Assembly: GCA_016933575.1 (NCBI GenBank)
Contig: JAFGAR010000070.1
Span: 21,755 to 85,754, forward strand
Origin: Candidatus Thorarchaeota archaeon
Lineage (GTDB): Archaea; Asgardarchaeota; Thorarchaeia; Thorarchaeales; Thorarchaeaceae
Reading direction: 5' to 3'
Length of the DNA stretch: 64,000 nt
Part shown: positions 1 to 64,000 of the stretch, piece by piece
How the letters are laid out: the number at the start of each line of letters is the position of its first letter
Numbering within the stretch: position 1 is the stretch's first letter
Notes under the pieces: generated by a model
Databases searched by the model: none
Told to the model about the DNA's origin: nothing
The model's input: the letters and a program-made list of their open reading frames with translations, nothing else
Program-made: the position numbers and the translations under genes

Positions 1-10
1 AGATTAGACT

Positions 11-904
11 ATGTCAGAAAAATTAGGACAACTTGATCTCGTATTCATTGTTGATAATACTGGTTCTATGGGACCATATATTCAAAATGTGAAGACAAAG
101 ATACTCGAGATTATCCGTACAATAAAGAAAGAGGAGCTCTGCCACAGACTGAGGGTTGGTCTGGTTTGCTATCGTGATCATCCCCCTGAGGAAGCTACCT
201 ATGTCACGCAAAAGTTTGAGCTCACACCTGATACATCAAAAATAGAAACGAATGTCATGCAGATGGATGCTTCAGGAGGCGGTGATGGTCCCGAGGCAGT
301 ATCAACTGCTCTCCAGATAATGAATAGAATGGAGTTCATCAATGACGCCGCCAAAGTTGCTGTTCTTATTGGTGATGCACCGCCCCATGGTGTTGAAGAT
401 GGGGATCGTTGGCCTCAGGGAACCCCTGATGGGGCAAAGTGGGACAAGGAAGCAAAAGTGGCTTTCGAAAAAGGTATTGTCATCCATACAGTTGGATGCT
501 TTCCTGAGATTGCTGGCTATAAGAAAGGAGTAGCAACCTATGAGAAGATTGCTGCTGATTCTCAAGGGAGATTCTTCCCACTTGAGAAAGCAGAGATTCT
601 AGTGAATCTTATCACTGGAATTGCAGTTGAGGAAATTGATAAGATTGCCATACAGAAGTCAATCTTAGAAGATCTTGGTGTTTCAATGGAAGAATTTCCA
701 GCAGACGAAGAATTCACTGAAGCGAAGATCTCAGATATTGTGAGTAAAGTCAGAGCTCGTGGTGTCACAAAAAGAGCAATGGCAATGAGACCCTCTGGTA
801 CTCCAGCAAGTGCTGCAGCTGATCTTGAGTTGGAAGAACAATCTATCAGTGAAGATGATGTTCGTGAGGCTGTCAGGCAACTTAAGATGAAATCTAAGAA
901 ATAG
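11..904 (+). CDS. von Willebrand factor A (vWA) domain protein
   Basis: DLVFIVDNTGSM MIDAS motif, GGGDGPEA and IGDAPPHG motifs typical of vwkA/hemicentin-like vWA domains. Confidence 0.9.
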   Translation: MSEKLGQLDLVFIVDNTGSMGPYIQNVKTKILEIIRTIKKEELCHRLRVGLVCYRDHPPEEATYVTQKFELTPDTSKIETNVMQMDASGGGDGPEAVSTALQIMNRMEFINDAAKVAVLIGDAPPHGVEDGDRWPQGTPDGAKWDKEAKVAFEKGIVIHTVGCFPEIAGYKKGVATYEKIAADSQGRFFPLEKAEILVNLITGIAVEEIDKIAIQKSILEDLGVSMEEFPADEEFTEAKISDIVSKVRARGVTKRAMAMRPSGTPASAAADLELEEQSISEDDVREAVRQLKMKSKK

Positions 905-958
905 TTCTTTCTAGGTGCTGCAATTGCAGCACCACTATCTTCTCTATTAGGCAAGAAC

Positions 959-1357
959 TTACTCTTTCTTGAGGCCTTGCGTACTCCTTGAATTCTTTGA
1001 TACCTGTGAACGTACCTTTCTGGATTCGTAGGTATAGCATATTCCTGCCACAAGTCCTATAGCAAAAGCATAGAATAGGAATTCAGCAAACTGCCTGTAT
1101 TCTTCAAGATTCAATGTAAAATATGCAATAATGCTCGTAGGAAATCCGATTACACTCACTATCAACATGAGTACATAGAACCGGTAGTACGCTGCATCAC
1201 AGCAATTATCTGAACAATATGACTTGCCAGTTCCAATGACATATTTCCAGTTATGACTAGTATCTGTTCCACACCACTGACATGTAGGTGTATGTTGCCT
1301 ATCCGTGACTATTTTGGATTGTTGTGTTTTTTTCTCACACTCTTCCCAAGCAGTCAT
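959..1357 (-). CDS. small membrane protein with N-terminal TRASH/MYM-like zinc finger and 2 TM helices
   Basis: CQWC...YCSDNC motif followed by two hydrophobic segments. Confidence 0.65.
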   Translation of the reverse strand: MTAWEECEKKTQQSKIVTDRQHTPTCQWCGTDTSHNWKYVIGTGKSYCSDNCCDAAYYRFYVLMLIVSVIGFPTSIIAYFTLNLEEYRQFAEFLFYAFAIGLVAGICYTYESRKVRSQVSKNSRSTQGLKKE

Positions 1358-1437
1358 AGATTGATCATTAAATAGTTCGAGATATTTGCATAAATGGATT
1401 TAGCATAATAAGGCATATCACTTGCATCACCTCTCTC

Positions 1438-2070
1438 TTGGTTATGCCAAGCAAAGAATGGGAATATTTCATGGACAATTTCTTTGGCAATCCCTACATG
1501 ATGTGGCATGATGGAATCAATCCAAAATCTGTCTGTTATTTGAAGGGTGAAGAAAGAGATCGAGCGGAAATCATGCTCATTGAGTCAATGGAGGATGGGA
1601 GTCACTATGCTGCAATGGGACTTAGAGAGCTAAAGTCGCAGAAAGCAATCCCTATTATGAAAGAACTCCTCAAGAAAGTTGGTTCTGATTTGAAAATTCA
1701 AATTGCACTAGCTCTCAATACAATCGAGGATACAACTGAATATGTTCCAGATATCATTGATGTTCTTCAGTATAATGGTAGTCCATACGTTCGGCTTAAA
1801 GCAGCAATGGTCTTACGGAACTATCCAACTATAGAGGTGATTGAATCTCTTTTTACTGCTATAGAAAAAGATCCAGATTATCTAGTTCGGTATCATGCAT
1901 CCGAGTCGCTCCTTCACATTCATGGATTCAGACCAAACATATCTGAATACAAGGAAATTTTCCATTTGATATGCGTAGAGTTTGATAGTGATCATCCTGA
2001 CTCGTACAGAGAAGCTGTCAAGCAATACACCAAAGCTGCAGATATGCTCAGAGATCTCTTCGCAAAATAA
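1438..2070 (+). CDS. HEAT-repeat protein
   Basis: repeated helical units such as PYVRLKAAMVL and DPDYLVRYHASESL; true start may be ATG 1444. Confidence 0.75.
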   Translation: MVMPSKEWEYFMDNFFGNPYMMWHDGINPKSVCYLKGEERDRAEIMLIESMEDGSHYAAMGLRELKSQKAIPIMKELLKKVGSDLKIQIALALNTIEDTTEYVPDIIDVLQYNGSPYVRLKAAMVLRNYPTIEVIESLFTAIEKDPDYLVRYHASESLLHIHGFRPNISEYKEIFHLICVEFDSDHPDSYREAVKQYTKAADMLRDLFAK

Positions 2071-2099
2071 TGAGATTCTATCATACTACTATTTTTGCT

Positions 2100-2205
2100 C
2101 AGAAAGAGGGTGGTGGTTAGTACCAGCAGGACAACGGTAGGAGGGGGGGGAGTTATGAGGGCATGTTACAGAAAATGTGTGCCCTGCGAGCCACCTAACC
2201 ACCAT
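2100..2205 (-). ncRNA. putative structured small RNA (copy 1 of C-rich-motif family)
   Basis: 10-bp terminal inverted repeat 2111-2120/2195-2204; internal hairpin AGGGCA/TGCCCT; minus-strand motif AACT-C8-TCCTA (2138-2154); TATA-like CTTATTA (2233-2227) 22 nt upstream; pyrimidine run CCCTCTTTCT at the 3' end. Confidence 0.55.
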
Positions 2206-2307
2206 GTGTGGTATGAACAAGGTTCCTAATAAGCATCACTCTTGTATGTCAAATATTAATAATTACCTATCAAAAGGCTCTAAAATGCCAAATATACGCA
2301 TTTCAAT

Positions 2308-2751
2308 ATGTCTGAAGAAGAACATAGATATGCAATGAGTAGCCATTGGGTACGAGAAAAGATTGTAACAATCGAGATTGAAGGAAAACCCGCCTTTGAG
2401 GTAGCTACTCCTCTTGATTTTTGGCCAGAGGGTCCATCTGAAATTGTATCTCCCGAGGATCTTTTTGTTGCATCAGCTGTTTCATGTTATGGTGTATCTT
2501 TATCAGGAGTTTCCAAAAGATTCCATGCGGAATTGAAGAATTTTCAAGTTAGAGGGATTGGTACTCTTAAGAAGGGCGAGTTTGGGTGGGAGTTTGATCA
2601 GATCACATTAGAAACTCGGATTATTGTCCCTACAATGAAAGACAAGAAGAGAATGGAAAAAGCTGCTGAACGCGCTCACACATATTGTGTTGTCTCCAAT
2701 TCGATGAAATGTCCTGTGCATCTTAGATATGAGATTCTTGTGGAGAACTGA
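2308..2751 (+). CDS. OsmC/Ohr family protein
   Basis: SPEDLFVASAVSC and AHTYCVVSNSM two-cysteine signature. Confidence 0.9.
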   Translation: MSEEEHRYAMSSHWVREKIVTIEIEGKPAFEVATPLDFWPEGPSEIVSPEDLFVASAVSCYGVSLSGVSKRFHAELKNFQVRGIGTLKKGEFGWEFDQITLETRIIVPTMKDKKRMEKAAERAHTYCVVSNSMKCPVHLRYEILVEN

Positions 2752-2755
2752 TTCT

Positions 2756-3139
2756 TTATAGGGTCTCTATCTGAGGTAATTCAATCTCAACAGAGTATTG
2801 CTTTCCACATTGACAATCCAAATTCACTGACCATCTTTTAGGCAAGGGAATATTGAATTCTTTGACTACTCCAGTAAGGCTGTTTTTAATAGCTGCTATC
2901 AGCTTAACATATGTCGATGCTAAGGTTGTCATCTCTTGAGGAAAATCAAGGTCCGATAGAAAATATTTGAATGCACTATTGCAATGCGGACAAGCAGTAA
3001 GAAGGAGATTGGTCACATCTCCACAGTTAGTACAGGTTATTTCATCTCTACTCATTTTTGGTGCATTTGGAATATTCAGAATCAGATCATTTTGGTGCCC
3101 ACATACATAGCAAAAGTAACGCAATGGCAATTCTGGCAT
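2756..3139 (-). CDS. cysteine-rich zinc-ribbon protein
   Basis: CYVC, CTNC, CPHC and CQC motifs. Confidence 0.7.
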   Translation of the reverse strand: MPELPLRYFCYVCGHQNDLILNIPNAPKMSRDEITCTNCGDVTNLLLTACPHCNSAFKYFLSDLDFPQEMTTLASTYVKLIAAIKNSLTGVVKEFNIPLPKRWSVNLDCQCGKQYSVEIELPQIETL

Positions 3140-3216
3140 TCTCTATTACTCCTTATTTAATCTGAGTATGAGAATAGTCCACACACTGCTAAAAGTCTAG
3201 CTGGAATGTGTATTAC

Positions 3217-3462
3217 CTATTTCGCAAGGGTGATTTTCTTTGCGTTCATGACCTTTTCTGTGCCTATAGACTCCAGTTCGATAGTGACCTTTTCACCGAG
3301 ATCTAGGGTATCATATTTGGTAAATGCAGTTACTTTGATTTTGAGATGTTCTTTCTCATCTGTTTCGATTCCCAAGTAACCATATCGCATTTTGCCCATT
3401 TCGCTAATATTTGATGATATAATTGTTCCCTGAATTTCCAAAGACAAAGGATATTTCACCAA
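3217..3462 (-). CDS. small OB-fold-like protein (paralog of 3557-3835)
   Basis: all-beta pattern; shares G.IISS..E.GK...YGYLGIE...HL.IK......TL..GE.V.IE with its neighbour. Confidence 0.7.
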   Translation of the reverse strand: MVKYPLSLEIQGTIISSNISEMGKMRYGYLGIETDEKEHLKIKVTAFTKYDTLDLGEKVTIELESIGTEKVMNAKKITLAK

Positions 3463-3556
3463 TTTCGGGTCCGTTTTTTTTCCCGTATAACCTATTCTAT
3501 TCAGTAGCTTTTATTCAAACGAAAGGTTATGCTAATCTTTTTAGAGAAAATGTTTC

Positions 3557-3835
3557 TCATGAGCTTGCGCTGACAACGTTTTCTGAATGTGAAATCAAGT
3601 CCGAGTTTGATTTTAGACTGATTTTCCTCGCAACAATGATATTTGTTGTTCCCAGCTTTGACGCTTCAATTATCACATGTTCTCCGATCTCAAGAGTTTC
3701 ATACCAGCTATAGGAATCAATCTTGATTGCTAAATGATTGCCTTGAGTATCTTCAATTCCCAGGTATCCATATAGAATTCCATCTTTTCCAAATTCACCT
3801 AACTGGCTTGAAATGATCTTTCCTTCAATGATCAT
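3557..3835 (-). CDS. small OB-fold-like protein (paralog of 3217-3462)
   Basis: visible sequence similarity to the adjacent ORF; same orientation. Confidence 0.7.
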   Translation of the reverse strand: MIIEGKIISSQLGEFGKDGILYGYLGIEDTQGNHLAIKIDSYSWYETLEIGEHVIIEASKLGTTNIIVARKISLKSNSDLISHSENVVSASS

Positions 3836-3895
3836 ATTGTTATTCCCTTCTGCAATTAACTATAATGAATATACATATAAGGTCTGGGATAGTGG

Positions 3896-4441
3896 TCATT
3901 CTTCTTCCAAGACTCGAAGATATTTAGGGTATGCCTTGGCATTCTCAACATACGAATCAACATAGACATCAATAGCCTTCCTGGCTTGATCGTCAGGTCT
4001 GATATCTCTCATATACTTCGCTGGAATTCCTGCGTAGACTTTGAATGGTTCAGTCATCGTCTTATCGTGAAGAAGTGCTGAGTTTCCGATAAGAACCCCT
4101 TTAGCTACTCTACTACCAAGCATTAGGACTGCTCCCATACCAATTGCAGCACCATCATCTATTGACTCTGCATGAATTGTCGCATTATGTCCAATATTGA
4201 CCCGCCTGCCAATCCTAGTAGTAAATCGAGGGTCTGAGTGAATGACAGAACCATCTTGGATGTTGGTTTCATCTCCAATAATTATTGATCCCCTATCTCC
4301 TCGAATTGAGACCATAGGCGCCACAAATACTCGTTCGCCAATGGTGACATCTCCGATTATAGATGCTTGGGGATGCACATACGCTGTGGATGCAATCTTG
4401 GGTGTTTTGTCTTTGAATGCATAGATTGTCATGTTATTCAA
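3896..4441 (-). CDS. gamma-carbonic anhydrase family (hexapeptide repeat) protein
   Basis: IRGD...IGDETNIQDGSVIH...IGHNATIH motif with three His ligands; likely start MTIY at 4432. Confidence 0.92.
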   Translation of the reverse strand: MNNMTIYAFKDKTPKIASTAYVHPQASIIGDVTIGERVFVAPMVSIRGDRGSIIIGDETNIQDGSVIHSDPRFTTRIGRRVNIGHNATIHAESIDDGAAIGMGAVLMLGSRVAKGVLIGNSALLHDKTMTEPFKVYAGIPAKYMRDIRPDDQARKAIDVYVDSYVENAKAYPKYLRVLEEE

Positions 4442-5157
4442 CTCTTCACAAGGAGTCCAACATAAGGACCGCCCCTTTGATATTTTCTATCTAATCTCCA
4501 ACCTGATCTTTCAGCAAGCACGCTCATTTCATTCGGACTTGCCAATCGTAATTCTACCCAATCATCGATAAATCCCTTATACTTCACCCTCAATCGAATG
4601 AGTCCCTTTGGCTTGTTTCTTGATACGTTCAATTCATGATATCTTAGATGTCCCGTATCATCGGTTTTCTCGACTTCAGCGCTACCTGCAAGAATGATTC
4701 CATCTGGAGTAGTAATCCGGTGAAGTTCTTGAAGCATGGATATTATCTTCTCGTCATCCCCCAATAGACCAAAATTATTCCCAAACATGATCACTGTGTC
4801 AAATGTTGACTCTGGAAAATTTAACCCCGCTACAGACATGATATGCGCATCCCTCAATCCCCGCATCTTACAGGCTTCAACTGCCCCTGGAGCCATGTCA
4901 ATTCCAACCACCCTATGTCCAAGATTTTGTAGATAGATTGCAACTCTACCAGCTCCACAACCAATATCAAGGACATTCCCCTTTGCATGTTGTATTGCAA
5001 GACGTTCGAGTTCATTCCATTCCAATATGGGCCTTACATAATCAAGAGTAGACAGTGTTTCAAGCCTTCCATCATCTCTCTCGATATAATATTCTCCAGA
5101 GATGCCTAATGCAGCATCTCTCATTATCTCACTCCAAGCATCAGACATACAAGCCAA
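4438..5157 (-). CDS. class I SAM-dependent methyltransferase
   Basis: VLDIGCGAG motif I, VVGID, FDTVIMFGNNFG. Confidence 0.9.
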   Translation of the reverse strand: MACMSDAWSEIMRDAALGISGEYYIERDDGRLETLSTLDYVRPILEWNELERLAIQHAKGNVLDIGCGAGRVAIYLQNLGHRVVGIDMAPGAVEACKMRGLRDAHIMSVAGLNFPESTFDTVIMFGNNFGLLGDDEKIISMLQELHRITTPDGIILAGSAEVEKTDDTGHLRYHELNVSRNKPKGLIRLRVKYKGFIDDWVELRLASPNEMSVLAERSGWRLDRKYQRGGPYVGLLVKS

Positions 5158-5264
5158 GGAAATTCACTCACGGAAAAGGAATTCGGTCCCGTGATTGATT
5201 TATGCAGTAAGAGGTATTAAATCCAATTTTTCTTTCCAGGACTGATGTTGAGGGAGTTCTTTTC

Positions 5265-5999
5265 ATGAGCACAAACGAAAAGGAAGAAATCGTTCCAAAG
5301 ACAACTATCCGAGTCTATGGAGGTAAGAAGGAAACGGTCGGAGAGTCAGTAAACCAGACTCTTGGTCTCAGGGACGACCAATATTATAGCACTTGGATAA
5401 GTCTTGGAGTAATGAAACGATTCGCCTTTCTCTTCGAAGGTGGAGTCGAGAGTGCAGGAAGTATCGGTGGATTAGTTCTGATGTTCATCGTTCTGGTTAT
5501 TACACTATTATTCTTTGCACTATGGCAGTTTGTTGTGTTCTTTCTTGTCATTGCAGTCTTGACTCTATTGAGTGGAGGTGCTGCTGCGAAATTTCTACGA
5601 GCGACCTACATTACTACACCACTCGATAACATTGATGTCGTAAAAATTCAGGAATTTGTGAAAATTCAAGTCAGAGAAGGACATTTCGTTCGTGTTGATG
5701 AAGACCCTCGAATCGAAGGTAAGGATGACACGATTCATCGAATTTCTCAAGCTACTAAGATCTTCAAAAATGGTATACAGTTCTCACTTGTGGTGGCAAC
5801 AATCTTTCTAATCGTTCAGGTACTATACTGGTTCATGAACCATCATTGGATAACTGGAAGTCACCCAATCACTGGCGAATCCGAAATTCTAATATTGGTT
5901 GCATTTGGCATATTCTTCCTAGCGGGTGTTCTAGCAATGGATCTTGGTGTCCTGTTGAGAAGGAGAATAGCAAACAGTCTTCAAAGGCCTCTTGAGTGA
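5265..5999 (+). CDS. hypothetical membrane protein (~4 TM)
   Basis: long ORF with hydrophobic segments. Confidence 0.7.
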   Translation: MSTNEKEEIVPKTTIRVYGGKKETVGESVNQTLGLRDDQYYSTWISLGVMKRFAFLFEGGVESAGSIGGLVLMFIVLVITLLFFALWQFVVFFLVIAVLTLLSGGAAAKFLRATYITTPLDNIDVVKIQEFVKIQVREGHFVRVDEDPRIEGKDDTIHRISQATKIFKNGIQFSLVVATIFLIVQVLYWFMNHHWITGSHPITGESEILILVAFGIFFLAGVLAMDLGVLLRRRIANSLQRPLE

Positions 6000-6002
6000 T
6001 TT

Positions 6003-7268
6003 CTAGATCACGTCAAACACGATTTCCCAAAACTCACGTTCAGAGACCCCAGTTCTTAGGCTTCGCAGCTCACTCTTGATCTTCTCAAAAGCCATATCTG
6101 AATGGAGTTTCTTTTTGTCCTCATGTGTAATCTTCACTCTGTCAGTAATCTCACGGGCTTGTTCTGGACTAGCTTTAATGCCCCCCATTTTTAGCAGATA
6201 CTCAACAAAATGCCTGCCTACAAATTTTCCAAGATGGAATTCTCGTGTCCTTCCAACTCTCATGGGGCTAATAGGTTCATAGGTCATTGAATGGGTCAAT
6301 TGCCCATGGGAATGTATACCACTAGAATGTGTGAATGCGTTATCCCCACTGATTGACTTATGAAGCGGAAGTGGAATGACGAAGTTCTTTTCTACTAGAC
6401 CCGATAGTCTATACAATTTCTCTGTCTTAACACCTGTATCAATTCCATAGAGTTCCTCTAGAGCCATCACTACTTCCTCAAAGGCTGCATTTCCAGCTCT
6501 CTCCCCATATGCATTGACACAGACCTGTGGATATGTAGCTCCTTCTTCTATTGCAGTCAGTGTATTTGCTGTAGCGAGACCGAAATCATCATGACAATGG
6601 ACTGCAATTGGGACTCTGTATTTTTGTTCATTCCAAAGTCGTGATTTCACTTCCCGCATTATATGTCGCATTACCTCCGGACGTACAAATCCTACAGTGT
6701 CTGCTACACAGATTTTATCCGCTCCCGCATCGATAGCTGTTCTGTATGCCTCACAGAGGAAATCCATATTGCTTCTTGTAGAGTCCTCAGCAATGTAATC
6801 AACAATCAATCCATGCTCCCTACCGTGCTCCACACACTCAGTCAATCGTTCTAAGACCTGTTCTCTGGTCATTCGTAGCTGATACTTTAATCTAAAGTCA
6901 GAAGTAGCAATGAATATTGGCACCTCATCGACATCTGCTTCTATACAAGCATCGATGTCTTCGATAACTGCACGAGCAGGGGCTGCGACCTTAGCGTTTG
7001 AGAGTCCCTCTTTGGCAATTGCCGCGACTGCATTTTTCTCGGCTTCACTCACAGCAGGGAATCCGACAGCAACAATTGCTGTCCCAACTTCATCGAGCAT
7101 TTTAGCTATCTCGATCTTCTCATCGATTGTCAGAGCCACCCCTGGGGTCTGTTCTCCATCTCTCAAAGTTTCATCCCAGATGAACACCTTCCTAGGTAAG
7201 TATTCAGGTTTAGTACTAGGTACCTTGTTGTAGTTGACTGCAAGTCCTGCTTTCTCGAGAGTTTCCAT
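6003..7268 (-). CDS. LeuA/homocitrate/citramalate synthase family (DRE-TIM) without C-terminal regulatory domain
   Basis: DETLRDGEQTPG, HCHDDFGLA, GERAGNA motifs; 421 aa. Confidence 0.9.
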   Translation of the reverse strand: METLEKAGLAVNYNKVPSTKPEYLPRKVFIWDETLRDGEQTPGVALTIDEKIEIAKMLDEVGTAIVAVGFPAVSEAEKNAVAAIAKEGLSNAKVAAPARAVIEDIDACIEADVDEVPIFIATSDFRLKYQLRMTREQVLERLTECVEHGREHGLIVDYIAEDSTRSNMDFLCEAYRTAIDAGADKICVADTVGFVRPEVMRHIMREVKSRLWNEQKYRVPIAVHCHDDFGLATANTLTAIEEGATYPQVCVNAYGERAGNAAFEEVVMALEELYGIDTGVKTEKLYRLSGLVEKNFVIPLPLHKSISGDNAFTHSSGIHSHGQLTHSMTYEPISPMRVGRTREFHLGKFVGRHFVEYLLKMGGIKASPEQAREITDRVKITHEDKKKLHSDMAFEKIKSELRSLRTGVSEREFWEIVFDVI

Positions 7269-7312
7269 AGGTCTCAGCCCTGCTTTTCTGCGTATTCAAG
7301 CACATCATACAA

Positions 7313-7861
7313 TCATTCGAAGAGATAATGACCATGCTTTGCGATATCTTCTACGCTCTTTTCAAGCATAACTATTTGGTTATTGTACTCTTCTTTGGTT
7401 ATTTTGCCACTTTCAAGTGCTTTCTTTGCCTTTGATTTCTTGTACTCAATCTTTGCAGACTCGATATGCAATAGTCTTAGAGATGTATCAAAGACTGGTT
7501 TAGTGCCTGTTTTTTCACCAATTCCTTCCAACAGAGGCATCCAACATATCTCTTCCACATGGAAAGAAAACTCTAATCCACGTTCAAGGATTCTATTCCA
7601 AATGGGACATCTCTTGATATAGAGCTCTTTGTCCTTTACTTCAATATCCAAACCAATAGCTCGAAGGACTGATCCTGCAATCTCTGCCGCTTTTTCTGGA
7701 CCTTTGCCATCGAATGTTTCCGCAGCCTCGCTACCCATTTGTTTGAATCCACCACTATACCCCTCATACATGGAGAGTGGTCCTGTATTGTTTCGGAGTC
7801 CCCACCAGAGTCCATCGATGAATGATACGAATCCTTTCTGAAGAATCTCCAGATCGCTCAT
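7313..7861 (-). CDS. V4R/H-NOX-like fold protein with SHOCT-like C-terminal helix
   Basis: KRCP...IC..LLEGI pattern; GKITKEEYNNQ SHOCT-like motif. Confidence 0.45.
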   Translation of the reverse strand: MSDLEILQKGFVSFIDGLWWGLRNNTGPLSMYEGYSGGFKQMGSEAAETFDGKGPEKAAEIAGSVLRAIGLDIEVKDKELYIKRCPIWNRILERGLEFSFHVEEICWMPLLEGIGEKTGTKPVFDTSLRLLHIESAKIEYKKSKAKKALESGKITKEEYNNQIVMLEKSVEDIAKHGHYLFE

Positions 7862-8625
7862 TTCTTTTCCTCCTTAACGAATGGACTTCCCCATTTGTTG
7901 AGAAAAGCAATCTCCTCCGGCCCCTGTCTTGGTGGTCCAAGTGTCCGCTCATTTATGGCATAACCCAGGGTTAGACAGAGAATTGGAACCCAGTGTGGGA
8001 ATGGAATGCTAAGCTTTTCTGAGATTGCACCAACATCATCAAAATGGTCCAGTTGAACTGATGAAACACAGCTTCCTATTCCTAATGATGCTGCAGCGAG
8101 AGCCATGTTTTCCATCATCATAGAACCTGCAATGACTGCGTGTCTCGGTCCAGACCAACCATAGACACCTCCAGTACCTCGAAGAGTTGCCTGTGAGTTT
8201 CCGACATGTGTTTGGTCCACTGCGAGTACAAGAAGCACTGGAGCTCCATTAGTTTCAGGTTTGCCCTTGATATACTCAAAACGTTGACCGGAAATGAGTA
8301 TATCGATTGTACGTTCTAAACTTGCTTTTGACTCAATATAACTAAGTCTTCTCTCCAGCTCTTCTCTCGGTGTTGCACGACCAAAAAGGAGGACTGTTCT
8401 GTCAACTGCAATCTGTCCAATAAATTCCTGCAGTTTTTTGTCGCGAACAACAATGATTCTCCATGGCTGTTGGTTCTCTGCACTAGGTGCAAAACCTCCT
8501 GCTTCAATAACCTTGTAGATCAATTCGTCAGGGACATCTCTGGACGTATCATAGTCACGTATTGCCCGTCGGTTCTTGATCACCTTGATGGCTTCGTTAT
8601 CTTCCAAGGTGTTGTCTCCAGTCAA
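7858..8625 (-). CDS. nitroreductase family protein
   Basis: RRAIRDY, APSAENQQPW, ENMALAAASLGIGSC, LTLGY motifs. Confidence 0.92.
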   Translation of the reverse strand: MTGDNTLEDNEAIKVIKNRRAIRDYDTSRDVPDELIYKVIEAGGFAPSAENQQPWRIIVVRDKKLQEFIGQIAVDRTVLLFGRATPREELERRLSYIESKASLERTIDILISGQRFEYIKGKPETNGAPVLLVLAVDQTHVGNSQATLRGTGGVYGWSGPRHAVIAGSMMMENMALAAASLGIGSCVSSVQLDHFDDVGAISEKLSIPFPHWVPILCLTLGYAINERTLGPPRQGPEEIAFLNKWGSPFVKEEKK

Positions 8626-8674
8626 TGATGTTTTGGCCTCAACATCTCCCGCTTAAGTAAGTAACTCATTGGGA

Positions 8675-8730
8675 GAAAAAGAATAAAACAGAAAGTGAAT
8701 AGCTGCGTTTCTTCGGGAACACAGCTATTC
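8675..8730 (-). terminator. hairpin plus T-rich tract downstream of acyl-CoA dehydrogenase
   Basis: GAATAGCTG/CAGCTATTC inverted repeat 8697-8730 followed on the minus strand by TTTCTGTTTTATTCTTTTT. Confidence 0.6.
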
Positions 8731-8747
8731 GAACTTTTAAAGTGTCA

Positions 8748-9950
8748 TTACATTACCGGAGCGTCGCGACCATCATACTTCACATGAAATCCTGTGTCAA
8801 GATTTGCGCTCTCACGAAGGATGTTTGAACTTGCAACAAGTCGTTGAATCTGGTTTGTGCCTTCATAGATCTGTAGTAGTTTTGCATCTCTCATTAGCTT
8901 CTCTACAGGATACTCACTAAGATAGCCATATCCACCCATGATCTGTACTGCATCTGTGGCATTCTGCATTGCTGCATCGGAAGCAAAGAATTTGGCAAAT
9001 GCAGAATCCTTGGAATTGCGTATTCCTTGATCAGCAAGCCAAGCAGCAAACCTCGTTAGTTGCCTTGCAGCAGCAGCTCTAGCACCCATGTCGGCAAGCA
9101 TGAAACTTATTCCTTGGAAGTTACCTATTGGTTGCCCAAATTGATGTCGGATGTTAGCAAATTTTGCAGCCTCGTCAACTGCTCTTTGAGCGACGCCAGT
9201 GGCAATTGCGGCTATTCCTGCTCTTGTCTTATCAAGGGTGGTCATTGCAATCTTGAATCCGTCGCCTTCCTTTCCGACCAGGCAGTCCTTTGGAACTCGT
9301 GCATCCTCAAAGATGACTTCACTCTGGACTGAGTTCTTCTGTCCCATCTTGCTCTCAATGACACCAATCTTGACTGCTTTGCTCTTAGGAACCATGAATA
9401 CAGAAAGCCCCTTGGTCTTCAGCTCTGGTTGCGTTGAAGCAAAGACGGTGAAGAGCGATGCTTGAGGTGCATTTGTAATAAAGCACTTGATACCGTTGAT
9501 GATGTATTCATCACCATCACGCTCGGCTCTGGTTGCGACAGCACCAGCATCTGAACCAGCTCCACGTTCTGTAAGACAGAAAGCTCCAAACTTAGGCTCT
9601 TTTCCTGTAATCAATGGCTCTACATAGGTCTGCAGTTGTTCAATAGTAGCTCCAATCACAAGTGGTGCAAATGCTAAATTGTTGCACATGATTGAAGTTG
9701 CTATCCCTGCACAACCATAACCAGTAGCTTCAGAAACAAAGGTCTCTGCTAGTAAGGATAATCCTGGTCCACCTGCCTCAGTGGGTATGTGCAGGTTCAT
9801 TAGACCTGCTTCAAAGGCTTTGTGAACAATTTCTTTTGGAAATTCATCCCGTTTCTCTAGTTCTTGGGCTCGTGGGGTAATGTTCTCTCGAGTGAAAGTT
9901 TTGGCTCTCTCGAAGAGTTTTTCCTCTTTTTCAGATAGTGCGAAGTCCAT
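8748..9950 (-). CDS. acyl-CoA dehydrogenase
   Basis: FCLTERGAGSDA, NGIKCFITN, RHQFGQPI, GGYGY...RDAKLLQIYEGTNQIQR; likely start MDFAL at 9950 (ORF track extends to 10034). Confidence 0.95.
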   Translation of the reverse strand: MDFALSEKEEKLFERAKTFTRENITPRAQELEKRDEFPKEIVHKAFEAGLMNLHIPTEAGGPGLSLLAETFVSEATGYGCAGIATSIMCNNLAFAPLVIGATIEQLQTYVEPLITGKEPKFGAFCLTERGAGSDAGAVATRAERDGDEYIINGIKCFITNAPQASLFTVFASTQPELKTKGLSVFMVPKSKAVKIGVIESKMGQKNSVQSEVIFEDARVPKDCLVGKEGDGFKIAMTTLDKTRAGIAAIATGVAQRAVDEAAKFANIRHQFGQPIGNFQGISFMLADMGARAAAARQLTRFAAWLADQGIRNSKDSAFAKFFASDAAMQNATDAVQIMGGYGYLSEYPVEKLMRDAKLLQIYEGTNQIQRLVASSNILRESANLDTGFHVKYDGRDAPVM

Positions 9951-10111
9951 CGTCAATCCCGAGTGGTCGTCATTTACCGGCTTATTATCTCTTCGGAGTA
10001 AACAATTAACTCCAAAGAACACCTTTGCACACACTAAAGTGCCTAATCCATCACTATTTTTATAGTCGTATTATTGCTGTTCCTCATCTTAGAACGAGGT
10101 GGTAACACTAC

Positions 10112-11284
10112 TTGCCCCTAAATAATACTAACATAGTAAGTGCTGCACAAACAAAATTCGGAGCCTTAGAGGGCGTGAGTCTGAGAGAGATGTTCTCAGA
10201 GGCTGTTGATAAGGCTACGGTTGGTTCAGGTATTCCTAAGAAGGACATTCAAGCTGCATTCATTGGAACCTTCATTCCTGAGATGCTTGTCCATCAAGGT
10301 CATTCTGCTCCACTACTGCTTGATTTTGCTGGAATGAAAGGTCTACCAGCAACGAGACACGAAGATGCATGTGCGTCTGGAGCTACAGCTCTTCGGGCGG
10401 CAGTAATGGCAATCGAATCTGGAATGTATAATACAGTTCTTGTGGCTGGTGTTGAAAAGATGACTTCTGTTTCAACAAATAAGGCTACAGAAGCACTAGC
10501 TGCCGCCGCTGATGACCAATTCGAATCAGGTATTGGTCTCACATTTCCTGGCGTCTTTGGCATTGCTGCTGTGGCTCACATGCAAAAATACGGAACGACG
10601 GAAGAGGATATGGCTCTAGTTGCTGTCAAAGCCCACAAGAATGCTTCAACCAATCCATATGCTCAATTCCAGAAAGAGATATCCTTGGAAAAGGCGATGA
10701 CACCCAGATACATTGCATGGCCATTGAAGCTATTTGACTGTTCACCAATATCTGATGGTGCAGCTGCATTAGTGCTAACATCAAATGAGAAGGCAAAGCA
10801 GTATACTGACCTCCCGGTGAAGATTATTGGGTCTGGTCAAGCCTCAGCATCAATGAATCTATGCAATAGAGCAGATCTCACATCCTTCAGTTCTTCGGTA
10901 GATGCAAGTAGACAGGCATACAAGATGGCTGGTCTCCAAGCGAAAGACATGGACTTTGCAGTTGTCCATGACTGCTTCACAATTGCTGAGATTATTGCTA
11001 GTGAGGATATTGGATTCTTCAAGCCTGGTGAAGCTACAAAGGCCGTTCGGGATGGTGTGACTGCCTTAGATGGCGATAGACCAATCAATCCTATGGGTGG
11101 TCTAAAGGCAGTGGGACATCCTGTTGGAGCTACCGGAGTCAAACAGGCTGTGGTTGTGTATCGCGAGCTGATTGGCGATGCTGGACCTAATCAAGTATCA
11201 AATCATGATACAGCAATCGTGCATAATTTCGGGGGAACTGGTGCAACATGTGTTGTCAACATCATGAGGAGGGCTGACGCATGA
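10112..11284 (+). CDS. archaeal-type thiolase (acetyl-CoA C-acyltransferase)
   Basis: EDACASG catalytic Cys, HDCFT, GHPVGATG; SD-like GAGGTG upstream of the TTG start. Confidence 0.95.
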   Translation: MPLNNTNIVSAAQTKFGALEGVSLREMFSEAVDKATVGSGIPKKDIQAAFIGTFIPEMLVHQGHSAPLLLDFAGMKGLPATRHEDACASGATALRAAVMAIESGMYNTVLVAGVEKMTSVSTNKATEALAAAADDQFESGIGLTFPGVFGIAAVAHMQKYGTTEEDMALVAVKAHKNASTNPYAQFQKEISLEKAMTPRYIAWPLKLFDCSPISDGAAALVLTSNEKAKQYTDLPVKIIGSGQASASMNLCNRADLTSFSSSVDASRQAYKMAGLQAKDMDFAVVHDCFTIAEIIASEDIGFFKPGEATKAVRDGVTALDGDRPINPMGGLKAVGHPVGATGVKQAVVVYRELIGDAGPNQVSNHDTAIVHNFGGTGATCVVNIMRRADA

Positions 11285-11670
11285 GTGAAAAACCATCAGT
11301 TGAGGCCTATCTAAATAATATCCAGGATGGTCATTTCAAAGCTTACAAGTGTGTTGACTGTGGTATGGTCATTGCACCTCCCTCAGGTAGCTGCTATGGT
11401 TGTGGAAGTAGCAATATGTCATGGACTGAGGTAAGCGGGAAAGGCAAGTTAATCGCTTTCACGGTCATTCACATTGCTCCAGATGAGTTCGCAGAGGAAG
11501 TACCATACTATGTAGCAATTGTCGAGCTTGCAGAGGGTACTCGGGTGAGTGCTCGGTTGCTTGGTTACGACCCTCTGAAACCTGAAGATGTCAAGATTGG
11601 AATCGATGTCAAGCTAGACTATGAGATGGGCAAATCCGGTAGAAACTATCTGGCATTTAGACCCATTTAA
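11281..11670 (+). CDS. DUF35 Zn-ribbon/OB-fold thiolase partner
   Basis: C..C...PP...C..C, GKGKLIAFTVIH, PYYVAIVEL; overlaps the thiolase stop codon. Confidence 0.92.
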   Translation: MSEKPSVEAYLNNIQDGHFKAYKCVDCGMVIAPPSGSCYGCGSSNMSWTEVSGKGKLIAFTVIHIAPDEFAEEVPYYVAIVELAEGTRVSARLLGYDPLKPEDVKIGIDVKLDYEMGKSGRNYLAFRPI

Positions 11671-11675
11671 TTCCC

Positions 11676-11712
11676 AGAGGGGTTTCTATAAAAGAAACCC
11701 TTCTCCTCCATT
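11676..11712 (+). terminator. hairpin terminator after thiolase-DUF35
   Basis: AGAGGGGTTTCT/AGAAACCCTTCT 12-bp stem with a G-U pair on the coding strand, then a pyrimidine-rich tract. Confidence 0.55.
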
Positions 11713-11764
11713 TCACAATCTCTATAATCCGTTCTCTACTGCCAATGTAGTGAGGTAGTCAGAT

Positions 11765-12754
11765 GTGATTGAGAAGAAATACTCTGAATTACTACGTATA
11801 AAGCCCAAACCTGACAAGATGACATTCTCTGAATGTTCATCAGGGTTGAGAGCTCGTTTTGATCGAGGTCTTCTCGAAAAGCATCTACCTGTAACCTCCG
11901 GTGTTCAAAAAGGAGACCAGAGTCTACTTGAAGTACTCGGGGTAGTGATTCCTGAAAGTACTCGTGAAGCGTTGAAGGCTACAGAGTTTATCGGAGTCTA
12001 TGGTCGAATAGTCACTTCCGAGGATTTTCCAAATCTTCTCTGTTTGCAGTATCTATACGTCTGGGACTATCAAGCAGTTCCAGCTCATGAGGCTGATTAT
12101 GAGCCTATCTTTGTATACGTTGACAAACGAAGAGAATATGCTATCTATGACCTTGCTCATTATTGTTCAAGAAGAATTGACCTCTCTGCTCCAATCAAAG
12201 GAACTCTTGGTCTTCGAATGATTCCGGGTTGGCATTCTTTTCTCCCTGCATATATCACCGATGGCTCTAGGGATAATAATCTGAACATACAACCTCTCTC
12301 TGATCAACATCTTCGCAGCTGGTGGTCAATTCCTGAGGAGGCTCCAAGATTGAAGATAGTCAATCATCTAAGAGACCCCTTTCAGCTACAGGCACCTGGT
12401 CATTTCATGGATGCTCCTGATGAGAATGCAAAGACAATGTGCTGTTCATTTCTTCAAATCGAGAATGCAATGGCTGAGTTTGATGATCCTCGACAAGGTA
12501 TCATTGAAGGTGTTAAACGAGCATTTGCCAATTGCGTTGGTCTTCTGGCTTTCTATAGAATCGGCGCATTTATTCAACTATTAACAGAGATGAGTGATAT
12601 CGGAATGCTCAAAGTTCCACTAACATCAAAGGGAATCGATTTGGTAGCAATAAGTAACCTACTCCGAGATGGTCTTGTTTCGCTGACCAATGCAGGTCGA
12701 CAGTTCTTCGAAGATTTCTATATGAGGCAACCCTCGGAAGATGAACCAGAGTGA
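11765..12754 (+). CDS. hypothetical protein with NPP1/Vps62-like motif
   Basis: QYLYVWDYQ...HEADYEPIFVYV resembles the Y.W/F...H..DWE motif. Confidence 0.45.
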   Translation: MIEKKYSELLRIKPKPDKMTFSECSSGLRARFDRGLLEKHLPVTSGVQKGDQSLLEVLGVVIPESTREALKATEFIGVYGRIVTSEDFPNLLCLQYLYVWDYQAVPAHEADYEPIFVYVDKRREYAIYDLAHYCSRRIDLSAPIKGTLGLRMIPGWHSFLPAYITDGSRDNNLNIQPLSDQHLRSWWSIPEEAPRLKIVNHLRDPFQLQAPGHFMDAPDENAKTMCCSFLQIENAMAEFDDPRQGIIEGVKRAFANCVGLLAFYRIGAFIQLLTEMSDIGMLKVPLTSKGIDLVAISNLLRDGLVSLTNAGRQFFEDFYMRQPSEDEPE

Positions 12755-13501
12755 TTACTCTGTTGCTTGTATATCCGCTTTTCTAATTTTCTTGCCTACC
12801 TGTGCCCAGTCTAAGCGGACAGCAAGATATACGGTCACAATGAGTAACACAATACCCAGGACTTCCACTGTTGCTGAGATTGGAGTGACAGGTCCTCCGA
12901 CTCCTAATAGCTCAATGAACCAGTCCAAGCTAAGACGTCCAGCCCACGAAACAGCTGAGAGAAAGATAATCTCACCAATAAGACATGGCCAAAATAACTT
13001 CCACCATGAATATCTGGCTACACCCAAAGCAACCACTGCAGGGTCTAGAGGAAGTGGTGTGGATGCTAGAAGAAAGATTGCAGCTGGTGTGGCTCTAGGA
13101 TAGGTTTCAATGAATCTACTGAATCCCTTAGTATTAGCATCATCAACTAGACGTCTTCCCGCATAACCCAGAGCATAGCTTGTCATATCGCCAATCGTTG
13201 CTCCAATACCTGACAAGATCCCCACTACCCAGGGATCGAATATGAAAGGACCAACAATTCCATCGCGCAAACCTCCAAGTACAAATGGAACGCCAGCAAA
13301 CGGAATCTCGACAACAACACTTGCACTTCCCAGCAGACACACGAGGAATGTTCCTGGGTAGCCCAAAACAACTGCAAAATCAGCGACCCATTGAAAGAAA
13401 TTAGCTAGTGGACTAACAGCAGAAGGATACACCAAGAGGACTATCCAATACATGAAAGCAATTATCATAGAAGACGCAAATACTTGATCTGCACGTCTCA
13501 T
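12755..13501 (-). CDS. DedA/VTT-domain membrane protein
   Basis: GIGATIGDMTSYALGYAGR and LASTPLPLDP motifs. Confidence 0.85.
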   Translation of the reverse strand: MRRADQVFASSMIIAFMYWIVLLVYPSAVSPLANFFQWVADFAVVLGYPGTFLVCLLGSASVVVEIPFAGVPFVLGGLRDGIVGPFIFDPWVVGILSGIGATIGDMTSYALGYAGRRLVDDANTKGFSRFIETYPRATPAAIFLLASTPLPLDPAVVALGVARYSWWKLFWPCLIGEIIFLSAVSWAGRLSLDWFIELLGVGGPVTPISATVEVLGIVLLIVTVYLAVRLDWAQVGKKIRKADIQATE

Positions 13502-14232
13502 TGATCTTTGTCCTCCTCCTTTGGTATGAGCATAGACCAGTTAATCGTAACTAGAAAATAGATTGCTATAATAATCAACAAAACACTTGATACCTCAATA
13601 GCCCTCGAAATAATGCTTGTCGGATCGGTACTGCCTATCAATGAACCAATGAAATCCAACCCAATTCTACCCGACCATGCTACTCCAATCATGAACATTG
13701 TCTTTCCAAGGAATTGGGGCATCATCACCTTCCACCATGGATATCTTGCTGCTCCTAGTGGGACAATTAGGACATCATCAGGAAACGGTGTCACAGCAAG
13801 GAACCATAATACAAATGGTGTCGCCTTTGGATGTCTTTCCACATATTTCCTGAAAGCATCCCTCTGGTTCTCTTCTATAAGCTGACCTCCACCATAACCC
13901 ACAAAATAACTTATCATCTCTCCGAGCATTGCACCAAACCCAGAAAGGAGACCTACCAGCCATGGATCAAAAAGGAATTGACCAGTCATTTCGTCAGTCA
14001 ATCCTCCAAGAATGAAAGTCACTCCCATATACGGGAATGGGAAGAGTACTGTAGCGTTTCCGATAAAGGAGATCAGCAGATCACCAGAGTATCCAAGTAG
14101 TAGGGAAAAATCTAGAAACCAGTTGTATACAAGTACTATCGGACTAGCTATCCCTGGAATTATGATTGAAATTACAAAATACGCTGCCAATGAGATGATC
14201 GCAAGTAGAAGGAATTTATCAGCTCTTCTCAT
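13498..14232 (-). CDS. DedA/VTT-domain membrane protein (paralog)
   Basis: GFGAMLGEMISYFVGYGG, LAVTPFPDD, FLGK motifs; both paralogs start MRRAD. Confidence 0.85.
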   Translation of the reverse strand: MRRADKFLLLAIISLAAYFVISIIIPGIASPIVLVYNWFLDFSLLLGYSGDLLISFIGNATVLFPFPYMGVTFILGGLTDEMTGQFLFDPWLVGLLSGFGAMLGEMISYFVGYGGGQLIEENQRDAFRKYVERHPKATPFVLWFLAVTPFPDDVLIVPLGAARYPWWKVMMPQFLGKTMFMIGVAWSGRIGLDFIGSLIGSTDPTSIISRAIEVSSVLLIIIAIYFLVTINWSMLIPKEEDKDQ

Positions 14233-14342
14233 CTTACTCTAGTCCGTCAGATGTCCATTATTGATTGAATATGAAGATTGTCACAGACAAATGCTGGTAA
14301 CTTTAAGTGGTACGCAGACCACTTCACATAGGGTAATCTCTC

Positions 14343-15611
14343 GTGAGAATCGATTTGCGTTATGGTGACGGATCTCTTCCATTAGAACTGCCGCGAAGGT
14401 TTGATGTCAATATTATCCAACCACGGTCAACCATTGATGCTCCTAGTTATCCTGAAGAAGTTGTCAGAGCGATTGAGAACCCTGTTAATGCAAATCCTCT
14501 CTCACAGTTACATAATGCACCATCTACGACTTCCATAGTGGTGAATGGATCTCAAGATATCAATATCACAAAAAGACTTCTTGATACCCTTCTCGACTTA
14601 CTTCGAACCTTCATATCTGACTCTCAAAATATTGCAATCATTTTTCCAATTGATGGCAAACAGAAATCTGATGTGAAGAACATCGATAGGTTGCATAAGA
14701 CTATCTTGAAAGAAGGCTATGAGTTAGTATTTCATGATTCAAGGGAATCTGATTCAGTACAAAATATTGGTACGACTCCCACTCATTCAACTCCAGTGTC
14801 TGTGAATAAGAGATTTTTAGAATCAGATATCAGAATTGGACTTGGAACGATTCGACCCAACATCTTTACTGGAGTCACTGGAGGACCCATGTCTGTTCTC
14901 CCCTTTGCTTGTGGAATTAAGACAATTATACGAAATGCAAAACTTCAAGCTACTCGACCAACCGGTCCACTCAATCTGAAAAATGCAGCATCTATTGACA
15001 TGATGGAAGCAAGTAAGATTGCAGGGCTACAGTATGTTCTCAATGCGATACCTGACTATAATGGTACAATCTCTAAGATTATTGCAGGTAGCCCATCTGA
15101 TGTCTGGGAAAGTAGTATAAATTTGGTTCGAACTCTTACAGAAGCTCCTATTCGTCAAAAGGCGGATATCGCAATTGTCAGCGCTGGGGGATCTGGATGG
15201 GATAAGTCGCTCTATGATGCAGTAGATTGTCTCTATGCCGCACATGAGGCAACTGAACATGGAGGTGTCATTGTCCTAATTGCTGAATGCTCTGATGGTC
15301 CTGGACCAACCGGTTTTGTTAGAGGTGTTTCCGATTGTTCATCTGAAAATGAAATAGATACAATGGCTGAAACAAGTTTCGAGTTGGGAATGGAAAGAGC
15401 ACGATTCTTTTGGCGAGTTCTTTCATCCAAGAAATTAGTGTTATGCAGTAGATTAAGAGAGTCAATTGTTACAGAACGTTTTCACAGCCACGCAGTCAGA
15501 GACCCTCAAGAAGGTCTTGAATTAGCAAAGGGTCTACTAGTTTCTACATCAAAGATTGCTCTCATCCCAAATGGTAATACAACCATCCCAATTCAGACCA
15601 ATTCAATATGA
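14343..15611 (+). CDS. LarA (lactate racemase)-like protein, catalytic residues degenerate
   Basis: LRYG start, AIENPV, FHDS, IGTT...TPVSVNKRFLESD, ADIAIVSAGG, GGVIVLIAECSDG. Confidence 0.8.
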   Translation: MRIDLRYGDGSLPLELPRRFDVNIIQPRSTIDAPSYPEEVVRAIENPVNANPLSQLHNAPSTTSIVVNGSQDINITKRLLDTLLDLLRTFISDSQNIAIIFPIDGKQKSDVKNIDRLHKTILKEGYELVFHDSRESDSVQNIGTTPTHSTPVSVNKRFLESDIRIGLGTIRPNIFTGVTGGPMSVLPFACGIKTIIRNAKLQATRPTGPLNLKNAASIDMMEASKIAGLQYVLNAIPDYNGTISKIIAGSPSDVWESSINLVRTLTEAPIRQKADIAIVSAGGSGWDKSLYDAVDCLYAAHEATEHGGVIVLIAECSDGPGPTGFVRGVSDCSSENEIDTMAETSFELGMERARFFWRVLSSKKLVLCSRLRESIVTERFHSHAVRDPQEGLELAKGLLVSTSKIALIPNGNTTIPIQTNSI

Positions 15612-15914
15612 TTACTTCTCATCAAAGAGGGCATCTACAGCACCAATAGCTCCTCGTGCCTCTTCACTAGTAAACTCGCCTAGTGAACCTGATTTTGCGA
15701 TCTGTATTGTAACAACAGCTTGTTCATCTCTGGGTTGCATCTCCCACGAAACATCGAACCCTGGTTGTTCAGCAATGAATTGCTTTAGCATATCGAGCCA
15801 TGCTTCCTTGACGTCGTCTATCGTGATGTAAATGAACTCTATGAGTGGGATTGATATTTCGACCCTAAGAATACGTCCATCAAGGATGTAGTAGTTTTCA
15901 ATGTCCCATGGCAT
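15612..15914 (-). CDS. hypothetical protein
   Basis: ATG start with upstream GAGG; fills the gap between convergent genes. Confidence 0.6.
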   Translation of the reverse strand: MPWDIENYYILDGRILRVEISIPLIEFIYITIDDVKEAWLDMLKQFIAEQPGFDVSWEMQPRDEQAVVTIQIAKSGSLGEFTSEEARGAIGAVDALFDEK

Positions 15915-15976
15915 AGGATTGCCTCGCAGTGAATTCGCATTGTCTGATAGATAAGTGTTCTTAGCCTGTTTGATAT

Positions 15977-18900
15977 CTATTCTTCTGTTGTGTTATCTTT
16001 TTTGGGCTCTTCATCTTTCTTTGCCGTTAAGAGCGATTCAACATCCTTAACGAAGGCTTCCATTGGGTCAATCTCTTTCTCAGACTCAGAAGGTGGAGGT
16101 TCGATATCTACGTCCTTGTCGTGAGTTGGTTCTTCTTCTTTCTCTTCTTCTATATCCTCAGGCTCTTCTTCTGTAATCTCATCCTCTGGAACTGGTTCCA
16201 TGTCTTCCTCAGACTCTTCGGTTGAAGGCCCTTCCATGATTTCTGTTGGCTCTCCATTAGAGAGACCCATCCCCTGTCGTTGAAGGACAGTCTGCACGCC
16301 GACTGGGACTATTGCGCCTTTGTCTTGAAGGGCTAACAGTCTATCCAGGATTTTAGCTTCGGATTCTTCGAGCATCTCAGAGAGTGGTGTCAACAGATTT
16401 CTGATGAAGAACTCTCCCCGTTCATCCCTGACTGCTGCAATGTAATCAAGAATTCTTGCTTCAGTTTTCGAGACCTTTTGTGTTGGTCCAAACCTGTGCG
16501 GGAGCAGCCATGAATAATTGAATGCTGAATTCAATGTTGATACGACCCATTCTGGGTCGAAGCAGTCGATAAGCCCAGTCCACCCATCAAGGTCTCTCTC
16601 ATATTGATTCTCGAATAGTTCAACAAAGAATTGCAATCGGTCTTTTAGGAGGGGCGTCATCTCTCCCTCCAAAATGAGGATTCCTATGATCTTATCACCG
16701 CTATAGCTGTTCAATCGAAGTCCATGATATTGGATCTCTTCAAGAGTTCCACGTACGCCATCACCTTTGATTTCACCATATACACTCGTTATTGCTGCAA
16801 TGAATCCGCTGATTAGGTCTGGTTGAATTCTTTCGTCAGTGAATGGATGGTAGAAGACACAAGTTCCTCTATCGAGGTAAACTGCCATGAAATGTCGAAG
16901 TGACTCTAGGTCAACAAACATCTGAAGCTGGTTGTCAAGCGAAGAGCGAGCTGCACGCTTCTTTGGTTTAATCTTACGATTATATGTGGCAGCTACAATT
17001 CCAAGGACTACAAATGAGATTAGTATGAGTCGTCCTATATTGTCCATGAAAAAGAAGTTGAAGAGAATTAGTAGTGGATTGGTTCCTGCTCCAACAGTTA
17101 TTGCCTTTTCAGCGCTCCATAGTAGTCTACTTCCGTGATAATACGCTTCAGCTTGAATCGACTCGATACTTCCAGATGGAATCTCAAAATTCCATGTTGC
17201 AATACCATTTGTGTTTGTTGAGTCGTATTGTGAACTATCGTCTCTAACGAGTTGAGTACCATTTACGAATGTAATTCTAACAACAAAATAGATGTCTTGT
17301 CCAACTACAGGCGTTCCTGTGTCATTATAACGTAATGTGGCAATTAGGCTTACAATTTGTCCCTCTATACTTGGGTCTCCCTCAGAAGTCAATTCAAGAT
17401 TAACAGAACGTTTACCCTGAACGAGTAGTGAGAATGTGTCAGAGGCTGAGTTAGCCAAAGGTGCACTTGCCGCAATAGCTACCGTATAAGTTCCAGGCGT
17501 AAGATCGAGTAAAATTTCAATGCTGTAAACACCTGCTGAGTATGCTAATGTATAATCGACACCATCAAGGGTCATCACTACATTTGCTCCAGTTATTGGA
17601 GTGCTATAAAGCGAGTCTGAATACGTCACTGTAACTGTGAGATTCCATTGTTCGTATTCTTGGTCGAGTGCGTCGATAGAGATAGTAGTAGTTGCTCGCA
17701 CACTCAGGGTGAGAAAGACTGTAGTTGTTTCATATCCATATCTGACCATGGTCACATTGACTTGATAAATCCCTGCAGTCTGAGGTGGTGCAATATTGAC
17801 TGAATATTCTCCGACTGCATATACTGTTTCAATTCCATTGACTGTGATATACAAGATAGCATCACTGATTATTGTACCAATCGAATCTCTTACAGTCATA
17901 GCCAGAGGCGCGTCTGTTGCATAATCTGTGGTCGCTGCGGAACTTGTCCACGAGTTTTCTAGCGAGGGAATATCCTCTGTCACATAGAGAGTCTGTGTTT
18001 CTTGTCCTTGGTCATAGCCATCTCTACTAGCTCGCACAGTGAGTGTTGTGGTACCAAGGTAATCACTACCATCCAGTGTGACTTCCCACTGCTCAGAAAG
18101 GGGATTATAGGTCATGTTTACTAGTGGATATCCAACGAATGTAACTCTGACCCAAGCATCGCTAATCGGGACAGAGTTGAAATTATATGTGACAGTTATC
18201 GTGATCTGTTCTATGTAGGTGATATTTCGATCTGTTGGGTTCCAATCAACAGAGAATACAACTCCTGTCTCACTACTTACAGAGATCGTCAGTGTGTCAT
18301 TATACTGAGGTGCATATCCTATCTTCCATGCACTAACGTTTAGTGAGATAATACCTGGGACACCAGTGAAATTCTCGCCATGCAATTCAATCCAATAGAC
18401 CTCTGCTATACCGTCCCATGTGAGATTGTAGGTATGCGATTCAAAGGTGACATTCACCCATGCACCTGGAATACGTATATCATTCACATCCACGTAGGAA
18501 ACTGTGAGATTTGTACTTTCCAAGTAAGAAATGTCATTACCCTGCAACCAAGTCCAGTTAATCGGTTTAGTTTCATAGGTTAGGTCAATAGCGATTATTA
18601 GACTCTGATTTTCCAAAGCATACCCTTCTGCATAGATGTAAAGAAGATGAATACATGATGACATCCCTGTTGTGTCTATATCCTTCGTCCACCTCCCATT
18701 TCCCTGATCATCCATAGTCGCATTGATTATCGCACCAAATGAATATGTGACATCTGATAGGGAATCATCTATTCCTAGAAACGGAAATATGCAATCAAAA
18801 TCAACACCTATTGAGAATGCTGAAGATGTATCAGCGTATGCTGAGATACTATAATCATCAGCAACAAGAGTTGTTGAGTAGAACACGAAGACTTCTGTCA

Positions 18901-20509
18901 CCAGATAGCCTGCTTCCAAACCGTTTGACCAGAACACTTCAATTGAATATGTTCCATTATAATCTGCAATTGAGTCTATATTCCAGAGATAGTTTGTAAG
19001 ACCTCCAGACACTGATACATTTGCAGGTGTATATGTAACCACGCCTCCGTACCAAATTGTGAGATTTGTCATTCCGCTTTCCTGAGGAGTGCCAATTCCA
19101 TCTTCAACTGAAACATCAATATCGACGTCTGTGAGAATACTTACTTTATCTAGGATGGGAATTCCCGTAGAAGAATCAGAAAGATCTATTGCAGTGACAT
19201 AATTATCTGCAGTATTGGTTAGAATCCAAGTGCCATTCGTCAAGTCCGTACAGTAAACTAGACTTCCAATCTTTGTGAAATGTCCATAATCAATACTAGT
19301 GCTATTGTATAGTCCGATTGGAGTCCAATCTGACGGTATTGAAACATTCGCGAAATAAGTTGTTGTACCTGATGCTACTGGAAAGTCTAAAATCATTGAA
19401 ACATTCCAATATACTTGATCTCCTGAATTTATCACATTCCAAATAGTTGATGCAGTGCTCTCTTTCTTATATTGGAGGGTTATGTTATAATCTATGGTAA
19501 TCGACTGGTTCGATTGAAAATTAATTAATGCCATGTCATCATTTGATGTGAATGACCAAGATGTTCCACTTAAGCTGGTTCCATTGCCTGTTAGGGCAAT
19601 TTGCTCTGCGGTGGCATAAGTAAGAGGCGCATTTTCAGTCTTATTCCAAGGTGTATATGTATAGTTGAGTTCAGCTTCTCTTATTTGCCCTGCGTCATAG
19701 ACATCCCAATCATTTGGAGGTGCTACGTCACGTAAGTGATAGCCAGTCTGAAGACCTGCATAGGGATACCTTGCTTCCCACCAGATTGAATTGAACACCC
19801 ATTCATCCACTGGAAAAGGTAAGTATTGACCTATCATATTTGTCCCATCTATAACTACATAGTAGAACGTACTCGCATTCATAATAGCTCCGTCTGGAGA
19901 ACAATCGTGAGTTATTACTTGGTAAAAAGCAGTTTGACTGAATGGTGTTACCCATCCAGTGACATTAGTTTGTTTATCAGAAAAATTACTTCTCACAACG
20001 AGATATGCATGACCCAGAGTGGCTTCGTATTCTGGTGATCGGTAGGTAAGAGAGTAATTTTCCAGTTTTCCATCGTGAGGCTGATTGTAAAATTCTTGAT
20101 ACAATGCATCTGTTATCAATCCTGTATTATTCTCTATTTTGATGGCATCATTAGGATTGATGTTGAATGTCTTACGTTCCGCTGTAGCATTGATATCACT
20201 TGCATTGATTTCTATACTAAATAGTGTCCATCCTGGAATTTGATAGGATGAAAGGTCCAATTGTTCTTGATGGAGTGCATTGTTATATGAGTTCAAAATA
20301 CTCATTGACTGCCCATTAATGAATCGAGTCATTGATAACACGAGATTAGTATCGACTCCATCATTTCCCACATCTGCAATTATTGAATGATCATAAAATG
20401 GATTTGAGGTATTAGTAATCGGAGTCACTGTTGAGGGATTAATATCTGCAATAACGGGAATTATCAGTATTAGCATAAATAAGATGATTGAACTCCGGGT
20501 CTTTCTCAT
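15977..20509 (-). CDS. giant type-I membrane protein: signal peptide, Ig-like ectodomain, TM, cytoplasmic longin-like + wHTH domains, acidic tail
   Basis: hydrophobic N-terminus, T/S/N-rich beta repeats, TM LILISFVVLGIVAATY followed by a basic stop-transfer segment, GTCVF..F....QPDLISGFIAAITS longin signature. Confidence 0.85.
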   Translation of the reverse strand: MRKTRSSIILFMLILIIPVIADINPSTVTPITNTSNPFYDHSIIADVGNDGVDTNLVLSMTRFINGQSMSILNSYNNALHQEQLDLSSYQIPGWTLFSIEINASDINATAERKTFNINPNDAIKIENNTGLITDALYQEFYNQPHDGKLENYSLTYRSPEYEATLGHAYLVVRSNFSDKQTNVTGWVTPFSQTAFYQVITHDCSPDGAIMNASTFYYVVIDGTNMIGQYLPFPVDEWVFNSIWWEARYPYAGLQTGYHLRDVAPPNDWDVYDAGQIREAELNYTYTPWNKTENAPLTYATAEQIALTGNGTSLSGTSWSFTSNDDMALINFQSNQSITIDYNITLQYKKESTASTIWNVINSGDQVYWNVSMILDFPVASGTTTYFANVSIPSDWTPIGLYNSTSIDYGHFTKIGSLVYCTDLTNGTWILTNTADNYVTAIDLSDSSTGIPILDKVSILTDVDIDVSVEDGIGTPQESGMTNLTIWYGGVVTYTPANVSVSGGLTNYLWNIDSIADYNGTYSIEVFWSNGLEAGYLVTEVFVFYSTTLVADDYSISAYADTSSAFSIGVDFDCIFPFLGIDDSLSDVTYSFGAIINATMDDQGNGRWTKDIDTTGMSSCIHLLYIYAEGYALENQSLIIAIDLTYETKPINWTWLQGNDISYLESTNLTVSYVDVNDIRIPGAWVNVTFESHTYNLTWDGIAEVYWIELHGENFTGVPGIISLNVSAWKIGYAPQYNDTLTISVSSETGVVFSVDWNPTDRNITYIEQITITVTYNFNSVPISDAWVRVTFVGYPLVNMTYNPLSEQWEVTLDGSDYLGTTTLTVRASRDGYDQGQETQTLYVTEDIPSLENSWTSSAATTDYATDAPLAMTVRDSIGTIISDAILYITVNGIETVYAVGEYSVNIAPPQTAGIYQVNVTMVRYGYETTTVFLTLSVRATTTISIDALDQEYEQWNLTVTVTYSDSLYSTPITGANVVMTLDGVDYTLAYSAGVYSIEILLDLTPGTYTVAIAASAPLANSASDTFSLLVQGKRSVNLELTSEGDPSIEGQIVSLIATLRYNDTGTPVVGQDIYFVVRITFVNGTQLVRDDSSQYDSTNTNGIATWNFEIPSGSIESIQAEAYYHGSRLLWSAEKAITVGAGTNPLLILFNFFFMDNIGRLILISFVVLGIVAATYNRKIKPKKRAARSSLDNQLQMFVDLESLRHFMAVYLDRGTCVFYHPFTDERIQPDLISGFIAAITSVYGEIKGDGVRGTLEEIQYHGLRLNSYSGDKIIGILILEGEMTPLLKDRLQFFVELFENQYERDLDGWTGLIDCFDPEWVVSTLNSAFNYSWLLPHRFGPTQKVSKTEARILDYIAAVRDERGEFFIRNLLTPLSEMLEESEAKILDRLLALQDKGAIVPVGVQTVLQRQGMGLSNGEPTEIMEGPSTEESEEDMEPVPEDEITEEEPEDIEEEKEEEPTHDKDVDIEPPPSESEKEIDPMEAFVKDVESLLTAKKDEEPKKDNTTEE

Positions 20510-20732
20510 ACTTCAGCCTCACATTGAAAGGTTCAACTATAGTTTGAACGTCTTAGAATTACTGAATCAATGGTTATTACATTTTGATTGTACGGACTAT
20601 TAAGCCACTAACCATTAGTACAATTTCAATCTGCTATTGGTTTGCTAATTATATATAGATATCCTGATTCACTCAACCCTAAGTTATTCCGATTTTTAGA
20701 ATAAACTGTCTATTTATTTCATATGTGCCAAT

Positions 20733-23700
20733 TTAATCCTTCTTCTTAATCAACCTCTTTGAGCCCTGGCGAACTTCCTCCAAACTGGAATCTGATTCTA
20801 ACAAATCTTTTACAATAGACCCTGTCTTGCTAGAAGATAATCCCAAGCGTTCTGATATTTCCGCACGGGTTAATCCAGTATCACTATTCAATATCTCCTG
20901 CCTGGCACGATTTATTGGATCTGTTAATGATATTGATTCAACGGGACTAACATTTGGTGTGGTTACTGGTGATGAGACATCTACAATTCCTGGTCCCCTT
21001 TTTCGTTTCATCAATGCTATAGCAAGAAGTGGAAATGAAACGCCTCCAGCTATTACTGCTATCATTACTGGATTGTTCAAGATTATGTCTAAGATACCAG
21101 AGTTTGGAGCTGTGATAGCTATGTGTCGGGGCGAAGATAATGCTAGCCACGTTGATAATGAGCCATTATATTGAACGACAATATCTAACGCAATTGCATC
21201 CAATGGCACAGTGAATTCGATTGTAGCCACTCCATCGCTGGAGGTCGATGCACCCATGATAGTAATTCGAGAACCATCTTCTGTAATAACAGTAATTGAG
21301 AATACTAGTTGAATACCACTAACTGGAGTACTTTGTTGATGAACTGTAGCTGTTACAAGAAGTACTTCGCCTGTCTGTATCTCTTCCACAGCAGATACTG
21401 AAATCGTATAGGTTGCTTTTTCCAGTATAACAAGATCAATGTATGCGATCTGAGTTTCGCAATCACTGGCTATTACTTCAAGCGACAGGTTGTATGTTCC
21501 TGGTACAAAAGTACTGAGCCAGATTGAAGTCGAATAATTCTGAGAGCCTGCTGAGTATACCAGCGAGTATTCAACACTATTTAGAACCACTTTCACATTG
21601 GCCCAATCAATTGGAATCATATTGTTCGTATCTGCTAACTTAATCGTGATTAGGATTGTTTCGTTTTCGTATTGGGAAATCTGTGAAGTGAATTCAATTT
21701 GGGTTGGTATTGGCATAACATCAATAATGACTTGACCAGTTCCGTTATCATATCCTGCACACTCAAGAAGTATATTCAAAGTATAGCTTCCAGTGTGTAC
21801 TGATCCACCTCCAATCTCAACAATATATGTCCCATTCCCTAAGTCTATCACGTTACTAGTACTAATCCAGTCAATAGATGAGAGAGCCCCACTAATTCCA
21901 CTATTTGTTCTTGTATCGAGGAATGTGAATCTAATGGAAGTAGACTCTCTTGCAAACATCACTAGAGGTTCGGGATTCACTACAATAGTGGGAATGAGTA
22001 AGATAGTAATTTCTAACATGTACGAATGTGTGGAATAGCCATAGGCTAATGTCGTGATGTTGAACGTATGTATACCAACGCCTAGGTCTTGTCCCTCAAT
22101 ATTTAGAACCCAATGGTCTGTACTCCACACTACACTCTGAGTCACTTCTTCTAGAGTGACAACACAAATGGCTCCTTGAATGATGCTCAAATTACTCATT
22201 CTATAGTAGATATCCGCCAGTTCATTTTCATCAAAATAGAACGTGCTTGTGGATGGTAAGACGCTCAATGTTGTGGATTCCTGAATGACTGTTAGAATGT
22301 TCGAATACCATCCGTCACTGTAACCCGTCATATTTGCAGTAACTGTAACATTCCATGTACCAAGGTCAATTTCCGATGCCAGAATACTAAAATGCCATTT
22401 CTTATCAATTGAATTATAGACAAGGTCATAGACTGTACCGTTGATTGAGAGTCGCACGGTTGCCCCAACTATTGGTTGAAAATCTTCAGTGTAAATGACC
22501 GTTAGATTTACAGTATCTGTATAGCTTGGTTGTAAGTTTCCCGGCTCCCAAGTCACAATAAATGAGTTTGCGGCAAGTGTCACATTTACTCCCAAAGTAA
22601 GGTTGGCTCGATGAGTGTAGCCATATAGCCATGCACTGATTGTAGCTTCGTAATAGCCTATGCCTAACTCATTACCGGAAATACTTATTCTCCAAGCATT
22701 TGATGAGTAAGTAAGATTGTAAATGTGCGTATCAATGGTCATATTGACTATTGCTGTATCAGGAACATCTCCTCCATAGTATGTATAATCAACTACTAAC
22801 GTCAGTACGCCTGTGTATTCGATTGTCACATTGCTTGGGTCCCAAATCACGCTAAGTTGATCTGTAATCACTTCACTGACCATCAAGGTTTCTAGAGCTT
22901 CTGCATAAGTATAACCATAGGCATCTGCTCGAATGATAACTGTATGTTCACCTAAGTCAAGATTGATACCGGTCAAATTGAAGTACCAAAGATCTCCAGA
23001 TGATAGTAATGGAATTGGAGTAGTTCCGTCGATTGAGATATTGATATTAACTCCTGTTGGAACTGCTTGACCTGTTAGAACATAGAAGTAGTTAGCAGTG
23101 AGGTCTATCTGACCTAGATAGTCAATTGTAATTGAATTCCAATCAAGATCTAGATTAGTTATAGCCTCAATTATATTGAATTCAATTGAGGCGTTTACTG
23201 CAAACTGATACCCATATTTACTGATGTTTACAACAACGACATGATTACCGAGATTAAATGAGTTGTTGAATTCAAACCAATAGACACCATTTGTTCCATG
23301 TAACACGTAAAGCGTTCCATTAATACTGATTGTCTTAAGCGTCGCGTTCTCGATGAGTGAACCATGGGAGTCTCGATATTCAATCTCAAGGATGATGCTC
23401 TCAGTCCAATCTATAGTATCTGTAAGCCAGGAAGCAATTGCTAGAGTTGGTTCTTCATCAACAGCAAGAGTTGTGGTTGCAAATTGACTTGAGTATACGT
23501 CCCCTGAAGCAAGTATACTCATGCTATAGTTACCTAATCCTGGAGGATTCATATTTCCATAGAATTTATACTGATAACCTCCTATAGAACCATTCCATAT
23601 TAGTGACCAATTATCAAACCCAATCGTGACATTTAGAATCCCTGTTGATATGCTAGTTCCATTACTCATCCTGTAGTAGACAGTTAAAGTTGTAGATTCA

Positions 23701-26700
23701 ATAAAGGTGATTGAATTGCCATTGGACCATGTCACTTGGATAGTTGTCGGATCTTTGGTCAGAGTGAGGTACTCTGATGTGTTATGAGCGATTTTGAAAC
23801 CATACTTTTTAGCATCAACCACAACTGTGTATGTTCCAAATCCCGGTGGAATATCCGATCCATTGAAGCAGATACCATATGAACCTTCAGTTGCATTCCA
23901 TAGGAGATTCCAAGTTTCAATCTCGATAGTAACATTGACCGATGCTCCCAGAATTGGTGATGAATTACTCATCAGATAGTCTACAAACAAGTATGTGTAT
24001 TCAAAATATGACACATTATTCTGATTTGGAGAACTCCATCTGGGTATCAAAGTTGTTATTTCTTCGTTTATGTGGAGATTCAGATAATTGTCAGTCAGCC
24101 CAACAAATCCAAATCTTTCTGCTTTAATCTTCAATTCATGTGTTCCGAATCCAGGCAATGAGTCAAATCCATTGAAAACTAAACGATATGTTTCACTTAG
24201 ACTATGCCAATGTAGCTCCCAGAACATAGTTGTATCGATGGTGACATTGACAGTTGCAAGAGCGATTGGTGTACCATCCGATGTTGTATAGTTCACAACG
24301 AGGATTGTTGATTCAACATAAGAAATATTGTCTCCACCAATCCAATAACAATCAATCATCACTGACTCGGATAGTATTCGTAATGTCTCTAAGTTATATT
24401 CAGCATCCTTATACCCTTCATGTAATATGTAAGTGCTAGAAATATAGAGTCTATGTGTTCCTAGACCTGGGGGATCCATATTACCAGTGAATGTGAATAC
24501 ATAGAGGTGTAGGTCTGAGTCGTACGTTGCTTCCCAGATATCCGTTCCAATTCGAATAGTCACGTACGCATCTTCAACAGGAGAACCATCTGATATGGAA
24601 TAATTGATGTGGATTGTTGCACTCTCTGTGAAAGTAATGGTATTATTTCCGTCCAACCATATGGCATGAAGTGTTGTTGCTTCTTGATTGAATGTGATGG
24701 ACTGCGAAATGTCAATTTGAGAGAGATAGTTTGATTTCCATGCTTGGGCTAGCAAAGTATGAGGTCCAATCACAGGAATGGGGAAAGTATCCCCTGTGAA
24801 GACCACCTCATATGCTTTTTCCGCCTCATTCCAATTTGCAGGCCAAGTCAAGACATATGTAACATTCACTGTTGCCCCTAGTACTGCAGCACCACTTTCC
24901 AATCGGTAATATATCCTGAGTATTGTTGTTTCGAGGTATGTTATTGTATCGCTTGGTACCCATTCAAAGGAAATGGTCGTGTCTTCTCGTCGTATTGTGA
25001 ATTTTTCTTCTAAATCGACAGATGGAAGATAGCCATAGCCAGAAGCATTGATTAATACGTCAAAAGTATCAAAGTAAAAACTACTATCATTACCTCTAAA
25101 CTCCCTTTCATACGCATTGCTAGTACTATTCCAGACGAGGTCCCAGAGAGTCCCATCTATCGTCACATTGAGCATTCCTGTTGTAATTGGTGTTGAGTTA
25201 CTCATGATGTACTGAACAGATAGGATCGTTGTACTATAGTAGGTGATATTATTACCATTAGTCCAAAAGATAACAAGACTGGTGGGTTCTAAGCCAATTG
25301 TCAGCGTTTCTGTATTATTTGATTGGTATTGGAAATCACTCTTTGAGGCATTGATGACTAGTGAATAGGTCATGAAATCTAGCGAGCTATCCGACCCTGA
25401 GAAAGTTCCTTCATAAGCGTGCGATTGAGAGTTCCATGTAAGATTCCACGTGACACTGTTTATTGTGACATTGACAACAGCATCGAGAATCCAAGTATCG
25501 TTATACATCATATAGAAGACTTGCAAAGTTGTATCTTCAACATAGGTGATATTATCACCATTGGTCCAAGTAATTGTCAATTTAGTCGGAATGACTGGAA
25601 TTATCAATTCTTCATCGTTATTTGTCTGGTAACCGAATCCGTAACTCCAAGCTTGGACAATTACAGTATAGGTTCCAACTCCAGGATATACATCCGAACC
25701 ATTGAATCTCAGTTGATAATATTCCGCAGACTCGTTCCAATACATCAACCATGTTCTTGAATTAACTGTTGCATTGATGTATTCTAACACTACTGGTTCA
25801 TCATTGTCATAGTTGTACTCAGCAATCAGGTAAGTATACTCATAGAATCCTGGGTTATTTACTCCATTTGCCCAGTAGACATACAGAGAAGTTGGTTCCT
25901 CAACAAGAGTGACTCTCTCAGTTGGATCCAATACTGCTTCAAATCCTAATCTTGATGCGTGAATAATTACGGTAAATGAGCCAAGTGCTGGTAGATCTTC
26001 AGATCCTTCAATATAGAGGTAGAATTTCTGCGCTGTTGAATTCCATACCATTGGCTTCAGAACACCTGCTACAGTTGCGTTGACAATGGCATCAGATATC
26101 GCACTATTGTTGTTATTCATGATATAATTTACAGTCAGGACACATCTACCCATGTAAGTAGTTTCATTCGTAGGAATCCATTGAACTATGAGTGTTGTTG
26201 CTTCATTTTCAATAGTAAGGGAATCGTTATCAAATACAGTAATGAATCCATATCGAGAAGCGTTAATTGCAAGAGAGTGTGTTCCTAAGCCGGGCGGTGC
26301 ATCACTTCCTGAGAATTCCCATCTATATGTCTGAGTTCCTCCATCCCAAGTAAGGTTCCATGTTGATACGCCAATCGTAATGTATACTATAGCACCTGAA
26401 ATTGGTGTTCCATTAGACATTGTGTAATTGATTGAGATAATCGTTGATTCAACATATGTTATTGTTGACGGACCTATCCATTGCGTATCAATGGTTGTTG
26501 GTTCTGGTCTTAATATCAGATCTTCATCTATATTCTCTTTATTGGCAAAACCGTACTTATCTGCTTTAATTGTCAGCTTATGCGTTCCAAAGCCTGGAGG
26601 CAAATCCGAACCATTGAATATCAAGATGTATGATTCTGATCCATCCCAAATTAGATTCCACGAAGGATATCCGCTGATTGTTACATTCACCATAGCTCCT

Positions 26701-29324
26701 TCAATAGGTGAACCATCACTCATATTGTAGGAAACGATTAGAGTAGTCTGCTGTACAAATGTGATATTGTAATCTGAGGACCATTTGATTGTTAATGAGG
26801 TTGACTCAATATTAATAGTAAATGAAGTAGTGCTGTTTGAATGGTTTTCAAATCCGAATTTTCCAGCCGCAATATTGATGCTATGTGTTCCCAATCCTGG
26901 AAGTACGTCACTACCATTAACAGTCAGATAGTATAGCTTTGAAATTGGATTCCAGTGTAGTTCCCAAGGTGTTGTATCAATTGTTACATTTACGATAGCA
27001 TCCAGTACTGGTTGACCATCAGACATTGTATAATTTACAATTAACATGGAGTCCTGTACATAGGTGATAACATCTCCATTTAACCAAGAAAATGTGAGAG
27101 AAGTGTACTCCTTATGAATCGTAAGTGTCTGAGTTGTGTCACTCTGTTCTCTATATCCTTCCCGCCAAGCCTCTATCTCGAGATTGAAGGCTCCAAATCC
27201 TGGGAATACATCAGTTCCATTGAACGTGATTCTATAGAGGCTTAGGTCTCCATCCCAATGGAGTGAATAAGGTGTTCCATCAATCGTTACATTGACAGTT
27301 GCATCAGTAACCGGGATTCCACCAACTCGATTGTAAGTCACTAACAGACTTGTTGTTTGGACATAAGAGATGTTGTTTGTATTCGACCATTGTACAAAAA
27401 GCGGTTGTGTATCATGAATGAGTAATGCATCAATAATTAAACTCTGGTTTTCTATTGCATACCCTTCAGCATAGACTCTAACAGTATAAATCCCTGAAGA
27501 TTTTCCTGATGTATCAATAGATGCTGTCCAAATTCCATTACTCAAATCTATCAGACTTGTATTAGTGCCTCCATCAAATGAATACATGACCATAGCATAA
27601 GCACCATCCAGTCCTTGAGGCGTGAATGTATCTGTTAGATTGACACTAATGGAAAAACTACTGTCAGTATATGCATCTATTTGATATGACGAAGCAGAGA
27701 AACTAGTAGGATAATAAAGGACCAGCTCTTTAGTTCTGTATCCTGCTTCTGTGCCATTACACCAGTATTCAGTAATTGTATACTGACCATTTGAAAGTGT
27801 AGTTGAACTAATGTCCCATAAGTAATGTGATTTTCCAGTGACTACTGACTGATTATTTGGAGCCCATATTTTGGAACTAAGATGAAAGATCGTGAGATTC
27901 GTAGTACCTGTACCCACGGGATTTAGATCTATATCTGTCAAAGTTGAATTGATATTAATTTCAGAATCTATGGAAGTCTTCGTAAAAACCTCAATATCAT
28001 TTTCTGCATCATAAGTCTGTATTGAAGTTAGATAATTTCGAGATGAGGATATCAGAGTCCAAGTATCGTTGCTTAATTCAGAGCATTGGATGACACTTTG
28101 AAGTCTTTCATAGCTCGAGTGGTTTGTAGATGGTGCTGATGATTTGTAGAGTCCTGACACAATCCATGTTGTTGGTATTGTTAGATTGAGAAATTTCCGT
28201 TCAGCTATCATTGGATATTCAATAGCAGTTGATACATTCCATTCTATATCTTGTCCCGACTCGGTGGCAAACCAATTTGAAGGCGATGATACTGATTTTC
28301 TGTAAGAAAGTACCATTGTATAGGAAATCTCAACAGACTGACTTGAGTCAAATTCTATGCAATCAATATTATCTTCATCAGAAAAAATCCATGTTAATCC
28401 TGAAAGCGCTGATGTGTTACCCCTAATATTTACACTCGTTGGATCCAAGTAGACAAGAGCATTGTTACTGGTCTTATTCCATGGTGTGTATGTATAGTTG
28501 AGTTCGGCTTCTCTCATCTGCCCAGAATCATATTGATCCCAAATACCATCTCTAATGTGATATCCTGTTTCAAGTCCGAGATAGGGATATTGTGCCCTCC
28601 AGTATATTTTATTGAATTTCCATTGACCATCGTAAATCCCCTCCATTCCAGTCCCATCGATAACAACATAGTATTTAGTACTAGCATTTAGAATTGCATT
28701 ATCAAGTGAGCACTCATGAGTGATTGTCACCCAAGACAATCCTTGTTGAAACGGAGTTATCCATGAAGTGATATTTGTCTGTTTATCTGAATAATCACTC
28801 CTTACCACGAGGTAAGCATGTCCAAGATCCGGATAGTATGGATATACTAGTGCACCAAATGTGTAATTTTCTAATTTTCCATCGTGTGGTTGACTATAAA
28901 ATTCCTGATATAATGCATCGTATACGAGCCCTGAAACGTTTTGAGTATTAATGTAGTTATTTGGATTCACACTGAGCCTTTCATGCTCTGCAACAGCAGT
29001 GATCGAACCAACTTCTATTGAAACCTCATACAGTTCCCATGATGGAATATAATATTCTAAAAGGTTCAACTCTCCTACATGCTGATTAATGTTAGAATAG
29101 GAGTTTACAATATGCAAGGATTGTGTACTAATGTTACGTGTCATGAAAGCTATTGAGTCTGATATACTTCCTAATCCTTCGACCGATGCTAAGGTTGAAA
29201 AATTGTGAAAAGTACTATCCTGATTAAATTCACTGGCATAGCTGTTTTCTAAAGTCGTATTTCCTGTTGGAACAGATAATAAGCTAATCATAAGGAAGAC
29301 CATTAAAACAGCCAAACGTTTCAT
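20733..29324 (-). CDS. giant (2863 aa) surface protein with many ~100-aa Ig-like repeats, TM and C-terminal wHTH
   Basis: repeat E.T.L...W....ITY...T.L.V.Y....G.PI..A.VNVTI...L.W...Y...F.G.D..PG.G.H.L.I.A...G; TM then GLTRAEISERLGLSSSKTGSIVKDL. Confidence 0.85.
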   Translation of the reverse strand: MKRLAVLMVFLMISLLSVPTGNTTLENSYASEFNQDSTFHNFSTLASVEGLGSISDSIAFMTRNISTQSLHIVNSYSNINQHVGELNLLEYYIPSWELYEVSIEVGSITAVAEHERLSVNPNNYINTQNVSGLVYDALYQEFYSQPHDGKLENYTFGALVYPYYPDLGHAYLVVRSDYSDKQTNITSWITPFQQGLSWVTITHECSLDNAILNASTKYYVVIDGTGMEGIYDGQWKFNKIYWRAQYPYLGLETGYHIRDGIWDQYDSGQMREAELNYTYTPWNKTSNNALVYLDPTSVNIRGNTSALSGLTWIFSDEDNIDCIEFDSSQSVEISYTMVLSYRKSVSSPSNWFATESGQDIEWNVSTAIEYPMIAERKFLNLTIPTTWIVSGLYKSSAPSTNHSSYERLQSVIQCSELSNDTWTLISSSRNYLTSIQTYDAENDIEVFTKTSIDSEININSTLTDIDLNPVGTGTTNLTIFHLSSKIWAPNNQSVVTGKSHYLWDISSTTLSNGQYTITEYWCNGTEAGYRTKELVLYYPTSFSASSYQIDAYTDSSFSISVNLTDTFTPQGLDGAYAMVMYSFDGGTNTSLIDLSNGIWTASIDTSGKSSGIYTVRVYAEGYAIENQSLIIDALLIHDTQPLFVQWSNTNNISYVQTTSLLVTYNRVGGIPVTDATVNVTIDGTPYSLHWDGDLSLYRITFNGTDVFPGFGAFNLEIEAWREGYREQSDTTQTLTIHKEYTSLTFSWLNGDVITYVQDSMLIVNYTMSDGQPVLDAIVNVTIDTTPWELHWNPISKLYYLTVNGSDVLPGLGTHSINIAAGKFGFENHSNSTTSFTINIESTSLTIKWSSDYNITFVQQTTLIVSYNMSDGSPIEGAMVNVTISGYPSWNLIWDGSESYILIFNGSDLPPGFGTHKLTIKADKYGFANKENIDEDLILRPEPTTIDTQWIGPSTITYVESTIISINYTMSNGTPISGAIVYITIGVSTWNLTWDGGTQTYRWEFSGSDAPPGLGTHSLAINASRYGFITVFDNDSLTIENEATTLIVQWIPTNETTYMGRCVLTVNYIMNNNNSAISDAIVNATVAGVLKPMVWNSTAQKFYLYIEGSEDLPALGSFTVIIHASRLGFEAVLDPTERVTLVEEPTSLYVYWANGVNNPGFYEYTYLIAEYNYDNDEPVVLEYINATVNSRTWLMYWNESAEYYQLRFNGSDVYPGVGTYTVIVQAWSYGFGYQTNNDEELIIPVIPTKLTITWTNGDNITYVEDTTLQVFYMMYNDTWILDAVVNVTINSVTWNLTWNSQSHAYEGTFSGSDSSLDFMTYSLVINASKSDFQYQSNNTETLTIGLEPTSLVIFWTNGNNITYYSTTILSVQYIMSNSTPITTGMLNVTIDGTLWDLVWNSTSNAYEREFRGNDSSFYFDTFDVLINASGYGYLPSVDLEEKFTIRREDTTISFEWVPSDTITYLETTILRIYYRLESGAAVLGATVNVTYVLTWPANWNEAEKAYEVVFTGDTFPIPVIGPHTLLAQAWKSNYLSQIDISQSITFNQEATTLHAIWLDGNNTITFTESATIHINYSISDGSPVEDAYVTIRIGTDIWEATYDSDLHLYVFTFTGNMDPPGLGTHRLYISSTYILHEGYKDAEYNLETLRILSESVMIDCYWIGGDNISYVESTILVVNYTTSDGTPIALATVNVTIDTTMFWELHWHSLSETYRLVFNGFDSLPGFGTHELKIKAERFGFVGLTDNYLNLHINEEITTLIPRWSSPNQNNVSYFEYTYLFVDYLMSNSSPILGASVNVTIEIETWNLLWNATEGSYGICFNGSDIPPGFGTYTVVVDAKKYGFKIAHNTSEYLTLTKDPTTIQVTWSNGNSITFIESTTLTVYYRMSNGTSISTGILNVTIGFDNWSLIWNGSIGGYQYKFYGNMNPPGLGNYSMSILASGDVYSSQFATTTLAVDEEPTLAIASWLTDTIDWTESIILEIEYRDSHGSLIENATLKTISINGTLYVLHGTNGVYWFEFNNSFNLGNHVVVVNISKYGYQFAVNASIEFNIIEAITNLDLDWNSITIDYLGQIDLTANYFYVLTGQAVPTGVNINISIDGTTPIPLLSSGDLWYFNLTGINLDLGEHTVIIRADAYGYTYAEALETLMVSEVITDQLSVIWDPSNVTIEYTGVLTLVVDYTYYGGDVPDTAIVNMTIDTHIYNLTYSSNAWRISISGNELGIGYYEATISAWLYGYTHRANLTLGVNVTLAANSFIVTWEPGNLQPSYTDTVNLTVIYTEDFQPIVGATVRLSINGTVYDLVYNSIDKKWHFSILASEIDLGTWNVTVTANMTGYSDGWYSNILTVIQESTTLSVLPSTSTFYFDENELADIYYRMSNLSIIQGAICVVTLEEVTQSVVWSTDHWVLNIEGQDLGVGIHTFNITTLAYGYSTHSYMLEITILLIPTIVVNPEPLVMFARESTSIRFTFLDTRTNSGISGALSSIDWISTSNVIDLGNGTYIVEIGGGSVHTGSYTLNILLECAGYDNGTGQVIIDVMPIPTQIEFTSQISQYENETILITIKLADTNNMIPIDWANVKVVLNSVEYSLVYSAGSQNYSTSIWLSTFVPGTYNLSLEVIASDCETQIAYIDLVILEKATYTISVSAVEEIQTGEVLLVTATVHQQSTPVSGIQLVFSITVITEDGSRITIMGASTSSDGVATIEFTVPLDAIALDIVVQYNGSLSTWLALSSPRHIAITAPNSGILDIILNNPVMIAVIAGGVSFPLLAIALMKRKRGPGIVDVSSPVTTPNVSPVESISLTDPINRARQEILNSDTGLTRAEISERLGLSSSKTGSIVKDLLESDSSLEEVRQGSKRLIKKKD

Positions 29325-29447
29325 CTTATTTTTCCTCAGGCAACAAACGGTCGATGAACTGCACGACAGATATACATATCTTCCTCATTTTGTTTGAAAA
29401 GGTGAGCTGTTATGTACTACTTTTCATTTAAAGAAGGGTTCGTCGAA

Positions 29448-29957
29448 TTACGTATAGTATGATGGACCTGTTTCGGTTGATTCAACAGGTTTTGCTCCTT
29501 GTTGACCTGTGATATCATTGAGCAATGCAATCACCATGTCAATGGCACTATGGAGTCTTCTTACTGTATTCCATAGTATCTGTTCGGAGAATGCATCATC
29601 ATAGATTCTATCCGAAACAACAAAACCCGGACCCTGTGGTTGAGGTCCTTGTTGTCCAGGTCGTGGTTGGACAAATCCCAGATTGATATTCTGTGTGAAG
29701 CTGAACTTCAATGCATCCATCTGGAACTGACGGAGCTTCTCTGCAGTCAACAATTTCTGGTGTTGCGGTGATATCATGATTTGCGACTCAAACTGGATAT
29801 ACTTCTGATCATTTGGTCGCACAACAGTGAAGAAGAAGCGCATGAACTTGACTTTGTAAAGAAACTCAGCTCTCGGGTTGGAGATACTCTCGACTTTTGT
29901 GCCTTCTCTCGAGAACCATTCTCTTATTGCTTCCTTGTAGTAATCTGAACCTTCCAC
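29448..29957 (-). CDS. DUF2299-like archaeal protein
   Basis: IREWFSREG..V, P.AEF, ISPQHQK, IYDDAFSEQ pattern. Confidence 0.6.
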   Translation of the reverse strand: MEGSDYYKEAIREWFSREGTKVESISNPRAEFLYKVKFMRFFFTVVRPNDQKYIQFESQIMISPQHQKLLTAEKLRQFQMDALKFSFTQNINLGFVQPRPGQQGPQPQGPGFVVSDRIYDDAFSEQILWNTVRRLHSAIDMVIALLNDITGQQGAKPVESTETGPSYYT

Positions 29958-30009
29958 TTGTTGTCCTCCGTCATAATACGATGGAGTGTGTTCTCACTTA
30001 ACGCTTGTG

Positions 30010-30813
30010 CTAGTCGGGAAATCTCTGGACAGTATCATACCCAGTACGTGCCCTATCAAGATAGCAGGTTATCTGTTTCCTCACAGAAGAGAGCATATCC
30101 GTATTTCCTTTTGTATGTATTATCCGTTCTTCGGAGTTACACCTGGTCAATACAAGTCCCCAAGGATCCACAATCTGGCTATGACCAAAATAGATCTTCT
30201 TGTCAAATCCAAGACCTATTCTATTGGCTGCAGCTACATACAATTGATTCTCAATAGCTCGTGCTTGAACTAATGCATTCCAATGAGCACTTCGCGGATC
30301 AGGAAACGCAGCTGATACAACCAGAATCTCTGCCCCTTCGAGTGCGAGCTTTCTTGACACCTCTGGAAATCGGATATCATAGCAGATCTGTACACCGACT
30401 TTGATTCCACCGCAGTCCATCAGGACAATCTTTGTTCCTCCGTCAAACACATCATGTTCTTCTTGAAATGGGTGTATTTTTCTATATGTACCAAGTATCT
30501 CGCCAGATGGTGTCGCTGCAGCTAGAGTGTTGTAGTATCTCTTTTCGCTCTTCTCTATTCCAGTTCCAAATACATAGGCTTCATGTTTTTTGGCAATTCT
30601 AGAAAGGAAATCGCTTGTGGGACCAGGAATCCCTGCGCTTATTCTGTCATAGTCCTCATGACGGAATCCAACTGCAAATAGTTCTGGTAGGACAATAAGG
30701 TTCACGCAATCAGTTGGTCTTAATTCTTTAAGTACCCTCTCTACTGTTTTATAATTCGATTCCCTATCTCCTTCCCTACATGCTATCTGAACAAGAGTAA
30801 TTGTGAATTCCAT
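30010..30813 (-). CDS. carbon-nitrogen hydrolase (nitrilase/omega-amidase family)
   Basis: LPELF, YRKIH, ICYDIRFPE catalytic E-K-C triad; likely start MEFT at 30813. Confidence 0.93.
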   Translation of the reverse strand: MEFTITLVQIACREGDRESNYKTVERVLKELRPTDCVNLIVLPELFAVGFRHEDYDRISAGIPGPTSDFLSRIAKKHEAYVFGTGIEKSEKRYYNTLAAATPSGEILGTYRKIHPFQEEHDVFDGGTKIVLMDCGGIKVGVQICYDIRFPEVSRKLALEGAEILVVSAAFPDPRSAHWNALVQARAIENQLYVAAANRIGLGFDKKIYFGHSQIVDPWGLVLTRCNSEERIIHTKGNTDMLSSVRKQITCYLDRARTGYDTVQRFPD

Positions 30814-31014
30814 TAGTGAATCCTTCTCCTTATGTCTACATCTTTGAATACATTGTTGTTGATAAGCAAACCGCAATTTGGAGGCACTTTCAAATTAACA
30901 ACACACATCATAACGCTTAATTGTACGTCTCTGACTAGCGAGCTTGACGGCTCACAGCGGACGTGTTTCTTGTTGGTAAACGAAGTAAATACCGAGCCAA
31001 AGAGCAGGAAGGAT

Positions 31015-31293
31015 ATGCCAAAGACCTCTTACTCAAAACCCACGATTGGGGCAACGGGTGAGACCGGTAGCTGGCGCACATTTGACCCAGTGGTCAACTA
31101 CGATGAGTGCAACAGATGCCGAACCTGTTGGCTACACTGCCCTGAGGCTGTGATAAGCTTGGACGAGGATGGTACTCCTCACACAGATTATGATTACTGT
31201 AAGGGCTGCGGAATTTGTGCTGCGGTGTGTCCCAAACAGTGCATTGAGATGGTTCGTACTGACGAACGTAAGAGGAGGACTGGTGAAGTATGA
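31015..31293 (+). CDS. porD: 2-oxoacid:ferredoxin oxidoreductase delta subunit (2x[4Fe-4S])
   Basis: TGSWRTFDPV, CNRCRTCWLHCP, DYDYCKGCGICAAVCP; likely start ATG 31015. Confidence 0.9.
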   Translation: MPKTSYSKPTIGATGETGSWRTFDPVVNYDECNRCRTCWLHCPEAVISLDEDGTPHTDYDYCKGCGICAAVCPKQCIEMVRTDERKRRTGEV

Positions 31294-32468
31294 AGACTGA
31301 ACTTATGAGTGCTAATTATGCAGCGGCACGATCTGCGGTTTCCGCTCGGGTTGAAGTTGTAGCTGCATATCCTATTACACCAGCTACAACAGTACCTGAG
31401 CAGATTGCATTGCTGAACGAAAAAGGCATCTTCAAAGGTCAATTTATTCGGGTCGAGTCTGAACATTCCGCAATGTTCGCTTGTATCGGTGCCAGTTCTA
31501 CTGGTGCGAGAGCTTTCACTGCGACATCATCCAATGGACTCTTACTAATGGATGAAGCTCTACACTGGGCAGCAGCAGCTCGCCTTCCTATTGTCTTGAA
31601 CAACGTTAATCGTTCAGTATCACCAAGTTGGAACATTCATGTGACCCATGATGATTCTTATTCAAAACGCGATACAGGCTGGATTCAATTCTACGTTTCA
31701 AGCGTGGATGAGTTGTATCACACGATTATTCAATCTTTCAAACTTGCTGAGGATGAACGTGTTTTGATGCCTGTGATGGTGAACGCTGACGGGTTTGTAC
31801 TTAGCCATACATTATCTACCTTCGATTACTTGGAGCCAGAAGAGGTTGACAAGTTCCTTCCTCCCTATTCACCACCGCATTGGGTCATGGATCCTAAGAA
31901 CCCAGTCTCTCATGGTAACATTGTCTTCCCTGAATATTATCAGGAGTTTAGATACATGATGCATGAAGGGACACTGAATGCTTTGAAGGTCTATGAAGAG
32001 GTTGAGAAGGACTACAGGAAACATTTTGGGAAATACTTTGGCGGTCCCATTGATTGCTACAAGTGCGACGATGCTGAAGTAGTGTTTACATCTCAAGGAT
32101 CAATGGCTGCTGAGGCTAAGGATGCAATAGATGAGCTCCGAAAAGAAGGCTACAAAGTTGGCAATGCGCGAGTTAGAATGATGCGTCCGTTCCCAGTTGA
32201 AAAGATCCGTGAACTTGGTAGCCGCGTCAAAGCATTTGCTAGCTTTGACCGAGGTGTTTCATATGGCTTTGGAGGACCAGTAGCCAATGACATTCGTGCA
32301 TCAATGTATCATACTGATTATCGTCCAATGATCAAGAGCTATATTGGAGGTCTTGGTGGTAGGGACATGACTGTGCCTGACATTAAAGCTGTAATTTTGG
32401 ATACATTCAATGCTGTAGAGAGCGGCAAGTTGGGTCCTGAGGAGACCTGGCATAATTTGATGGAGTGA
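31290..32468 (+). CDS. porA: 2-oxoacid:ferredoxin oxidoreductase alpha subunit
   Basis: AYPITP, VESEHSA, ATSSNGL, GLGGRD motifs; substrate specificity not determinable. Confidence 0.92.
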   Translation: MKTELMSANYAAARSAVSARVEVVAAYPITPATTVPEQIALLNEKGIFKGQFIRVESEHSAMFACIGASSTGARAFTATSSNGLLLMDEALHWAAAARLPIVLNNVNRSVSPSWNIHVTHDDSYSKRDTGWIQFYVSSVDELYHTIIQSFKLAEDERVLMPVMVNADGFVLSHTLSTFDYLEPEEVDKFLPPYSPPHWVMDPKNPVSHGNIVFPEYYQEFRYMMHEGTLNALKVYEEVEKDYRKHFGKYFGGPIDCYKCDDAEVVFTSQGSMAAEAKDAIDELRKEGYKVGNARVRMMRPFPVEKIRELGSRVKAFASFDRGVSYGFGGPVANDIRASMYHTDYRPMIKSYIGGLGGRDMTVPDIKAVILDTFNAVESGKLGPEETWHNLME

Positions 32469-33379
32469 TAAAAATGGTAGCAACAAGAGAAATGCCACTC
32501 AAGGAATACGTACTGAAAGGTAATGCTGCATGTGCAGGCTGCCAAGATATGGTTGCCTTGCGTCACGCTCACAAGGCTCTGGAAGGAGATGTGATTCAAG
32601 TTGTTCCCGCATGTTGTACCAGTGTTGTTCAATCACTCTGGCCAAAAAGCGGACTTGCAATACCTGTTCTCAATACCGCATTCATGGCTGCAGCAGCTAC
32701 CGCCTCTGGGGTGAAAGCTGCATTGAAAGCAAAAGGGAATGATCATACCATGGTAATGGTCTGGGCTGGCGATGGAGGTACCTTTGACATAGGTATCCAA
32801 GCTTTAAGCGGTGCCTTTGAACGACGAACTAATTTTCTGTATATCTGCTACAACAACCAGGTGTACAGCAATACTGGTACGCAACGTTCTGGTGCAACAC
32901 CCCTTCATGCTCAAACAACAACAACTTGGTTCGGTAAGACTGAGCCTGAAAAGTTGTTGGATCTCATAGTAGCAGCTCATGAACCTGTGTATCAGTTCAC
33001 AGCAAATACTGCATATCCTCGAGACCTCTATGATAAATTCAGAAAGGCTCGTGATTTTACTGGTCCAAAATTTGGCCATATCTTCTTACCATGTCCTCAA
33101 GCGTGGAATTATCCAGTCGAAAAAGGTGTGGAGATAGGTAAACTTGCAGTAGAAACTGGATATTGGATTCAATGGGAGCGAATCGGTAACGAATTCACTC
33201 TAGGTCGAGAAAGTAAGAGATTCGAAGATCCCGAGAAACGAAAACCAATCGACGAATTTCTGAAATTGCAGGGTAGATTCTCACACCTGTATAAACCTAC
33301 CCGAGATGATAGGAAGATCAAGGAAATAGAAGAATTCATTCAGCATCGTTGGGATGTTGTAATGAAGACTCTTGCATAG
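32465..33379 (+). CDS. porB: 2-oxoacid:ferredoxin oxidoreductase beta subunit (TPP-binding)
   Basis: ACAGC, GDGGTFDIG, YNNQVYSNTG.QRS, PCP motifs. Confidence 0.92.
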   Translation: MIKMVATREMPLKEYVLKGNAACAGCQDMVALRHAHKALEGDVIQVVPACCTSVVQSLWPKSGLAIPVLNTAFMAAAATASGVKAALKAKGNDHTMVMVWAGDGGTFDIGIQALSGAFERRTNFLYICYNNQVYSNTGTQRSGATPLHAQTTTTWFGKTEPEKLLDLIVAAHEPVYQFTANTAYPRDLYDKFRKARDFTGPKFGHIFLPCPQAWNYPVEKGVEIGKLAVETGYWIQWERIGNEFTLGRESKRFEDPEKRKPIDEFLKLQGRFSHLYKPTRDDRKIKEIEEFIQHRWDVVMKTLA

Positions 33380-33404
33380 ACTCACATTACACATCTGTTG
33401 CAAT

Positions 33405-33448
33405 GGTTCTGTAGTTAATCGCTATGGAACCCTTCCCTCTCTTTTTTT
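33405..33448 (+). terminator. hairpin plus T-tract after porB
   Basis: GGTTCTGTAGT/GCTATGGAACC stem with G-U pairs on the + strand, followed by CTTCCCTCTCTTTTTTT. Confidence 0.6.
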
Positions 33449-33457
33449 AGAGAATAT

Positions 33458-34981
33458 CTATTTGCGGGACTGTAGAACTAAGTATACGACTCCTCCAGAG
33501 AAGGCTGAAACGATTCTTCTCATTCTATATTGATCGCCAAGGCTATCAATCTCACCTTGTGAGATCTTGGCTCGTGCAACTTCTTCAGCTATGAATCTCG
33601 AGACCCATGGTAAATCTACTAAGGCAGACCCAATTCCTGTAAGCTCAAGAATTCGAAATGAAGTCTCAAAACAGAGTTCCTCTGTGAATTTATCAACTTG
33701 ATTTCCAAGGGTTTCAGTGTGTTTTTCAATCAAATCAGATATGGCATTGAAAGCTTCAACGATTTCTTCGATTAATTCTTCTGAAGATATCGTATCGGTC
33801 TTGGATTCTCCAAGATGTTGTTTAAGATTTGTAAGAACAACTCGAAATCGCCTCTCTGGGGATATGTGAGGCTTTTCACCAATGCGTGCACGTCGTTTAC
33901 AATCTGTGAATTCTTCATAGAGCATTAGTGCTCTGTCATCGGACTCTTTTACGGCATTTGTGATTTCGATATTCTCGCCATTCAATAGATTGATGAATGC
34001 ATCAAGTTCCTCATTCTTTCCCTTTCCAAACCGACTTCTAAGTAAGTCATTATAGTAATCTGTAATCTTCTTCACTAGGAATGATAGATAATCCCATTCA
34101 GTCCAAGACTCTGTTATTCCCTGACTCTGTGTCGTATAAAGTGAACAAGTAGTCATTTGTGATGCTGCTCTTCGTAGAACATCGAGAGTTGCTATCAGTC
34201 TTGTGAAAACCCTAGCTGTTCCAACTAATGGCCAATCAAATGGTTTGCTTGAACCGCTGCCTGCAATTTGATATGTAAGCGACGTTTGTGCATGCATTGC
34301 AATGATATACAATGTTGTTTCTTCGACAAGTTTTGAATCCTGAAGACTAAAGACTAAATCAAGATCGAACGGGAAATCGCAAGCTTTCATTAAAATGAGC
34401 GAAACTAAAGATCTCAATCGGATTGTTCTAATTGTTTCATCAATAGAGAGACCCCTGACAATACCTGAAATATCGAAGAATTCGTCACTAATCCCCCGAT
34501 TTACAAGCTCCAAGGAAATAAATCGGCTAAGATCTGCTCTTGATTCGTCAGAGCGAAGAAGATAGTCGACTAGAATTTCTATATGCTGTTTTTCAATCTC
34601 ACTTGGCAGTGTTGTTGGACTTATCGATACTTTGGGTAGAATCATCAACCACAACATAGCAAGTGCATTTCGTTTTCCGGTAAGAATCGCTTGTTCTCCT
34701 GTTTCAAGTGTTTCACTTACCTGTCTGAATCCAACCCAACTTGGAATTGCCATTAAGAATTCAACAATATCGTCATTGTCCAGAGCCTTGTATAGGATAT
34801 GTTTCTTCACTAAATTAAGAATCTCGAATGGATTTGTCATGACTTCTGAAAAACCTACAATCTGCAATTCTTCTCTTATCTCGAGTGCATCTTTCTTTTG
34901 CCAATCTGCGAGCACCCGATAGATATAGCTTTGATGAAGGTTACTCACGATGGATTTAGCAATCGCTGCAAGTTCGTTCAA
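33458..34981 (-). CDS. hypothetical alpha-helical protein
   Basis: 507-aa ORF overlapping the stop of the upstream gene; no recognised motif. Confidence 0.75.
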   Translation of the reverse strand: MNELAAIAKSIVSNLHQSYIYRVLADWQKKDALEIREELQIVGFSEVMTNPFEILNLVKKHILYKALDNDDIVEFLMAIPSWVGFRQVSETLETGEQAILTGKRNALAMLWLMILPKVSISPTTLPSEIEKQHIEILVDYLLRSDESRADLSRFISLELVNRGISDEFFDISGIVRGLSIDETIRTIRLRSLVSLILMKACDFPFDLDLVFSLQDSKLVEETTLYIIAMHAQTSLTYQIAGSGSSKPFDWPLVGTARVFTRLIATLDVLRRAASQMTTCSLYTTQSQGITESWTEWDYLSFLVKKITDYYNDLLRSRFGKGKNEELDAFINLLNGENIEITNAVKESDDRALMLYEEFTDCKRRARIGEKPHISPERRFRVVLTNLKQHLGESKTDTISSEELIEEIVEAFNAISDLIEKHTETLGNQVDKFTEELCFETSFRILELTGIGSALVDLPWVSRFIAEEVARAKISQGEIDSLGDQYRMRRIVSAFSGGVVYLVLQSRK

Positions 34982-36096
34982 GAGGATGCCTCCTTAGATA
35001 ATATGTCGAGAACATTCTCTTGAGTGGTACTCCCCTCTAGACCAATCTCTATGAAATGGAGCATCTCCATTATTGCTCCTTCCACATTTGTTTCTATTCC
35101 AGAACCCATAAGTTTAGTGAATGTGAGTTTGTTTAGTTGAACTTCTGTATCCACTTCAAGGGGGCATGAGATTCCTGATTCGGTGCCAAGATCAAGGACA
35201 CCATCAAGCCCTCTATATTCAACCTCTATCACAGTACCATATGGATGTTTCCTATTTCTAAGGTAAATTCGTCTACGTGGATTCAATCCAAAGAAATCAA
35301 TATCATCCAATAGCTTGACAAGTCTTGTTCTTAGGAAGGAGCTAGCTGCATATGCCTTCATCAGGTTCCCGTATGGTATTTGCTCGGAGATTCGTCGTGC
35401 CAGTTCTATCTCTTGACTGTAGTTCACATCTTTTTTGGATATGCCAGTATCTCTCAGGAAATCTTGAAAGTGAAAGGTCCCAAGATTTTTGAAATCAATT
35501 TGAATCGACATCTTACCACCTTTCTGACCCCGTACAAATCCCTTTGTTACATCAAGCGTTCGGACATCTTCAGGTCGAAAACTAGAAAGTGTCATTCCAA
35601 ATTTCTCGTTCTGAATGACTTCTATTAGAACTGCATCTACGGATGTTTGTTGTGTCGAGCAATAAAATAGTCCTGGAATAAAGGCATAGAGATTCTGATC
35701 ATCTAGACTTGCTGCAAGACTATCAGTAAGGATAGATGAATAAGAGGGATCGATATGTAGTCCTTCTTCTTGTTTTCCTGCTGACGCAATCAGAGCATCT
35801 TCTCTGTGTTTGTAGATATCCGATAATAAAGCATCACTTACGTCAGAAAGAGCATCAGTAAATTTCAGGGGATCATCGAGGTTTGAACTAGCTGTTAAAT
35901 CTGAAGTAGCCTTTCCTCCAATCAAAAGACTATCACTCGGTTCTTTGATATCAATTGCATTTTGTAATGATGGCATCGAATATCCGACACCATTGAAATA
36001 ATCAGGAACTGATATCCCGATAAGCCATTCATCTTCAGGAAGTACACTCTCTTGTATCTCAATCAATCTGAGTCGTTTCTTCCTGTTCGTTGTCAA
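34978..36096 (-). CDS. hypothetical protein
   Basis: 372-aa ORF coupled to 33458-34981. Confidence 0.75.
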   Translation of the reverse strand: MTTNRKKRLRLIEIQESVLPEDEWLIGISVPDYFNGVGYSMPSLQNAIDIKEPSDSLLIGGKATSDLTASSNLDDPLKFTDALSDVSDALLSDIYKHREDALIASAGKQEEGLHIDPSYSSILTDSLAASLDDQNLYAFIPGLFYCSTQQTSVDAVLIEVIQNEKFGMTLSSFRPEDVRTLDVTKGFVRGQKGGKMSIQIDFKNLGTFHFQDFLRDTGISKKDVNYSQEIELARRISEQIPYGNLMKAYAASSFLRTRLVKLLDDIDFFGLNPRRRIYLRNRKHPYGTVIEVEYRGLDGVLDLGTESGISCPLEVDTEVQLNKLTFTKLMGSGIETNVEGAIMEMLHFIEIGLEGSTTQENVLDILSKEASS

Positions 36097-36146
36097 CTAC
36101 GCGCACCAGTCCCACTCTTCGGCAAGTACCATTTAGTTTTGAATCT

Positions 36147-37976
36147 TTATCGAGTGTATCTATATCCTGTTTTTTTCTTCCAAAGAATGACTGCTGCTCC
36201 AAGAAGAAATCCTATTCCACTCATTATTGGAATTACATATCTCTCCAAACGAAGCTCTGCAACAAGCGGATTTGTTCCCTCTAAGTACTCTCTTAGATTT
36301 GATACTTGATCGTTATCCGGGTCCTCTTGAGAATCATCGGTACCTGGGTCAAGTCCATTCTGAACTTCCCACAGGTCTGGTATGGTATCCTGATCAGAGT
36401 CAAGTGAAAACGGATTGGAATTCGCCAGATACTCCTGAAGATTCGTCAATGTATCGCCGTCTTCGTCATTGAGGGCATCGGTTGGGTCTAAAGGATTAAG
36501 GTGGTATTGCAACTCCCAATTATCTGGAATCATATCTTGGTCTGAATCACTATTTGTCCATGATGTTCCTAGTATCATTTCTTCTGCATCGGAGATTGTA
36601 TCAGAATCACTATCAATTGAGAAATACTCTTGACCAATCCAGAATTCTTCACTATCCGATACCATATTACCATCTATGTCTGATTCATATTCGCAAGACA
36701 TCTCAAAACCGGTACTTGTTCCTCCCTGATTGTATATTTGAATACGATATATTCCATTAGACATCAAATACTGCTGGAGAACCACAGTTGGTTCCCAAGG
36801 GGAACCATGATTATACTCAACTTCTTTCAGGAGGATATTATCTGGATCATAAATAGCAAAGGTTGCGGATCCCCCATACCACCTGCAGGAGACATTAACG
36901 GTTGTTGGGTTGGTATTGACAAGGTAGTAATTTCTTTGAGCTCCAGGAATTATTACTGACTTTCTCTCTCCTATGGTATTCTGATTGTATGCTCTTGCCA
37001 TCGTAAATGCGATGCTTGCCCCAATTGATTTGACTCCCTCAATTGCTACATTGTAATCATAATTAGGATTATCCCAGACATCATTCGCAGTATGGTAGGC
37101 TCCATCAATGTTGAAGCCACTCTCATGAGCGAAGAGAGATCTTTCAAATCCCTGAATTATAAACGAGTAATGGTCCGAAGCAGTCCATCCAGGAAAGTCG
37201 CTTTCGCTGACTGGTTCAATCATATCCTGTCCAAAATTCTTGCTCATTGCACATGGTAGGTCTGCCCAGTACTTGCCATTATGATATGCTGCAAACGGAT
37301 ATGCCATCAATACAGTAGCATCATGTGGTGAGGGAACAAGTAACATATCGATATTATAGTGAACGAGGAGTTCTACATCTCTGTCATCAAGAATTTCAGC
37401 GACTTCATTTGATCCCCTCAATCCAATCTCTTCCGCGTTCCATGCACCAAAGTAAATATCGAGAGGCCATTGATACTGTGAAAGAACACGAGCTAGCTCA
37501 AGCATAGTAGCTACTCCAGAGCCATCATCATTTGCTCCAGGACCTTCTATTACGCTATCAAAATGCCCTCCAACAAGAAAAGCGGGAGCATCAATGGGAA
37601 GGTATCCGGGAAGTCTACCAAGAACAGACTGATAGTCCCCAAGGATTTCGACCTCGATTCTTCCATTTGACACTCTATACATCTCCTGAGCAATCCAGTT
37701 CTTCGCAGCAATATTGGCATCGCTCATTGTATTTGGTGACAATATCCATCTTGAACCATTCTCAGTAAGCTTGATAATATAGTTCTGAAAAGAAGTCTTG
37801 GAGATGGATTCAAAGATTATCTCTGAGTAATCCTCTCCATAGACTCTATTTGCTATCAGTGATTGTATCACCTGTGGAGTGTGTACATTTTGTTTTGCCA
37901 CTGAGATTGCTGTGACTCCGGTCTGTGAGGTCAAGAGAGTGAAACAGATGATTACTGTTAATATGAGTCGCCTCAT
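36147..37976 (-). CDS. membrane-anchored M28 aminopeptidase with TSP3-like Ca-binding repeats
   Basis: signal peptide; GHFDS, GANDDGSG, AEEIGLRGS, NIDM, YHT complete zinc ligands; DSD.D...D..E repeats; C-terminal TM. Confidence 0.9.
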   Translation of the reverse strand: MRRLILTVIICFTLLTSQTGVTAISVAKQNVHTPQVIQSLIANRVYGEDYSEIIFESISKTSFQNYIIKLTENGSRWILSPNTMSDANIAAKNWIAQEMYRVSNGRIEVEILGDYQSVLGRLPGYLPIDAPAFLVGGHFDSVIEGPGANDDGSGVATMLELARVLSQYQWPLDIYFGAWNAEEIGLRGSNEVAEILDDRDVELLVHYNIDMLLVPSPHDATVLMAYPFAAYHNGKYWADLPCAMSKNFGQDMIEPVSESDFPGWTASDHYSFIIQGFERSLFAHESGFNIDGAYHTANDVWDNPNYDYNVAIEGVKSIGASIAFTMARAYNQNTIGERKSVIIPGAQRNYYLVNTNPTTVNVSCRWYGGSATFAIYDPDNILLKEVEYNHGSPWEPTVVLQQYLMSNGIYRIQIYNQGGTSTGFEMSCEYESDIDGNMVSDSEEFWIGQEYFSIDSDSDTISDAEEMILGTSWTNSDSDQDMIPDNWELQYHLNPLDPTDALNDEDGDTLTNLQEYLANSNPFSLDSDQDTIPDLWEVQNGLDPGTDDSQEDPDNDQVSNLREYLEGTNPLVAELRLERYVIPIMSGIGFLLGAAVILWKKKTGYRYTR

Positions 37977-37988
37977 AGTTTTTCCTCA

Positions 37989-39857
37989 TTATTCCTTAGA
38001 ATTCTTTAATCTTCGAATATAAAGAAACACTACGATAGGCGCAATGACAACAATCGGTGATATTGTCAGTAAAATCTGCATGGAATTATATTCTAGGGCA
38101 TAAGGATTCGTTCCATCTAAGTACTCTTGGAGATTGCTCTTTCCATCTACGTCAGGATCGAGTTCAGCATCATTGATCAGTGGATTAAGGCCATTTTCAA
38201 GCTCCCATAAGTCTGGTATCATATCGGAATCTGAATCTTCGGAGTATGGATTAGTTCCAACTGAGTATTCTTGAGCATTGCTCAAGCCATCTTCATCAAC
38301 ATCGAGACTTCCATCAGCGGGATCTGTTGGATTGAAACCCCAATCGACTTCATACTTATCATCCATGATATCAAGATCAGAGTCAGTAAGAGTAACATCA
38401 GTACCTAGGAATATTTCTTCTGCGTCGGACAGACCATCGTTATCTTGATCTAAATTGAAATATGCCTGATTCAACCAATACTCTTGACTATCAAGCACGT
38501 TATTTCCATCGATATCAGACTCAAAGGTCATTGAGATCTCGTAGCCTATTGAATTATAATAGGCGTTTTCAATAACGAATGCGTAAAGTCCATTGCTGGT
38601 CACTTGGGTGTTAAAGACATCTGTTGGAAACCACGCTGAAGTATGATTATATAATGCACTATCAATAATATTGAGGTTTGGATCATAGAGATAGAAGTTG
38701 GCAGGTCCTCCGAACCATCTTACACTGATATTGACTGAAGTAGGCGTTGTTACAGGAATGTAATAATACGCAATTCTTCCAGAACGTACCGTGTCTTCGA
38801 ATACTAGGGCATTGGGCTCTCCATATCGGCGGCTCATCGTATAAGCTAAGATTGCGGCAATTGTTCCCCCTGTTTCCTGCGCAAGTATGTAGTCGTACTC
38901 AACATTGTTCCATCTATCGTTTGATGTTAAGTAATTTCCATCAACACTACGTCCCGATTCAAAGGCACAAACAATGTTAGTATATCCTTCAGCGACGAAA
39001 GAGTAATGATCTGATCCTGTCCAAAGGAAGAAGGAGTTTGATGCAATTGGTACAAATGCTCCCATTCCATAATTTTGACTAATTGCTCGTGTGAGATCGC
39101 CCCAATATTGTCCCTCATGATATTGCGAAGTTGCTCCTTCGAGATACCCTATCTGAATATATTCATCTCGCGGGAGGGCAAGGTTGGGCACAAGAATCGA
39201 ATCAATATTGTATAAGGTAAGAATATCTATTTCTCTATCGACAAATTCCTCAGCGACTTCCTGACTTCCTCTCCTGACAGGGACTGAACTGTCACTCAGA
39301 AGATCATAGACATAGAGCGCGTTGAATGCAATGAAATAGATATCAAGTGGCCAATCATAAAATGAAAATATCCTTGCGAGTTCCAGCATAACTGCAATAC
39401 CAACGCCATCGGAATTCGCCCCAGGCGAATTCGGTACTGCGTCATAATGAGCTGAGATAACAAATACCGGATTGTTACCTGGCAAGTAGCCTGCTAATCT
39501 GCCTACGACATTCTTGTAGTCACCAATTATTTCAATCTCTATTTTACCTCTAGTTTTTTGATATAACTCTTGAATGATATAGTTTCGTAGATACATATTT
39601 GCTCCTACGTTCACATCGCCTAGCTCTTGCACATCCCTTGAACCATTCTCTGTTAATTTTTGGACAAGTGATTCAATAGTGGAGGAACTGAGTTGTTGAT
39701 AGAGTTCTTCTGCAATATTCTTGCCATAAATACGGTTTCCCACAGATTCTGGAGAAGCTGAAGGACTAGCAGCATCAATTGGCACTTCATTGGCAGTACT
39801 ATTTAATGGACTGATTAAAATCAAGCCAAGTATGATAATGGGCCATAGATGCTTCAT
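37989..39857 (-). CDS. M28-like paralog with TSP3-like repeats, predicted catalytically inactive
   Basis: same architecture but GANSDG, FNALY (no EE) and NYLT (no His). Confidence 0.85.
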   Translation of the reverse strand: MKHLWPIIILGLILISPLNSTANEVPIDAASPSASPESVGNRIYGKNIAEELYQQLSSSTIESLVQKLTENGSRDVQELGDVNVGANMYLRNYIIQELYQKTRGKIEIEIIGDYKNVVGRLAGYLPGNNPVFVISAHYDAVPNSPGANSDGVGIAVMLELARIFSFYDWPLDIYFIAFNALYVYDLLSDSSVPVRRGSQEVAEEFVDREIDILTLYNIDSILVPNLALPRDEYIQIGYLEGATSQYHEGQYWGDLTRAISQNYGMGAFVPIASNSFFLWTGSDHYSFVAEGYTNIVCAFESGRSVDGNYLTSNDRWNNVEYDYILAQETGGTIAAILAYTMSRRYGEPNALVFEDTVRSGRIAYYYIPVTTPTSVNISVRWFGGPANFYLYDPNLNIIDSALYNHTSAWFPTDVFNTQVTSNGLYAFVIENAYYNSIGYEISMTFESDIDGNNVLDSQEYWLNQAYFNLDQDNDGLSDAEEIFLGTDVTLTDSDLDIMDDKYEVDWGFNPTDPADGSLDVDEDGLSNAQEYSVGTNPYSEDSDSDMIPDLWELENGLNPLINDAELDPDVDGKSNLQEYLDGTNPYALEYNSMQILLTISPIVVIAPIVVFLYIRRLKNSKE

Positions 39858-39943
39858 GATTTTTCACCGAGCAATGCTATTGAATAAGGTATTCCTAGCA
39901 GCAATTGTGACTATGTATTTCAGACACTTTTATACACAATTAG

Positions 39944-41245
39944 TTGTATAGATATTTGGTTGGATTAAGAATGCCTTTGACGGATTTTCCTTCAGATCTT
40001 CAAATCAAAGATCCCATTCATGGGTACATAGATCTATCCGATGTGGAACACGCATTGATTGATTTGCCTATTACTCAACGATTGCGTTACATCAAAGGTC
40101 CTGCAGGTCTTTCTCTTGTGTACCCGGGCGCAGATATTGCACTTCTTGGAAGAACGCTCGGTTTTCTTCATATGACTCGGATATTCCTAGAATATCTGGG
40201 CGGAACAATCGAAGAGATTCAGAAAGGGCGACTTGCTTCCTTCTTACTGATGTTGACCAATGGTCCTTGGGCAAATGTCATGGAGGAATATCTATCCATT
40301 CGAGGCGCTAATCCACTAAAACTAACAAAGGCTATTCTAGACAATACTGAAGTTGGAGATGTAATTGAACAATATAGTTTTACAAAAGCCGAAATCTACA
40401 ATGTTCTGGAACATGGTGTTCCGATAAAAGGCCTGCAATTGAACATTAGGGATTGCCCTATAAATGCAGAGCTAATAGACGATCTTGAACGGGACTCTTA
40501 CTTCGCAGGAGTTGATTACGCTCAATTAGAGTTCCATCGTCTCTTCGCCGCAACAAGAATTGCTAAGAACAAGATTGCAGTTGAACGTGGCTCACTGTTT
40601 ACCCTTGAATCATATCTCTCTGCAGCTGTCAATATGTTTGATGCTATCTATTTTCACAAGACAGTTAGAGCTTCAGAACTTATGTTATTACGAGTACTTG
40701 AAGAGGCTGGTTCCCAGTTGTTCCCATTTCCCTTGGATGATACACAGGGCTTCTACAAATTCGATGACCTCTCTTTTCTATATCGACTTCTTAATGTGTC
40801 AGACAACGAGTCTGAGGAGTTCAAAGAAGCAAGTCGTATCTTCTCAGACTTCAATAAACGCTATTTGATTAAACTTGTGAGTGCAAGATCCATCTCCGAT
40901 CCATCTTTCTTAAACAAGTTATCAACACCCGATGGGCTCTTTGCGATAGAGCAAGAGATAGCAGATGATGCGGGTATCGATTCTCGAAATGTGTACCTGG
41001 ATTTTCCAGATAGGATTTCAGTCACCTTCTATCCTGGAAAATTGGATCTTGACGGTCTTGTTCTTTTTGAAAGAGGGTCCAGTGGTTATGAGTTCTGGAA
41101 AGTCAATGATTCAAGTCCAATGGCAAGAAGCTTCACACGGATTTTGAAACCTGTTCGTGTGTATACGACAAGAGGTTATAGATCAAAACTAAAGAAGTCT
41201 GCTGACCGAGTTCTAGAAAGTGTGGATGTGCAAGGCGCAGCCTGA
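39944..41245 (+). CDS. SAMHD1/dNTPase-like HD-domain protein lacking the HD motif
   Basis: IKDPIHGYI, QRLRYI, VYPGA, RDSYFAGV, IYFHKTVRASE; HD position reads LM; likely start ATG 39971. Confidence 0.8.
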   Translation: MYRYLVGLRMPLTDFPSDLQIKDPIHGYIDLSDVEHALIDLPITQRLRYIKGPAGLSLVYPGADIALLGRTLGFLHMTRIFLEYLGGTIEEIQKGRLASFLLMLTNGPWANVMEEYLSIRGANPLKLTKAILDNTEVGDVIEQYSFTKAEIYNVLEHGVPIKGLQLNIRDCPINAELIDDLERDSYFAGVDYAQLEFHRLFAATRIAKNKIAVERGSLFTLESYLSAAVNMFDAIYFHKTVRASELMLLRVLEEAGSQLFPFPLDDTQGFYKFDDLSFLYRLLNVSDNESEEFKEASRIFSDFNKRYLIKLVSARSISDPSFLNKLSTPDGLFAIEQEIADDAGIDSRNVYLDFPDRISVTFYPGKLDLDGLVLFERGSSGYEFWKVNDSSPMARSFTRILKPVRVYTTRGYRSKLKKSADRVLESVDVQGAA

Positions 41246-41366
41246 AAAAAGAGATATCTCAGTACTCCCAAGTTGTTAAAAGATAGCCATCTACAATTCC
41301 CTTAAGAATCAAGAATATCCACCAAGATATAATCAACAGATTAATCCCAGAATCAGGTGCATCATA

Positions 41367-43643
41367 GTGTTCTCTTGCAATAACTGTCGTGAACCCCTGT
41401 TCATTCTAAATGCTGATATTAAGGACCATATATTAACCCTCGAAACCCAATGTCTTAATGGTCACAGGAGCACAAGACGAATTGCAGAGCATCAGATTAA
41501 AGATATGGGATTAGAGGTTTTCAAGAAACTCTTTGTCTGTACCGATTGTGGTTCAAACATGACACTAGTGGATATACCTACTCATGGAATTAGAATCGAA
41601 GGAATCTTCCTATGCCCAAAACACGGAATTCAGAAGCGCGATTTTCCTCGAGAATTCATTTCTACAGTCCAGCTTGCTGCTGCTGAGGTTGATAGTCCTC
41701 GATCCATCATTGACTCATTCAGATGTCCACAGTGTGGTCTTGTCTATGCTATCAGTAACATTGAAGAAAGACGTGGGGTTATCGAAGTTGATGCAAGGTG
41801 TGCAAATGGACATAAGACGGATCTATACCTGCCCGGAAATATTGAATCGACACTGTTAAAGCGAATCCTTCAACGAGTTGTTCACTGCGATAGATGCGGA
41901 CTACCTGGGCATATTGTCAATGTTGAGAAGCGAGGAAATTCTGTTCGTATCTATTCATCATGCCCTGTTCACGGTGTGACTAAGAAAGATATTCCTTCAA
42001 TGTTCATGGACTTATTGAATGAAGCTGTTTCCGAAATACCTGAGGATGCAGTCCTTCGCGCAACATTGACATCACGGGATTGCCGACAGCATCTGGCTAT
42101 CCGTTCTATTGAAGATGACAAATCCGGTTACAAATTGAGGTGTGTATGTCCAGGCACTAACCAAATTACTGATGTAATCCTACCATTGACATGGAATGAG
42201 GCAATCGCAAGTAGGATTACATCTGCAATGTTGACATGTGACGTATGCGGTCATTTGACTCATATCTTGGCTAAACGTAAGACCAGCAAGAAAGTCCAAT
42301 TTCAAATTGTGTGCCCAATTCATGGTGTGATGCAACGTGAAGTCCCGCCTAAGTTGTTTACTATAATCTCCGACCATGAACAGACTCTTGACCGTCTACC
42401 TTCAATTGTCCGAAGTCTCAGTTGCGAGAAATGCAGTATGCCTCTTACTCTCAGGGATGTCGAAGAACGACGCGGTCTGATCGAGTTTGATGTCGAATGT
42501 AGAAATGGACATCGGAGTAAGCGACTCTTCAAGCCAGGTCTTGAATCAGAGACCCTTGTTGATCTCTATAAACGATTCTTCCAATGCCCTGAGTGCTATG
42601 AACAATTAGACCTTGTCTATGTTGAAGCTGGCGGCAGAGAGGATAGAGTTGTTCAACTATGTCCCGTTCATGGCAAATATGTCTTCGATATCCCTCCAGA
42701 TCATGCCGAAGCAATGAAGAAGGCATATAATGAAATTCAGGAAGACAAGACTAAACCTCCAGTTGATGCACCTGAACCTGAAGAATCTAAGACTCTCGAA
42801 GATGCTGCTGAATCCATTGACACATCTGAAATAGGTGTGCAGGTGATGCGAGGTTGTGAGATTGTTGGTGGCAAATTCGACTATAAAGTAAAGATTCTCA
42901 ATAACAGTGGCTACGTAATAACTAACGTGACAGTGAGTATAGTAGCATATCCTGTTGATTGCATGGAATTGGCTGGAGAGAGTGTGAAGACAATCTCCCG
43001 AATCGAGGTTGGTGGTTTTAGAAGCCCTCAATTCACATTCTATCCAACAAAGGATTGTGTTCAAGGAAAGATCGTTGCAACTGTTTCATATATTGACTTC
43101 CTTGACCAACTGCACACGATGAGTGTAGAGCCATATCTGATTCGTTCTGTATGTGATCTATTGACTCCCTTAAAGAAAACATCGGCTGATTTCGATCTTG
43201 TGCTATCAAGTCTTGAGAAGACACAACAGGAACAGACACTCGATTGGAATGCAAAGGTCTTGTTTACTAAAGCAGAGAAGATACTTCCTACAAAGAATTT
43301 TCATGTTATCGATACCGAAGAACATGTAGTTGCTGGGGAATTTATTGGCACTTTGAGAGGGTTTGCAGAGGGGAAGTACACAAAACGTAAGATTGCAGTA
43401 GTGATTATGATATGTGGTCCTGAGAATGGTCGTCATGCGGTTGTCAAGGTTGAAGCTCTAGGTGAAGATGTTTCCATGCTACCAACAACCATTGATGAAT
43501 TGGCTGATACGATGGACTCTTGGGTCTGCCTTCGTTGCGGAGCTCCTCTTGAGACCGATCAGGTTGACGAACTTGGAAAACGGCTCCCTATACGCTGCAA
43601 ATATTGTACTCATACATTAACAATTGCACTCTACCTTCAATGA
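41367..43643 (+). CDS. multi-Cys3His zinc-module protein with adaptin/COP appendage-like domain and C-terminal Zn ribbon
   Basis: 8 modules CxxC-x21-CxNGH / CxxC-x21-CPxHG (module 5 degenerate); beta-sandwich + alpha/beta platform region; CLRC...CKYC. Confidence 0.75.
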   Translation: MFSCNNCREPLFILNADIKDHILTLETQCLNGHRSTRRIAEHQIKDMGLEVFKKLFVCTDCGSNMTLVDIPTHGIRIEGIFLCPKHGIQKRDFPREFISTVQLAAAEVDSPRSIIDSFRCPQCGLVYAISNIEERRGVIEVDARCANGHKTDLYLPGNIESTLLKRILQRVVHCDRCGLPGHIVNVEKRGNSVRIYSSCPVHGVTKKDIPSMFMDLLNEAVSEIPEDAVLRATLTSRDCRQHLAIRSIEDDKSGYKLRCVCPGTNQITDVILPLTWNEAIASRITSAMLTCDVCGHLTHILAKRKTSKKVQFQIVCPIHGVMQREVPPKLFTIISDHEQTLDRLPSIVRSLSCEKCSMPLTLRDVEERRGLIEFDVECRNGHRSKRLFKPGLESETLVDLYKRFFQCPECYEQLDLVYVEAGGREDRVVQLCPVHGKYVFDIPPDHAEAMKKAYNEIQEDKTKPPVDAPEPEESKTLEDAAESIDTSEIGVQVMRGCEIVGGKFDYKVKILNNSGYVITNVTVSIVAYPVDCMELAGESVKTISRIEVGGFRSPQFTFYPTKDCVQGKIVATVSYIDFLDQLHTMSVEPYLIRSVCDLLTPLKKTSADFDLVLSSLEKTQQEQTLDWNAKVLFTKAEKILPTKNFHVIDTEEHVVAGEFIGTLRGFAEGKYTKRKIAVVIMICGPENGRHAVVKVEALGEDVSMLPTTIDELADTMDSWVCLRCGAPLETDQVDELGKRLPIRCKYCTHTLTIALYLQ

Positions 43644-43724
43644 ACTTCATCAAATGCGGAGTACATATTAGGAAGCCAAGAGAATCCCAAATTTGAGTTA
43701 TTGCAATGTGAGGTATCAGCGGAC

Positions 43725-45572
43725 ATGTTCTCCTGTAAGAAGTGTAAGGAACCTTTCTATGTTCTTGGAAGTGAGATGAAAGGGAGTACCGTTCGAATCT
43801 ATTGTCAATGTCTCAATGGTCATAAGGGGAAGCGAGACATCGGAAGATATCAAGCAGATAGTATGGCTCCTGAAATTTTCAAAGGTCTTTACACCTGTGT
43901 AGGATGCGGTTCAGTAATGTCCTTGGTCCATATAGATCTGGGAAGATATGAAGTAGAGTATGAATTTCTTTGCCCTATTCACGGTCCACAGAAAAAGAGA
44001 ATCCCATCATTCTATCATAGTGCAGTGACTGGAATGAAAGAACATATGAATAGCGCAAAATCCATTCTTGACTCTCTCAGTTGCCCCAAATGTGGACAAA
44101 TCTTCTCTGCTCATGAAGTATCCGAGAAGAAAGGAATCATGGAGTTCAAATATCGATGTCCAAATGGTCACAAAGAACTGAGATTTGCTCCAACTGATGC
44201 AGACCCTTCCATTCTAAAGACATTATTCAAACGACTTATCCACTGCGAACAATGTGGTCTTCCCTGTCAGTTATTGGAAATCAATACAAAAGGTGAAACT
44301 GCAAAAGTAGAGATCTCATGTCCTGCACATGGAAAGATGAAGAAAGAAATGCCTTCAAAGCATGCATGGATGCTTGATAAAATAGCAGAAGCCGTGTCTG
44401 AAGGAACAATTGCACGTTCAATGTTGAACTGCACTCAATGCAAAGGCGGCTTATCAATAAAGAGTATAGATCTTGAGAAGGACAAATACAAGCTAAAGTG
44501 TAGTTGCCCCAATGGTCATTCCTCGGAACTCAGTCAACCCACAGATCTTGACGAAGAGGCTATCGATGTGATTGTTAGAGGTATCATGAAGTGTAATGAT
44601 TGCGACCTCCTAACTGAGATTGTCAACAAAAAAGTAAGCGGGAATACTATCGAACTTGAATTGGTGTGTCATGTTCATGGACTAATGCACAAACAGATGA
44701 AACCTGACATTTTCAAACATCTGGAAAGCAGAGAACCCCGACTTGATCGCAAGGGCACTATTGAGGAGAGTCTAAAATGCACAAAGTGTTCTGCACCTGT
44801 AACCATCCGTGATACCAAGATGAAAGAACATTACGTGGAGTTAAAGGTCGATTGTCGCAATGGCCATGGAAGTGAGAGATATCTCTCAAATACTGCTTAC
44901 TCTGATTCTCTCTCAAGAATATACATGCAACTATATGAGTGTCACAAGTGCCATAATCCACTTGATCTACATCATATAGAAGAATTGACTGACAGTGCAG
45001 ATGTCAACCTTCTCTGTGAACAACATGGTGAGTCGAGGATTATTATCCCTCTTGCACATGCTACTGAGGCTCGAGATGCCTTCCTCTTGACCAAGTCTCT
45101 TGAAGATCTACAACAAATGTTGGATACAAAGCTCCAGACCCAACATGCTTGTGAGTATCAACTTGAGTCGGATGCTGATCCCGTTGAGATGTTAGAGATA
45201 GTCAAGAATGTCATCGAACAGCACAACGTTCTCTTTGTTTCAGAAAACACTGATGCAAAAGGAGCTGTGGAAGCATGGTACTATGGGAAAGCTCTTGCTG
45301 GGGATGAGTTCATCGTAGTTGGAGCCGTTTCAAAAGAGAATCGAACCATACGAATATCGGTGGCTAGTGATAATGAATCAAAACTTGAATTAATGCTTTC
45401 TGAGATGCGAGACAATCTGCGCGAGATACTTCTTAGGGTCCAGAAGCAATCTGATGATATCACTCCACGAAAGATTGCTTGTCCACAATGTGGCGTTGGT
45501 CTTGCTAAGAGGGCTTTACCCGGAGAAACAATAAAGTGTGAGCACTGTGGTACTCCACTACACTGGGGTTAA
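43725..45572 (+). CDS. multi-Cys3His zinc-module paralog with platform-like domain and C-terminal Zn ribbon
   Basis: same 8 alternating modules; start MFSC at 43725 with GAGGT upstream; CPQC...CEHC. Confidence 0.75.
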   Translation: MFSCKKCKEPFYVLGSEMKGSTVRIYCQCLNGHKGKRDIGRYQADSMAPEIFKGLYTCVGCGSVMSLVHIDLGRYEVEYEFLCPIHGPQKKRIPSFYHSAVTGMKEHMNSAKSILDSLSCPKCGQIFSAHEVSEKKGIMEFKYRCPNGHKELRFAPTDADPSILKTLFKRLIHCEQCGLPCQLLEINTKGETAKVEISCPAHGKMKKEMPSKHAWMLDKIAEAVSEGTIARSMLNCTQCKGGLSIKSIDLEKDKYKLKCSCPNGHSSELSQPTDLDEEAIDVIVRGIMKCNDCDLLTEIVNKKVSGNTIELELVCHVHGLMHKQMKPDIFKHLESREPRLDRKGTIEESLKCTKCSAPVTIRDTKMKEHYVELKVDCRNGHGSERYLSNTAYSDSLSRIYMQLYECHKCHNPLDLHHIEELTDSADVNLLCEQHGESRIIIPLAHATEARDAFLLTKSLEDLQQMLDTKLQTQHACEYQLESDADPVEMLEIVKNVIEQHNVLFVSENTDAKGAVEAWYYGKALAGDEFIVVGAVSKENRTIRISVASDNESKLELMLSEMRDNLREILLRVQKQSDDITPRKIACPQCGVGLAKRALPGETIKCEHCGTPLHWG

Positions 45573-45585
45573 ATCAGAGGTCCTT

Positions 45586-46194
45586 TCATTCGCCTGTCCA
45601 GACAGCAGCTGATTCTCTATGAGAACTGATATGCGAAAGAATCCTATCAATCACTGAATCAACCAAATCCTCAATTGTCTTAGGCAGATGCCAGAATGCG
45701 GGACTAGCAGGTATCACTATTGCACCAGCAGATGTGACCTTCTCCATATTCTGGATATGAATCAGATTGAGAGGCATCTCTCTTGGTACAATGATTAACT
45801 TTCTACGTTCCTTAAGCGCACAATCAGCTGCTCGTGCAATTAGATTGTCTGCATAGCCATGGGCAATTCCAGCCAATGTCTTCATTGAACAAGGAATAAC
45901 CACTACTGCATCAAGATGAAAGCTTCCACTTGCAGGTCCTGCAGTCAATTCATCTTCGGAGTACACCTTATCGACTTCATCTGCAAGTGCCTCTGCATCT
46001 ATCCCCATCTCATACTTGAGTGTTTCCGCACCCCATCTGCTTACAACAAGATGTACTTCATGCCCAGCTGTTTTCAGAGCTCTAAGTAACCTGACTCCAT
46101 AGATTGTGCCGCTTGCGCCTGTGATTCCAATGAAGATGCGTTTCTTATTCAATGAAATACCCTCTCGTTCTTCAATAATTCCATATCTGTACAT
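45586..46194 (-). CDS. ubiX: flavin prenyltransferase UbiX
   Basis: GITGASG.IYG, ASGSF, PCSMKTLAGIAHG.ADNLI.RAAD..LKERR, PREMP; true start probably near 46152. Confidence 0.93.
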   Translation of the reverse strand: MYRYGIIEEREGISLNKKRIFIGITGASGTIYGVRLLRALKTAGHEVHLVVSRWGAETLKYEMGIDAEALADEVDKVYSEDELTAGPASGSFHLDAVVVIPCSMKTLAGIAHGYADNLIARAADCALKERRKLIIVPREMPLNLIHIQNMEKVTSAGAIVIPASPAFWHLPKTIEDLVDSVIDRILSHISSHRESAAVWTGE

Positions 46195-46226
46195 ATACTT
46201 CTATCGAAACATGCTATTAGTAATGC

Positions 46227-48221
46227 CTACAATAGAAACGCAAGGAGAAACGCTGCTAAGAGCGATCCAATGCCAACTCGGATTCCAACTCGCTTCGCTA
46301 TACCCGCAGCCTCTGCAATATCCTGAGTCAGAACATCGAAACCTTGCTCGCCAAGTGTATTGAGATTGTTTACTTTTCCAAAACCAAGACCTACTTCTAC
46401 AGGTCTCATACTTTCTCTTGCTTTAACTGATGCAACAATGATATGCTCTAGGATCTCTTGCGGTTTGTTTCTTCCCACAGGGGGATATCCTCTACTTGAG
46501 AGAGAAATAGCATTCACAACATGCGTATCTGTTGTTACAATCTCCGCACTATCATAACCTTGTGCTCTTAGTATACTGATTACTTGTTCTCTAAATCCGG
46601 GTTCCATGTTATTTCCATCAATCGCTACTAGAGCAAACTTCTGATTATCATATTTGAGTGCAATGGCAGTCACTCCTCCTGGTCCTATTCCTTCCTTTGG
46701 ATTGATATCTTCAGGAAAGATCTGGAAGATGCCCATCTCCACAGGAGTCCTTGGTTCGTTCAGAGTTGAGAAGACTGCACTAGATACAGTACCTACGAAT
46801 TCTTTTGCAGCAGGATCTCCGGGCACGACTGACACTGCATCGTCGTTGATACAATTGTGTGCATCAACAATCGCAGTACCTTGTATCTCAGGAATGCGTT
46901 TGCGAATCATATTAGCAGCATCATAGCCAACTTCAAGCGCAATATCGTCCGTAAATTCCGGAGCACTTGTTGTAATCGTTAGAACATCTCTACCAACAAA
47001 CATAGTCCACACCTTGAACTTGCCACCATCTGTCCAATGCGGTCCTGACATCTCTGTAAAGACAGAAGTCTCCTCTATCAATCTATCAATCTCGTCGAGA
47101 ACCTTGGAGTAGTCATCCTTTGATGTCAGATTCTGTTGATGTGTACATGTTCCATGCATCACAAAAGACGGTATCCTATGCTTCTCCATGATATGCTCCA
47201 TGATTACGGAAGGTAGGTCACTACTACCAACATCTCTGAATGGTCCAGGGTGTATATATTGGATAACTCCACAAGCTAGTAACTTTGATTGGTCATTAAC
47301 ATCCCTAAACACAATGATCTCCATTGGTACATCTTGCTGAGTTGATATCTTTGTCAATATTGTATCAATAGGTATTGGATCGCCAGCTAGATAGTCGTAT
47401 CCAAAAGCCTGCAGAAGTTTCGGACCACTAATTCCAAGATCTCTCTCGAATGGAATACTTACTGATCTGTAGATATAGTGAACCGCTAGGATTGAGATTG
47501 TAACGATTATTGGAAGTGAGATATACCAATACATGGACAATTCAGGCACAGCAGGATCTAGTGGACTTAGGATAAATTCAGAAGTTAACCAGAATATTAG
47601 AGGAATCGATGTTCCTATGAAATTGCGCATTTCACCATGGTCACTTAATGCATTTACCAGAAATGAATACATCAGGAACCCTAAACTTGCTCCCATCATC
47701 CAGAATCTAATCTCATAGAACTGTATTGCCATGATTGAATCTACAACAACACCAATTATTCCCATGACAAACCAGATGAGGTTACCAAACATGACAGATC
47801 CAGCTGTTCTTCTTGCATCCAGAGGACTGCCCTTACTTGCAAGTATGAGATACATTACCCCTGTTCCTAGAAAGGTTGGAATTCCAAGAACAATTACATA
47901 GAGAATTAGGGTCCAGAGTGGTTCTGCGGCAAGCCCGTTCATCATTTTGAAGATAGTCGCTAGACTTGAGAAAAAGAGAACCTCAATTCCCATTATTCCT
48001 AGAATCCCTTGAAAGGAAGGTAACTGCCATATCTTCTCAAACAAACGGACGGTTTCCTTGACTTTTGCCTTTTCTCCCAATGGAACAGCCTCGTCGTGTT
48101 TCTGAGTTCCCAGAGTTGGACTTCTTATCAAACTTGTCTTTAGCCATATTACACAGGATAGTCTGTTGTCTGGACAAGAAGATTTATATCGGATACGATA
48201 TCGCATTCGATAATCGAACAC
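46227..48221 (-). CDS. DUF2070 family membrane protein
   Basis: N-terminal TMs, IHPGPFRDVGSS, HGTCTH, VDAHN, DGNNM, TTDTH motifs; true start probably TTG near 48080. Confidence 0.85.
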   Translation of the reverse strand: MFDYRMRYRIRYKSSCPDNRLSCVIWLKTSLIRSPTLGTQKHDEAVPLGEKAKVKETVRLFEKIWQLPSFQGILGIMGIEVLFFSSLATIFKMMNGLAAEPLWTLILYVIVLGIPTFLGTGVMYLILASKGSPLDARRTAGSVMFGNLIWFVMGIIGVVVDSIMAIQFYEIRFWMMGASLGFLMYSFLVNALSDHGEMRNFIGTSIPLIFWLTSEFILSPLDPAVPELSMYWYISLPIIVTISILAVHYIYRSVSIPFERDLGISGPKLLQAFGYDYLAGDPIPIDTILTKISTQQDVPMEIIVFRDVNDQSKLLACGVIQYIHPGPFRDVGSSDLPSVIMEHIMEKHRIPSFVMHGTCTHQQNLTSKDDYSKVLDEIDRLIEETSVFTEMSGPHWTDGGKFKVWTMFVGRDVLTITTSAPEFTDDIALEVGYDAANMIRKRIPEIQGTAIVDAHNCINDDAVSVVPGDPAAKEFVGTVSSAVFSTLNEPRTPVEMGIFQIFPEDINPKEGIGPGGVTAIALKYDNQKFALVAIDGNNMEPGFREQVISILRAQGYDSAEIVTTDTHVVNAISLSSRGYPPVGRNKPQEILEHIIVASVKARESMRPVEVGLGFGKVNNLNTLGEQGFDVLTQDIAEAAGIAKRVGIRVGIGSLLAAFLLAFLL

Positions 48222-48228
48222 GAAAATA

Positions 48229-48786
48229 TTGGAGTGTAGGATTATGACTAATGAGCCCTCTGAAAAAGGCTGCGAACATCTCAGTATGCCTCAATCAATA
48301 CCAAGAGGACTTCTTCGTCATATCATCCCCAGACTGTTACGGGCAAAGGAGATGACAGGCACTGATATTATGCAACGCCTAAGAGACCTCTCAGATGGGG
48401 ATTGGAATCCGAGTCCGGGTACTATCTATCCATTACTCTCGTCTCTCGAAGATGATGGTATTATTGAAGCAGCTTCAATGGAAGGTCGGAGTAAGACGTA
48501 CCGTCTCACAGAATCCGGTATGAACCAGATGATTTCTTTTATCAAACATCAACGTGGATCCGTTGGGGAAAAGACCCGCTTGGGACCACGACTTTGGGAG
48601 CAACTTCTTGATCCTGATGAGCGCATCCATTTCCATATGCATGGAATGACGCACTCTATGGAGTCTTTCGAATCTGTGTTAACATCACTTGACAAAAGAC
48701 AACAACAACGATTACTCAAATTCCTTGAAGAGATAGCAACAAGAATGCATTCAATCATTGATAAACTACTAACTGGAGTCACATAG
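48229..48786 (+). CDS. PadR family transcriptional regulator
   Basis: RGLLR, W.PSPGTIYPLL..LE..G.I, K.YRLTESG. Confidence 0.92.
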   Translation: MECRIMTNEPSEKGCEHLSMPQSIPRGLLRHIIPRLLRAKEMTGTDIMQRLRDLSDGDWNPSPGTIYPLLSSLEDDGIIEAASMEGRSKTYRLTESGMNQMISFIKHQRGSVGEKTRLGPRLWEQLLDPDERIHFHMHGMTHSMESFESVLTSLDKRQQQRLLKFLEEIATRMHSIIDKLLTGVT

Positions 48787-48787
48787 A

Positions 48788-50656
48788 ATGGCTAGAAACA
48801 ATGGCGGCGAAACGATAAGAAAATCTCCTTGGAGATACATGCTCAGCGGAATGACACGAAACAAAGCAATCGCAAGCATAGGGCTGTTTCTCGTGATGAT
48901 CTCTACAATACTGACTGTTTTTCCATCCGTCTTCATTGGTCTTGCGGTGACTGAGATTCTAACGACTGCAACATTGACAGCTCAGTTCACATATTATGTA
49001 TGGCTTATTGTCATCTTTGCACTAGCATACATGGGTCTCTATTTTGTAGGTGGGTATGTTTGGGCAACACTTACTCTACGATGGGAACGAGATGCCCGAC
49101 AGGACTTCTTTGAAGCCTTACAAGTCTATAGTATGACCTTCCATGATGAGTTTGATAGTAAACGGTTACTCTCCGTAGCTATGCAAGATATATTCTGGGT
49201 TCGATTCTCACTCAATCCAGCAATGAGAAATATTGCTACCGGTCTTAGCTCATTTTTCATCACCTCGATTCTTCTTATACAAATTGACTTTCTACCAGGT
49301 CTCAATTCTCTGATAACCCTTCAACTTAGTGGATTCACATTTCCAATCTATGGATTTTCAATTATCATGATTGTTGGATTTCCAATTTACCTATTCTTTT
49401 CTTATCGCTATGCTAATACAATCGAGCCTGTGAGAAGAAAACGTGCAGAAAATATGGAATCATTAACTGCAGTAACACAAGGTGTCTTTCAAGGTATTGA
49501 AGTTGTTAGAGCATTTGATGCTGAGGACATTGAGGTGAAAAAATTCCATGAGGTTAGCAAAATTCAGGAAGAATTAACGGCAAAGGAAGGAAAACTGTCT
49601 GCCTTTTACTTGCCTGCACTCATCTTAGCAGGAATGACTACAATTGCTCTCGCATATGCTGGTTATGCAGTCATCAATGGAATCTTGGACCCTGGACAGA
49701 TGATTACTATTCTTGGACTACTTACATCACTCCAAGGACTCAATTTCCAGTTCCCTGCAATGTTATTGATGTTAAGAGGAGGCTATGTTAATGCTCAGCG
49801 TGTTGTAGAATTATTGAATTGGAATGATCCCATGTTTGAGCCAGAGGATGAAGTATTCAATGTAAATTGGACCAACGATATTATCTTTGATAATGTGAGT
49901 TTCAAATACGGACGCGAAGAGAATGGAAATCCTCACTACGCGCTCAGAGACCTATCCATCACCATTCCTGGTGGTTCACGTGTTGCCCTTATTGGCGGAC
50001 CTGGCGCAGGAAAGAGTACATTTCTCAAACTCCTGCTTCGTTTATACGATCCAACCTCTGGTGAAATTCGGGTTGGTGGAGTGAATCTTCGAAACATATC
50101 TACAAAAGCTGTGAGAGATGTTGTAGGACTTGTTGAACAGGACATCTTTCTCTTTAGAATGACTGTCCGAGATAATATTGCCTTTGGTAGATCTGATGCA
50201 TCTTATGATGAGATAGTAAAAGCTGCAAGACGTGCTCAAGCTGATGAATTCATTGTGCAACTGCCTGATGGTTATGATACGATGATTGGCGAGAGAGGAA
50301 TGACATTAAGTGGTGGCCAACGACAACGACTAGCTATAGCCCGTGCAATCATTCAGGATCCCAAGATATTGTTATTGGATGACTCTGTGAGTGCAGTTGA
50401 TGCTCAGACTGAATATCTAATGCGAAAGGCGCTAGATGAAGTGATGCGGGATCGAACGAGTATTACTGTGACTCAACGATTACGAACACTGATGGAGGCA
50501 GACATCGTAATTATTCTTGACAAAGGTGGTCTTATCGCAACAGGAACACATGACGAATTACTCAGAGACTCAGAGCAATACCGCCGTGTCTTCGAGCGGC
50601 TCCCTGGTGCTCAAGAGTTACTTGCTACAGTCTCTCAGAGTGGAGGTGCTCCATAA
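48788..50656 (+). CDS. ABC exporter half-transporter (TMD+NBD, degenerate site)
   Basis: GGPGAGKST, LSGGQRQR, LLLDDSVSAVD (E to D), TQR (H to Q). Confidence 0.93.
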   Translation: MARNNGGETIRKSPWRYMLSGMTRNKAIASIGLFLVMISTILTVFPSVFIGLAVTEILTTATLTAQFTYYVWLIVIFALAYMGLYFVGGYVWATLTLRWERDARQDFFEALQVYSMTFHDEFDSKRLLSVAMQDIFWVRFSLNPAMRNIATGLSSFFITSILLIQIDFLPGLNSLITLQLSGFTFPIYGFSIIMIVGFPIYLFFSYRYANTIEPVRRKRAENMESLTAVTQGVFQGIEVVRAFDAEDIEVKKFHEVSKIQEELTAKEGKLSAFYLPALILAGMTTIALAYAGYAVINGILDPGQMITILGLLTSLQGLNFQFPAMLLMLRGGYVNAQRVVELLNWNDPMFEPEDEVFNVNWTNDIIFDNVSFKYGREENGNPHYALRDLSITIPGGSRVALIGGPGAGKSTFLKLLLRLYDPTSGEIRVGGVNLRNISTKAVRDVVGLVEQDIFLFRMTVRDNIAFGRSDASYDEIVKAARRAQADEFIVQLPDGYDTMIGERGMTLSGGQRQRLAIARAIIQDPKILLLDDSVSAVDAQTEYLMRKALDEVMRDRTSITVTQRLRTLMEADIVIILDKGGLIATGTHDELLRDSEQYRRVFERLPGAQELLATVSQSGGAP

Positions 50657-52734
50657 TGGGTATGCACGGACCTATGGTTAGTCGTGGAGGTCCTGGAGCT
50701 CTTATGGGCAAGAAGGAAAAGAGAAGTCGTCCGATTCGAGTTCTACTTGGTAGAATGGTCCTTTACCTTGGTAAGTTCAAACGTATTACTATCATCGGCG
50801 CTATTCTCTCACTTGCAGCAACAATCGTTGGCGTAATTATTCCTCTGGTTTTGAGGGATAGTATTAATTCTGTTTACTTAGAAGGTTCTCTTAATATACT
50901 CGTGACACTGACCATATTATTTCTAGTACTCTCTATTGTAACATGGATAATGAGTGGTGTTAATACCTGGATCATGTCAATCGCTCAAGCAGGGTTAGTT
51001 CAGAGTGTTCAGGAGGATGTCTATAGACATTTAGTAAATGCAGATCTCTCATATCATAAAGCTGAACAGGCTGGAAATGTCACTTCTAGAGTCACTAGTG
51101 ATGCGACAAATCTCAGTACTGGAATACAGGTATTGATTAATTTCGCAAGCCAAGCTCTCACGCTTGTTGCATCTTTCATCCTTCTTTGGTTGATGTCACC
51201 ATTTCTTGCTCTTACTTCCCTTGTAGTTGTACCTGGTGTTCTCTTCATTGCTGCCATCTTTGGTACAGTTGGCCAGAGAATCATGCTAGCCTCGCAACGG
51301 GCGTCTGGTGAAGTATCGGGTCAGATAGCGGAAAATCTAAGCGGTATCCATGTAGCTAAAGCATTCAATCGAGAAGACGAGCTTGCAGAGGATTTAATGA
51401 GTTTGAACCAAAAGGCATACCGCTATGGTTTCCGATTCATGATTCTGATGACATCAATGCAACCACTAATGATGGCAATAGGACAATTTGCCATTGCTGC
51501 TATGCTCTTTGTAGCTGGGTCATTGGCCGTAGGTACTCTTCCTCTCCTCAATCTTGGAGATATCTTTCTTGCTATATCACTGGTTCGCGGAATCATGTTT
51601 CCTCTCCTAGGATTATCCATGATGGCAACACAAGTTCAATCGTCACTAGCTGCAATGGACCGTGTCACTGATGTTCTGGAGTCAAAACCTGCTATCACAG
51701 ATTCCATAAACGCAGAGCCGCTTCTTGCAGAAAATGATGGAATCTACTTCAAGAATGTCACATTTGAGTATGTCAAGAACACTCCAGTCCTAAAGGACGT
51801 CAGTTTCTCAATCAATCCTGGGGAAACTGTGGCTATTGTAGGACATACTGGAGCTGGAAAGACAACTATTGCTGCACTTGTGAACCGGTTCTATGACCCG
51901 ATTGATGGTGGAATCTACATTGGCAACCAGAATATCAGAGAAGTTCAATTACATTCTCTTCATAGCTCCATGTCACTCATACCTCAAGAACCATACTTGT
52001 TTGATGATACAATCATGGAAAATATACGATATGGAAAACTTGATGCAACCGATGAAGAGATAATCAATCTATGCAAGATTCTTGGAGCTGACGAGTTTAT
52101 CGATGTGCTTGCTGATGGGTATCAGACTCGAATCATCCAAAGTGGCAAGAATCTGAGTGCTGGTCAGCGTCAAATGATTACTATTGCACGAACTATGCTT
52201 GCCAACCCTAAGATATTAATTCTTGATGAAGCAACAAGCCGTCTTGATGCGTACAGCGAATCTCTAGTGCAGGATGCTCAAGAACAGTTATTCCATGATA
52301 GGACTACAATTGTTATTGCTCATCGTCTAACCACAATCGCAAATGCTTCTCGAATCCTCGTCTTTGATCACGGTTCTTTAGTAGAGCAGGGTACACATGA
52401 AGAGCTTCTTGCTCAAGATGGCATTTTCAAGGCTCTCTATGAGACCTATTATGCACACCAAGGAATTGAGGAAATCACAGAAGATGTGGTCGAAGTTGCT
52501 AAGTCTGTAGTTACAGAATATGGTGGCGAAAAACCCGAACCTGTTGGTCAGGGAATGATGACAGGTTCCGGGATGTTAGGAGTCCATTCACAAATGACCC
52601 CGGAGATGATAGAGAAATTAAAAGAACGTCTTGAGAATGATCCTGATTCACTTCCTCCTCAAATGAGAAAGATGATCGAGGAGAAATTCAAGAAGAAGGA
52701 AGAGAGTGAGGTGTCAGGAACTGGTGGAAAATAG
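50656..52734 (+). CDS. ABC exporter half-transporter (TMD+NBD), heterodimer partner
   Basis: GHTGAGKTT, LSAGQRQ, ILDEATS, IAHRL. Confidence 0.93.
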   Translation: MGMHGPMVSRGGPGALMGKKEKRSRPIRVLLGRMVLYLGKFKRITIIGAILSLAATIVGVIIPLVLRDSINSVYLEGSLNILVTLTILFLVLSIVTWIMSGVNTWIMSIAQAGLVQSVQEDVYRHLVNADLSYHKAEQAGNVTSRVTSDATNLSTGIQVLINFASQALTLVASFILLWLMSPFLALTSLVVVPGVLFIAAIFGTVGQRIMLASQRASGEVSGQIAENLSGIHVAKAFNREDELAEDLMSLNQKAYRYGFRFMILMTSMQPLMMAIGQFAIAAMLFVAGSLAVGTLPLLNLGDIFLAISLVRGIMFPLLGLSMMATQVQSSLAAMDRVTDVLESKPAITDSINAEPLLAENDGIYFKNVTFEYVKNTPVLKDVSFSINPGETVAIVGHTGAGKTTIAALVNRFYDPIDGGIYIGNQNIREVQLHSLHSSMSLIPQEPYLFDDTIMENIRYGKLDATDEEIINLCKILGADEFIDVLADGYQTRIIQSGKNLSAGQRQMITIARTMLANPKILILDEATSRLDAYSESLVQDAQEQLFHDRTTIVIAHRLTTIANASRILVFDHGSLVEQGTHEELLAQDGIFKALYETYYAHQGIEEITEDVVEVAKSVVTEYGGEKPEPVGQGMMTGSGMLGVHSQMTPEMIEKLKERLENDPDSLPPQMRKMIEEKFKKKEESEVSGTGGK

Positions 52735-52745
52735 CATTAGTTCCT

Positions 52746-53522
52746 TTACTGATACTTGTCCATACTTTGTGACAATAACAAAACCGAGCCAAAGAATACA
52801 TATGATTCAATAGCTAGAAGACTATCTGTTGGTGTGGCAAGTGCATAACTTGAGAATACCCAGAAGAAGGAACGTACTAAGTATATCAAAAATCCCAGAA
52901 AGACTAGCAAAAGGGGTTTGACTATTTCCCCATTCTGAAATGTCCAGATAAAACCTAACGCAACCATGCAGAAGAGAATTAGACTACTTATGATTGGTGA
53001 GATCACAATCGCTCTGATGACCCCAAGATTCGGAAACTGAGTGATGATGATTACAAGAACTCCTAGAGTGGTGAGGGACACAATAAGGACAAGTATTATC
53101 CACATCCGTTCACCGTTCATAATCTCTAGAGCTGAGTTCACGGATCGCAAGTATTGCATTATCCCAAAACCTAGAAGAAAAATACCTGGCATTTGGACAA
53201 GTGCAAATGCAATCTCTAGTTGGAATGTATTCTCTGCTAGGAATACAAGAATCCCTGCAATCTCGGATAAAGATAGCATGATGAGACCAATTGCAATCCA
53301 GAGATTTAGCGTGTGAAATCTATCGTTCCTTAGACCTGATTCACGAGCGTAGATCCTCAAGCCCATAATTCCAAGAGTGAACGCAATCATTGGAGTAAGC
53401 AATACCAAAGCTAATTGTAGAATGTCATAACTGCTAGTTGATGCGAGAAGAATATAGAATAGTAATATAGCCAAGCCTAAAACATAGATTGGAAACGCAC
53501 CTGACCATCTAATTCTTGGCAC
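52746..53522 (-). CDS. multi-pass (~7 TM) membrane protein
   Basis: about seven hydrophobic helices with short loops. Confidence 0.7.
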   Translation of the reverse strand: MPRIRWSGAFPIYVLGLAILLFYILLASTSSYDILQLALVLLTPMIAFTLGIMGLRIYARESGLRNDRFHTLNLWIAIGLIMLSLSEIAGILVFLAENTFQLEIAFALVQMPGIFLLGFGIMQYLRSVNSALEIMNGERMWIILVLIVSLTTLGVLVIIITQFPNLGVIRAIVISPIISSLILFCMVALGFIWTFQNGEIVKPLLLVFLGFLIYLVRSFFWVFSSYALATPTDSLLAIESYVFFGSVLLLSQSMDKYQ

Positions 53523-53621
53523 TAATTCTCTACTCCTTGCAGATTACTCTGAGAAACCTATTTTCTCCGATTTGTATATTGTGCTGATAACCCTTGAGTG
53601 AAAAACATTCTGAATTATCCC

Positions 53622-54815
53622 CTAGACAAGAAGTGATTCCCATTGAATTTGAAAGACTGTGCTCGGAAACCTTTGTTCAAGTTCATCCTTTGTATTATGA
53701 AGAACTTTGTTAACGGGTTGCTTTCCAATCAAGTCTTTTGCCATTCTTGTAATGAATTGCATTAATACCCGAAATCCATCATCTAGCAATTCCGGTCCTA
53801 TTGACCCCTTGAGTGTGGCTGAGAGAAGCGAACTTCGCATATCAATATCCACTCCATCTTCAAGAGTGACAAATTTTAACCATGGATAATGATCAATTAG
53901 CTTTTCACGTGCTGCAAAAAAGATGCTTCGGATAGGTTTGAATCCAACAATGTTCGCTAGTCTATTTACAAGTGCTTGAAGAGCAGAGGAATATCTCACT
54001 ACTATCGCTTGTGATGGTGACACAAGTTCCACCATCTTTCTCTTTTCAAGCCATGCAACTTCTTCCAGAAAGCGCTTCAAATCTTCAGTCCGGAGCCGCT
54101 CTGCGGCAATAGAGAGTGGTGTTTCGCCATCCAGTTCAGTCAAGGCTCTCGCAGCTACTGGAGATAATTCTCCCCTCGCCTCCTCAGAAGGCGACATTGA
54201 TGTGGTCTGATAGATATCATCTGGTCTAACGGGATTTGTAACGACAATCGCTCCTTCCCAGAGTGCCTCTGCAGTCAGGTTGAGTGCAATCTCCACTGGT
54301 ACTTCTAAGAATCTTGCAGCATCTGTGACTGAACAAATATCCGGAATTAATCGGAGGAATGATATCACGTCCGGTCTCCGAGTCAAATGTTCCCATTCAG
54401 GTCTTACAGTAATCAAGGTCTCTAGACTAATCTTCTCTCTCACGAATTCATCCATGATTGACTGCTCAAAGCGTGTCTGGACAGCAAGGTCAAGATCCAC
54501 CCATCTAAGAACTGCAAATTGCTCCTCGAAGCGGATGATGGTTCTTCGTAGTTTATTCCTGATATGTTCATTATCTATCTGTGTAGATATAGCTCCAAGA
54601 GTCCATTCGCCGAATTCCACAAGAATTGTGTAATCGGTTCCTTCAAAGGCTCTTGCTTGAGATTTGAGTGAGCGTGTGGCTTCATCAAAGAATGATGTCA
54701 TCGCCACAAGAAAGGAAGAGAGTAGTTGCGGATCGAAGGCTGAACCAGTGAAGTCCTTATGATACATACACACCCCTGTATCGCGTTTGATGATGTATAT
54801 GCTATTGATGTCCAT
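53622..54815 (-). CDS. longin-domain protein with tandem winged-helix domains
   Basis: SIYII...GVCMY...F......DPQLLSSFLVAMTSF longin signature; two wHTH-like segments (SVTDAARFLEV, LDGETPLSIAAERL). Confidence 0.75.
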   Translation of the reverse strand: MDINSIYIIKRDTGVCMYHKDFTGSAFDPQLLSSFLVAMTSFFDEATRSLKSQARAFEGTDYTILVEFGEWTLGAISTQIDNEHIRNKLRRTIIRFEEQFAVLRWVDLDLAVQTRFEQSIMDEFVREKISLETLITVRPEWEHLTRRPDVISFLRLIPDICSVTDAARFLEVPVEIALNLTAEALWEGAIVVTNPVRPDDIYQTTSMSPSEEARGELSPVAARALTELDGETPLSIAAERLRTEDLKRFLEEVAWLEKRKMVELVSPSQAIVVRYSSALQALVNRLANIVGFKPIRSIFFAAREKLIDHYPWLKFVTLEDGVDIDMRSSLLSATLKGSIGPELLDDGFRVLMQFITRMAKDLIGKQPVNKVLHNTKDELEQRFPSTVFQIQWESLLV

Positions 54816-55015
54816 TGGGTCAATTCCTCTCAGTTCGCTCGTTTCCTCGTATCTAGCAATTCCTCTAGCCTGTCACACAGTGCATGGCGTGCACTATGAT
54901 TCTTCTCTCATAATTCCTTTTGAGGGTTATAGTGATGTATCCTAATTTCAAGTATGTCAGAATATGCTAAATGGTCACCCTTATAGGAGGTCTATTTTCT
55001 GAGCATTTGGTAATC

Positions 55016-55627
55016 ATGTCATCAAAGGAAGATCTTACATCAAAATGCCCTGTTTGTACAACAGGCAAATTGATTGTAAACTCCATGCTCTATAGCGTTC
55101 CATTCTTCAATGAACTTGCTATGTTCACAATGAAATGCCCTGAATGCGGCTTCAGTCATAGTGATGTATTCTCAGCAGAGCAACGAAGACCAACGAGATT
55201 TACACTACATGTAGATGATGTTTCACTTCTTAATGTGCGTGTGGTTAGATCGGGCTCTTGCACCTATCGTTTTCCAGAATGGGGCATAGATGTTGAACCT
55301 GGTCCTGCTGCAGATGCTTTTGTTACCAATGTTGAGGGTCTTTTATTTCGAGTAAGATCAGTAGTCGAGACTGCACTCGGATTTGCTGATGAGGAATCTG
55401 AGCGTAAACGCGCAAAGCAAATACTTGATGAGATTATGCTAGCCCTTCGAGGCGATTATTTCTTCACCTTAGTAATGGAGGATCCTGCTGGTGTCAGTGG
55501 AATCTTACCTGATGATTTGACCTTGGTAAAAATTGAAGAGCTCAGTCCTGAAGAAACCTCTCATTTGAAAGGTGCTCCTTTCTGGATTGACACTATGCGC
55601 GAAGAGATATCGGAGCGTAAGGGTTAA
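55016..55627 (+). CDS. ZPR1 zinc-finger protein (archaeal single-module)
   Basis: CPVC...VPFF...CPECGF..SDV, LNVRVVRS, EPGP...FVTNVEG, EDPAGVS; likely start ATG 55016. Confidence 0.92.
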   Translation: MSSKEDLTSKCPVCTTGKLIVNSMLYSVPFFNELAMFTMKCPECGFSHSDVFSAEQRRPTRFTLHVDDVSLLNVRVVRSGSCTYRFPEWGIDVEPGPAADAFVTNVEGLLFRVRSVVETALGFADEESERKRAKQILDEIMLALRGDYFFTLVMEDPAGVSGILPDDLTLVKIEELSPEETSHLKGAPFWIDTMREEISERKG

Positions 55628-55658
55628 AACGCACTGCATTAGACAGCTCTCTAACAGT

Positions 55659-55765
55659 GGGCCGGTAGATTAGCCCGGCAGATCGCATGGTTTGCAAACC
55701 TTCTGGGTCTCCCAGGAGATCAAACCTCCATGAGGCCGCGAGTTCAAATCTCGCCCGGTCCACCA
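55659..55765 (+). tRNA. tRNA-Ala(UGC) with 30-nt canonical intron (55697-55726), CCA encoded
   Basis: acceptor GGGCCGG/CCGGTCC with G3:U70, discriminator A, anticodon stem CATGG/CCATG, TTCAAAT T-loop, bulge-helix-bulge (CAA / TTTG:CAAA / CCT) at position 37/38. Confidence 0.95.
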
Positions 55766-55883
55766 TATCATATTCTTCTTTATTGCTTGATATTAAATTA
55801 AGAAAGAAATTACAGAAATACAAATGCACGATATTGATTTAGAAACATAGAAGACTGCTAATTGGCTTTTCAGAGTGTTTTAA

Positions 55884-56405
55884 TCAACATAAAATTAAGA
55901 TGCCAAAGAACAGAATATAGCGAAACGAAAGAAGAAAGATACCTATTACCAGAAAAAGTAACGAATATTTGAAAGTCCTGAATTTCTTACAATTAATCTC
56001 AGCTAGAGCATAAGCTTCTAATGCATAGTCTTTCAAAATGATATCATCTTTTATACTTTCAATGAATGAAATGTAGTCCTTAACAGTTTTTTTTACAATA
56101 TTTTGAAAAAAGATGGAATCGTCATAATTTTCTTTCAATCTCGGATGAATAGTGAAAATTGATAGCATGAATGATATTGTGAAGAGAATTACTAGTATAA
56201 TGAATGTTGAGAACATGAACATTTGTAATTCTATTTGATCTTCATCAAGAAAAGTTAACACCTCGACCCCGAATATAACTGGAAGTAGAACAGAAATCAT
56301 ACCTACTACAATATTTGCCTTGCTATCAGCAAGACCAATTAAGTCTTGGTTATGCTCAAATACAGCTTTAATATATTCGAATGTGTTATCTTTTTCAGTA
56401 ACCAT
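55884..56405 (-). CDS. Pycsar-effector-like (PycTM/DUF5706) transmembrane protein
   Basis: IGLADSKANIVV, TM2-IHPRL, SIFFQNI, AYALAEINCKKF...S, final TM: the PycTM pattern. Confidence 0.75.
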   Translation of the reverse strand: MVTEKDNTFEYIKAVFEHNQDLIGLADSKANIVVGMISVLLPVIFGVEVLTFLDEDQIELQMFMFSTFIILVILFTISFMLSIFTIHPRLKENYDDSIFFQNIVKKTVKDYISFIESIKDDIILKDYALEAYALAEINCKKFRTFKYSLLFLVIGIFLLSFRYILFFGILILC

Positions 56406-56493
56406 AATGTGCTAAAATATAATGTTTCAAAATAAAAAGCATTTGAATGGTCAATTGAGATCTTCAGATTCTTTTTGATAGGATGGGAGAGCG

Positions 56494-57108
56494 GTGATTG
56501 CTACCATTATCGATATTGTATCATCAAAGGATATTAATGCACATGAACGAAAGAAACTAGATAAAAAGATACGAGATATACTGTGCCAGACCCATACACG
56601 CTTCAGAGAATATTGCTTGGCCATACCTACTCTGACTCAGGGAGATAGTATTGAGCTGTTGGTCACTAGTTGGCAACCAATTGTGTTTCTCCTTCATAGG
56701 CTTTTAATGGAAGAATTGAAGTTTCGAGTGGGACTTGGAACCGGAACAGCCATCATCCAAAAAGAAGTCGCGGACGAGTGTGATGGATCTGTCTTCTGGA
56801 ATGCAAGAAATGCGATCGACGAGATAAAAAAGATGAAATACATGAGTATATCTCTTGGCTTTATAATCGATGATAAAACCTCAAGTGATGAGAGGAATGC
56901 AGTAACAAATTCTGTTCTCTTATACACTTCGCTTCTTAGTCTTACTACTGCTCAGTTGGAGTACTGTTTTTATTACATATGGGAAAAGAAACAAATCTCA
57001 GAGATTTCAGAGGTCACAAGAACTTCGAAGGGAAATATCAGCAAAACCTTGAGTAAGACACCATGTTACCTTCTTGAAAGGGTGATGGCATTCTTGAACG
57101 AAATGTGA
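56494..57108 (+). CDS. SatD family protein (nucleotide-cyclase-like palm + C-terminal HTH)
   Basis: IDIVSS, QGDSIE, FRVGLGTG, DGSVFWNARNA; KQISEISEVTRTSKGNISKTL HTH. Confidence 0.75.
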   Translation: MIATIIDIVSSKDINAHERKKLDKKIRDILCQTHTRFREYCLAIPTLTQGDSIELLVTSWQPIVFLLHRLLMEELKFRVGLGTGTAIIQKEVADECDGSVFWNARNAIDEIKKMKYMSISLGFIIDDKTSSDERNAVTNSVLLYTSLLSLTTAQLEYCFYYIWEKKQISEISEVTRTSKGNISKTLSKTPCYLLERVMAFLNEM

Positions 57109-57217
57109 GATAGTTTATCAAAATGATCGAGAAGGGCATATCTATGATCTGATTGTAAGTATTGCTGTGAGATATATTAAAACATGGCAGGAAATTTGAG
57201 TGATTATAGGACCAGAC

Positions 57218-57242
57218 GTTCAAATCGCGCCCGGTCCACCAT
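57218..57242 (+). repeat. att-site copy of tRNA-Ala 3' end
   Basis: GTTCAAATCGCGCCCGGTCCACCAT vs tRNA GTTCAAATCTCGCCCGGTCCACCAT. Confidence 0.9.
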
Positions 57243-57251
57243 TAACCATTT

Positions 57252-57359
57252 TTATTCCGTGACTTTTCCCGCGCAGTTCTTACAAAACGGGCGTCGCGAA
57301 GAACCAACATAGACTGGTTCTCCTCGAATCTTCTTCTTACATCTATTGCATTGTATCAT
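57252..57359 (-). CDS. unannotated 35-aa C4 zinc-finger microprotein
   Basis: translated by hand: MIQCNRCKKKIRGEPVYVGSSRRPFCKNCAGKVTE*; SD-like GTGA upstream. Confidence 0.65.
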   Translation of the reverse strand: MIQCNRCKKKIRGEPVYVGSSRRPFCKNCAGKVTE

Positions 57360-57663
57360 ATTTTGATCACATCCCTACAGAAATAATCATGTTGCTATCT
57401 CAATCATGAAGATCTTGATGTTCAGCAAAATACGGTGACGCAGTTGCTTATTACCTCATCTATACAATCACATTGACTAGCGCTTGTAGTTCACCGAGGA
57501 TTCTCAAACAGGTATTTGTTATAGTTACACTTTACGTTTGTATAACCTATCCTTCAAAGATACCCTTAAGAGTCACGATTTTTGGCCAATGACCCAATAC
57601 ATACCGGAATCTAGGTTTATTCAATATCCAAAAGGTCGCAAGATCTGAGCCTAGAGATACGGG

Positions 57664-60072
57664 ATGGTGAGACAAAATATGCAATTATTCGAGACATTCC
57701 TAACAAGCATGTCGCTGATTGAGCAGTTAATGATAATGACTGTCATTGCGGCTGCTTTCGTAAGTCTCGTGTATGCTTGGTGGCTCAGGAAAGGTGTCCT
57801 TGCACAAGACAAGGGTACTGAGCAGATGCAGAGAGTATGGAACGGTATTCGAGAAGGAGCACTATCATATCTTCATAGACAGTTGAAGACAATCGTCCCG
57901 ATATTGATTGTCCTATCTATTCTTCTTTTCTTCACCGTTTACATTACTACACCAGAAAGAGGTACAGAGGTCTTATTTGGTGATACTGAAACTGGTCGAA
58001 TTATTGTCGGTATCGGTCGTTCACTGGCTTTTGTACTCGGTGCAAGCTTCTCACTTATTGTTGGACAGCTTGGTATGCGTATTGCCGTTGAGTCTAACAT
58101 TCGAGTTGCACAAGCTACACGTGAAGGAGATAATAGATACAATCGAGCGCTAACAATATCCTACAGAGGTGGTACTTTTACAGGCATGCTCACAGATGGA
58201 CTTGGTCTACTTGGAGGCACTGTAATCTTCATCATCTATGGTATTGCAGCACCAGATGCACTTCTTGGCTTTGGTCTTGGTGGTACCCTTCTAGCTCTCT
58301 TTATGAGAGTAGGTGGTGGTATCTACACCAAGGCTGCTGATGTTGGTGCGGATCTTGTCGGCAAGGTAGAGCAGGGTCTACCTGAGGACGATCCTAGAAA
58401 TGCTGCAGTCATTGCAGACCTCGTTGGTGACAACGTGGGCGACTGCGCAGGTATGGCCGCAGATATATTTGAGTCATATGAAGTCACAATTGTTTCTTCA
58501 TTGATTCTTGCTATCGTTTTGTATCTCGAAACAGTTGATGGAATATTCCCAGTTCTTCCTGGTGGAGCACTTGCAGTTGTTGTCTTTCCACTCTTTGTGA
58601 GAGCTGTTGGAGTCATCTCATCAATGATTGGTACAGTAATGGTTCCAGTATGGCCGCGGCTGCTCAAGAAACGGGCAGTATATGCAGAGAAAGCGATGTT
58701 CCTCTCCTACGAGGCTTCAAGCATCTTCACAATCTGTCTGACCATGCTCTTATCATGGTTCTATGTTGGAGATATCAGATTTGGAATCCTAATTGCTGTC
58801 GGTGTTCTCTTAGCAGTATCATTCAATCCAATCACAAGTTACTTCACATCCCTCAAGAAGGCACCCGTAAAAGAGATCGTCAAATCTACTGATACTGGTG
58901 CAGCAACAATGATTCTCTCCGGCATTGTTGCAGGATATGAGTCAACAGTGGCTGCTCTCGTAGTCATTGTATCAACATTTGGTATAGCTATTGTTCTGTT
59001 CATGCCTGGAATAGCTGCAATCTTCGCACCATTCTTCGTAGTTGGTGTTGAAGGCAATCTTTGGACACTCTATGGTATTGCATTGATTGGTATTGGCATG
59101 CTATCACACACAGGCAACAATGTCGCAATGGACTCTTACGGTCCTATTAGTGACAATGCCGCAGGAATTGGCGAGCTCTCACCAGGTGATTTCGATAAAG
59201 AAGCCATGAAGACTATGGCAGAACTTGATGCAGTTGGAAACACAACCAAGGCGATTACCAAGGGTGTAGCTATTGCATCAGCAGTCATTGCTGCAGTCAG
59301 CCTCTTTGACAGCTTTGTTGTAGTAGCTTTGGGACCTCTTGGATTGGATCACCTATTCCTAGATGACCCGAGAGTCTTCTCTGGTCTACTATTAGGTGCC
59401 GCTTTGCCGTGGCTCTTCTCAGCAGTCAATATCAAAGCAGTAACTCGAGCGGCTGGCGAGATGATTAAGGAGGTACGTCGTCAATTTAGAATTCCAGGTA
59501 TCTTGGAAGGTACTACGCCACCCGATTATAGTAGAGCTGTTGACATCTCTACAACAGCAGCTCAGAAGGAACTCGTTTCACTTGCTGCATTAACAGTTAC
59601 AGTACCACTTATTGTTGGTATTCTATTTGGAGTTGCAGCACTAGGTGGATTTCTAGGTGGTATAATTGTGTCTGGTCAATTGTTAGCTGTCTACATGTCC
59701 AACACAGGTGGGGCTTGGGACAACGCAAAGAAGGCAATTGAAGACGAAGTCTGTGATCCTGAACATAATCTAGGAAAAGGCTCCGAGCGTCACAAGTGTG
59801 GAGTTGTTGGTGACACTGTAGGTGATCCTTTGAAGGACACTGCTGGACCCGCACTCAATCCAATGATAAAGGTAGTCAATCTCCTCGCTTTGATTCTGGC
59901 TCCAGTCTTAGTCATGATTGAAACCACTGGTACAATGACTATGCTATTAGCAGCTGTAGCAGCACTCTTCATTTTATTCGTGGTGACCATCTGGGCATTG
60001 CGAAAGAGTATGAAGGAAGCTGACTTTGGGATGCATTCCGAAAAGACTGCTAAGGCCGAAGCTACCTACTAG
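57664..60072 (+). CDS. hppA: membrane-bound H+-translocating pyrophosphatase, K+-independent type
   Basis: GGIYTKAADVGADLVGKVE, EDDPRN, DNVGD, GNTTKA (Lys determinant), GDTVGDPLKD. Confidence 0.96.
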   Translation: MVRQNMQLFETFLTSMSLIEQLMIMTVIAAAFVSLVYAWWLRKGVLAQDKGTEQMQRVWNGIREGALSYLHRQLKTIVPILIVLSILLFFTVYITTPERGTEVLFGDTETGRIIVGIGRSLAFVLGASFSLIVGQLGMRIAVESNIRVAQATREGDNRYNRALTISYRGGTFTGMLTDGLGLLGGTVIFIIYGIAAPDALLGFGLGGTLLALFMRVGGGIYTKAADVGADLVGKVEQGLPEDDPRNAAVIADLVGDNVGDCAGMAADIFESYEVTIVSSLILAIVLYLETVDGIFPVLPGGALAVVVFPLFVRAVGVISSMIGTVMVPVWPRLLKKRAVYAEKAMFLSYEASSIFTICLTMLLSWFYVGDIRFGILIAVGVLLAVSFNPITSYFTSLKKAPVKEIVKSTDTGAATMILSGIVAGYESTVAALVVIVSTFGIAIVLFMPGIAAIFAPFFVVGVEGNLWTLYGIALIGIGMLSHTGNNVAMDSYGPISDNAAGIGELSPGDFDKEAMKTMAELDAVGNTTKAITKGVAIASAVIAAVSLFDSFVVVALGPLGLDHLFLDDPRVFSGLLLGAALPWLFSAVNIKAVTRAAGEMIKEVRRQFRIPGILEGTTPPDYSRAVDISTTAAQKELVSLAALTVTVPLIVGILFGVAALGGFLGGIIVSGQLLAVYMSNTGGAWDNAKKAIEDEVCDPEHNLGKGSERHKCGVVGDTVGDPLKDTAGPALNPMIKVVNLLALILAPVLVMIETTGTMTMLLAAVAALFILFVVTIWALRKSMKEADFGMHSEKTAKAEATY

Positions 60073-60089
60073 AAACAATGTAAATTTTC

Positions 60090-60128
60090 GGTGGCACTCG
60101 TTGCCACCCTTCTCTTCTTTTTTCCTTT
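60090..60128 (+). terminator. hairpin plus pyrimidine tract after hppA
   Basis: GGTGGCA/TGCCACC stem, then CTTCTCTTCTTTTTTCCTTT. Confidence 0.6.
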
Positions 60129-60203
60129 AATATTCCGGAAAAACAACAACCTTTTGTTCATTGTTTTCTACGAATATATGCCACGCTGTAAAAACAGAGG
60201 GAG

Positions 60204-61370
60204 ATGTCACGCTTGGAAGGCGAACTAACGCCAAGTAATCAAATGGAAGGGCACGAATTTACCGTATGGTCCTTATCCATTACGCCTGATGGTCAACGAA
60301 TCGTATCTGGTGGTCAAGATGCAACCATTCGTCTATGGGACTTTGCTACGGGCAGAGAGATTCACCGCTTCATTGGCCATGACGGACCAATATACGGACT
60401 TGTTATCATGCCAGATGGTAAACGATTGGTATCCATAGCTGATAGAGATCTCTCTGTGCGAATATGGGATTTAGAAAAGAAAGAAATGAGAAGTTCTCTT
60501 GCACCTAACTCAGTTCATGTGACTTGTGTTGCGGTCAGTCCAGATCAGAGATTTATTGTCACTGGTGGAGATGATGGACTTGCGAGATATTGGGATCTTG
60601 ATAGGGGTGTCTTACTAAGAACTTCTGACCATGAACATGGTATCTACAAAATGCTAGTAAGTCCTGATGGTCGATATCTACTCTCAGGAAGTAAACGCGT
60701 TCCAGGCACCCGTGATCCCGGAGTTGTATGGATCTGGGATTTTGAACTGGGCGTTCTACTAAGAACTTTGGAAGGTCATAACGGTCATGTGACTGCATTA
60801 TCAATGACAGCTGACTCTCGGTACATACTCTCAGGTGACCAGGATGGTGTTGTTCGGCTCTGGGATTTAGAGACTGGTACTCTCCTAAAGACGATGACAG
60901 GACATCATGCTCCTATTCTTACTATCCACATTACAGCTGATAGCCAACACGTAATTACTGGTTCAACTGATGGTACTGTTCGAGTCTGGGTTCTTCGAGG
61001 AGGAGTTCTTCTTGCAAATCTAAAACATACTGAGAACATTCACTCAATGACAGTCACTCCAGATGGAAGCCATGTAATCACAGGCTCTATGGATGGCTTG
61101 GTAGAGATTTGGGACTTCGAGAGGGATAGTATCTGGATAGATACCTCCAAGGAACGAGCAGAGGAAGCGCGTGCAGAACTTGAAGCCTTTCGCATGGTCC
61201 AGATGAAGAAGATAACGACTCGGTATGAGACCCTCCCCCTTGACCGACTTACCACCCTCCTACGCTTCAAAACCTTGGAGGAACTGGAAGATTGGTTATT
61301 GGAGCTTCCACCAGAAATTCCTGTAAAAATCGATGGCCCAGATTTAGTCATCAAAAAGGAAGTGTCCTAA
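60204..61370 (+). CDS. WD40 beta-propeller protein with C-terminal PCI-like winged helix
   Basis: ~7 GH...SG..D.TIRLWD repeats; C-terminal RYETLPLDRLTTLLRF...EELEDWL...VKIDG. Confidence 0.85.
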   Translation: MSRLEGELTPSNQMEGHEFTVWSLSITPDGQRIVSGGQDATIRLWDFATGREIHRFIGHDGPIYGLVIMPDGKRLVSIADRDLSVRIWDLEKKEMRSSLAPNSVHVTCVAVSPDQRFIVTGGDDGLARYWDLDRGVLLRTSDHEHGIYKMLVSPDGRYLLSGSKRVPGTRDPGVVWIWDFELGVLLRTLEGHNGHVTALSMTADSRYILSGDQDGVVRLWDLETGTLLKTMTGHHAPILTIHITADSQHVITGSTDGTVRVWVLRGGVLLANLKHTENIHSMTVTPDGSHVITGSMDGLVEIWDFERDSIWIDTSKERAEEARAELEAFRMVQMKKITTRYETLPLDRLTTLLRFKTLEELEDWLLELPPEIPVKIDGPDLVIKKEVS

Positions 61371-61502
61371 GGCAACTACCTAATGGATTGGTACGAGAGA
61401 TCTTCCAACAAGAAATATTATCGTTTCTTTTTAATATGCTAATATGGATTCATTGCAATTATCTTTTTAAAATGATAATAATCGGAATTATTGATTACCT
61501 TG

Positions 61503-62312
61503 ATGCGCAAGAAATTGTCTCTGATATTACTAGCTGGTTCCATTTTTGCCCTGATGGTCGCAACTCCTCAAGTGACACCAGTCAGTGCGTTGCAGATGGA
61601 GTATTTCCCGCTAGCTCCTGGTAACTATAACATCTTCAATTCAACCAACGATCAAGGAACATGGATGACTAAGCGATATGTTGGTAATGAATGGGAGTTC
61701 CTTGGCGGTCCGTATGGTGTCTTCACAGTCTATTGGTGCGAGGCTCATATGATGCCTGGCGAGACCAACTATACATGGAAGAACCAGATGTGGCTCTCAA
61801 AGACTTCAGACACTCTTGTCTGGTGGGGTTTTGAAGATGAGAATGCAAAGATAACTGCCAGCAGTGGATTGAATTATGTTACAGAACCAGTGACCGCTGG
61901 TGCAATACATAGTGGTTCAACAACTGGCACACTCATTCTCAAGGCAAGTGAAACTTCAATGCCTGGAGTGCCATTCTCCGCTAATTACACAATTGAGGCA
62001 ATTGAGAGTGTAACAGTTCCTGCAGGTACATTTGATGATTGTATCAGAATCCACGAAGAAGAGATTACACCAGATGGTGCAGTAAGTTTCTGGGTCTGGT
62101 ATGCACCAAATATCGGTGCTGTTCAATACCATTATCCTGATCAAGAAGACCGTTGGGACAGACTTGTTGATTATGGTGTTGACCTTGAAAACGATCCATG
62201 GGATAGTTGGTTCATGCCAAGTGTACCTTCAATCATGATGATTGCCACAGTCGTTGGTGCACTTCTCATTGCAGTCATTGCTATTGTGGTAGTAATCCAT
62301 AAAAGACGGTAA
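61503..62312 (+). CDS. secreted, C-terminally anchored beta-rich protein
   Basis: signal peptide MRKKLSL..., YFPLAPG, ESVTVPAGTF, WYAPNIG.V, C-terminal TM + KRR. Confidence 0.75.
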   Translation: MRKKLSLILLAGSIFALMVATPQVTPVSALQMEYFPLAPGNYNIFNSTNDQGTWMTKRYVGNEWEFLGGPYGVFTVYWCEAHMMPGETNYTWKNQMWLSKTSDTLVWWGFEDENAKITASSGLNYVTEPVTAGAIHSGSTTGTLILKASETSMPGVPFSANYTIEAIESVTVPAGTFDDCIRIHEEEITPDGAVSFWVWYAPNIGAVQYHYPDQEDRWDRLVDYGVDLENDPWDSWFMPSVPSIMMIATVVGALLIAVIAIVVVIHKRR

Positions 62313-62319
62313 TAATTCA

Positions 62320-62352
62320 GGGGGGCGCTCACCTCCCACCCTCTCTTTTTCC
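62320..62352 (+). terminator. hairpin plus pyrimidine tract
   Basis: GGGGGG/CCTCCC stem then ACCCTCTCTTTTTCC. Confidence 0.5.
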
Positions 62353-62399
62353 TCAGTCCTAATTTTTTCTAGCCTCTCACATTGTCTATTTTTCAGAAA

Positions 62400-62517
62400 A
62401 TTAAAAGGAATATGGGCCTGGCAAAGAGAAAAATTTAGGGAAAGTAGGTTCCTACTGATGTAGGAAGTATTCGCGTGGTTAGGAGGGGAGTTTGAAGCTC
62501 TCTCAACCAGACCCTAC
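62400..62517 (-). ncRNA. putative structured small RNA (copy 2 of C-rich-motif family)
   Basis: closing stem GGGUCUGG/CCAGGCCC (U-G pair only on the minus strand); AACUCCCCUCCUAACCACGCGA; hairpin TTCCTAC/GTAGGAA; TATA-like CTTAATA 62545-62539; T-rich end. Confidence 0.6.
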
Positions 62518-62643
62518 GAGTATGTTATTTCGATTGCATATTAAGTATTTAGTTAGGTACATTTGGAAAAATTAAGCCTCAAAATCACGCCAATACGAGC
62601 CATCTAGGACAATTAATAAAAAAGGAATTGAATTGTGTGTATG

Positions 62644-62781
62644 AAAAAATGTTAGGATTCGATTCGAAATCAGAATATGCTGCTTTTGGCAACATATCTT
62701 AATCGCGTGGTTCCCCCGGAGAAGCTGAATGCTGCTCTGTTTAGGAGGGGAGATTAAAGAAGTCAATGAATCGAATCCTAT
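62644..62781 (-). ncRNA. putative structured small RNA (copy 3 of C-rich-motif family)
   Basis: perfect 13-bp inverted repeat 62653-62665/62768-62780; CUCCCCUCCUAA and AACCACGCGA motifs; hairpin with minus-strand U-G pair; TATA TTTATTAA 62808-62801; T6 end. Confidence 0.65.
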
Positions 62782-62898
62782 CGATTCTCAAATTTGTTGT
62801 TTAATAAATCTATTTTTATGGTATAAATTAGAAACATTATAGATTGAAGCCATAGCAAAACTAGTGTCCACTAATTATGGGGAAATGCACAGTTTGTA

Positions 62899-63258
62899 CT
62901 AATACCCCCATTCCTGCCCTAATCTCTGTCTGTACCAGCGTTGGCCTTTCTTTGTCAGGGACCATTGACCTTGAATTTCATTGAGATAACCAATCTCCAT
63001 CATATCATCTAAAACACCGAAGAGTCTGTCTTCTGATGCTCCAGTAGCCTTTTGGAGCGCAGCAAAGTTCATTTTTCCATTTCTCTTCAGATGTTGTGCG
63101 ATCTCGAACTTGCCAACAGCTTTAGTTTCAGTACGGGTTACTATGTGTCCGCAGTTTGTGCAAAGAAGATCACCTTTGAGATCATCTCGTGCGACTTCCT
63201 TACCTCCACAGATTGGGCAGGTTGCCTGTGAAAATCTGAGTGAACGTCTGTGGGACAT
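62899..63258 (-). CDS. TFIIB-type zinc ribbon + winged-helix protein
   Basis: CPICG...D..KGDLLCTNCGHIV; wHTH ending WSLTKKG. Confidence 0.75.
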   Translation of the reverse strand: MSHRRSLRFSQATCPICGGKEVARDDLKGDLLCTNCGHIVTRTETKAVGKFEIAQHLKRNGKMNFAALQKATGASEDRLFGVLDDMMEIGYLNEIQGQWSLTKKGQRWYRQRLGQEWGY

Positions 63259-63332
63259 GATTTTTGACCATATTCTCCCGGTATGGAACCTTGATAAAAC
63301 TAACGAAGACGCAACGCTTTATCTTTTCATTT

Positions 63333-63839
63333 CTAGCTCTCTACTAGTTCTTTAAAGAATGATTCATAGTCTATCTCAAAGGGTACCCTATTACCAAGGC
63401 GGACTTGTTTTTTATCCTGATGGATTTCCACATATCCTGAACCCTGCAATTCTCTGAGGTCATCCATGACACCTCTCAGTGCTTTCTTCCTAAACTCGCG
63501 AACTCGGTTTATGCTGACCCAGCCGCCTTCCTGATACGCCAATGTGATAACAATCAGGAGCGTTGCAGCAAGCCTATCCGGCAATGATGTACCATCCTGT
63601 TGAAGCTTGACATCATCAGAAGTGTCTAAATAGAAAACACCCGCAACTGGATTGTGTCTAACAAAGAGACCAATCTCACTTACTTTTTCGTGTAGGCTCG
63701 CTAACCGCTTGAATAGTATATGTCTACCAGTATCTTCAGGAAGTCCAAGCGCATCAAGCATGTCATCTACACTTGCTCCAATGGGTGTACCAGTTCTGGT
63801 CAAGAGTTTGATGAGGATGGCGTACTCGTTCATTATCAA
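63333..63839 (-). CDS. tandem winged-helix KITE-like protein (ScpB/Nse1/Nse3-MAGE-like)
   Basis: two wHTH; L..IGLFV.....FYL, ATLLIVITL, L...GYVE...VRLGNRVPFEID. Confidence 0.6.
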   Translation of the reverse strand: MIMNEYAILIKLLTRTGTPIGASVDDMLDALGLPEDTGRHILFKRLASLHEKVSEIGLFVRHNPVAGVFYLDTSDDVKLQQDGTSLPDRLAATLLIVITLAYQEGGWVSINRVREFRKKALRGVMDDLRELQGSGYVEIHQDKKQVRLGNRVPFEIDYESFFKELVES

Positions 63840-64000
63840 CTCGGACTGTGTGTGATTGCTGTATAAAGTCTAACCTTTTGATAAGATAATAGCGCCTTCT
63901 AGCTAGTCACAAAATGTGACTCTCTATTGTGACCCTCACAAGTGGCTTCGCTATATATACTAATTCTGAGCAGTATCTCTTGTGAACTATTATGGCTCTA

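Follow-up and report, generated by a model that had tools for sequence, protein, structure and literature searches.

Zinc-ribbon arrays joined to adaptin-ear-like domains in two paralogous Thorarchaeota proteins, and a wider Asgard family of the same ear

In the vesicle coats of eukaryotes, ears of the adaptin/COPI type are interaction hubs, and their earlier history in prokaryotes is relevant to the origin of membrane trafficking. In the window analysed here, a 64,000-nucleotide stretch of a Candidatus Thorarchaeota contig, two adjacent co-directional genes encode proteins that join arrays of zinc modules to ear-like domains. A first-pass annotation of the DNA had read them as an undescribed heterodimeric proto-coat or adaptor, with the zinc array as its trunk. 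We asked what these proteins are, and whether this reading holds.

The two genes, ORF A and ORF B, are separated by 81 bp. The mechanical open reading frame of ORF B begins with a TTG at 43701; we set its start at the ATG at 43725 because orthologs begin MFSC or MFTC. The features of the locus are:

39944-41245, + strand, HD_assoc_2 (HD phosphohydrolase-like) gene, from Pfam, co-directional with and upstream of ORF A
41367-43643, + strand, ORF A, GTG start, 758 aa
41367-42725, + strand, ORF A array of eight zinc-ribbon modules (aa 1-453), from motif scan, unit alignment A4 and homology to the folded part of ORF B
42726-42836, + strand, ORF A acidic Pro-rich hinge (aa 454-490), from composition, pI 4.05
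42837-43142, + strand, ORF A Ig-like beta-sandwich of the ear (aa 491-592), opening with the family hallmark RGCEIVGG
43173-43508, + strand, ORF A alpha/beta platform (TBP/helix-grip-like) of the ear (aa 603-714)
43515-43643, + strand, ORF A terminal C4 zinc ribbon and stop codon (aa 717-758), CLRCG...CKYC
43725-45572, + strand, ORF B, ATG start, 615 aa
43725-45044, + strand, ORF B array of eight intact CCCH zinc-ribbon modules (aa 1-440), from motif scan and AF2 model
45093-45458, + strand, ORF B platform-only ear remnant (aa 457-578)
45480-45572, + strand, ORF B terminal C4 zinc ribbon and stop codon (aa 586-615), CPQCG...CEHCG, invariant in alignment A2

ORF A and ORF B align at 33% identity across 498 aa (E 2e-109), with the repeats also aligning internally, which bears out their paralogy. 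A regular-expression scan located CxxC-x21/22-CxxxH modules at residues 4, 58, 120, 174, 291, 353, and 407 of ORF A and at residues 4, 58, 120, 174, 236, 290, 352, and 406 of ORF B, with the CxNGH and C(P)xHG forms in strict alternation. The scan thus confirms the eight alternating CxxC-x21-CxNGH and CxxC-x21-CPxHG modules per protein that the first-pass annotation had described. Module 5 of ORF A (about aa 233-290) has lost both its first Cys and its His; this degeneracy, also claimed previously, is kept in the orthologs. A motif scan recovered the proposed C4 ribbon at the end of both proteins, as CxxC...CxxC at residues 721-747 of ORF A and 586-608 of ORF B, and the cysteines of the ORF A ribbon are invariant in alignment A1. 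Of the claimed maximum of nine metal sites per protein, ORF B could hold all nine and ORF A eight. More than 100 orthologs conserve the architecture, which is therefore not a product of chance.

The array of ORF A consists of four two-module units in tandem. Positions C7, C29, C58, C61, C83, and H86 are invariant in unit alignment A4, the metal ligands of the modules are invariant across units and orthologs, and from their motifs the modules are predicted to bind zinc. An AF2 model of ORF B residues 233-615 (pLDDT 92, pTM 0.86) shows each module as three strands followed by a helix, with C4/C7 ahead of strand 1 and C29/H33 between strands 2 and 3. The modules of the model thereby have the two knuckles flanking a three-stranded antiparallel sheet that define a CCCH zinc ribbon. 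The model agrees with the earlier proposal that the trunk is an array of zinc modules and not an alpha-solenoid, and shows this array as rigid.

Pfam and NCBIfam scans of both proteins returned generic zinc-ribbon matches alone, all below cut-off. Neither collection holds a family for the zinc-array architecture, and the proteins are named "hypothetical protein" or after generic zinc ribbons. Rubredoxin and radical-SAM families, which a suggested likeness of the CxxC...CPxHG module to the rubredoxin-like N-terminal domain of tetraether synthase had brought into consideration, were absent from these scans. Two sub-threshold matches may be noise or leads: zf_UBZ on the terminal ribbon of ORF A (E 0.002, 18.2 bits, cut-off 25.6) and Sel_Asgard on the platform of ORF B (E 0.0014, 18.6 bits, cut-off 132).

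The first-pass annotation had also proposed a search of Asgard proteins with a repeat profile. Profile A4 matched single-unit proteins (E 1e-10 to 1e-14). These are small CCCH double zinc-ribbon proteins from other Asgard families, such as L031 (161 aa) and L032 (157 aa, carrying a TM helix at its N-terminus), and they share the two-module unit CxxC...C(P)xH(G) x2. In the ESM Atlas, a cluster of Promethearchaeota proteins of 162 aa also superposes on one unit (rmsd 1.8 A over 105 aa). Such proteins contain one unit where ORF A and ORF B contain four, lack an ear, and are likewise uncharacterised. The rod may have arisen by amplification of a two-module unit that is still found singly in small proteins of other Asgard lineages.

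The C-terminus of ORF A was found to consist of a sandwich and a platform, as expected, with the sandwich, the junction LLTPLKKTSADF, and the platform at the positions originally assigned and with AP2, COPI, and BBSome appendages as the best structural matches. Top Foldseek and VIA matches of the two ears were AP2, AP-4, and COPI appendages, the VIA rows for the ORF B model covering the platform part only. The closest folds are the eukaryotic ears of AP2 alpha and beta2, AP-4 beta4, and COPI gamma (1b9k, 1e42, 2mj7, 1r4x) and the COPI leaf chain 9qpq_H. Taken alone, an Ig-like sandwich and a helix-grip/KA1-like platform are each common folds; ORF A, like the AP2 and COPI ears, has a C-terminal Ig-like sandwich directly before an alpha/beta platform, the arrangement that defines an appendage, and carries it on a flexible acidic Pro-rich hinge. 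ORF B contains the platform alone (aa 457-578), as had been noted, rigidly linked to module 8 via two helices and with neither hinge nor sandwich; in this it parallels the AP-4 beta4 ear, which is naturally platform-only. ORF B may be described, provisionally, as a paralog that lost hinge and sandwich, leaving platform and ribbon fixed to the rod.

The likeness to eukaryotic ears has limits. Confidence in the ORF A ear model is moderate only, and the orientation of its two subdomains departs from that of solved ears (rmsd 12-15 A over both). ORF A and ORF B also carry an additional C4 ribbon after the platform. Sequence similarity to adaptins and COPI is undetectable: hmmscan of both proteins at E<=1 gave no Alpha_adaptinC2, Alpha_adaptin_C, B2-adapt-app_C, or COP-gamma platform match, and profile A1 searched against PDB sequences at E<=1 found no appendage chain and nothing relevant. 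In language-model features, eukaryotic ear clusters reach 0.76 only, which is lead level. Conservation within ORF A is highest in the ear: mean column identity is 82% in alignment A1 and 75% in alignment A3, where modules 5-8 and the hinge are included as well. The hinge is poorly conserved across orthologs.

A different reading takes the two proteins for nucleic-acid-binding zinc-ribbon proteins of transcription or RNA metabolism, with a KA1/TBP-like platform that binds nucleic acid or lipid. We regard this as very unlikely. The names that suggest it derive from the generic, sub-threshold zinc-ribbon similarity described above, and the idea is weakened by composition, which gives a near-neutral pI of about 7.8 for the arrays and an acidic pI of 4.6-5.2 for the platforms. 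Moreover, the top matches of the ORF B platform are adaptins, ranked above KA1, and the same ear is found mainly on membrane-protein tails.

This last point emerges from the wider family. A search with profile A1 recovers 507 clusters at E<=1e-3, and 154 at the stricter E<=1e-30. The family was found in 112 out of 301 genomes from the phylum, with nine copies in the source genome. Its proteins range in length from 129 to 2867 aa, and nearly all have the ear at the C-terminus. Among 139 assessable representatives, 102 (~73%) have a TM helix upstream of the ear; the C4 ribbon is present in 90 of 139 representatives. In the TM proteins K+R number 3.25 downstream of the last TM and 0.53 upstream of it, a bias that puts the ear on the cytoplasmic side. 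The module of ear plus ribbon is thus widespread in Asgard archaea and mostly borne by membrane proteins on their cytoplasmic side. These membrane proteins carry ectodomains such as SBBP, beta-helix, FG-GAP, Ig, SBP_bac_5, and LVIVD. The ORF A hinge resembles in character the juxtamembrane linkers of the membrane-bound members. Within the source genome, four tandem TM-ear genes have the linker motif IPG[VL]. As a general linker motif IPG[VL] was rejected, being found in 3 of 131 linkers versus 2 of 500 in the background.

Soluble members are fusions with TPR, HEAT, WD40, LRR, UFL1/PCI, and EAP30/Vps36. HEAT repeats occur in P0245 and in a 420-aa protein on contig C5 of the source genome, and in P0232 EAP30/Vps36 follows the ear. 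About 30 members extend 140-260 aa beyond the ear; Pfam searches of these tails gave nothing above threshold, and the Vps28-C or longin identity suggested for such tails by the literature was unconfirmed.

Homologues of the AP/COPI appendage domain in Asgard archaea were published by Eme et al. 2023 (PMC10307638), and archaeal adaptin appendage regions (IG plus TBP) have been described in arCOG15284 of methanogens and in multidomain Asgard ESCRT-linked proteins (PMC10936438). ORF A combines the IG-like and TBP/helix-grip subdomains by which that region is defined (PMC10936438), and its ear has the same two-subdomain layout on comparison with the published description. One methanogen member has a zinc ribbon and another is linked to its partner domain by a transmembrane linker, while in Asgard members TPR, Ig, and wH/PCI domains accompany the region (PMC10936438), combinations of a type that relatives of the ORF A ear also show. 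The eight-module CCCH array fused to an ear is described in neither PMC10936438 nor PMC10307638, and a check of Koestlbacher et al. 2026 and Radler et al. 2026 found the present family described in neither. Hence "undescribed" no longer applies to Asgard appendage homologues as such and still fits the zinc-array architecture, for which Pfam and NCBIfam have no family.

Makarova et al. 2024 propose Asgard appendage-containing proteins as ESCRT-0 analogues, and note zinc ribbons in Asgard ESCRT proteins (PMC10936438). Together with the zf_UBZ match and the fusions of the ear to UFL1-like/PCI and EAP30/Vps36, this lends some weight to a reading in which the zinc-ribbon arrays, comparable to NZF and UBZ, recognise ubiquitin or ubiquitin-like modifiers and tie modified proteins to the ear partner in an ESCRT-0-like manner. 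We consider this unlikely: the zf_UBZ match is sub-threshold and lies on the C4 ribbon, not on the CCCH modules, whose three-stranded ribbon plus helix is unlike NZF and UBZ. No ubiquitin-system genes were found around A and B in three genomes, and no ESCRT genes in the same three; in this the locus differs from the ESCRT-linked Asgard proteins (PMC10936438).

Gene neighbourhood and distribution bear on the proposal of an obligate A-B heterodimer that serves as proto-coat or cargo adaptor, with the zinc array in place of the adaptin alpha-solenoid. The adjacent arrangement recurs in genera g1 and g5 and in one g12 genome, the trunk-hinge-ear architecture is adaptin-like in outline, and AP-4 beta4 offers a natural platform-only counterpart to B. 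However, A was found alone in sampled genomes of genera g3, g6-g10, and g13-g16, and B alone in most sampled g12 genomes. Genome G239, a single contig, has 1.7 Mb between the two, with A at 2.44 Mb and B at 0.74 Mb. The HD_assoc_2 gene, which ends 121 bp before ORF A, holds the same position in two distant Thorarchaeota genomes, where the order is HD-A-UbiX with no B in between; this conserved neighbour may or may not be functionally linked to ORF A.

Genes near A and B encode HD, UbiX, DUF2070, PadR, ABC, and M28 proteins, in synteny with housekeeping genes, and no mu- or sigma-like, GTPase (Arf-like), or cage-like genes were found nearby. An adaptin trunk, in contrast, is a HEAT solenoid within a heterotetramer of large subunits, mu, and sigma. 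Most ears of the family, furthermore, sit on membrane proteins themselves and not on soluble adaptors. A complex prediction for A 233-758 with B 233-615 gave a score of 0.00 (mark 0.32) and is neutral as to binding. Because A and B occur independently and coat partners are not found nearby, the heterodimeric proto-coat of the first-pass annotation is unsupported, and we hold it to be highly improbable.

ORF A and ORF B are probably docking scaffolds rather than a coat. Our preferred reading, to which we assign a probability of roughly 55%, is that they are soluble cytoplasmic scaffold proteins, each combining a zinc rod with a protein-docking ear that shares the partner of the ears on membrane-protein tails. 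In each protein, eight CCCH zinc-ribbon modules would make up a stiff rod that serves as a rigid spacer or a multivalent binding surface. The ORF A ear, comprising Ig-like sandwich, TBP-like platform, and C4 ribbon, would hang on a flexible acidic hinge, much as its relatives at the cytoplasmic side of membrane proteins appear to be borne on similar Pro-rich or acidic linkers, and may engage the same cytoplasmic partner. By analogy with adaptin ears, it would act as a protein-docking module; appendage-like regions as interaction hubs have a precedent in archaeal ESCRT-linked proteins (PMC10936438). The process served is probably ESCRT, ubiquitin-like, or membrane-protein sorting, a placement made because other members of the ear family have such fusion partners. 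What the data show directly is the architecture with its folds, the family of the ear, and the tie of that family to membranes; docking, partner, and process are inferred.

Appendage-like domains in Asgard archaea being already published, their presence is itself not new. What is new is a conserved, uncharacterised architecture in which an ear is hung from a rigid zinc-ribbon rod in place of a solenoid, together with evidence that the same ear recurs by the hundreds as a cytoplasmic tail in Asgard membrane proteins, and also on TPR, HEAT, WD40, and UFL1-like scaffolds. The small, highly conserved ear offers a testable handle on an Asgard-specific intracellular interaction network. More speculatively, and with considerable doubt, the ear plus ribbon may be a general cytoplasmic tail of Asgard surface and membrane proteins, covering substrate-binding proteins, beta-propeller, beta-helix, and Ig-repeat ectodomains, and multi-pass proteins, and forming, with soluble scaffolds such as ORF A, ORF B, and the TPR, HEAT, WD40, and UFL1-like members, a network for sorting, clustering, or anchoring membrane proteins. 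If so, the eukaryotic logic would be inverted, with cargo as well as adaptor bearing an ear, and such an ear-tail network could be an ancestral state of adaptor-based cargo selection.

Two neighbouring genes, ORF A and ORF B, lie 81 bp apart in the window, whose G+C content is about 42%. Nearly all named relatives of their products come from Thorarchaeota.

41367-43643, + strand: ORF A, GTG start, 758 aa
43725-45572, + strand: ORF B, ATG at 43725, 615 aa

A and B are paralogs (33% identity over 498 aa, E 2e-109, BLASTP), with internal BLASTP repeats offset by one and by two units, a unit being two zinc modules. A motif scan showed that CxxC-x21/22-CxNGH and CxxC-x21-C(P)xHG modules alternate strictly in both proteins, with seven intact modules in A, eight in B, and a terminal CxxC...CxxC ribbon in each. 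In module 5 of A the first Cys and the His are missing, a loss common to its orthologs, and across 28 aligned units only C7, C29, C58, C61, C83, and H86 are invariant. The motif scan, the module 5 loss, the unit alignment, and the paralogy therefore confirm the modules and repeats described in the first-pass annotation. The motifs allow eight metal sites in A and nine in B.

Folding of A's last 274 aa together with 41 orthologs gave a model (pLDDT 71) in which a sandwich of eight strands (aa 491-592) leads through a short junction (LLTPLKKTSADF) into an alpha/beta domain (aa 603-714) and then the ribbon, supporting the sandwich, junction, and platform proposed earlier for A. This adaptin-appendage-like region, hereafter the ear, is the best conserved part of A, with a mean column identity of 82% compared with 75% when modules 5-8 and the hinge are included. 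No sequence-level link from A or B to eukaryotic ears was found; the latter appear among language-model feature neighbours, as leads only.

Every AP/COPI domain, the appendage subdomains among them, was reported to have homologues in Asgard archaea, not fused to each other (Eme et al. 2023, PMC10307638). Methanogens, haloarchaea, and Asgard archaea have been described as having 'adaptin appendage regions' (IG + TBP); one such protein bears a zinc ribbon, and in another a TM linker connects the region to a GOLD domain. The Asgard regions are found alongside Vps28-C, longin, TPR, Ig, and PCI domains, and were proposed to be interaction hubs analogous to ESCRT-0 (Makarova et al. 2024, PMC10936438). 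In the literature searched, we found no description of the CCCH array or of the ear as a common membrane-protein tail. "Undescribed", as the pair had been called, thus suits the zinc-array architecture but not the Asgard appendage domains, which are published (PMC10307638, PMC10936438).

The ear defines a large domain family in Asgard archaea. Its profile, searched against 1.84 billion representatives, matched 507 clusters at E<=1e-3 and 154 at E<=1e-30, in proteins of 129-2867 aa and almost always at the C-terminus; named members belong to Thorarchaeota and Helarchaeota. Across the family the ear opens with the signature (V/L)LRGCE(I/V)VGG. It was detected in 112 of 301 genomes of the phylum, concentrated in the source organism's own taxonomic family (65/76) and three others; searches of several well-sampled families recovered none (0/28, 0/19, and 0/21 genomes). 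About 30 ear proteins (P0162, P0174, P0176, P0205, P0256, and ~25 others) have no C4 ribbon and carry a tail of 57-261 aa after the ear, commonly ~140-150 aa. Ten such tails scanned with Pfam gave no family above cut-off; they may correspond to the Vps28-C or longin parts known from the literature.

In 102 of the 139 representatives that could be assessed, a hydrophobic helix precedes the ear (median distance 58 aa): 51 follow a (signal peptide)-ectodomain-TM-ear plan, 40 cross the membrane several times, and 11 are anchored at the N-terminus. The K+R count, 3.25 after the last helix versus 0.53 before it, places the ear of these members on the cytoplasmic side. Ectodomains include SBBP propellers, beta-helix/NosD, FG-GAP, bacterial Ig, SBP_bac_5, LVIVD, and TSP3. 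The juxtamembrane linkers, Arg-rich next to the membrane and Pro-rich or acidic farther on, resemble the hinge of A. In soluble members the ear is preceded by TPR, HEAT, WD40, or LRR, or followed by EAP30/Vps36.

The source genome holds nine ear copies: A and the following.

Contig C156, L010:5744-11291: four tandem TM-ear genes, 348-393 aa each, with N-terminal TM helix, linker of ~60 aa, and ear
Contig C138, L011:7387-9687: soluble 766-aa protein, two tandem ears after a coiled-coil-like N-terminus
Contig C74, L012:635-2791: 718-aa UFL1-like/PCI + ear protein, E3_UFM1_ligase match of 26.7 bits, above cut-off
Contig C5, L013:5895-7157 and L013:7250-8383: locus pair of a 420-aa HEAT + ear protein (partial ear, weak HEAT_2 match) and a WD40 gene

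An EamA transporter gene interrupts the tandem genes on C156. Three of their four linkers share an IPG[VL]...S.V motif ~20 aa before the ear, which is not general in the family (3/131 linkers). An Arrestin_N-like gene (L011:4549-5403) lies on the opposite strand ~2 kb upstream of the double-ear gene, and double-ear proteins recur in other genomes (P0123-P0127). The C74 protein has a weak PCI match just under cut-off; a Promethearchaeota UFL1/DDRGK/PCI cluster is among the structural and feature neighbours. On C5, the HEAT_2 match (E 1.1e-4, 22.9 bits) falls short of the 27.7 cut-off; HEAT + ear is seen more clearly in P0245 (705 aa). The WD40 gene, encoding a 377-aa beta-propeller, is divergently adjacent; by analogy, a solenoid plus ear beside a propeller recalls protocoatomer parts.

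The zinc-unit profile matches only A and B in the source genome. In three other Asgard families it detects small one-unit proteins (19/19, 6/6, and 15/68 genomes; open frames of 153-260 aa), some with an N-terminal TM helix or an extra C4 ribbon, and a 162-aa Promethearchaeota cluster in the ESM Atlas superposes on one unit (rmsd 1.8 A).

L032:1351-1824 (157 aa) and L031:1465-1950 (161 aa): one-unit CCCH proteins, one with an N-terminal TM helix, the other with an extra C4 ribbon
L034:1477-3228, genome G297, another Asgard family: 583-aa protein with one CCCH two-module unit, further ribbons, PCI-like winged helix, ear, and terminal ribbon

The 583-aa protein places the zinc-unit/ear fusion, with a single unit, outside Thorarchaeota. 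Together with the one-unit proteins, it indicates that the combination predates the eight-module arrays of Thorarchaeota, which look like a lineage-specific amplification.

The first-pass annotation had cast A and B as a heterodimeric proto-coat or adaptor. B does lie directly downstream of A in genera g1 and g5 and in one g12 genome, and is present in 21 of 22 g1 genomes. The two genes are far apart in G239, a genome in one contig, with A at 2.44 Mb and B at 0.74 Mb. Most g12 genomes carry B alone, and genera g3, g6-g10, and g13-g16 carry A alone, a pattern consistent at genus level, although single absences are weak in the many metagenome-assembled genomes (74-98% complete). The neighbourhood is as follows.

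39944-41245 and 45586-52734: HD_assoc_2 - A - (B) - UbiX-like flavoprotein - DUF2070 - PadR - two ABC exporters

This order is kept in two distant Thorarchaeota genomes (L014, L015), which have HD_assoc_2 - A - UbiX with no B in between; B looks like an insertion into a conserved block. Two tandem paralogous M28 peptidase genes (36147-39857, - strand, 609 and 622 aa) are also present in the window; the second product combines a signal peptide with a C-terminal TM helix, and its Asp-rich repeat region matches the bacterial TSP3 repeat. Genes for trafficking, GTPases, ESCRT, or ubiquitin-like proteins are absent from the A/B neighbourhood within the window. With A and B occurring separately and no trafficking genes beside them, there is no support for an obligate heterodimeric coat, and we regard a proto-coat as improbable.

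The reading with the best support, to which we give slightly better than even odds (about 0.55), takes A and B to be soluble docking scaffolds. A rigid zinc-ribbon rod would present a complete, hinge-tethered ear in A and a fixed, platform-only ear in B, and these would engage a putative cytoplasmic partner shared with the ears of membrane-protein tails. The domains fused in their relatives (EAP30, UFL1/PCI, HEAT, TPR, and WD40) point towards a possible sorting, ubiquitin-like, or ESCRT-related process; that A and B themselves read a ubiquitin-like modifier is unlikely. Nucleic-acid binding is a doubtful role for arrays of pI 7.8 with platforms of pI 4.6-5.2. In the family as a whole, the ear is mainly a domain of the cytoplasmic tails of membrane proteins in Asgard archaea.

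Follow-up and report, generated by a model that had tools for sequence, protein, structure and literature searches.

Behind a tRNA-Ala gene in a Thorarchaeal genome we identified two divergent genes, one for a PycTM-type membrane effector and one for SatD, within the window (the whole stretch of DNA analysed, 64,000 nucleotides). This is a real gene pair that, judging from its substitution rates, is under selection. The best explanation of the two-gene block is that it is the co-inherited product of a single deletion-type fusion, as suggested by comparison with related loci. New here are the pairing of SatD with SatE across bacteria and Asgard archaea, the satE remnant at the PycTM junction, the single origin of the block, and a genome with no detectable PycC, class III cyclase or SatE. 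Functional coupling of PycTM and SatD is plausible, and we regard it as close to an even call. The features are listed in Table 1.

Table 1. Features of the PycTM-SatD locus and its flanks, in window coordinates.
Feature	Position	Strand	Basis or remark
ZPR1-type zinc-finger gene, conserved left flank	54971..55627	+	Pfam jr-ZPR1 (7.5e-15), Zn_ribbon_ZPR1
tRNA-Ala(UGC), CCA encoded	55659..55765	+	Rfam tRNA, 51.9 bits (gathering score 29; match 55659-55762)
tRNA-Ala 5' exon	55659-55696		
tRNA-Ala intron, 30 nt	55697-55726		
tRNA-Ala 3' exon	55727-55765		
Left direct repeat	55742..55766	+	T-loop to CCA of the tRNA plus 1 nt (repeat search)
PycTM cassette segment	55767..56458	.	Common to the PycTM-only locus L044, same tRNA site
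PycTM-family 3TM effector gene, 173 aa	55884..56405	-	Pfam PF18967; PADLOC PycTM/2TM effector models
Divergent intergenic region, 88 bp	56406..56493	.	About 80% identical in L050; inverted repeat TTCAAA-N10-TTTGAA
satE-type 3'-end remnant, 35 bp	56459..56493	+	Former stop codon now TGG
SatD gene, 204 aa, GTG start	56494..57108	+	PF16264, 8.1e-15, 55.5 bits (cut-off 29)
SatD palm domain (predicted), residues 1-147	56494-56934	+	Cyclase-fold model
SatD HTH, residues ~149-203	56938-57102	+	Profile matches to YlxM and sigma factors
14 bp after the satD stop (GATAGTTTATCAAA)	57109..57122	+	Identical in L050; homology to L050 stops after it
Right direct repeat	57218..57242	+	Orphan tRNA-Ala 3' fragment, other allele (C52:G62)
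H+-translocating pyrophosphatase gene, conserved right flank	57664..60072	+	Name from reading of the sequence

The tRNA-Ala gene was read by hand for its identity features (anticodon UGC, a G3:U70 pair and an encoded CCA through 55765) and for its intron, which sits at the canonical position 37/38; the anticodon, the G3:U70 pair and the intron limits were set against intron-less orthologues. ARAGORN called no tRNA at 55659-55765, because of the intron. The order ZPR1, tRNA-Ala, H+-pyrophosphatase is kept across the genus: the ZPR1 gene adjoins the tRNA in 17 of 18 same-genus genomes, and pyrophosphatase orthologues (80-94% identical) come after it in relatives.

A preliminary description, made from the letters of the sequence, had reported a 25-bp repeat with one mismatch around ~1.45 kb that held two divergent genes and no integrase, and had proposed a tRNA-integrated islet whose relatives might show an empty site. 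Both points were confirmed. The repeats (55742-55766 and 57218-57242) are identical at 24 of 25 positions, and the 1,451 bp between them hold two divergent ORFs, PycTM and SatD. Five same-genus genomes (G009, G001, G012, G016 and G005) have an empty site, with 200-570 bp from the tRNA to the pyrophosphatase gene. GC content is 0.28-0.32 across PycTM versus 0.41-0.47 in the flanks. The mismatch between the repeats is a T to G change in the T-stem, and a complementary A to C change lies immediately upstream of the second copy. The right copy therefore corresponds to ~27 nt from a different tRNA-Ala allele, and this compensatory change rules out both coincidence and local duplication.

The locus thus fits a tRNA-integrated island in its flanking direct repeats of the tRNA 3' end and in the empty site of relatives, and lacks an integrase of its own: no integrase ORF occurs in the insert, and the genome's sole PF00589 match is on another contig. 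In relatives, the same tRNA-Ala anchor carries additional tRNA 3' copies and unrelated cargo, which is metabolic, not defensive. We consider the insert best explained as one of the cassettes found at a variable spot behind tRNA-Ala that has no integrase. Since the anchor is a tRNA, classic tRNA-targeted integration describes the islet equally well as an integrase-less cassette array does. Could the 1.45 kb still be an active, non-autonomous unit, moved into tRNA-Ala by a trans-acting integrase with both genes as cargo? The foreign allele in the right repeat would fit, as would the empty sites and the presence of the PycTM cassette at the same site in another metagenome-assembled genome. We nevertheless think it very unlikely, given the missing integrase and the single tyrosine-recombinase match in the genome, the lack of any relative of PycTM or SatD in the viral contigs searched, and the loci L048-L051, in which the DNA right of satD is different and carries no att copy. 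Mobility of this kind is compatible with any functional reading of the two genes.

The left-hand gene had been described as encoding an AT-rich, PycTM-like protein with three transmembrane segments, and profile searches bear this out. The quoted motifs are present, Pfam PycTM is matched at 2.3e-8 (34.8 bits, cut-off 27.2) and the PADLOC PycTM model at 5.2e-22 over residues 5-167 of 173. It is a PycTM-family effector of the PF18967/pJV1-spdB3 3TM type, which alongside the CNBD-TIR type is one of the effector kinds of Pycsar; there the cyclase makes cCMP or cUMP (cGMP in Pucsar), the effector is activated by it, and the system gives protection from phage. Asgard relatives of this protein normally have a PycC-like gene (230-250 aa) next to them, which is downstream on the same strand in 14 loci, including L046. 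PF00211 was matched in 7 of the 16 candidate neighbours of Asgard PycTM genes that were scanned. The nearest partnered relatives (49-50% identity) sit in canonical PycTM-PycC operons, and the sole locus from a metagenome scan with PycTM is a canonical PycTM-cyclase pair. Here no PycC adjoins: the PycTM stop lies just 118 bp from the tRNA, and on its other side the gene has SatD as neighbour. Neither PF00211 nor a PycC-like profile, validated in control genomes G059 and G022, had a match in this genome (85.5% complete).

Two other Thorarchaeota have this type of PycTM and no SatD beside it. In L044 an orthologue (69% identity) occupies the same tRNA site with no SatD next to it; homology to the window takes in the tRNA, PycTM and ~55 bp ahead of the PycTM ATG, ending at 56460. 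G337, from the same family and 95% complete, has PycTM and neither SatD nor a PycC-like gene in the assembly. Such PycTM genes can thus persist without an adjoining SatD, and in G337 without SatD anywhere in the assembly. The dN/dS of PycTM is 0.17-0.23 against L044 and L050.

For the right-hand gene, the preliminary description had proposed a SatD-like protein with a helix-turn-helix (HTH) and a cyclase-type palm. The PF16264 match and the quoted motifs agree with this. Pfam gives a weak HTH match at the C-terminus, and a SatD profile compared with PDB sequences matched only the HTH, which is YlxM/sigma-r4-like, leaving the palm domain without a match. The palm was recognized from predicted structure. 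For the AF2 model (pLDDT 96.7), Foldseek placed nothing but class III adenylyl cyclases among its top matches (probability 1.0, E 4e-4), with a best TM-score of 0.56 by target length. VIA-align scored the fold matches at Z 10-12, with rmsd 2.5-3.0 Å over 113-133 residues. Residues 1-147 thus model as a class III cyclase/GGDEF-type palm.

Among 95 diverse SatDs, D7, D51 and G98 are invariant, and S11, R19, G50, G80, G82, G84, D97, A104 and R105 nearly so; the PycTM-linked SatDs keep every one of these residues. The protein has the family motif D...GD...R.G.G.G...DG....AR followed by the C-terminal HTH. From motif and spacing, D7 (strand 1) and D51 (GD turn) are the putative metal-binding aspartates. 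Their spacing of 44 residues equals that of the metal-binding pair of mammalian adenylyl cyclase, D396/D440. Given the modelled palm and the invariant aspartates, SatD looks like an enzyme.

The proposal that SatD stands in for PycC fared unevenly. In its favour, no PycC or class III cyclase was detected in the genome, at 85.5% completeness. Against it, homology between SatD and PycC-like proteins at the profile level stops at the first strand (hhalign probability 13.7%). SatD had no Pfam match to PF00211 or PF00990 at E up to 1, and PADLOC and NCBIfam returned nothing useful for it. SatD and SatE, named after the Streptococcus mutans sat operon, form a widespread gene pair for which, to our knowledge, no biochemistry has been described. 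A literature search on SatD, PF16264 and DUF3307, including any link to cyclases, found no functional study, and SatD is absent from the domain-centric defence paper.

Elsewhere, SatD has a different membrane partner. A SatE-type membrane gene lies upstream of satD in 12 Thorarchaeal loci and downstream in 16 other Asgard loci, and a partner of this type is present in at least 73 of 80 bacterial SatD loci (taken from the bacterial subset of the SatD alignment); about 4 of the 80 have no membrane partner. The partners tested were DUF3307 proteins (7/7). Those of Asgard SatDs share homology with bacterial SatE over its C-terminal half and have no relation to PycTM. PycTM was also considered as a SatE-type homologue and rejected, the profile comparison giving a probability of 1% or less. 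In the islet, the co-directional, tightly spaced SatE-type gene is reduced to a 35-bp 3' stump. A SatE-like profile had no match in this genome (85.5% complete); in each of five same-genus control genomes it located the gene immediately upstream of satD. Normal satE-satD operons have repeated GTAAACA/TGTTAAC motifs upstream, and these are absent from the islet.

The stump allows the history of the block to be read. It aligns with the last ~9 codons and the spacer of satE-like genes in L197, L052 and L006, and in both the window and L050 it is joined directly to the PycTM promoter region. Both junctions of the block are common to the window and L050, which is a second organism, and the PycTM-SatD pair therefore arose once. 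The two SatDs form a clade (support 100/99) nested among SatE-linked Thorarchaeal SatDs. A PycTM cassette with its own promoter would have been joined to a satE-satD operon, with satE deleted except for its last 35 bp. Divergence between the window and L050 after the fusion amounts to a dS of 0.46-0.67, yet both ORFs stayed intact, and dN/dS is 0.19 for SatD and 0.23 for PycTM. With values of ~0.2 since joining, the earlier suggestion that the genes are leftovers of a decayed element can be set aside. The DNA right of satD is unlike between the two organisms.

No independent second origin of the pairing was found. Within the data tested, SatD-PycTM does not recur as an arrangement: none of the 80 bacterial SatD loci has PycTM, and none of 21 other Asgard PycTM loci has SatD.

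Two sets of observations bear on whether the genes work together. PycTM and SatD are complementary halves, each without its usual partner here, and the one cyclase-fold gene detected in the genome adjoins its only full cNMP-effector-type gene. The block has been kept with both genes intact under purifying selection, its inner junction preserved while the right flank changed. Because partnerless SatD is rare elsewhere, its long survival here, over a dS of ~0.67, is easier to explain if PycTM fills the partner role. These same facts tell against an alternative, which is that the two are neighbours by chance. Unrelated PycTM and satE-satD cassettes would have come to lie behind tRNA-Ala, a deletion would have taken out the DNA between them and most of satE, and each gene would work or idle alone: PycTM as an orphan effector whose activator acts in trans or is missing, SatD as a stand-alone regulator or enzyme. 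Other observations suit this alternative and weigh against coupling. With its satE stump and homology tracts that abut, the locus points to one deletion-type event and not to a swap that was clean or repeated; this could be a chance fusion of array cassettes, and the site is a hotspot with extra tRNA 3' copies and unrelated, metabolic cargo. PycTM does without an adjoining SatD in L044 and G337, the two genes are divergent and form no operon, and neither bacterial SatD nor other Asgard PycTM loci repeat the pairing. Coupling is further opposed by the missing satE-satD promoter motifs, by an alignment of SatD with PycC-like proteins that is limited to the first strand, and by the absent PF00211 match. 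We rate chance association as possible, somewhat short of an even call.

Alternatively, the link may be transcriptional only. The HTH of SatD would repress or activate at the 88-bp region, controlling a potentially toxic PycTM as well as SatD itself, and the palm would sense a nucleotide without making a signal for PycTM. A clear C-terminal HTH, divergent genes and an intergenic region that is conserved in L050 and contains an inverted repeat would all suit such control, and the repeated palindromic motifs upstream of normal satE-satD operons fit autoregulation. Yet those motifs are the ones absent here, the PycTM-proximal part of the region, including the inverted repeat, is kept in L044 with no adjoining SatD, and invariant D7 and D51 favour catalysis over mere binding. 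We regard purely transcriptional coupling as unlikely.

In our preferred reading, which we put forward tentatively, coupling is instead through a signal, and PycTM would be the membrane output of SatD in place of SatE. The SatD palm would use its two invariant aspartates to turn an NTP into a small nucleotide, probably a cyclic one, and the HTH would hold SatD on DNA or make SatD activity or expression depend on a DNA cue. This nucleotide would gate a PycTM oligomer and so perturb the membrane, in the manner of Pycsar and Pucsar TM effectors. Catalysis by SatD, the nature of its product, a response of PycTM and any part played in defence are all predictions in this proposal. A broader version, which we consider doubtful, is that SatD is the signal-making enzyme of a large and unrecognised family of two-gene nucleotide second-messenger modules from Streptococcus to Asgard archaea, with SatE and PycTM as interchangeable outputs. 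Each module would comprise an HTH-tethered palm-domain synthase and a small membrane output, and the Thorarchaeal PycTM-SatD pair would be a natural hybrid, pointing to a cyclic mononucleotide as the SatD product.

Pycsar and Pucsar TM systems combine a class III-type cNMP cyclase, PycC or PucC, with a 3TM effector of the pJV1-spdB3 family, PycTM or PucTM (bioRxiv 10.64898/2026.08.12.744502; PMC11224242). The islet resembles them in its full-length PycTM and in a neighbour that has the overall palm fold of PycC. It differs in that no PycC is detectable in the assembled genome, the genes are divergent where Pycsar genes are co-directional, and the neighbour is a SatD with an HTH, no PF00211 match and no profile-level homology to PycC-like proteins. 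The main text of a 2026 survey of Pycsar-related cyclases makes no mention of HTH, DUF3307, archaea or Asgard (bioRxiv 10.64898/2026.08.12.744502). Compared with SatD/SatE (PF16264 plus DUF3307, PF11750), the islet SatD is an ordinary member of the Thorarchaeal clade, whereas its satE is a stump and a PycTM gene on the other strand stands in its place. Panoptes pairs the mCpol protein OptS with a 2TM effector (PMC13712596; OptS structure 9mnr). It too has a small stand-alone palm-domain nucleotide synthase and a small membrane effector, and OptS is among the fold matches of SatD (ranks 37 and 39). In this comparison, made by fold, OptS is a weaker match than the class III cyclases; it also lacks an HTH and has an effector of another family.

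SatD has a nucleotide-cyclase fold, as modelled, with invariant putative metal ligands, and it nearly always has a small membrane protein as its companion. One Asgard lineage has this companion replaced by a member of an effector family known to respond to cyclic mononucleotides. A functional pairing would yield a direct, testable hypothesis of what SatD makes and what SatE does, and would bring a non-PycC synthase in archaea into Pycsar-type signalling. Should the pairing have no function, the locus still shows deletion-type fusion of cassettes behind a tRNA, and orphan PycTM genes under selection without a neighbouring cyclase.

Two short features in the islet were discarded. A CRISPR-DR62 match at 56412-56448 is sub-threshold (28.4 bits versus 45, E 0.76) and was taken as chance, and an 18-nt motif family, D1 (56025, 56419 and 57110), does not exceed chance by a rough estimate for AT-rich DNA. 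More broadly, a single peptide pattern gave at least 591 matching stretches for the SatD family in species-representative genomes. Four SatD matches were found on plasmids, and both of those examined have a normal SatE-type partner.

Homologues of the window SatD carry the label Thorarchaeota, a group of Asgard archaea, and the source MAG (G000) comprises 3.47 Mb on 215 contigs, with a completeness of 85.5%. The islet follows a tRNA gene detected with Rfam and identified, against intron-less orthologues, as tRNA-Ala(UGC) bearing G3:U70, an encoded CCA and a 30-nt intron at 37/38, because of which ARAGORN missed it. The tRNA 3' end recurs as a 25-bp copy 1,476 bp downstream. As the preliminary description had proposed, this repeat (1 mismatch) encloses two divergent genes and no integrase, according to repeat, ORF and tyrosine-recombinase searches; the only tyrosine-recombinase match in G000 is on a different contig. 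Assignment of the ORFs to the PycTM and SatD families also held (Pfam 2.3e-8 and 8.1e-15, respectively; PADLOC 5.2e-22 over the full length of PycTM). GC content drops to ~0.30 over PycTM. In the right copy, the mismatch is matched by a complementary change immediately upstream, so that the T-stem pair C52:G62 is preserved; this copy therefore derives from another tRNA-Ala allele, one found in no sampled relative. Such an origin is as expected for site-specific insertion.

Coordinates of features in the window and at related loci
Feature	Locus	Position (strand)
tRNA-Ala(UGC)	Window	55659-55762
Canonical tRNA-Ala(UGC) intron, 30 nt	Window	55697-55726
Canonical tRNA-Ala(UGC) intron, 30 nt	L044	820-850 region
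PycTM gene	Window	55884-56405 (-)
satE-type remnant	Window	56459-56493
satD	Window	56494-57108 (+)
Right tRNA-Ala repeat (att')	Window	57218-57242
SatE-type partner	L004	4310-4993
SatE-type partner	L052	3472-3993
SatE-type partner	L008	4430-4993
tRNA-Ala with T-arm insertion	L038 (G002:C8)	~6833-6940
Tandem tRNA-Ala copies	L042 (G011:C146)	2345-4131
Pair of tRNA-3'-end-like 24-mers	L191 (G000:C7:97962-98827)	1501-2366
AAA_21 gene fragment	L046	3-248

The gene order ZPR1 - tRNA-Ala - H+-PPase is kept across the genus. In five same-genus genomes only 200-570 bp separate the tRNA from the PPase gene, and the site is therefore empty there. Other genomes of the genus carry 2-6 kb of different cargo at this site, extra tRNA 3' copies or entire tRNA copies; the cargo genes are of metabolic type, for enolase-superfamily and beta-lactamase-family proteins, NosD, KARI and a solute-binding protein. 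An integrase-less cassette closed by a copy of the tRNA 3' end and a classic tRNA islet are equally good descriptions of the window locus. Besides the window, the intron is present only in L044, a locus of another MAG; these are the two loci with PycTM at the site. The 12 tRNA-Ala orthologues from the genus lack it. In G002, the tRNA-Ala orthologue has a ~31-nt insertion within its T-arm, possibly a non-canonical intron, possibly a disruption. At L042, three tandem tRNA-Ala copies are spaced ~850 bp apart, two of them each followed by a 159-aa ORF without a Pfam match; these look like duplicated cassettes. Elsewhere in G000, two 24-mers 842 bp apart (L191) enclose a 217-aa ORF with a hydrophobic C-terminal tail, and Rfam detected no complete tRNA within 1.5 kb of them.

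A divergent PycTM likewise lies upstream of the gene for P0002, the closest SatD (77% identity; four JGI samples); this PycTM is 80% identical over the 104 assembled residues, and the spacer measures 86 bp. Together the window SatD and P0002 form a clade (support 100/99) within a SatE-linked Thorarchaeal clade, and their nearest outgroup, P0019, has a SatE-type partner. The 35 bp upstream of satD align with the final codons of satE-type genes, a feature common to L050, a P0002 locus. In L044, a PycTM 69% identical to that of the window occupies the same tRNA-Ala site with no SatD beside it; homology with the window stops at 56460, followed in L044 by 170 unrelated bp and a tRNA fragment. Thus a PycTM cassette and a truncated satE-satD operon were brought together once, in a block that two lineages inherited. 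The pair could well be chance neighbours, a reading we hold at somewhat less than even: its single, deletion-type origin lies within a cassette hotspot, the genes are divergent, and PycTM occurs without SatD in L044 and in G337, a genome of the same family. Counted for coupling is the preservation of the inner junction while one flank changed. Beyond the satD stop, the window and L050 share only 14 bp; further right lie att' and the PPase gene in the former and a luciferase-like gene in the latter.

Between the window and L050, dN/dS is 0.19 for SatD (dS 0.67) and 0.23 for PycTM (dS 0.46); for PycTM against L044 it is 0.17. Both genes are therefore functional, which rules out the decay in the earlier alternative of unrelated leftovers of a decayed element.

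The AlphaFold model of SatD, built with 95 diverse homologues, has a pLDDT of 96.7. On this model the proposed cyclase-type fold was recovered: residues 1-147 resemble class III adenylyl and guanylyl cyclases, GTP cyclohydrolase III, GGDEF domains and mCpol (Foldseek probability 1.0; VIA-align Z 10-12, rmsd 2.5-3.0 A over 113-133 residues). The C-terminus is the expected HTH, resembling YlxM and sigma-70 region 4. D7, D51 and G98 are invariant among the 95 homologues, and S11, R19, G50, G80, G82, G84, D97, A104 and R105 nearly so. This residue set is enzyme-like, and its retention counts for coupling. Coupling of SatD and PycTM through a nucleotide signal is a possibility that we entertain tentatively. 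Sequence profiles link SatD to neither PF00211 nor PycC-like proteins, and a literature search found no study of SatD function. Among bacterial SatDs (P0131, P0169, P0191, P0212, P0215, P0239; P0124, P0135, P0155), some are fusions with long TPR arrays, in one case with hexapeptide repeats as well, and some contain two tandem SatD-HTH units.

SatD usually has a membrane partner. In species-representative bacterial genomes, strict rules place a multi-TM gene downstream at 63 of 80 SatD loci, and looser ones raise this to at least 73; all seven partners tested are DUF3307. SatD occurs in 54 of 400 Asgard genomes, one copy each, in varied contexts. In Asgard genomes outside Thorarchaeota, satD precedes a TM gene of 124-151 aa; in Thorarchaeota, a TM gene of 163-227 aa lies upstream, usually with an 8-bp gap. 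Profile comparison aligns both types with the C-terminal half of bacterial SatE as homologues (probability 97-99.7%), an un-annotated part that lies beyond DUF3307, and shows neither to be related to PycTM. They share the invariant motifs CGGLQ.GG, VAGKAIFRYS and C.DW, and no Pfam match was obtained at L004, L052, L008 or other Thorarchaeal loci. In an SMTZ1-45-type Thorarchaeote (L006 / L079, G004:C12), the SatE-like gene upstream of satD is split into short ORFs (72 and 84 aa) and may be broken. SatD without a membrane partner rarely persists, yet it is conserved here, which favours coupling. Within 100 bp upstream of the satE-like operon at L004, L052, L077 and L083 are repeated GTAAACA / TGTTAAC / GGTAAACTTATAA motifs, likely operator sites that possibly serve SatD itself. 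Their absence from the islet counts against coupling, and coupling at transcription only seems improbable.

PycTM occurs in 21 of the 400 Asgard genomes. A same-strand gene of 231-252 aa lies downstream at 14 PycTM loci, L046 included, and this is also the arrangement of the nearest partnered relatives of the window PycTM (49-50% identity); 7 of 16 candidate neighbours scanned match PF00211 on their own. Profile searches of G000 (85.5% complete) gave no PF00211, PycC-like or SatE-like match; the latter two profiles recovered their targets in control genomes. That PycTM and SatD are complementary orphan halves is counted for coupling. Against it, the co-occurrence count gave no independent recurrence: adjacency is confined to G000 among the 400 genomes, SatD adjoins PycTM at none of the 21 other Asgard loci, and G059 holds both on separate contigs. 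Overall, we regard functional coupling of some kind as evenly balanced, and readings of the pair other than those considered here as quite unlikely. A survey of Pycsar and Pucsar linked their cyclases to CNBD-TIR and pJV1-spdB3-family 3TM effectors, and described PucTM as a channel-like hexamer; its main text is silent on HTH, DUF3307, archaea and Asgard (bioRxiv 10.64898/2026.08.12.744502). Of the canonical PycTM-cyclase pairs, the one nearest to the window PycTM, at L046, adjoins an AAA_21 (AbiEii-type) ATPase gene fragment, a defence-island-like setting.

Follow-up and report, generated by a model that had tools for sequence, protein, structure and literature searches.

The minus strand of the window (the whole 64,000-nt stretch of DNA that was analysed) very probably carries two neighbouring small non-coding RNA genes of a new family, which we call unit A (62643-62781) and unit B (62402-62517). 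Each unit appears to have its own promoter, and the RNAs would be about 100-135 nt long. They are predicted to share one layout: a stable terminal stem holds open a largely unpaired, almost G-free platform of 20-45 nt, and the platform's invariant core is (A/U)CUCCCC(n)UCCUAACCACGCGA. A sequence-only reading of this DNA had described, on the minus strand, a pair of units that share identical motifs and are each equipped with a TATA box, a terminal stem and a T-rich tail, and every one of these elements is present.

Unit B is the canonical form (F1-type), i.e., a terminal stem, an unpaired core, an optional hairpin and a second C-rich tract. The covariance model R1, which was built from one genus, scores unit B at 106 bits (E 4e-28) and finds no other strong match in the whole genome. 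Applied more widely, R1 gives one match per genome in 55/86 genomes and 14/16 genera, and unit B is a conserved ortholog that is usually single-copy. Its TATA box, CTTAATAT (62538-62545), can be read from the sequence ~24 nt before the stem, and orthologs from 7 genera have a (C/T)TTAATATA box at the matching distance of 20-30 nt. A stretch of 30 bp upstream of the unit B box is conserved as well. The 5' arm of the terminal stem (GGGUCUGG, 62507-62514) folds onto CCAGGCCC at 62414-62421 with one U-G pair, and the stem extends inward as GAGAGA/UCUCUU. The core, CUCCCCUCCUAACCACGCGA (62471-62490), consists of invariant columns in alignment A1, contains CCUCCUA and has a predicted mean P(unpaired) of 0.85. 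It is followed by a 7-bp hairpin (62449-62466) that is lineage-specific: its stem sequence varies between orthologs with pairing kept, and the whole hairpin is absent from several orthologs, being missing from locus L013 and most other genera. Next comes a second pyrimidine tract, CCUACUUUCCCU (62437-62448), which is conserved in alignment A1 and across genera, and then a T-rich tail read from the sequence (UUCCUUUUAAUUUUCU, 62395-62410), with pyrimidine-rich tails at the equivalent place in orthologs. The fold z-score of unit B is -3.6, and a convergent gene follows it.

Unit A is a tandem paralog (A-type), recognised from its R1 score (20.2 bits, E 0.005 in the loci set), its fold and its same-genus orthologs (L008, L027, L020, L021 and L068). 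A second, weaker R1 match upstream of the main one is also found at L062, one g22 locus. Unit A's closing stem is a perfect 13 bp (62780-62768 with 62665-62653), its fold z-score is -5.3, and its TATA box, TTTATTAA (62801-62808), stands ~20 nt before the stem. A T6 tract after the unit (62644-62649) is likely an archaeal terminator. The motifs shared with unit B are CUCCCCUCCUAA (62752-62741) and AACCACGCGA (62712-62703). The first, a 12-mer, occurs exactly twice, or three times against 0.15 expected when one mismatch is allowed, and the second, a 10-mer, is exact at units A and B only. The sequence-only reading had credited both units with the same grammar, which stands for the shared motifs but not for their arrangement, as those of unit A are split by a 30-nt insert that is absent from orthologs. 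The first two A's of AACCACGCGA can also be read as the end of this insert.

The core pattern CCCUCCUA(A)CCACG occurs in 82/85 genomes of the host's GTDB family, covering all 16/16 genera. In the rest of the phylum it occurs in only 8/314 genomes, as 9 scattered matches, which is the chance level; reversed patterns, used as a control, gave near zero. Among the genomes searched, the RNA family is restricted to this one GTDB family of Thorarchaeota. The closing stem shows compensatory changes at 12/12 modelled pairs, and 91% of its alignment cells are paired versus 73% in shuffles, with 0/500 shuffles reaching the observed score. The stems thus differ and covary around an invariant, unpaired C-rich core, as had been claimed from units A and B, and both covariation and further copies extend across genera. 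We could also fix the strand as minus because the closing stem contains many G-U pairs. The C-run in the core varies in length from 4 to 8 among copies, and inserts and duplications are frequent in the family.

Known RNA catalogues do not contain these genes. A search of the units' region (62300-62900) against Rfam 15 gave nothing better than E about 1, with everything far below the gathering threshold, and the sole match at that threshold in the whole window is a tRNA at 55659-55762. Rfam likewise matched nothing in ten loci that hold other members of the family, and ARAGORN found no tRNA at the two units. The claim of an unannotated multi-copy small-RNA family outside Rfam is thereby upheld (no gathering-threshold match, none at E<=10). 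A limited literature search found no Asgard-specific regulatory RNAs. Several specific identities were tried and rejected: 5S rRNA, RNase P RNA and SRP RNA are each present elsewhere in the genome (and lie elsewhere in genomes G000 and G339), and an H/ACA or C/D guide would need conserved boxes, of which there are none. H/ACA guides are defined by an ACA box behind the lower stem, by a K-turn or K-loop within an upper stem that is obligatory, and by a bipartite pocket that pairs with rRNA. In the Thor RNAs, the ACA that follows the stem in unit A is found there only, with AUA, AUC, GUC or CUA in other copies; the upper hairpin is dispensable (L013), and complementarity to 16S and 23S rRNA is no better than in shuffles.

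A "third relative" had been reported near the start of the window. This element (2104-2196, minus strand) does belong to the family, but units A and B are not its siblings: it is scored by a different covariance model, R2 (20.5 bits, genome-wide E 0.45), and is a divergent member of a second subtype, F2. Within a long stem ending CCACCACC it retains GUAACAUGCCCUCA together with the run CUCCCCCCCCUCCUACC, it has a fold z-score of -2.6, and its closest look-alike is a copy on contig C156. F2 is multi-copy, with 1 to 20 copies per genome, and 9/14 pairs of its stem covary. An alternative in which the F2 5' arm pairs with CCACG was discarded, since this arm shows covariation with its 3' partner.

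Upstream of the RNA pair and co-oriented with it lie two protein genes that form a conserved module with the RNA. The nearer one, p119 (62899-63258), encodes a TFIIB-type zinc ribbon (Pfam PF08271) and a winged helix. Its homologs are all Asgard-labelled (104/104), nearly all from Thorarchaeota, at 61-84% identity. The other, p168 (63333-63839), also on the minus strand, is syntenic with p119 and the RNA; it had no Pfam or PDB match and is a putative tandem wHTH protein. A protein-atlas look-up of p168 gave weak leads only (MAGE, DUF4194), which are irrelevant to the RNA. An F1 RNA lies just downstream of this Thor-specific p168-p119 pair in 27/34 loci, and its synteny with p119 extends across 7 genera, usually as a single copy at one site. 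The sequence-only reading had missed this module, along with the distinct subtype of the third relative and the intron-like insert in unit A.

That insert, ACAGAGCAGCAUUCAGCUUCUCCGGGGGAA (62711-62740), resembles a bulge-helix-bulge (BHB) element and splits the unit A core between CCUCCUAA and CCACGCGA. It fits a layout of 1+9+5+9+4+2 nt, for which the chance rate is 4e-4 per position. The central helix, UCCU/GGGG, is 4/4 paired (two of them G-U), the bulges are 3 nt each on opposite strands (AA|A and AA|C), and the inner stem is 7/9 paired around a 5-nt loop, without an outer helix. When the insert is excised in silico, the result is AUCUCCCCUCCUAA|CCACGCGAUUAA, i.e., the canonical family core, and four unit A orthologs (L008, L027, L020 and L021) have no insert at all. 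Inserts of identical layout and length occur in 4 family copies (unit A and three others), at three different sites in the core, and removing the insert restores the consensus in each of the 4. The inner stems of the inserts on C156, L049 and L068 have 9, 8 and 8 of 9 positions paired. Archaeal BHB introns in tRNA, rRNA and cbf5 pre-mRNA (PMC2738675) likewise have a 4-bp central helix, two opposite-strand 3-nt bulges and an inner hairpin, and their excision restores a conserved sequence. The unit A insert differs from them in its host gene (a small regulatory-type RNA) and in having no outer helix and two inner-stem mismatches.

A canonical BHB scanner with a strict inner helix missed the unit A insert, and a genome-wide scan for the fixed 30-nt layout found no enrichment (418 matches vs 431 in reversed sequence). 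Because of this second result, the structure of the insert is not evidence on its own. Given that the loose pattern is not enriched, the inner stem is imperfect and there is no outer helix, the intron reading draws its support from where the insert lies, how long it is and the core that its removal restores, and we put the chance that the insert is actually spliced at about even. The genome encodes two splicing-endonuclease paralogs, with genes on contigs C57 and C16, and the tRNA splicing endonuclease would presumably remove the mini-intron and restore the core. Folding predicts a P(unpaired) of 0.83 for the core of spliced unit A, compared with 0.52 for its C-rich half in the unspliced RNA. 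A bolder and rather unlikely proposal is that this is a splicing-gated family of riboregulators, in which the invariant C-rich core has been invaded time and again by 30-nt mini-introns of the BHB type. The intron's 3' G-run pairs with the core in the central helix, so the unspliced RNA would have its tract masked, and the endonuclease cut would both remove the insert and unmask the tract complementary to Shine-Dalgarno (SD) sequences.

The core resembles the anti-SD end of 16S rRNA. The 16S rRNA ends ...GGAUCACCUCCU, mostly followed by A (3' end read in 29 loci of the family), and the CCUCCUA in the core equals this 3' end plus one base, making it the complement of UAGGAGG. The identification of CCUCCU as the 16S anti-SD was therefore sound, and UAGGAGG is the enriched SD form in this genome: TAGGAGG occurs 33 times upstream of candidate starts, vs about 2 expected. 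The predicted fold leaves this tract, which is complementary to the host SD consensus, unpaired. Each RNA has two C-rich tracts, as do known anti-SD sRNAs, and many of the lineage-specific inserts contain purine runs that look like SD sequences (GGAGAU, AGGGAGG, GGGGGA) and are complementary to the core. The best reading, which we hold tentatively, is that these are trans-acting RNAs that mask ribosome-binding sites. The exposed core would act in trans by base-pairing to purine-rich sites of the UAGGAGG(G) type, and by analogy with what is thought for cuckoo/CcsR RNAs, RsaE and Methanosarcina sRNA41, such pairing would block translation initiation. On the opposite strand, no conserved or plausible ORF was found behind the plus-strand AGGAGG.

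The sequence-only reading had proposed SD-masking repressors, 16S-tail mimics or protein sponges, all of them candidate roles. In the search for mRNA targets, none rose above shuffled controls, and seeded duplex scans gave scores no better than those of shuffled cores. The 85%-complete genome holds no complement of the core of >=11 nt, and an extended match exists at only about 22 candidate starts, with no visible shared theme. A search for an antisense partner (17-mers with <=3 mismatches, exact 10-11-mers and duplex scans) matched only opposite-strand family copies, and complementarity of the core to 16S, 23S, RNase P RNA, SRP RNA and 5S rRNA was at control level. SD pairing needs 5-9 nt, vs >20 nt that are invariant in the core, and ACCACGCGA in particular is unexplained by masking of ribosome-binding sites. 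UAGGAGG is also very common, which makes target specificity hard to explain under such masking. Three other roles for the core were considered and rejected. A mimic of the pre-16S 3' cleavage site beyond CCUCCUA fails because the trailer after CCUCCU is not conserved across the 29 loci. The complement GUGGUUAGGA resembles a tRNA D-loop, as an antisense of the D-arm would, but it is in no tRNA of the genome. A triple helix between the core and a purine-rich stem fails because the purine run is not conserved.

Nearly as likely as masking of ribosome-binding sites, though itself doubtful, is that the RNA is a protein-binding scaffold or decoy, whose long and invariant G-free platform would bind a protein specific for C-rich single strands or for the 16S 3' tail. 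The RNA would then titrate the protein or assemble an RNP, with a KH-domain factor of the Dim2/Pno1 kind, p119 or p168 as candidate partners. CCUCC is a sequence that KH proteins may recognise. The more than 20 invariant unpaired nucleotides, which find no RNA partner in the genome, rRNAs, RNase P RNA, SRP RNA or 5S rRNA, suit a protein ligand, as do the two or three C-patches per RNA. A varying C-run length is also easier to accommodate for a protein than for a fixed duplex, and the RNA is syntenic with p119 in 7 genera, with p119 having a range much like the RNA's. Against this, the TFIIB ribbon and winged helix of p119 suggest a DNA-binding regulator, no domain could be recognised in p168, nothing linked to the locus has an RNA-binding domain, and synteny alone does not show binding.

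We consider it improbable that the units are cis-acting elements, serving p119 as its 3' UTR or terminator, or a downstream gene as its leader or riboswitch. The F1 RNA is always downstream of p119 and co-oriented with it, and about two thirds of F2 copies have a co-oriented gene 80-430 nt downstream, as a cis-acting element would. However, a conserved TATA box stands at a fixed distance before each stem, and unit B is followed by a convergent gene, as are several other copies. A cis-regulatory regulon was also rejected, as the genes downstream of family copies (FeS protein, Ham1, NifU, flotillin, NYN, H+-PPase and PhzF) have no common functional theme.

Still less probable is that the units are functionless remnants of a small mobile element (MITE- or SINE-like). 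The multi-copy nature of F2 and the frequent inserts and duplications fit such an origin, as do copies located where contigs end, a sign that they may cause assemblies to break. But F1, which mostly has a single copy, occupies one syntenic site in 7 genera, and the arms differ between copies while compensatory changes keep the pairing. No target-site duplications or shared terminal repeats flank the units, and the locus shows no MITE signature, because it is syntenic and single-copy across genera. A viral origin was likewise rejected: viral contigs contain 15 exact matches, none with the family context.

Some other RNA function (a polymerase or reverse transcriptase template, a ribozyme, or an RNA polymerase-binding RNA tied to the TFIIB-ribbon neighbour) is given very little credence: the C-rich CCUAACC-type tract superficially resembles template regions, p119 carries its TFIIB-type ribbon and ribozymes, too, typically combine variable stems with conserved nucleotides at the junctions, but Pfam annotation of the flanking genes examined turned up neither a reverse transcriptase nor a nuclease, the core lacks the internal repeat that templates carry, no ribozyme family matches and there is almost no G for building a catalytic fold.

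Several known systems resemble the Thor family in part. RsaE/RoxS and other Firmicutes C-rich-motif sRNAs have conserved unpaired C-rich tracts, usually two, which are thought to pair with SD regions, and the targets of RsaE are known. The Thor RNAs share the strong conservation of such tracts, but they have no sequence or structure match to these sRNAs (Rfam), and their architecture and domain of life are different. The cuckoo RNAs of Alphaproteobacteria (RSs0680/CcsR1-4, SmelC397/alpha-r14; PMC4615179) are also multi-copy siblings, often in tandem and near a small upstream gene, with variable stems and the same anti-SD-like C-rich motif unpaired in every unit. Cuckoo units are series of 2-4 simple adjacent hairpins with CCUCCUCCC in each loop; they occur in bacteria, bind Hfq and share a transcript with the upstream gene (PMC4615179). 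The Thor RNAs, in contrast, come from an Asgard archaeal host, have a terminal stem that closes a 20-45-nt platform, a different and longer core and a TATA box for each unit, and some copies carry BHB-type inserts. Membership of the cuckoo/alpha-r14/CcsR family was rejected, as there is no series of CCUCCUCCC hairpins and the core CUCCCCUCCUAACCACGCGA sits in a multi-loop closed by the terminal stem. Within the archaea, sRNA41 of Methanosarcina mazei is an intergenic sRNA for which translational repression through masking of ribosome-binding sites has been proposed, with experimentally supported targets in the ACDS operon (PMC5867862). The Thor RNAs are unrelated to it in sequence and lineage, and their mechanism is inferred only.

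The suggested likeness to Y and vault RNAs holds for the layout only: ~100 nt, a terminal 5'/3' stem, a pyrimidine-rich internal loop and a U-rich 3' end. Membership of either group was rejected, as the 85%-complete genome has no match to a TROVE/Ro60 protein, the RNAs have no Rfam match (including Y_RNA), and no conserved Ro-binding helix is evident in them.

For practical purposes, covariance models R1 and R2 can be used to annotate this RNA family, and near-identical family copies are a probable cause of some of the breaks between contigs in Thor assemblies. Should the 30-nt inserts prove to be spliced, archaeal BHB introns would extend to small non-coding RNA genes, with a prediction defined by the sequence, namely junction reads and circular introns. 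Were the splicing-gated reading true, small regulatory RNAs would be added to the very few kinds of gene, other than those for tRNA and rRNA, that have archaeal introns, and in an archaeon closely related to eukaryotes the activity of a 16S-tail-mimicking RNA would be coupled to the machinery that splices tRNAs. The family itself has no catalogued match, and it combines conservation across a whole family of Thorarchaeota with TATA boxes that look like strong promoters and with an anti-Shine-Dalgarno tail identical to that of the ribosome. Should translation initiation or ribosome-related factors be under its control, the family would give a first way into post-transcriptional regulation in those archaea that are nearest to eukaryotes.

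An intergenic gap at 62313-62898, bordered on the left by a membrane-protein gene (61491-62312, plus strand) and on the right by the p119 gene (62899-63258, minus strand), hosts two small RNA units that are both read on the minus strand. In unit A (62643-62781), a TATA box (TTTATTAA, 62808-62801) precedes a terminal stem of 13 bp without mismatches (62780-62768 with 62665-62653), which encloses the motifs CUCCCCUCCUAA (62752-62741) and AACCACGCGA (62712-62703) together with a long hairpin; the unit ends in a T6 tract. Unit B (62402-62517), which is convergent with its neighbour gene, has its TATA box at 62545-62538 (CTTAATAT; both boxes were read from the sequence), a terminal stem GGGUCUGG/CCAGGCCC that includes one U-G pair, and an uninterrupted core (CUCCCCUCCUAACCACGCGA, 62490-62471). 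Beyond the core come a hairpin of 7 bp and a second tract, CCUACUUUCCCU, and the unit ends in a T-rich tail. All the elements described in the sequence-only reading (i.e., TATA box, closing stem, identical motifs and U-tract in each unit) are thus present. The 12-mer and 10-mer common to both units are far above chance, and fold z-scores against shuffles are -5.3 for unit A and -3.6 for unit B. As that reading anticipated, an Rfam search of the units gave no match at any threshold, and ARAGORN found no tRNA there. Elsewhere in the window, ARAGORN missed a 104-nt intron-containing tRNA (55659-55762, plus strand; Rfam 51.9 bits).

The units belong to a real, widespread RNA family, and the further copies that had been predicted exist. 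The pattern CCCCTCCTA-N(0-30)-CCACG occurs in 24/24 sampled same-genus genomes (1-8 copies each), with a reversed-pattern control nearly empty. A tighter pattern, CCCTCCTA(N)CCACG, is found in 82/85 genomes of the same GTDB family, spanning all 16 genera, versus 8/314 genomes (9 scattered matches in total) in the rest of the phylum. All genomes searched are MAGs, and related genomes are non-independent samples. Two subtypes can be distinguished. The F1 subtype, to which unit B belongs, combines a terminal stem of ~8+4 bp with the core (A/U)CUCCCC(n)UCCUAACCACGCGAA and, further 3', CCUAC..UUUC, the latter preceded by a hairpin in some members; F2 has a 14-bp stem with a GCCACC end that encloses GGGCUAGUUUUUCGUUACAUGCCCUCAAUUACGAAACUCCCCCCUCCUACCACGAUU. 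R1, a covariance model for which one genus supplied all ten F1 training sequences, found mostly one F1 per genome under strict filters, with matches in 55/86 genomes and 14/16 genera. On collected loci its score was 106 bits for unit B and 20 bits for unit A (E 0.005, a rough value because the models were short-calibrated).

The additional F2 copies number 1-20 per genome and adjoin unrelated genes in either orientation; the canonical F2 is flanked in several genera by a radical-SAM gene on one side and a PhzF gene on the other. The window's element at 2104-2196, earlier noted as a third relative, is indeed a family member, but not of the type of units A and B: it is a divergent F2 (20.5 bits with the F2 model). 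In its genome (G000), contig C148 carries a canonical F2 as well, C78 begins with a truncated copy, and C156 has a larger variant. Contigs start or end inside F2 copies (G000 C78, bases 1-54; the starts of G002:C13 and G003:C7; G015:C224), several at the same offset; short-read assemblies probably break at the F2 core, 50-60 nt that are nearly identical between copies. The family is expanded in one lineage (G352, L032-L037), where a single genome carries ~20 core copies, some with a CUGAUGA- or CCGAUGA-like box in the 3' part, a possible K-turn. An H+-pyrophosphatase gene adjoins family members in two arrangements (L024, L025, L030 and L045, L048): one genus has it co-oriented with an F2 variant, which it follows after 100-144 nt, and F1 and the gene converge in two other genera.

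The covariation expected of the stems was borne out. In a 39-sequence alignment, 12/12 modelled pairs of the F1 closing stem are changed on both sides; 91% of its cells are paired versus 73% in shuffles, and 0/500 shuffles reach the observed score. Fitting the alignment to R1 biases it towards the structure; even so, the slid controls (down to 28-65% paired) and the number of pair types are convincing. The F2 stem covaries at 9/14 pairs; its inner helix UUUCGU/ACGAAA is invariant and therefore uninformative. G-U pairs are frequent, which fixes the strand as minus, and fold prediction leaves the core unpaired (P 0.85).

The units are probably independent genes, and they sit in a conserved module. 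In 7 genera, F1 orthologs carry a (C/T)TTAATATA box 20-30 nt upstream of the stem. The co-oriented gene pair p168-p119 lies 150-650 nt upstream of the RNA at 27/34 F1 loci, in 7/8 genera sampled; an inserted DUF362 gene widens this to ~1.2 kb in one arrangement. The first gene, p168 (63333-63839, minus strand), has no family match, and p119 encodes a TFIIB-type zinc ribbon plus winged helix and could be a regulator of the RNA genes. All 104 detectable p119 homologs (61-84% identity) carry Asgard labels, nearly all Thorarchaeota, and the taxonomic range of the gene pair is much like that of the RNA. Since A-type units (i.e., unit A-like paralogs) lie 3' of p119 in several same-genus genomes, and one locus of genus g22 has a second, weaker R1 match 5' of its main match, the tandem pair is not confined to G000.

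In four unit A orthologs the core is contiguous (...CUCCCUCCUA(A)CCACGCGAU...), whereas in G000 a 30-nt insert (ACAGAGCAGCAUUCAGCUUCUCCGGGGGAA, 62740-62711, minus strand) lies between CCUCCUAA and CCACGCGA. Its layout is of the bulge-helix-bulge (BHB) kind, and it is predicted to be intron-like. The central helix joins four exon bases (UCCU) with GGGG near the insert 3' end, both predicted splice points fall within 3-nt bulges, and the intervening 23 nt fold into a stem of 9 positions, 7 of them paired, around a 5-nt loop; there is no outer helix. The chance rate of an equally good fit is 4e-4 per position. Three further copies from the family have this layout too (1+9+5+9+4+2, exactly 30 nt), at two other core sites: the C156 copy of G000, its second insert-bearing copy (helix 4/4, stem 9/9, chance rate 6.5e-6), the canonical F2 of G344 (3/4, 8/9) and an A-type unit of G365 (4/4, 8/9). 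Excision gives back the consensus in all four. The clearest case is the C156 copy (~199270-199440, plus strand; L125 1810-1980). This larger F2-like gene has a TATA box of its own, and its near-perfect insert, AGUGAUGUGGAAUGCCCAUAUCGCGGGGAA, lies between CCUCC and UACCAC. A loose 30-nt BHB pattern is not enriched genome-wide (418 in the genome versus 431 in the reversed sequence). G000 has two splicing-endonuclease paralogs (C57:215033-215281 and C16:35566-35823), both with a tRNA-intron endonuclease catalytic domain; two separate genes suggest a heteromeric enzyme, a composition that goes with relaxed BHB recognition in other archaea. In predicted folds of unit A, the C-rich half of the unspliced core is sequestered by the insert G-run (P unpaired 0.52), and in the spliced form the core is open (0.83).

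The 16S rRNA of the GTDB family ends ...GGAUCACCUCCU, the next base usually being A, so the core carries the exact heptamer CCUCCUA; the proposed match of CCUCCU to the 16S anti-Shine-Dalgarno (anti-SD) thus extends by one base. (One genome, G362, has three copies of the 16S 3'-end 20-mer, one mismatched, within 3.5 kb at C9, 10077-13501, an unusual arrangement if there is only one rRNA operon.) Among extended SD forms upstream of candidate starts, TAGGAGG shows the strongest enrichment (33 observed versus ~2 expected), and each RNA has two C-rich tracts. We therefore tentatively favour a role in masking ribosome-binding sites. However, the extended match occurs at only ~22 starts without a common theme, no complement of the core of at least 11 nt exists in the 85%-complete G000, seeded duplex scans for core partners did no better than shuffled cores, and complementarity to rRNAs, RNase P RNA, SRP RNA and 5S rRNA was not above controls. 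Because no partner was found, and because the invariant ACCACGCGA and >20-nt conservation go beyond what SD pairing explains, a protein-binding scaffold or decoy RNA, though itself doubtful, is almost as likely. Cis elements are improbable, since F2 copies sit beside unrelated genes in either orientation, and mobile remnants or other functions are each very improbable.

Membership in Rfam, cuckoo, H/ACA, Y RNA and housekeeping RNA families failed in every one tested. Masking of ribosome-binding sites would follow the same logic as two known cases: the cuckoo/CcsR sRNAs, with tandem paralogs, variable stems, CCUCCUCCC loops and a small gene upstream (PMC4615179), and sRNA41 of Methanosarcina, which is proposed to mask ribosome-binding sites (PMC5867862). 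The Thorarchaeota family is like anti-SD-loop sRNAs in layout and motif logic, but differs in being archaeal and in its terminal-stem closure, long invariant platform and intron-like inserts. SD-like purine runs are frequent in lineage-specific inserts, where they pair with the core or its local duplicate. For example, in F1 loci of other genera (L048, L053-L056, L059, L060), hairpins are inserted directly 5' of the core, in which a purine run (GGAGAU, AGGGAGG or AAGGGGG) pairs with a locally duplicated copy of the bases that open the core. This run could pair with the core instead, making a possible built-in switch.
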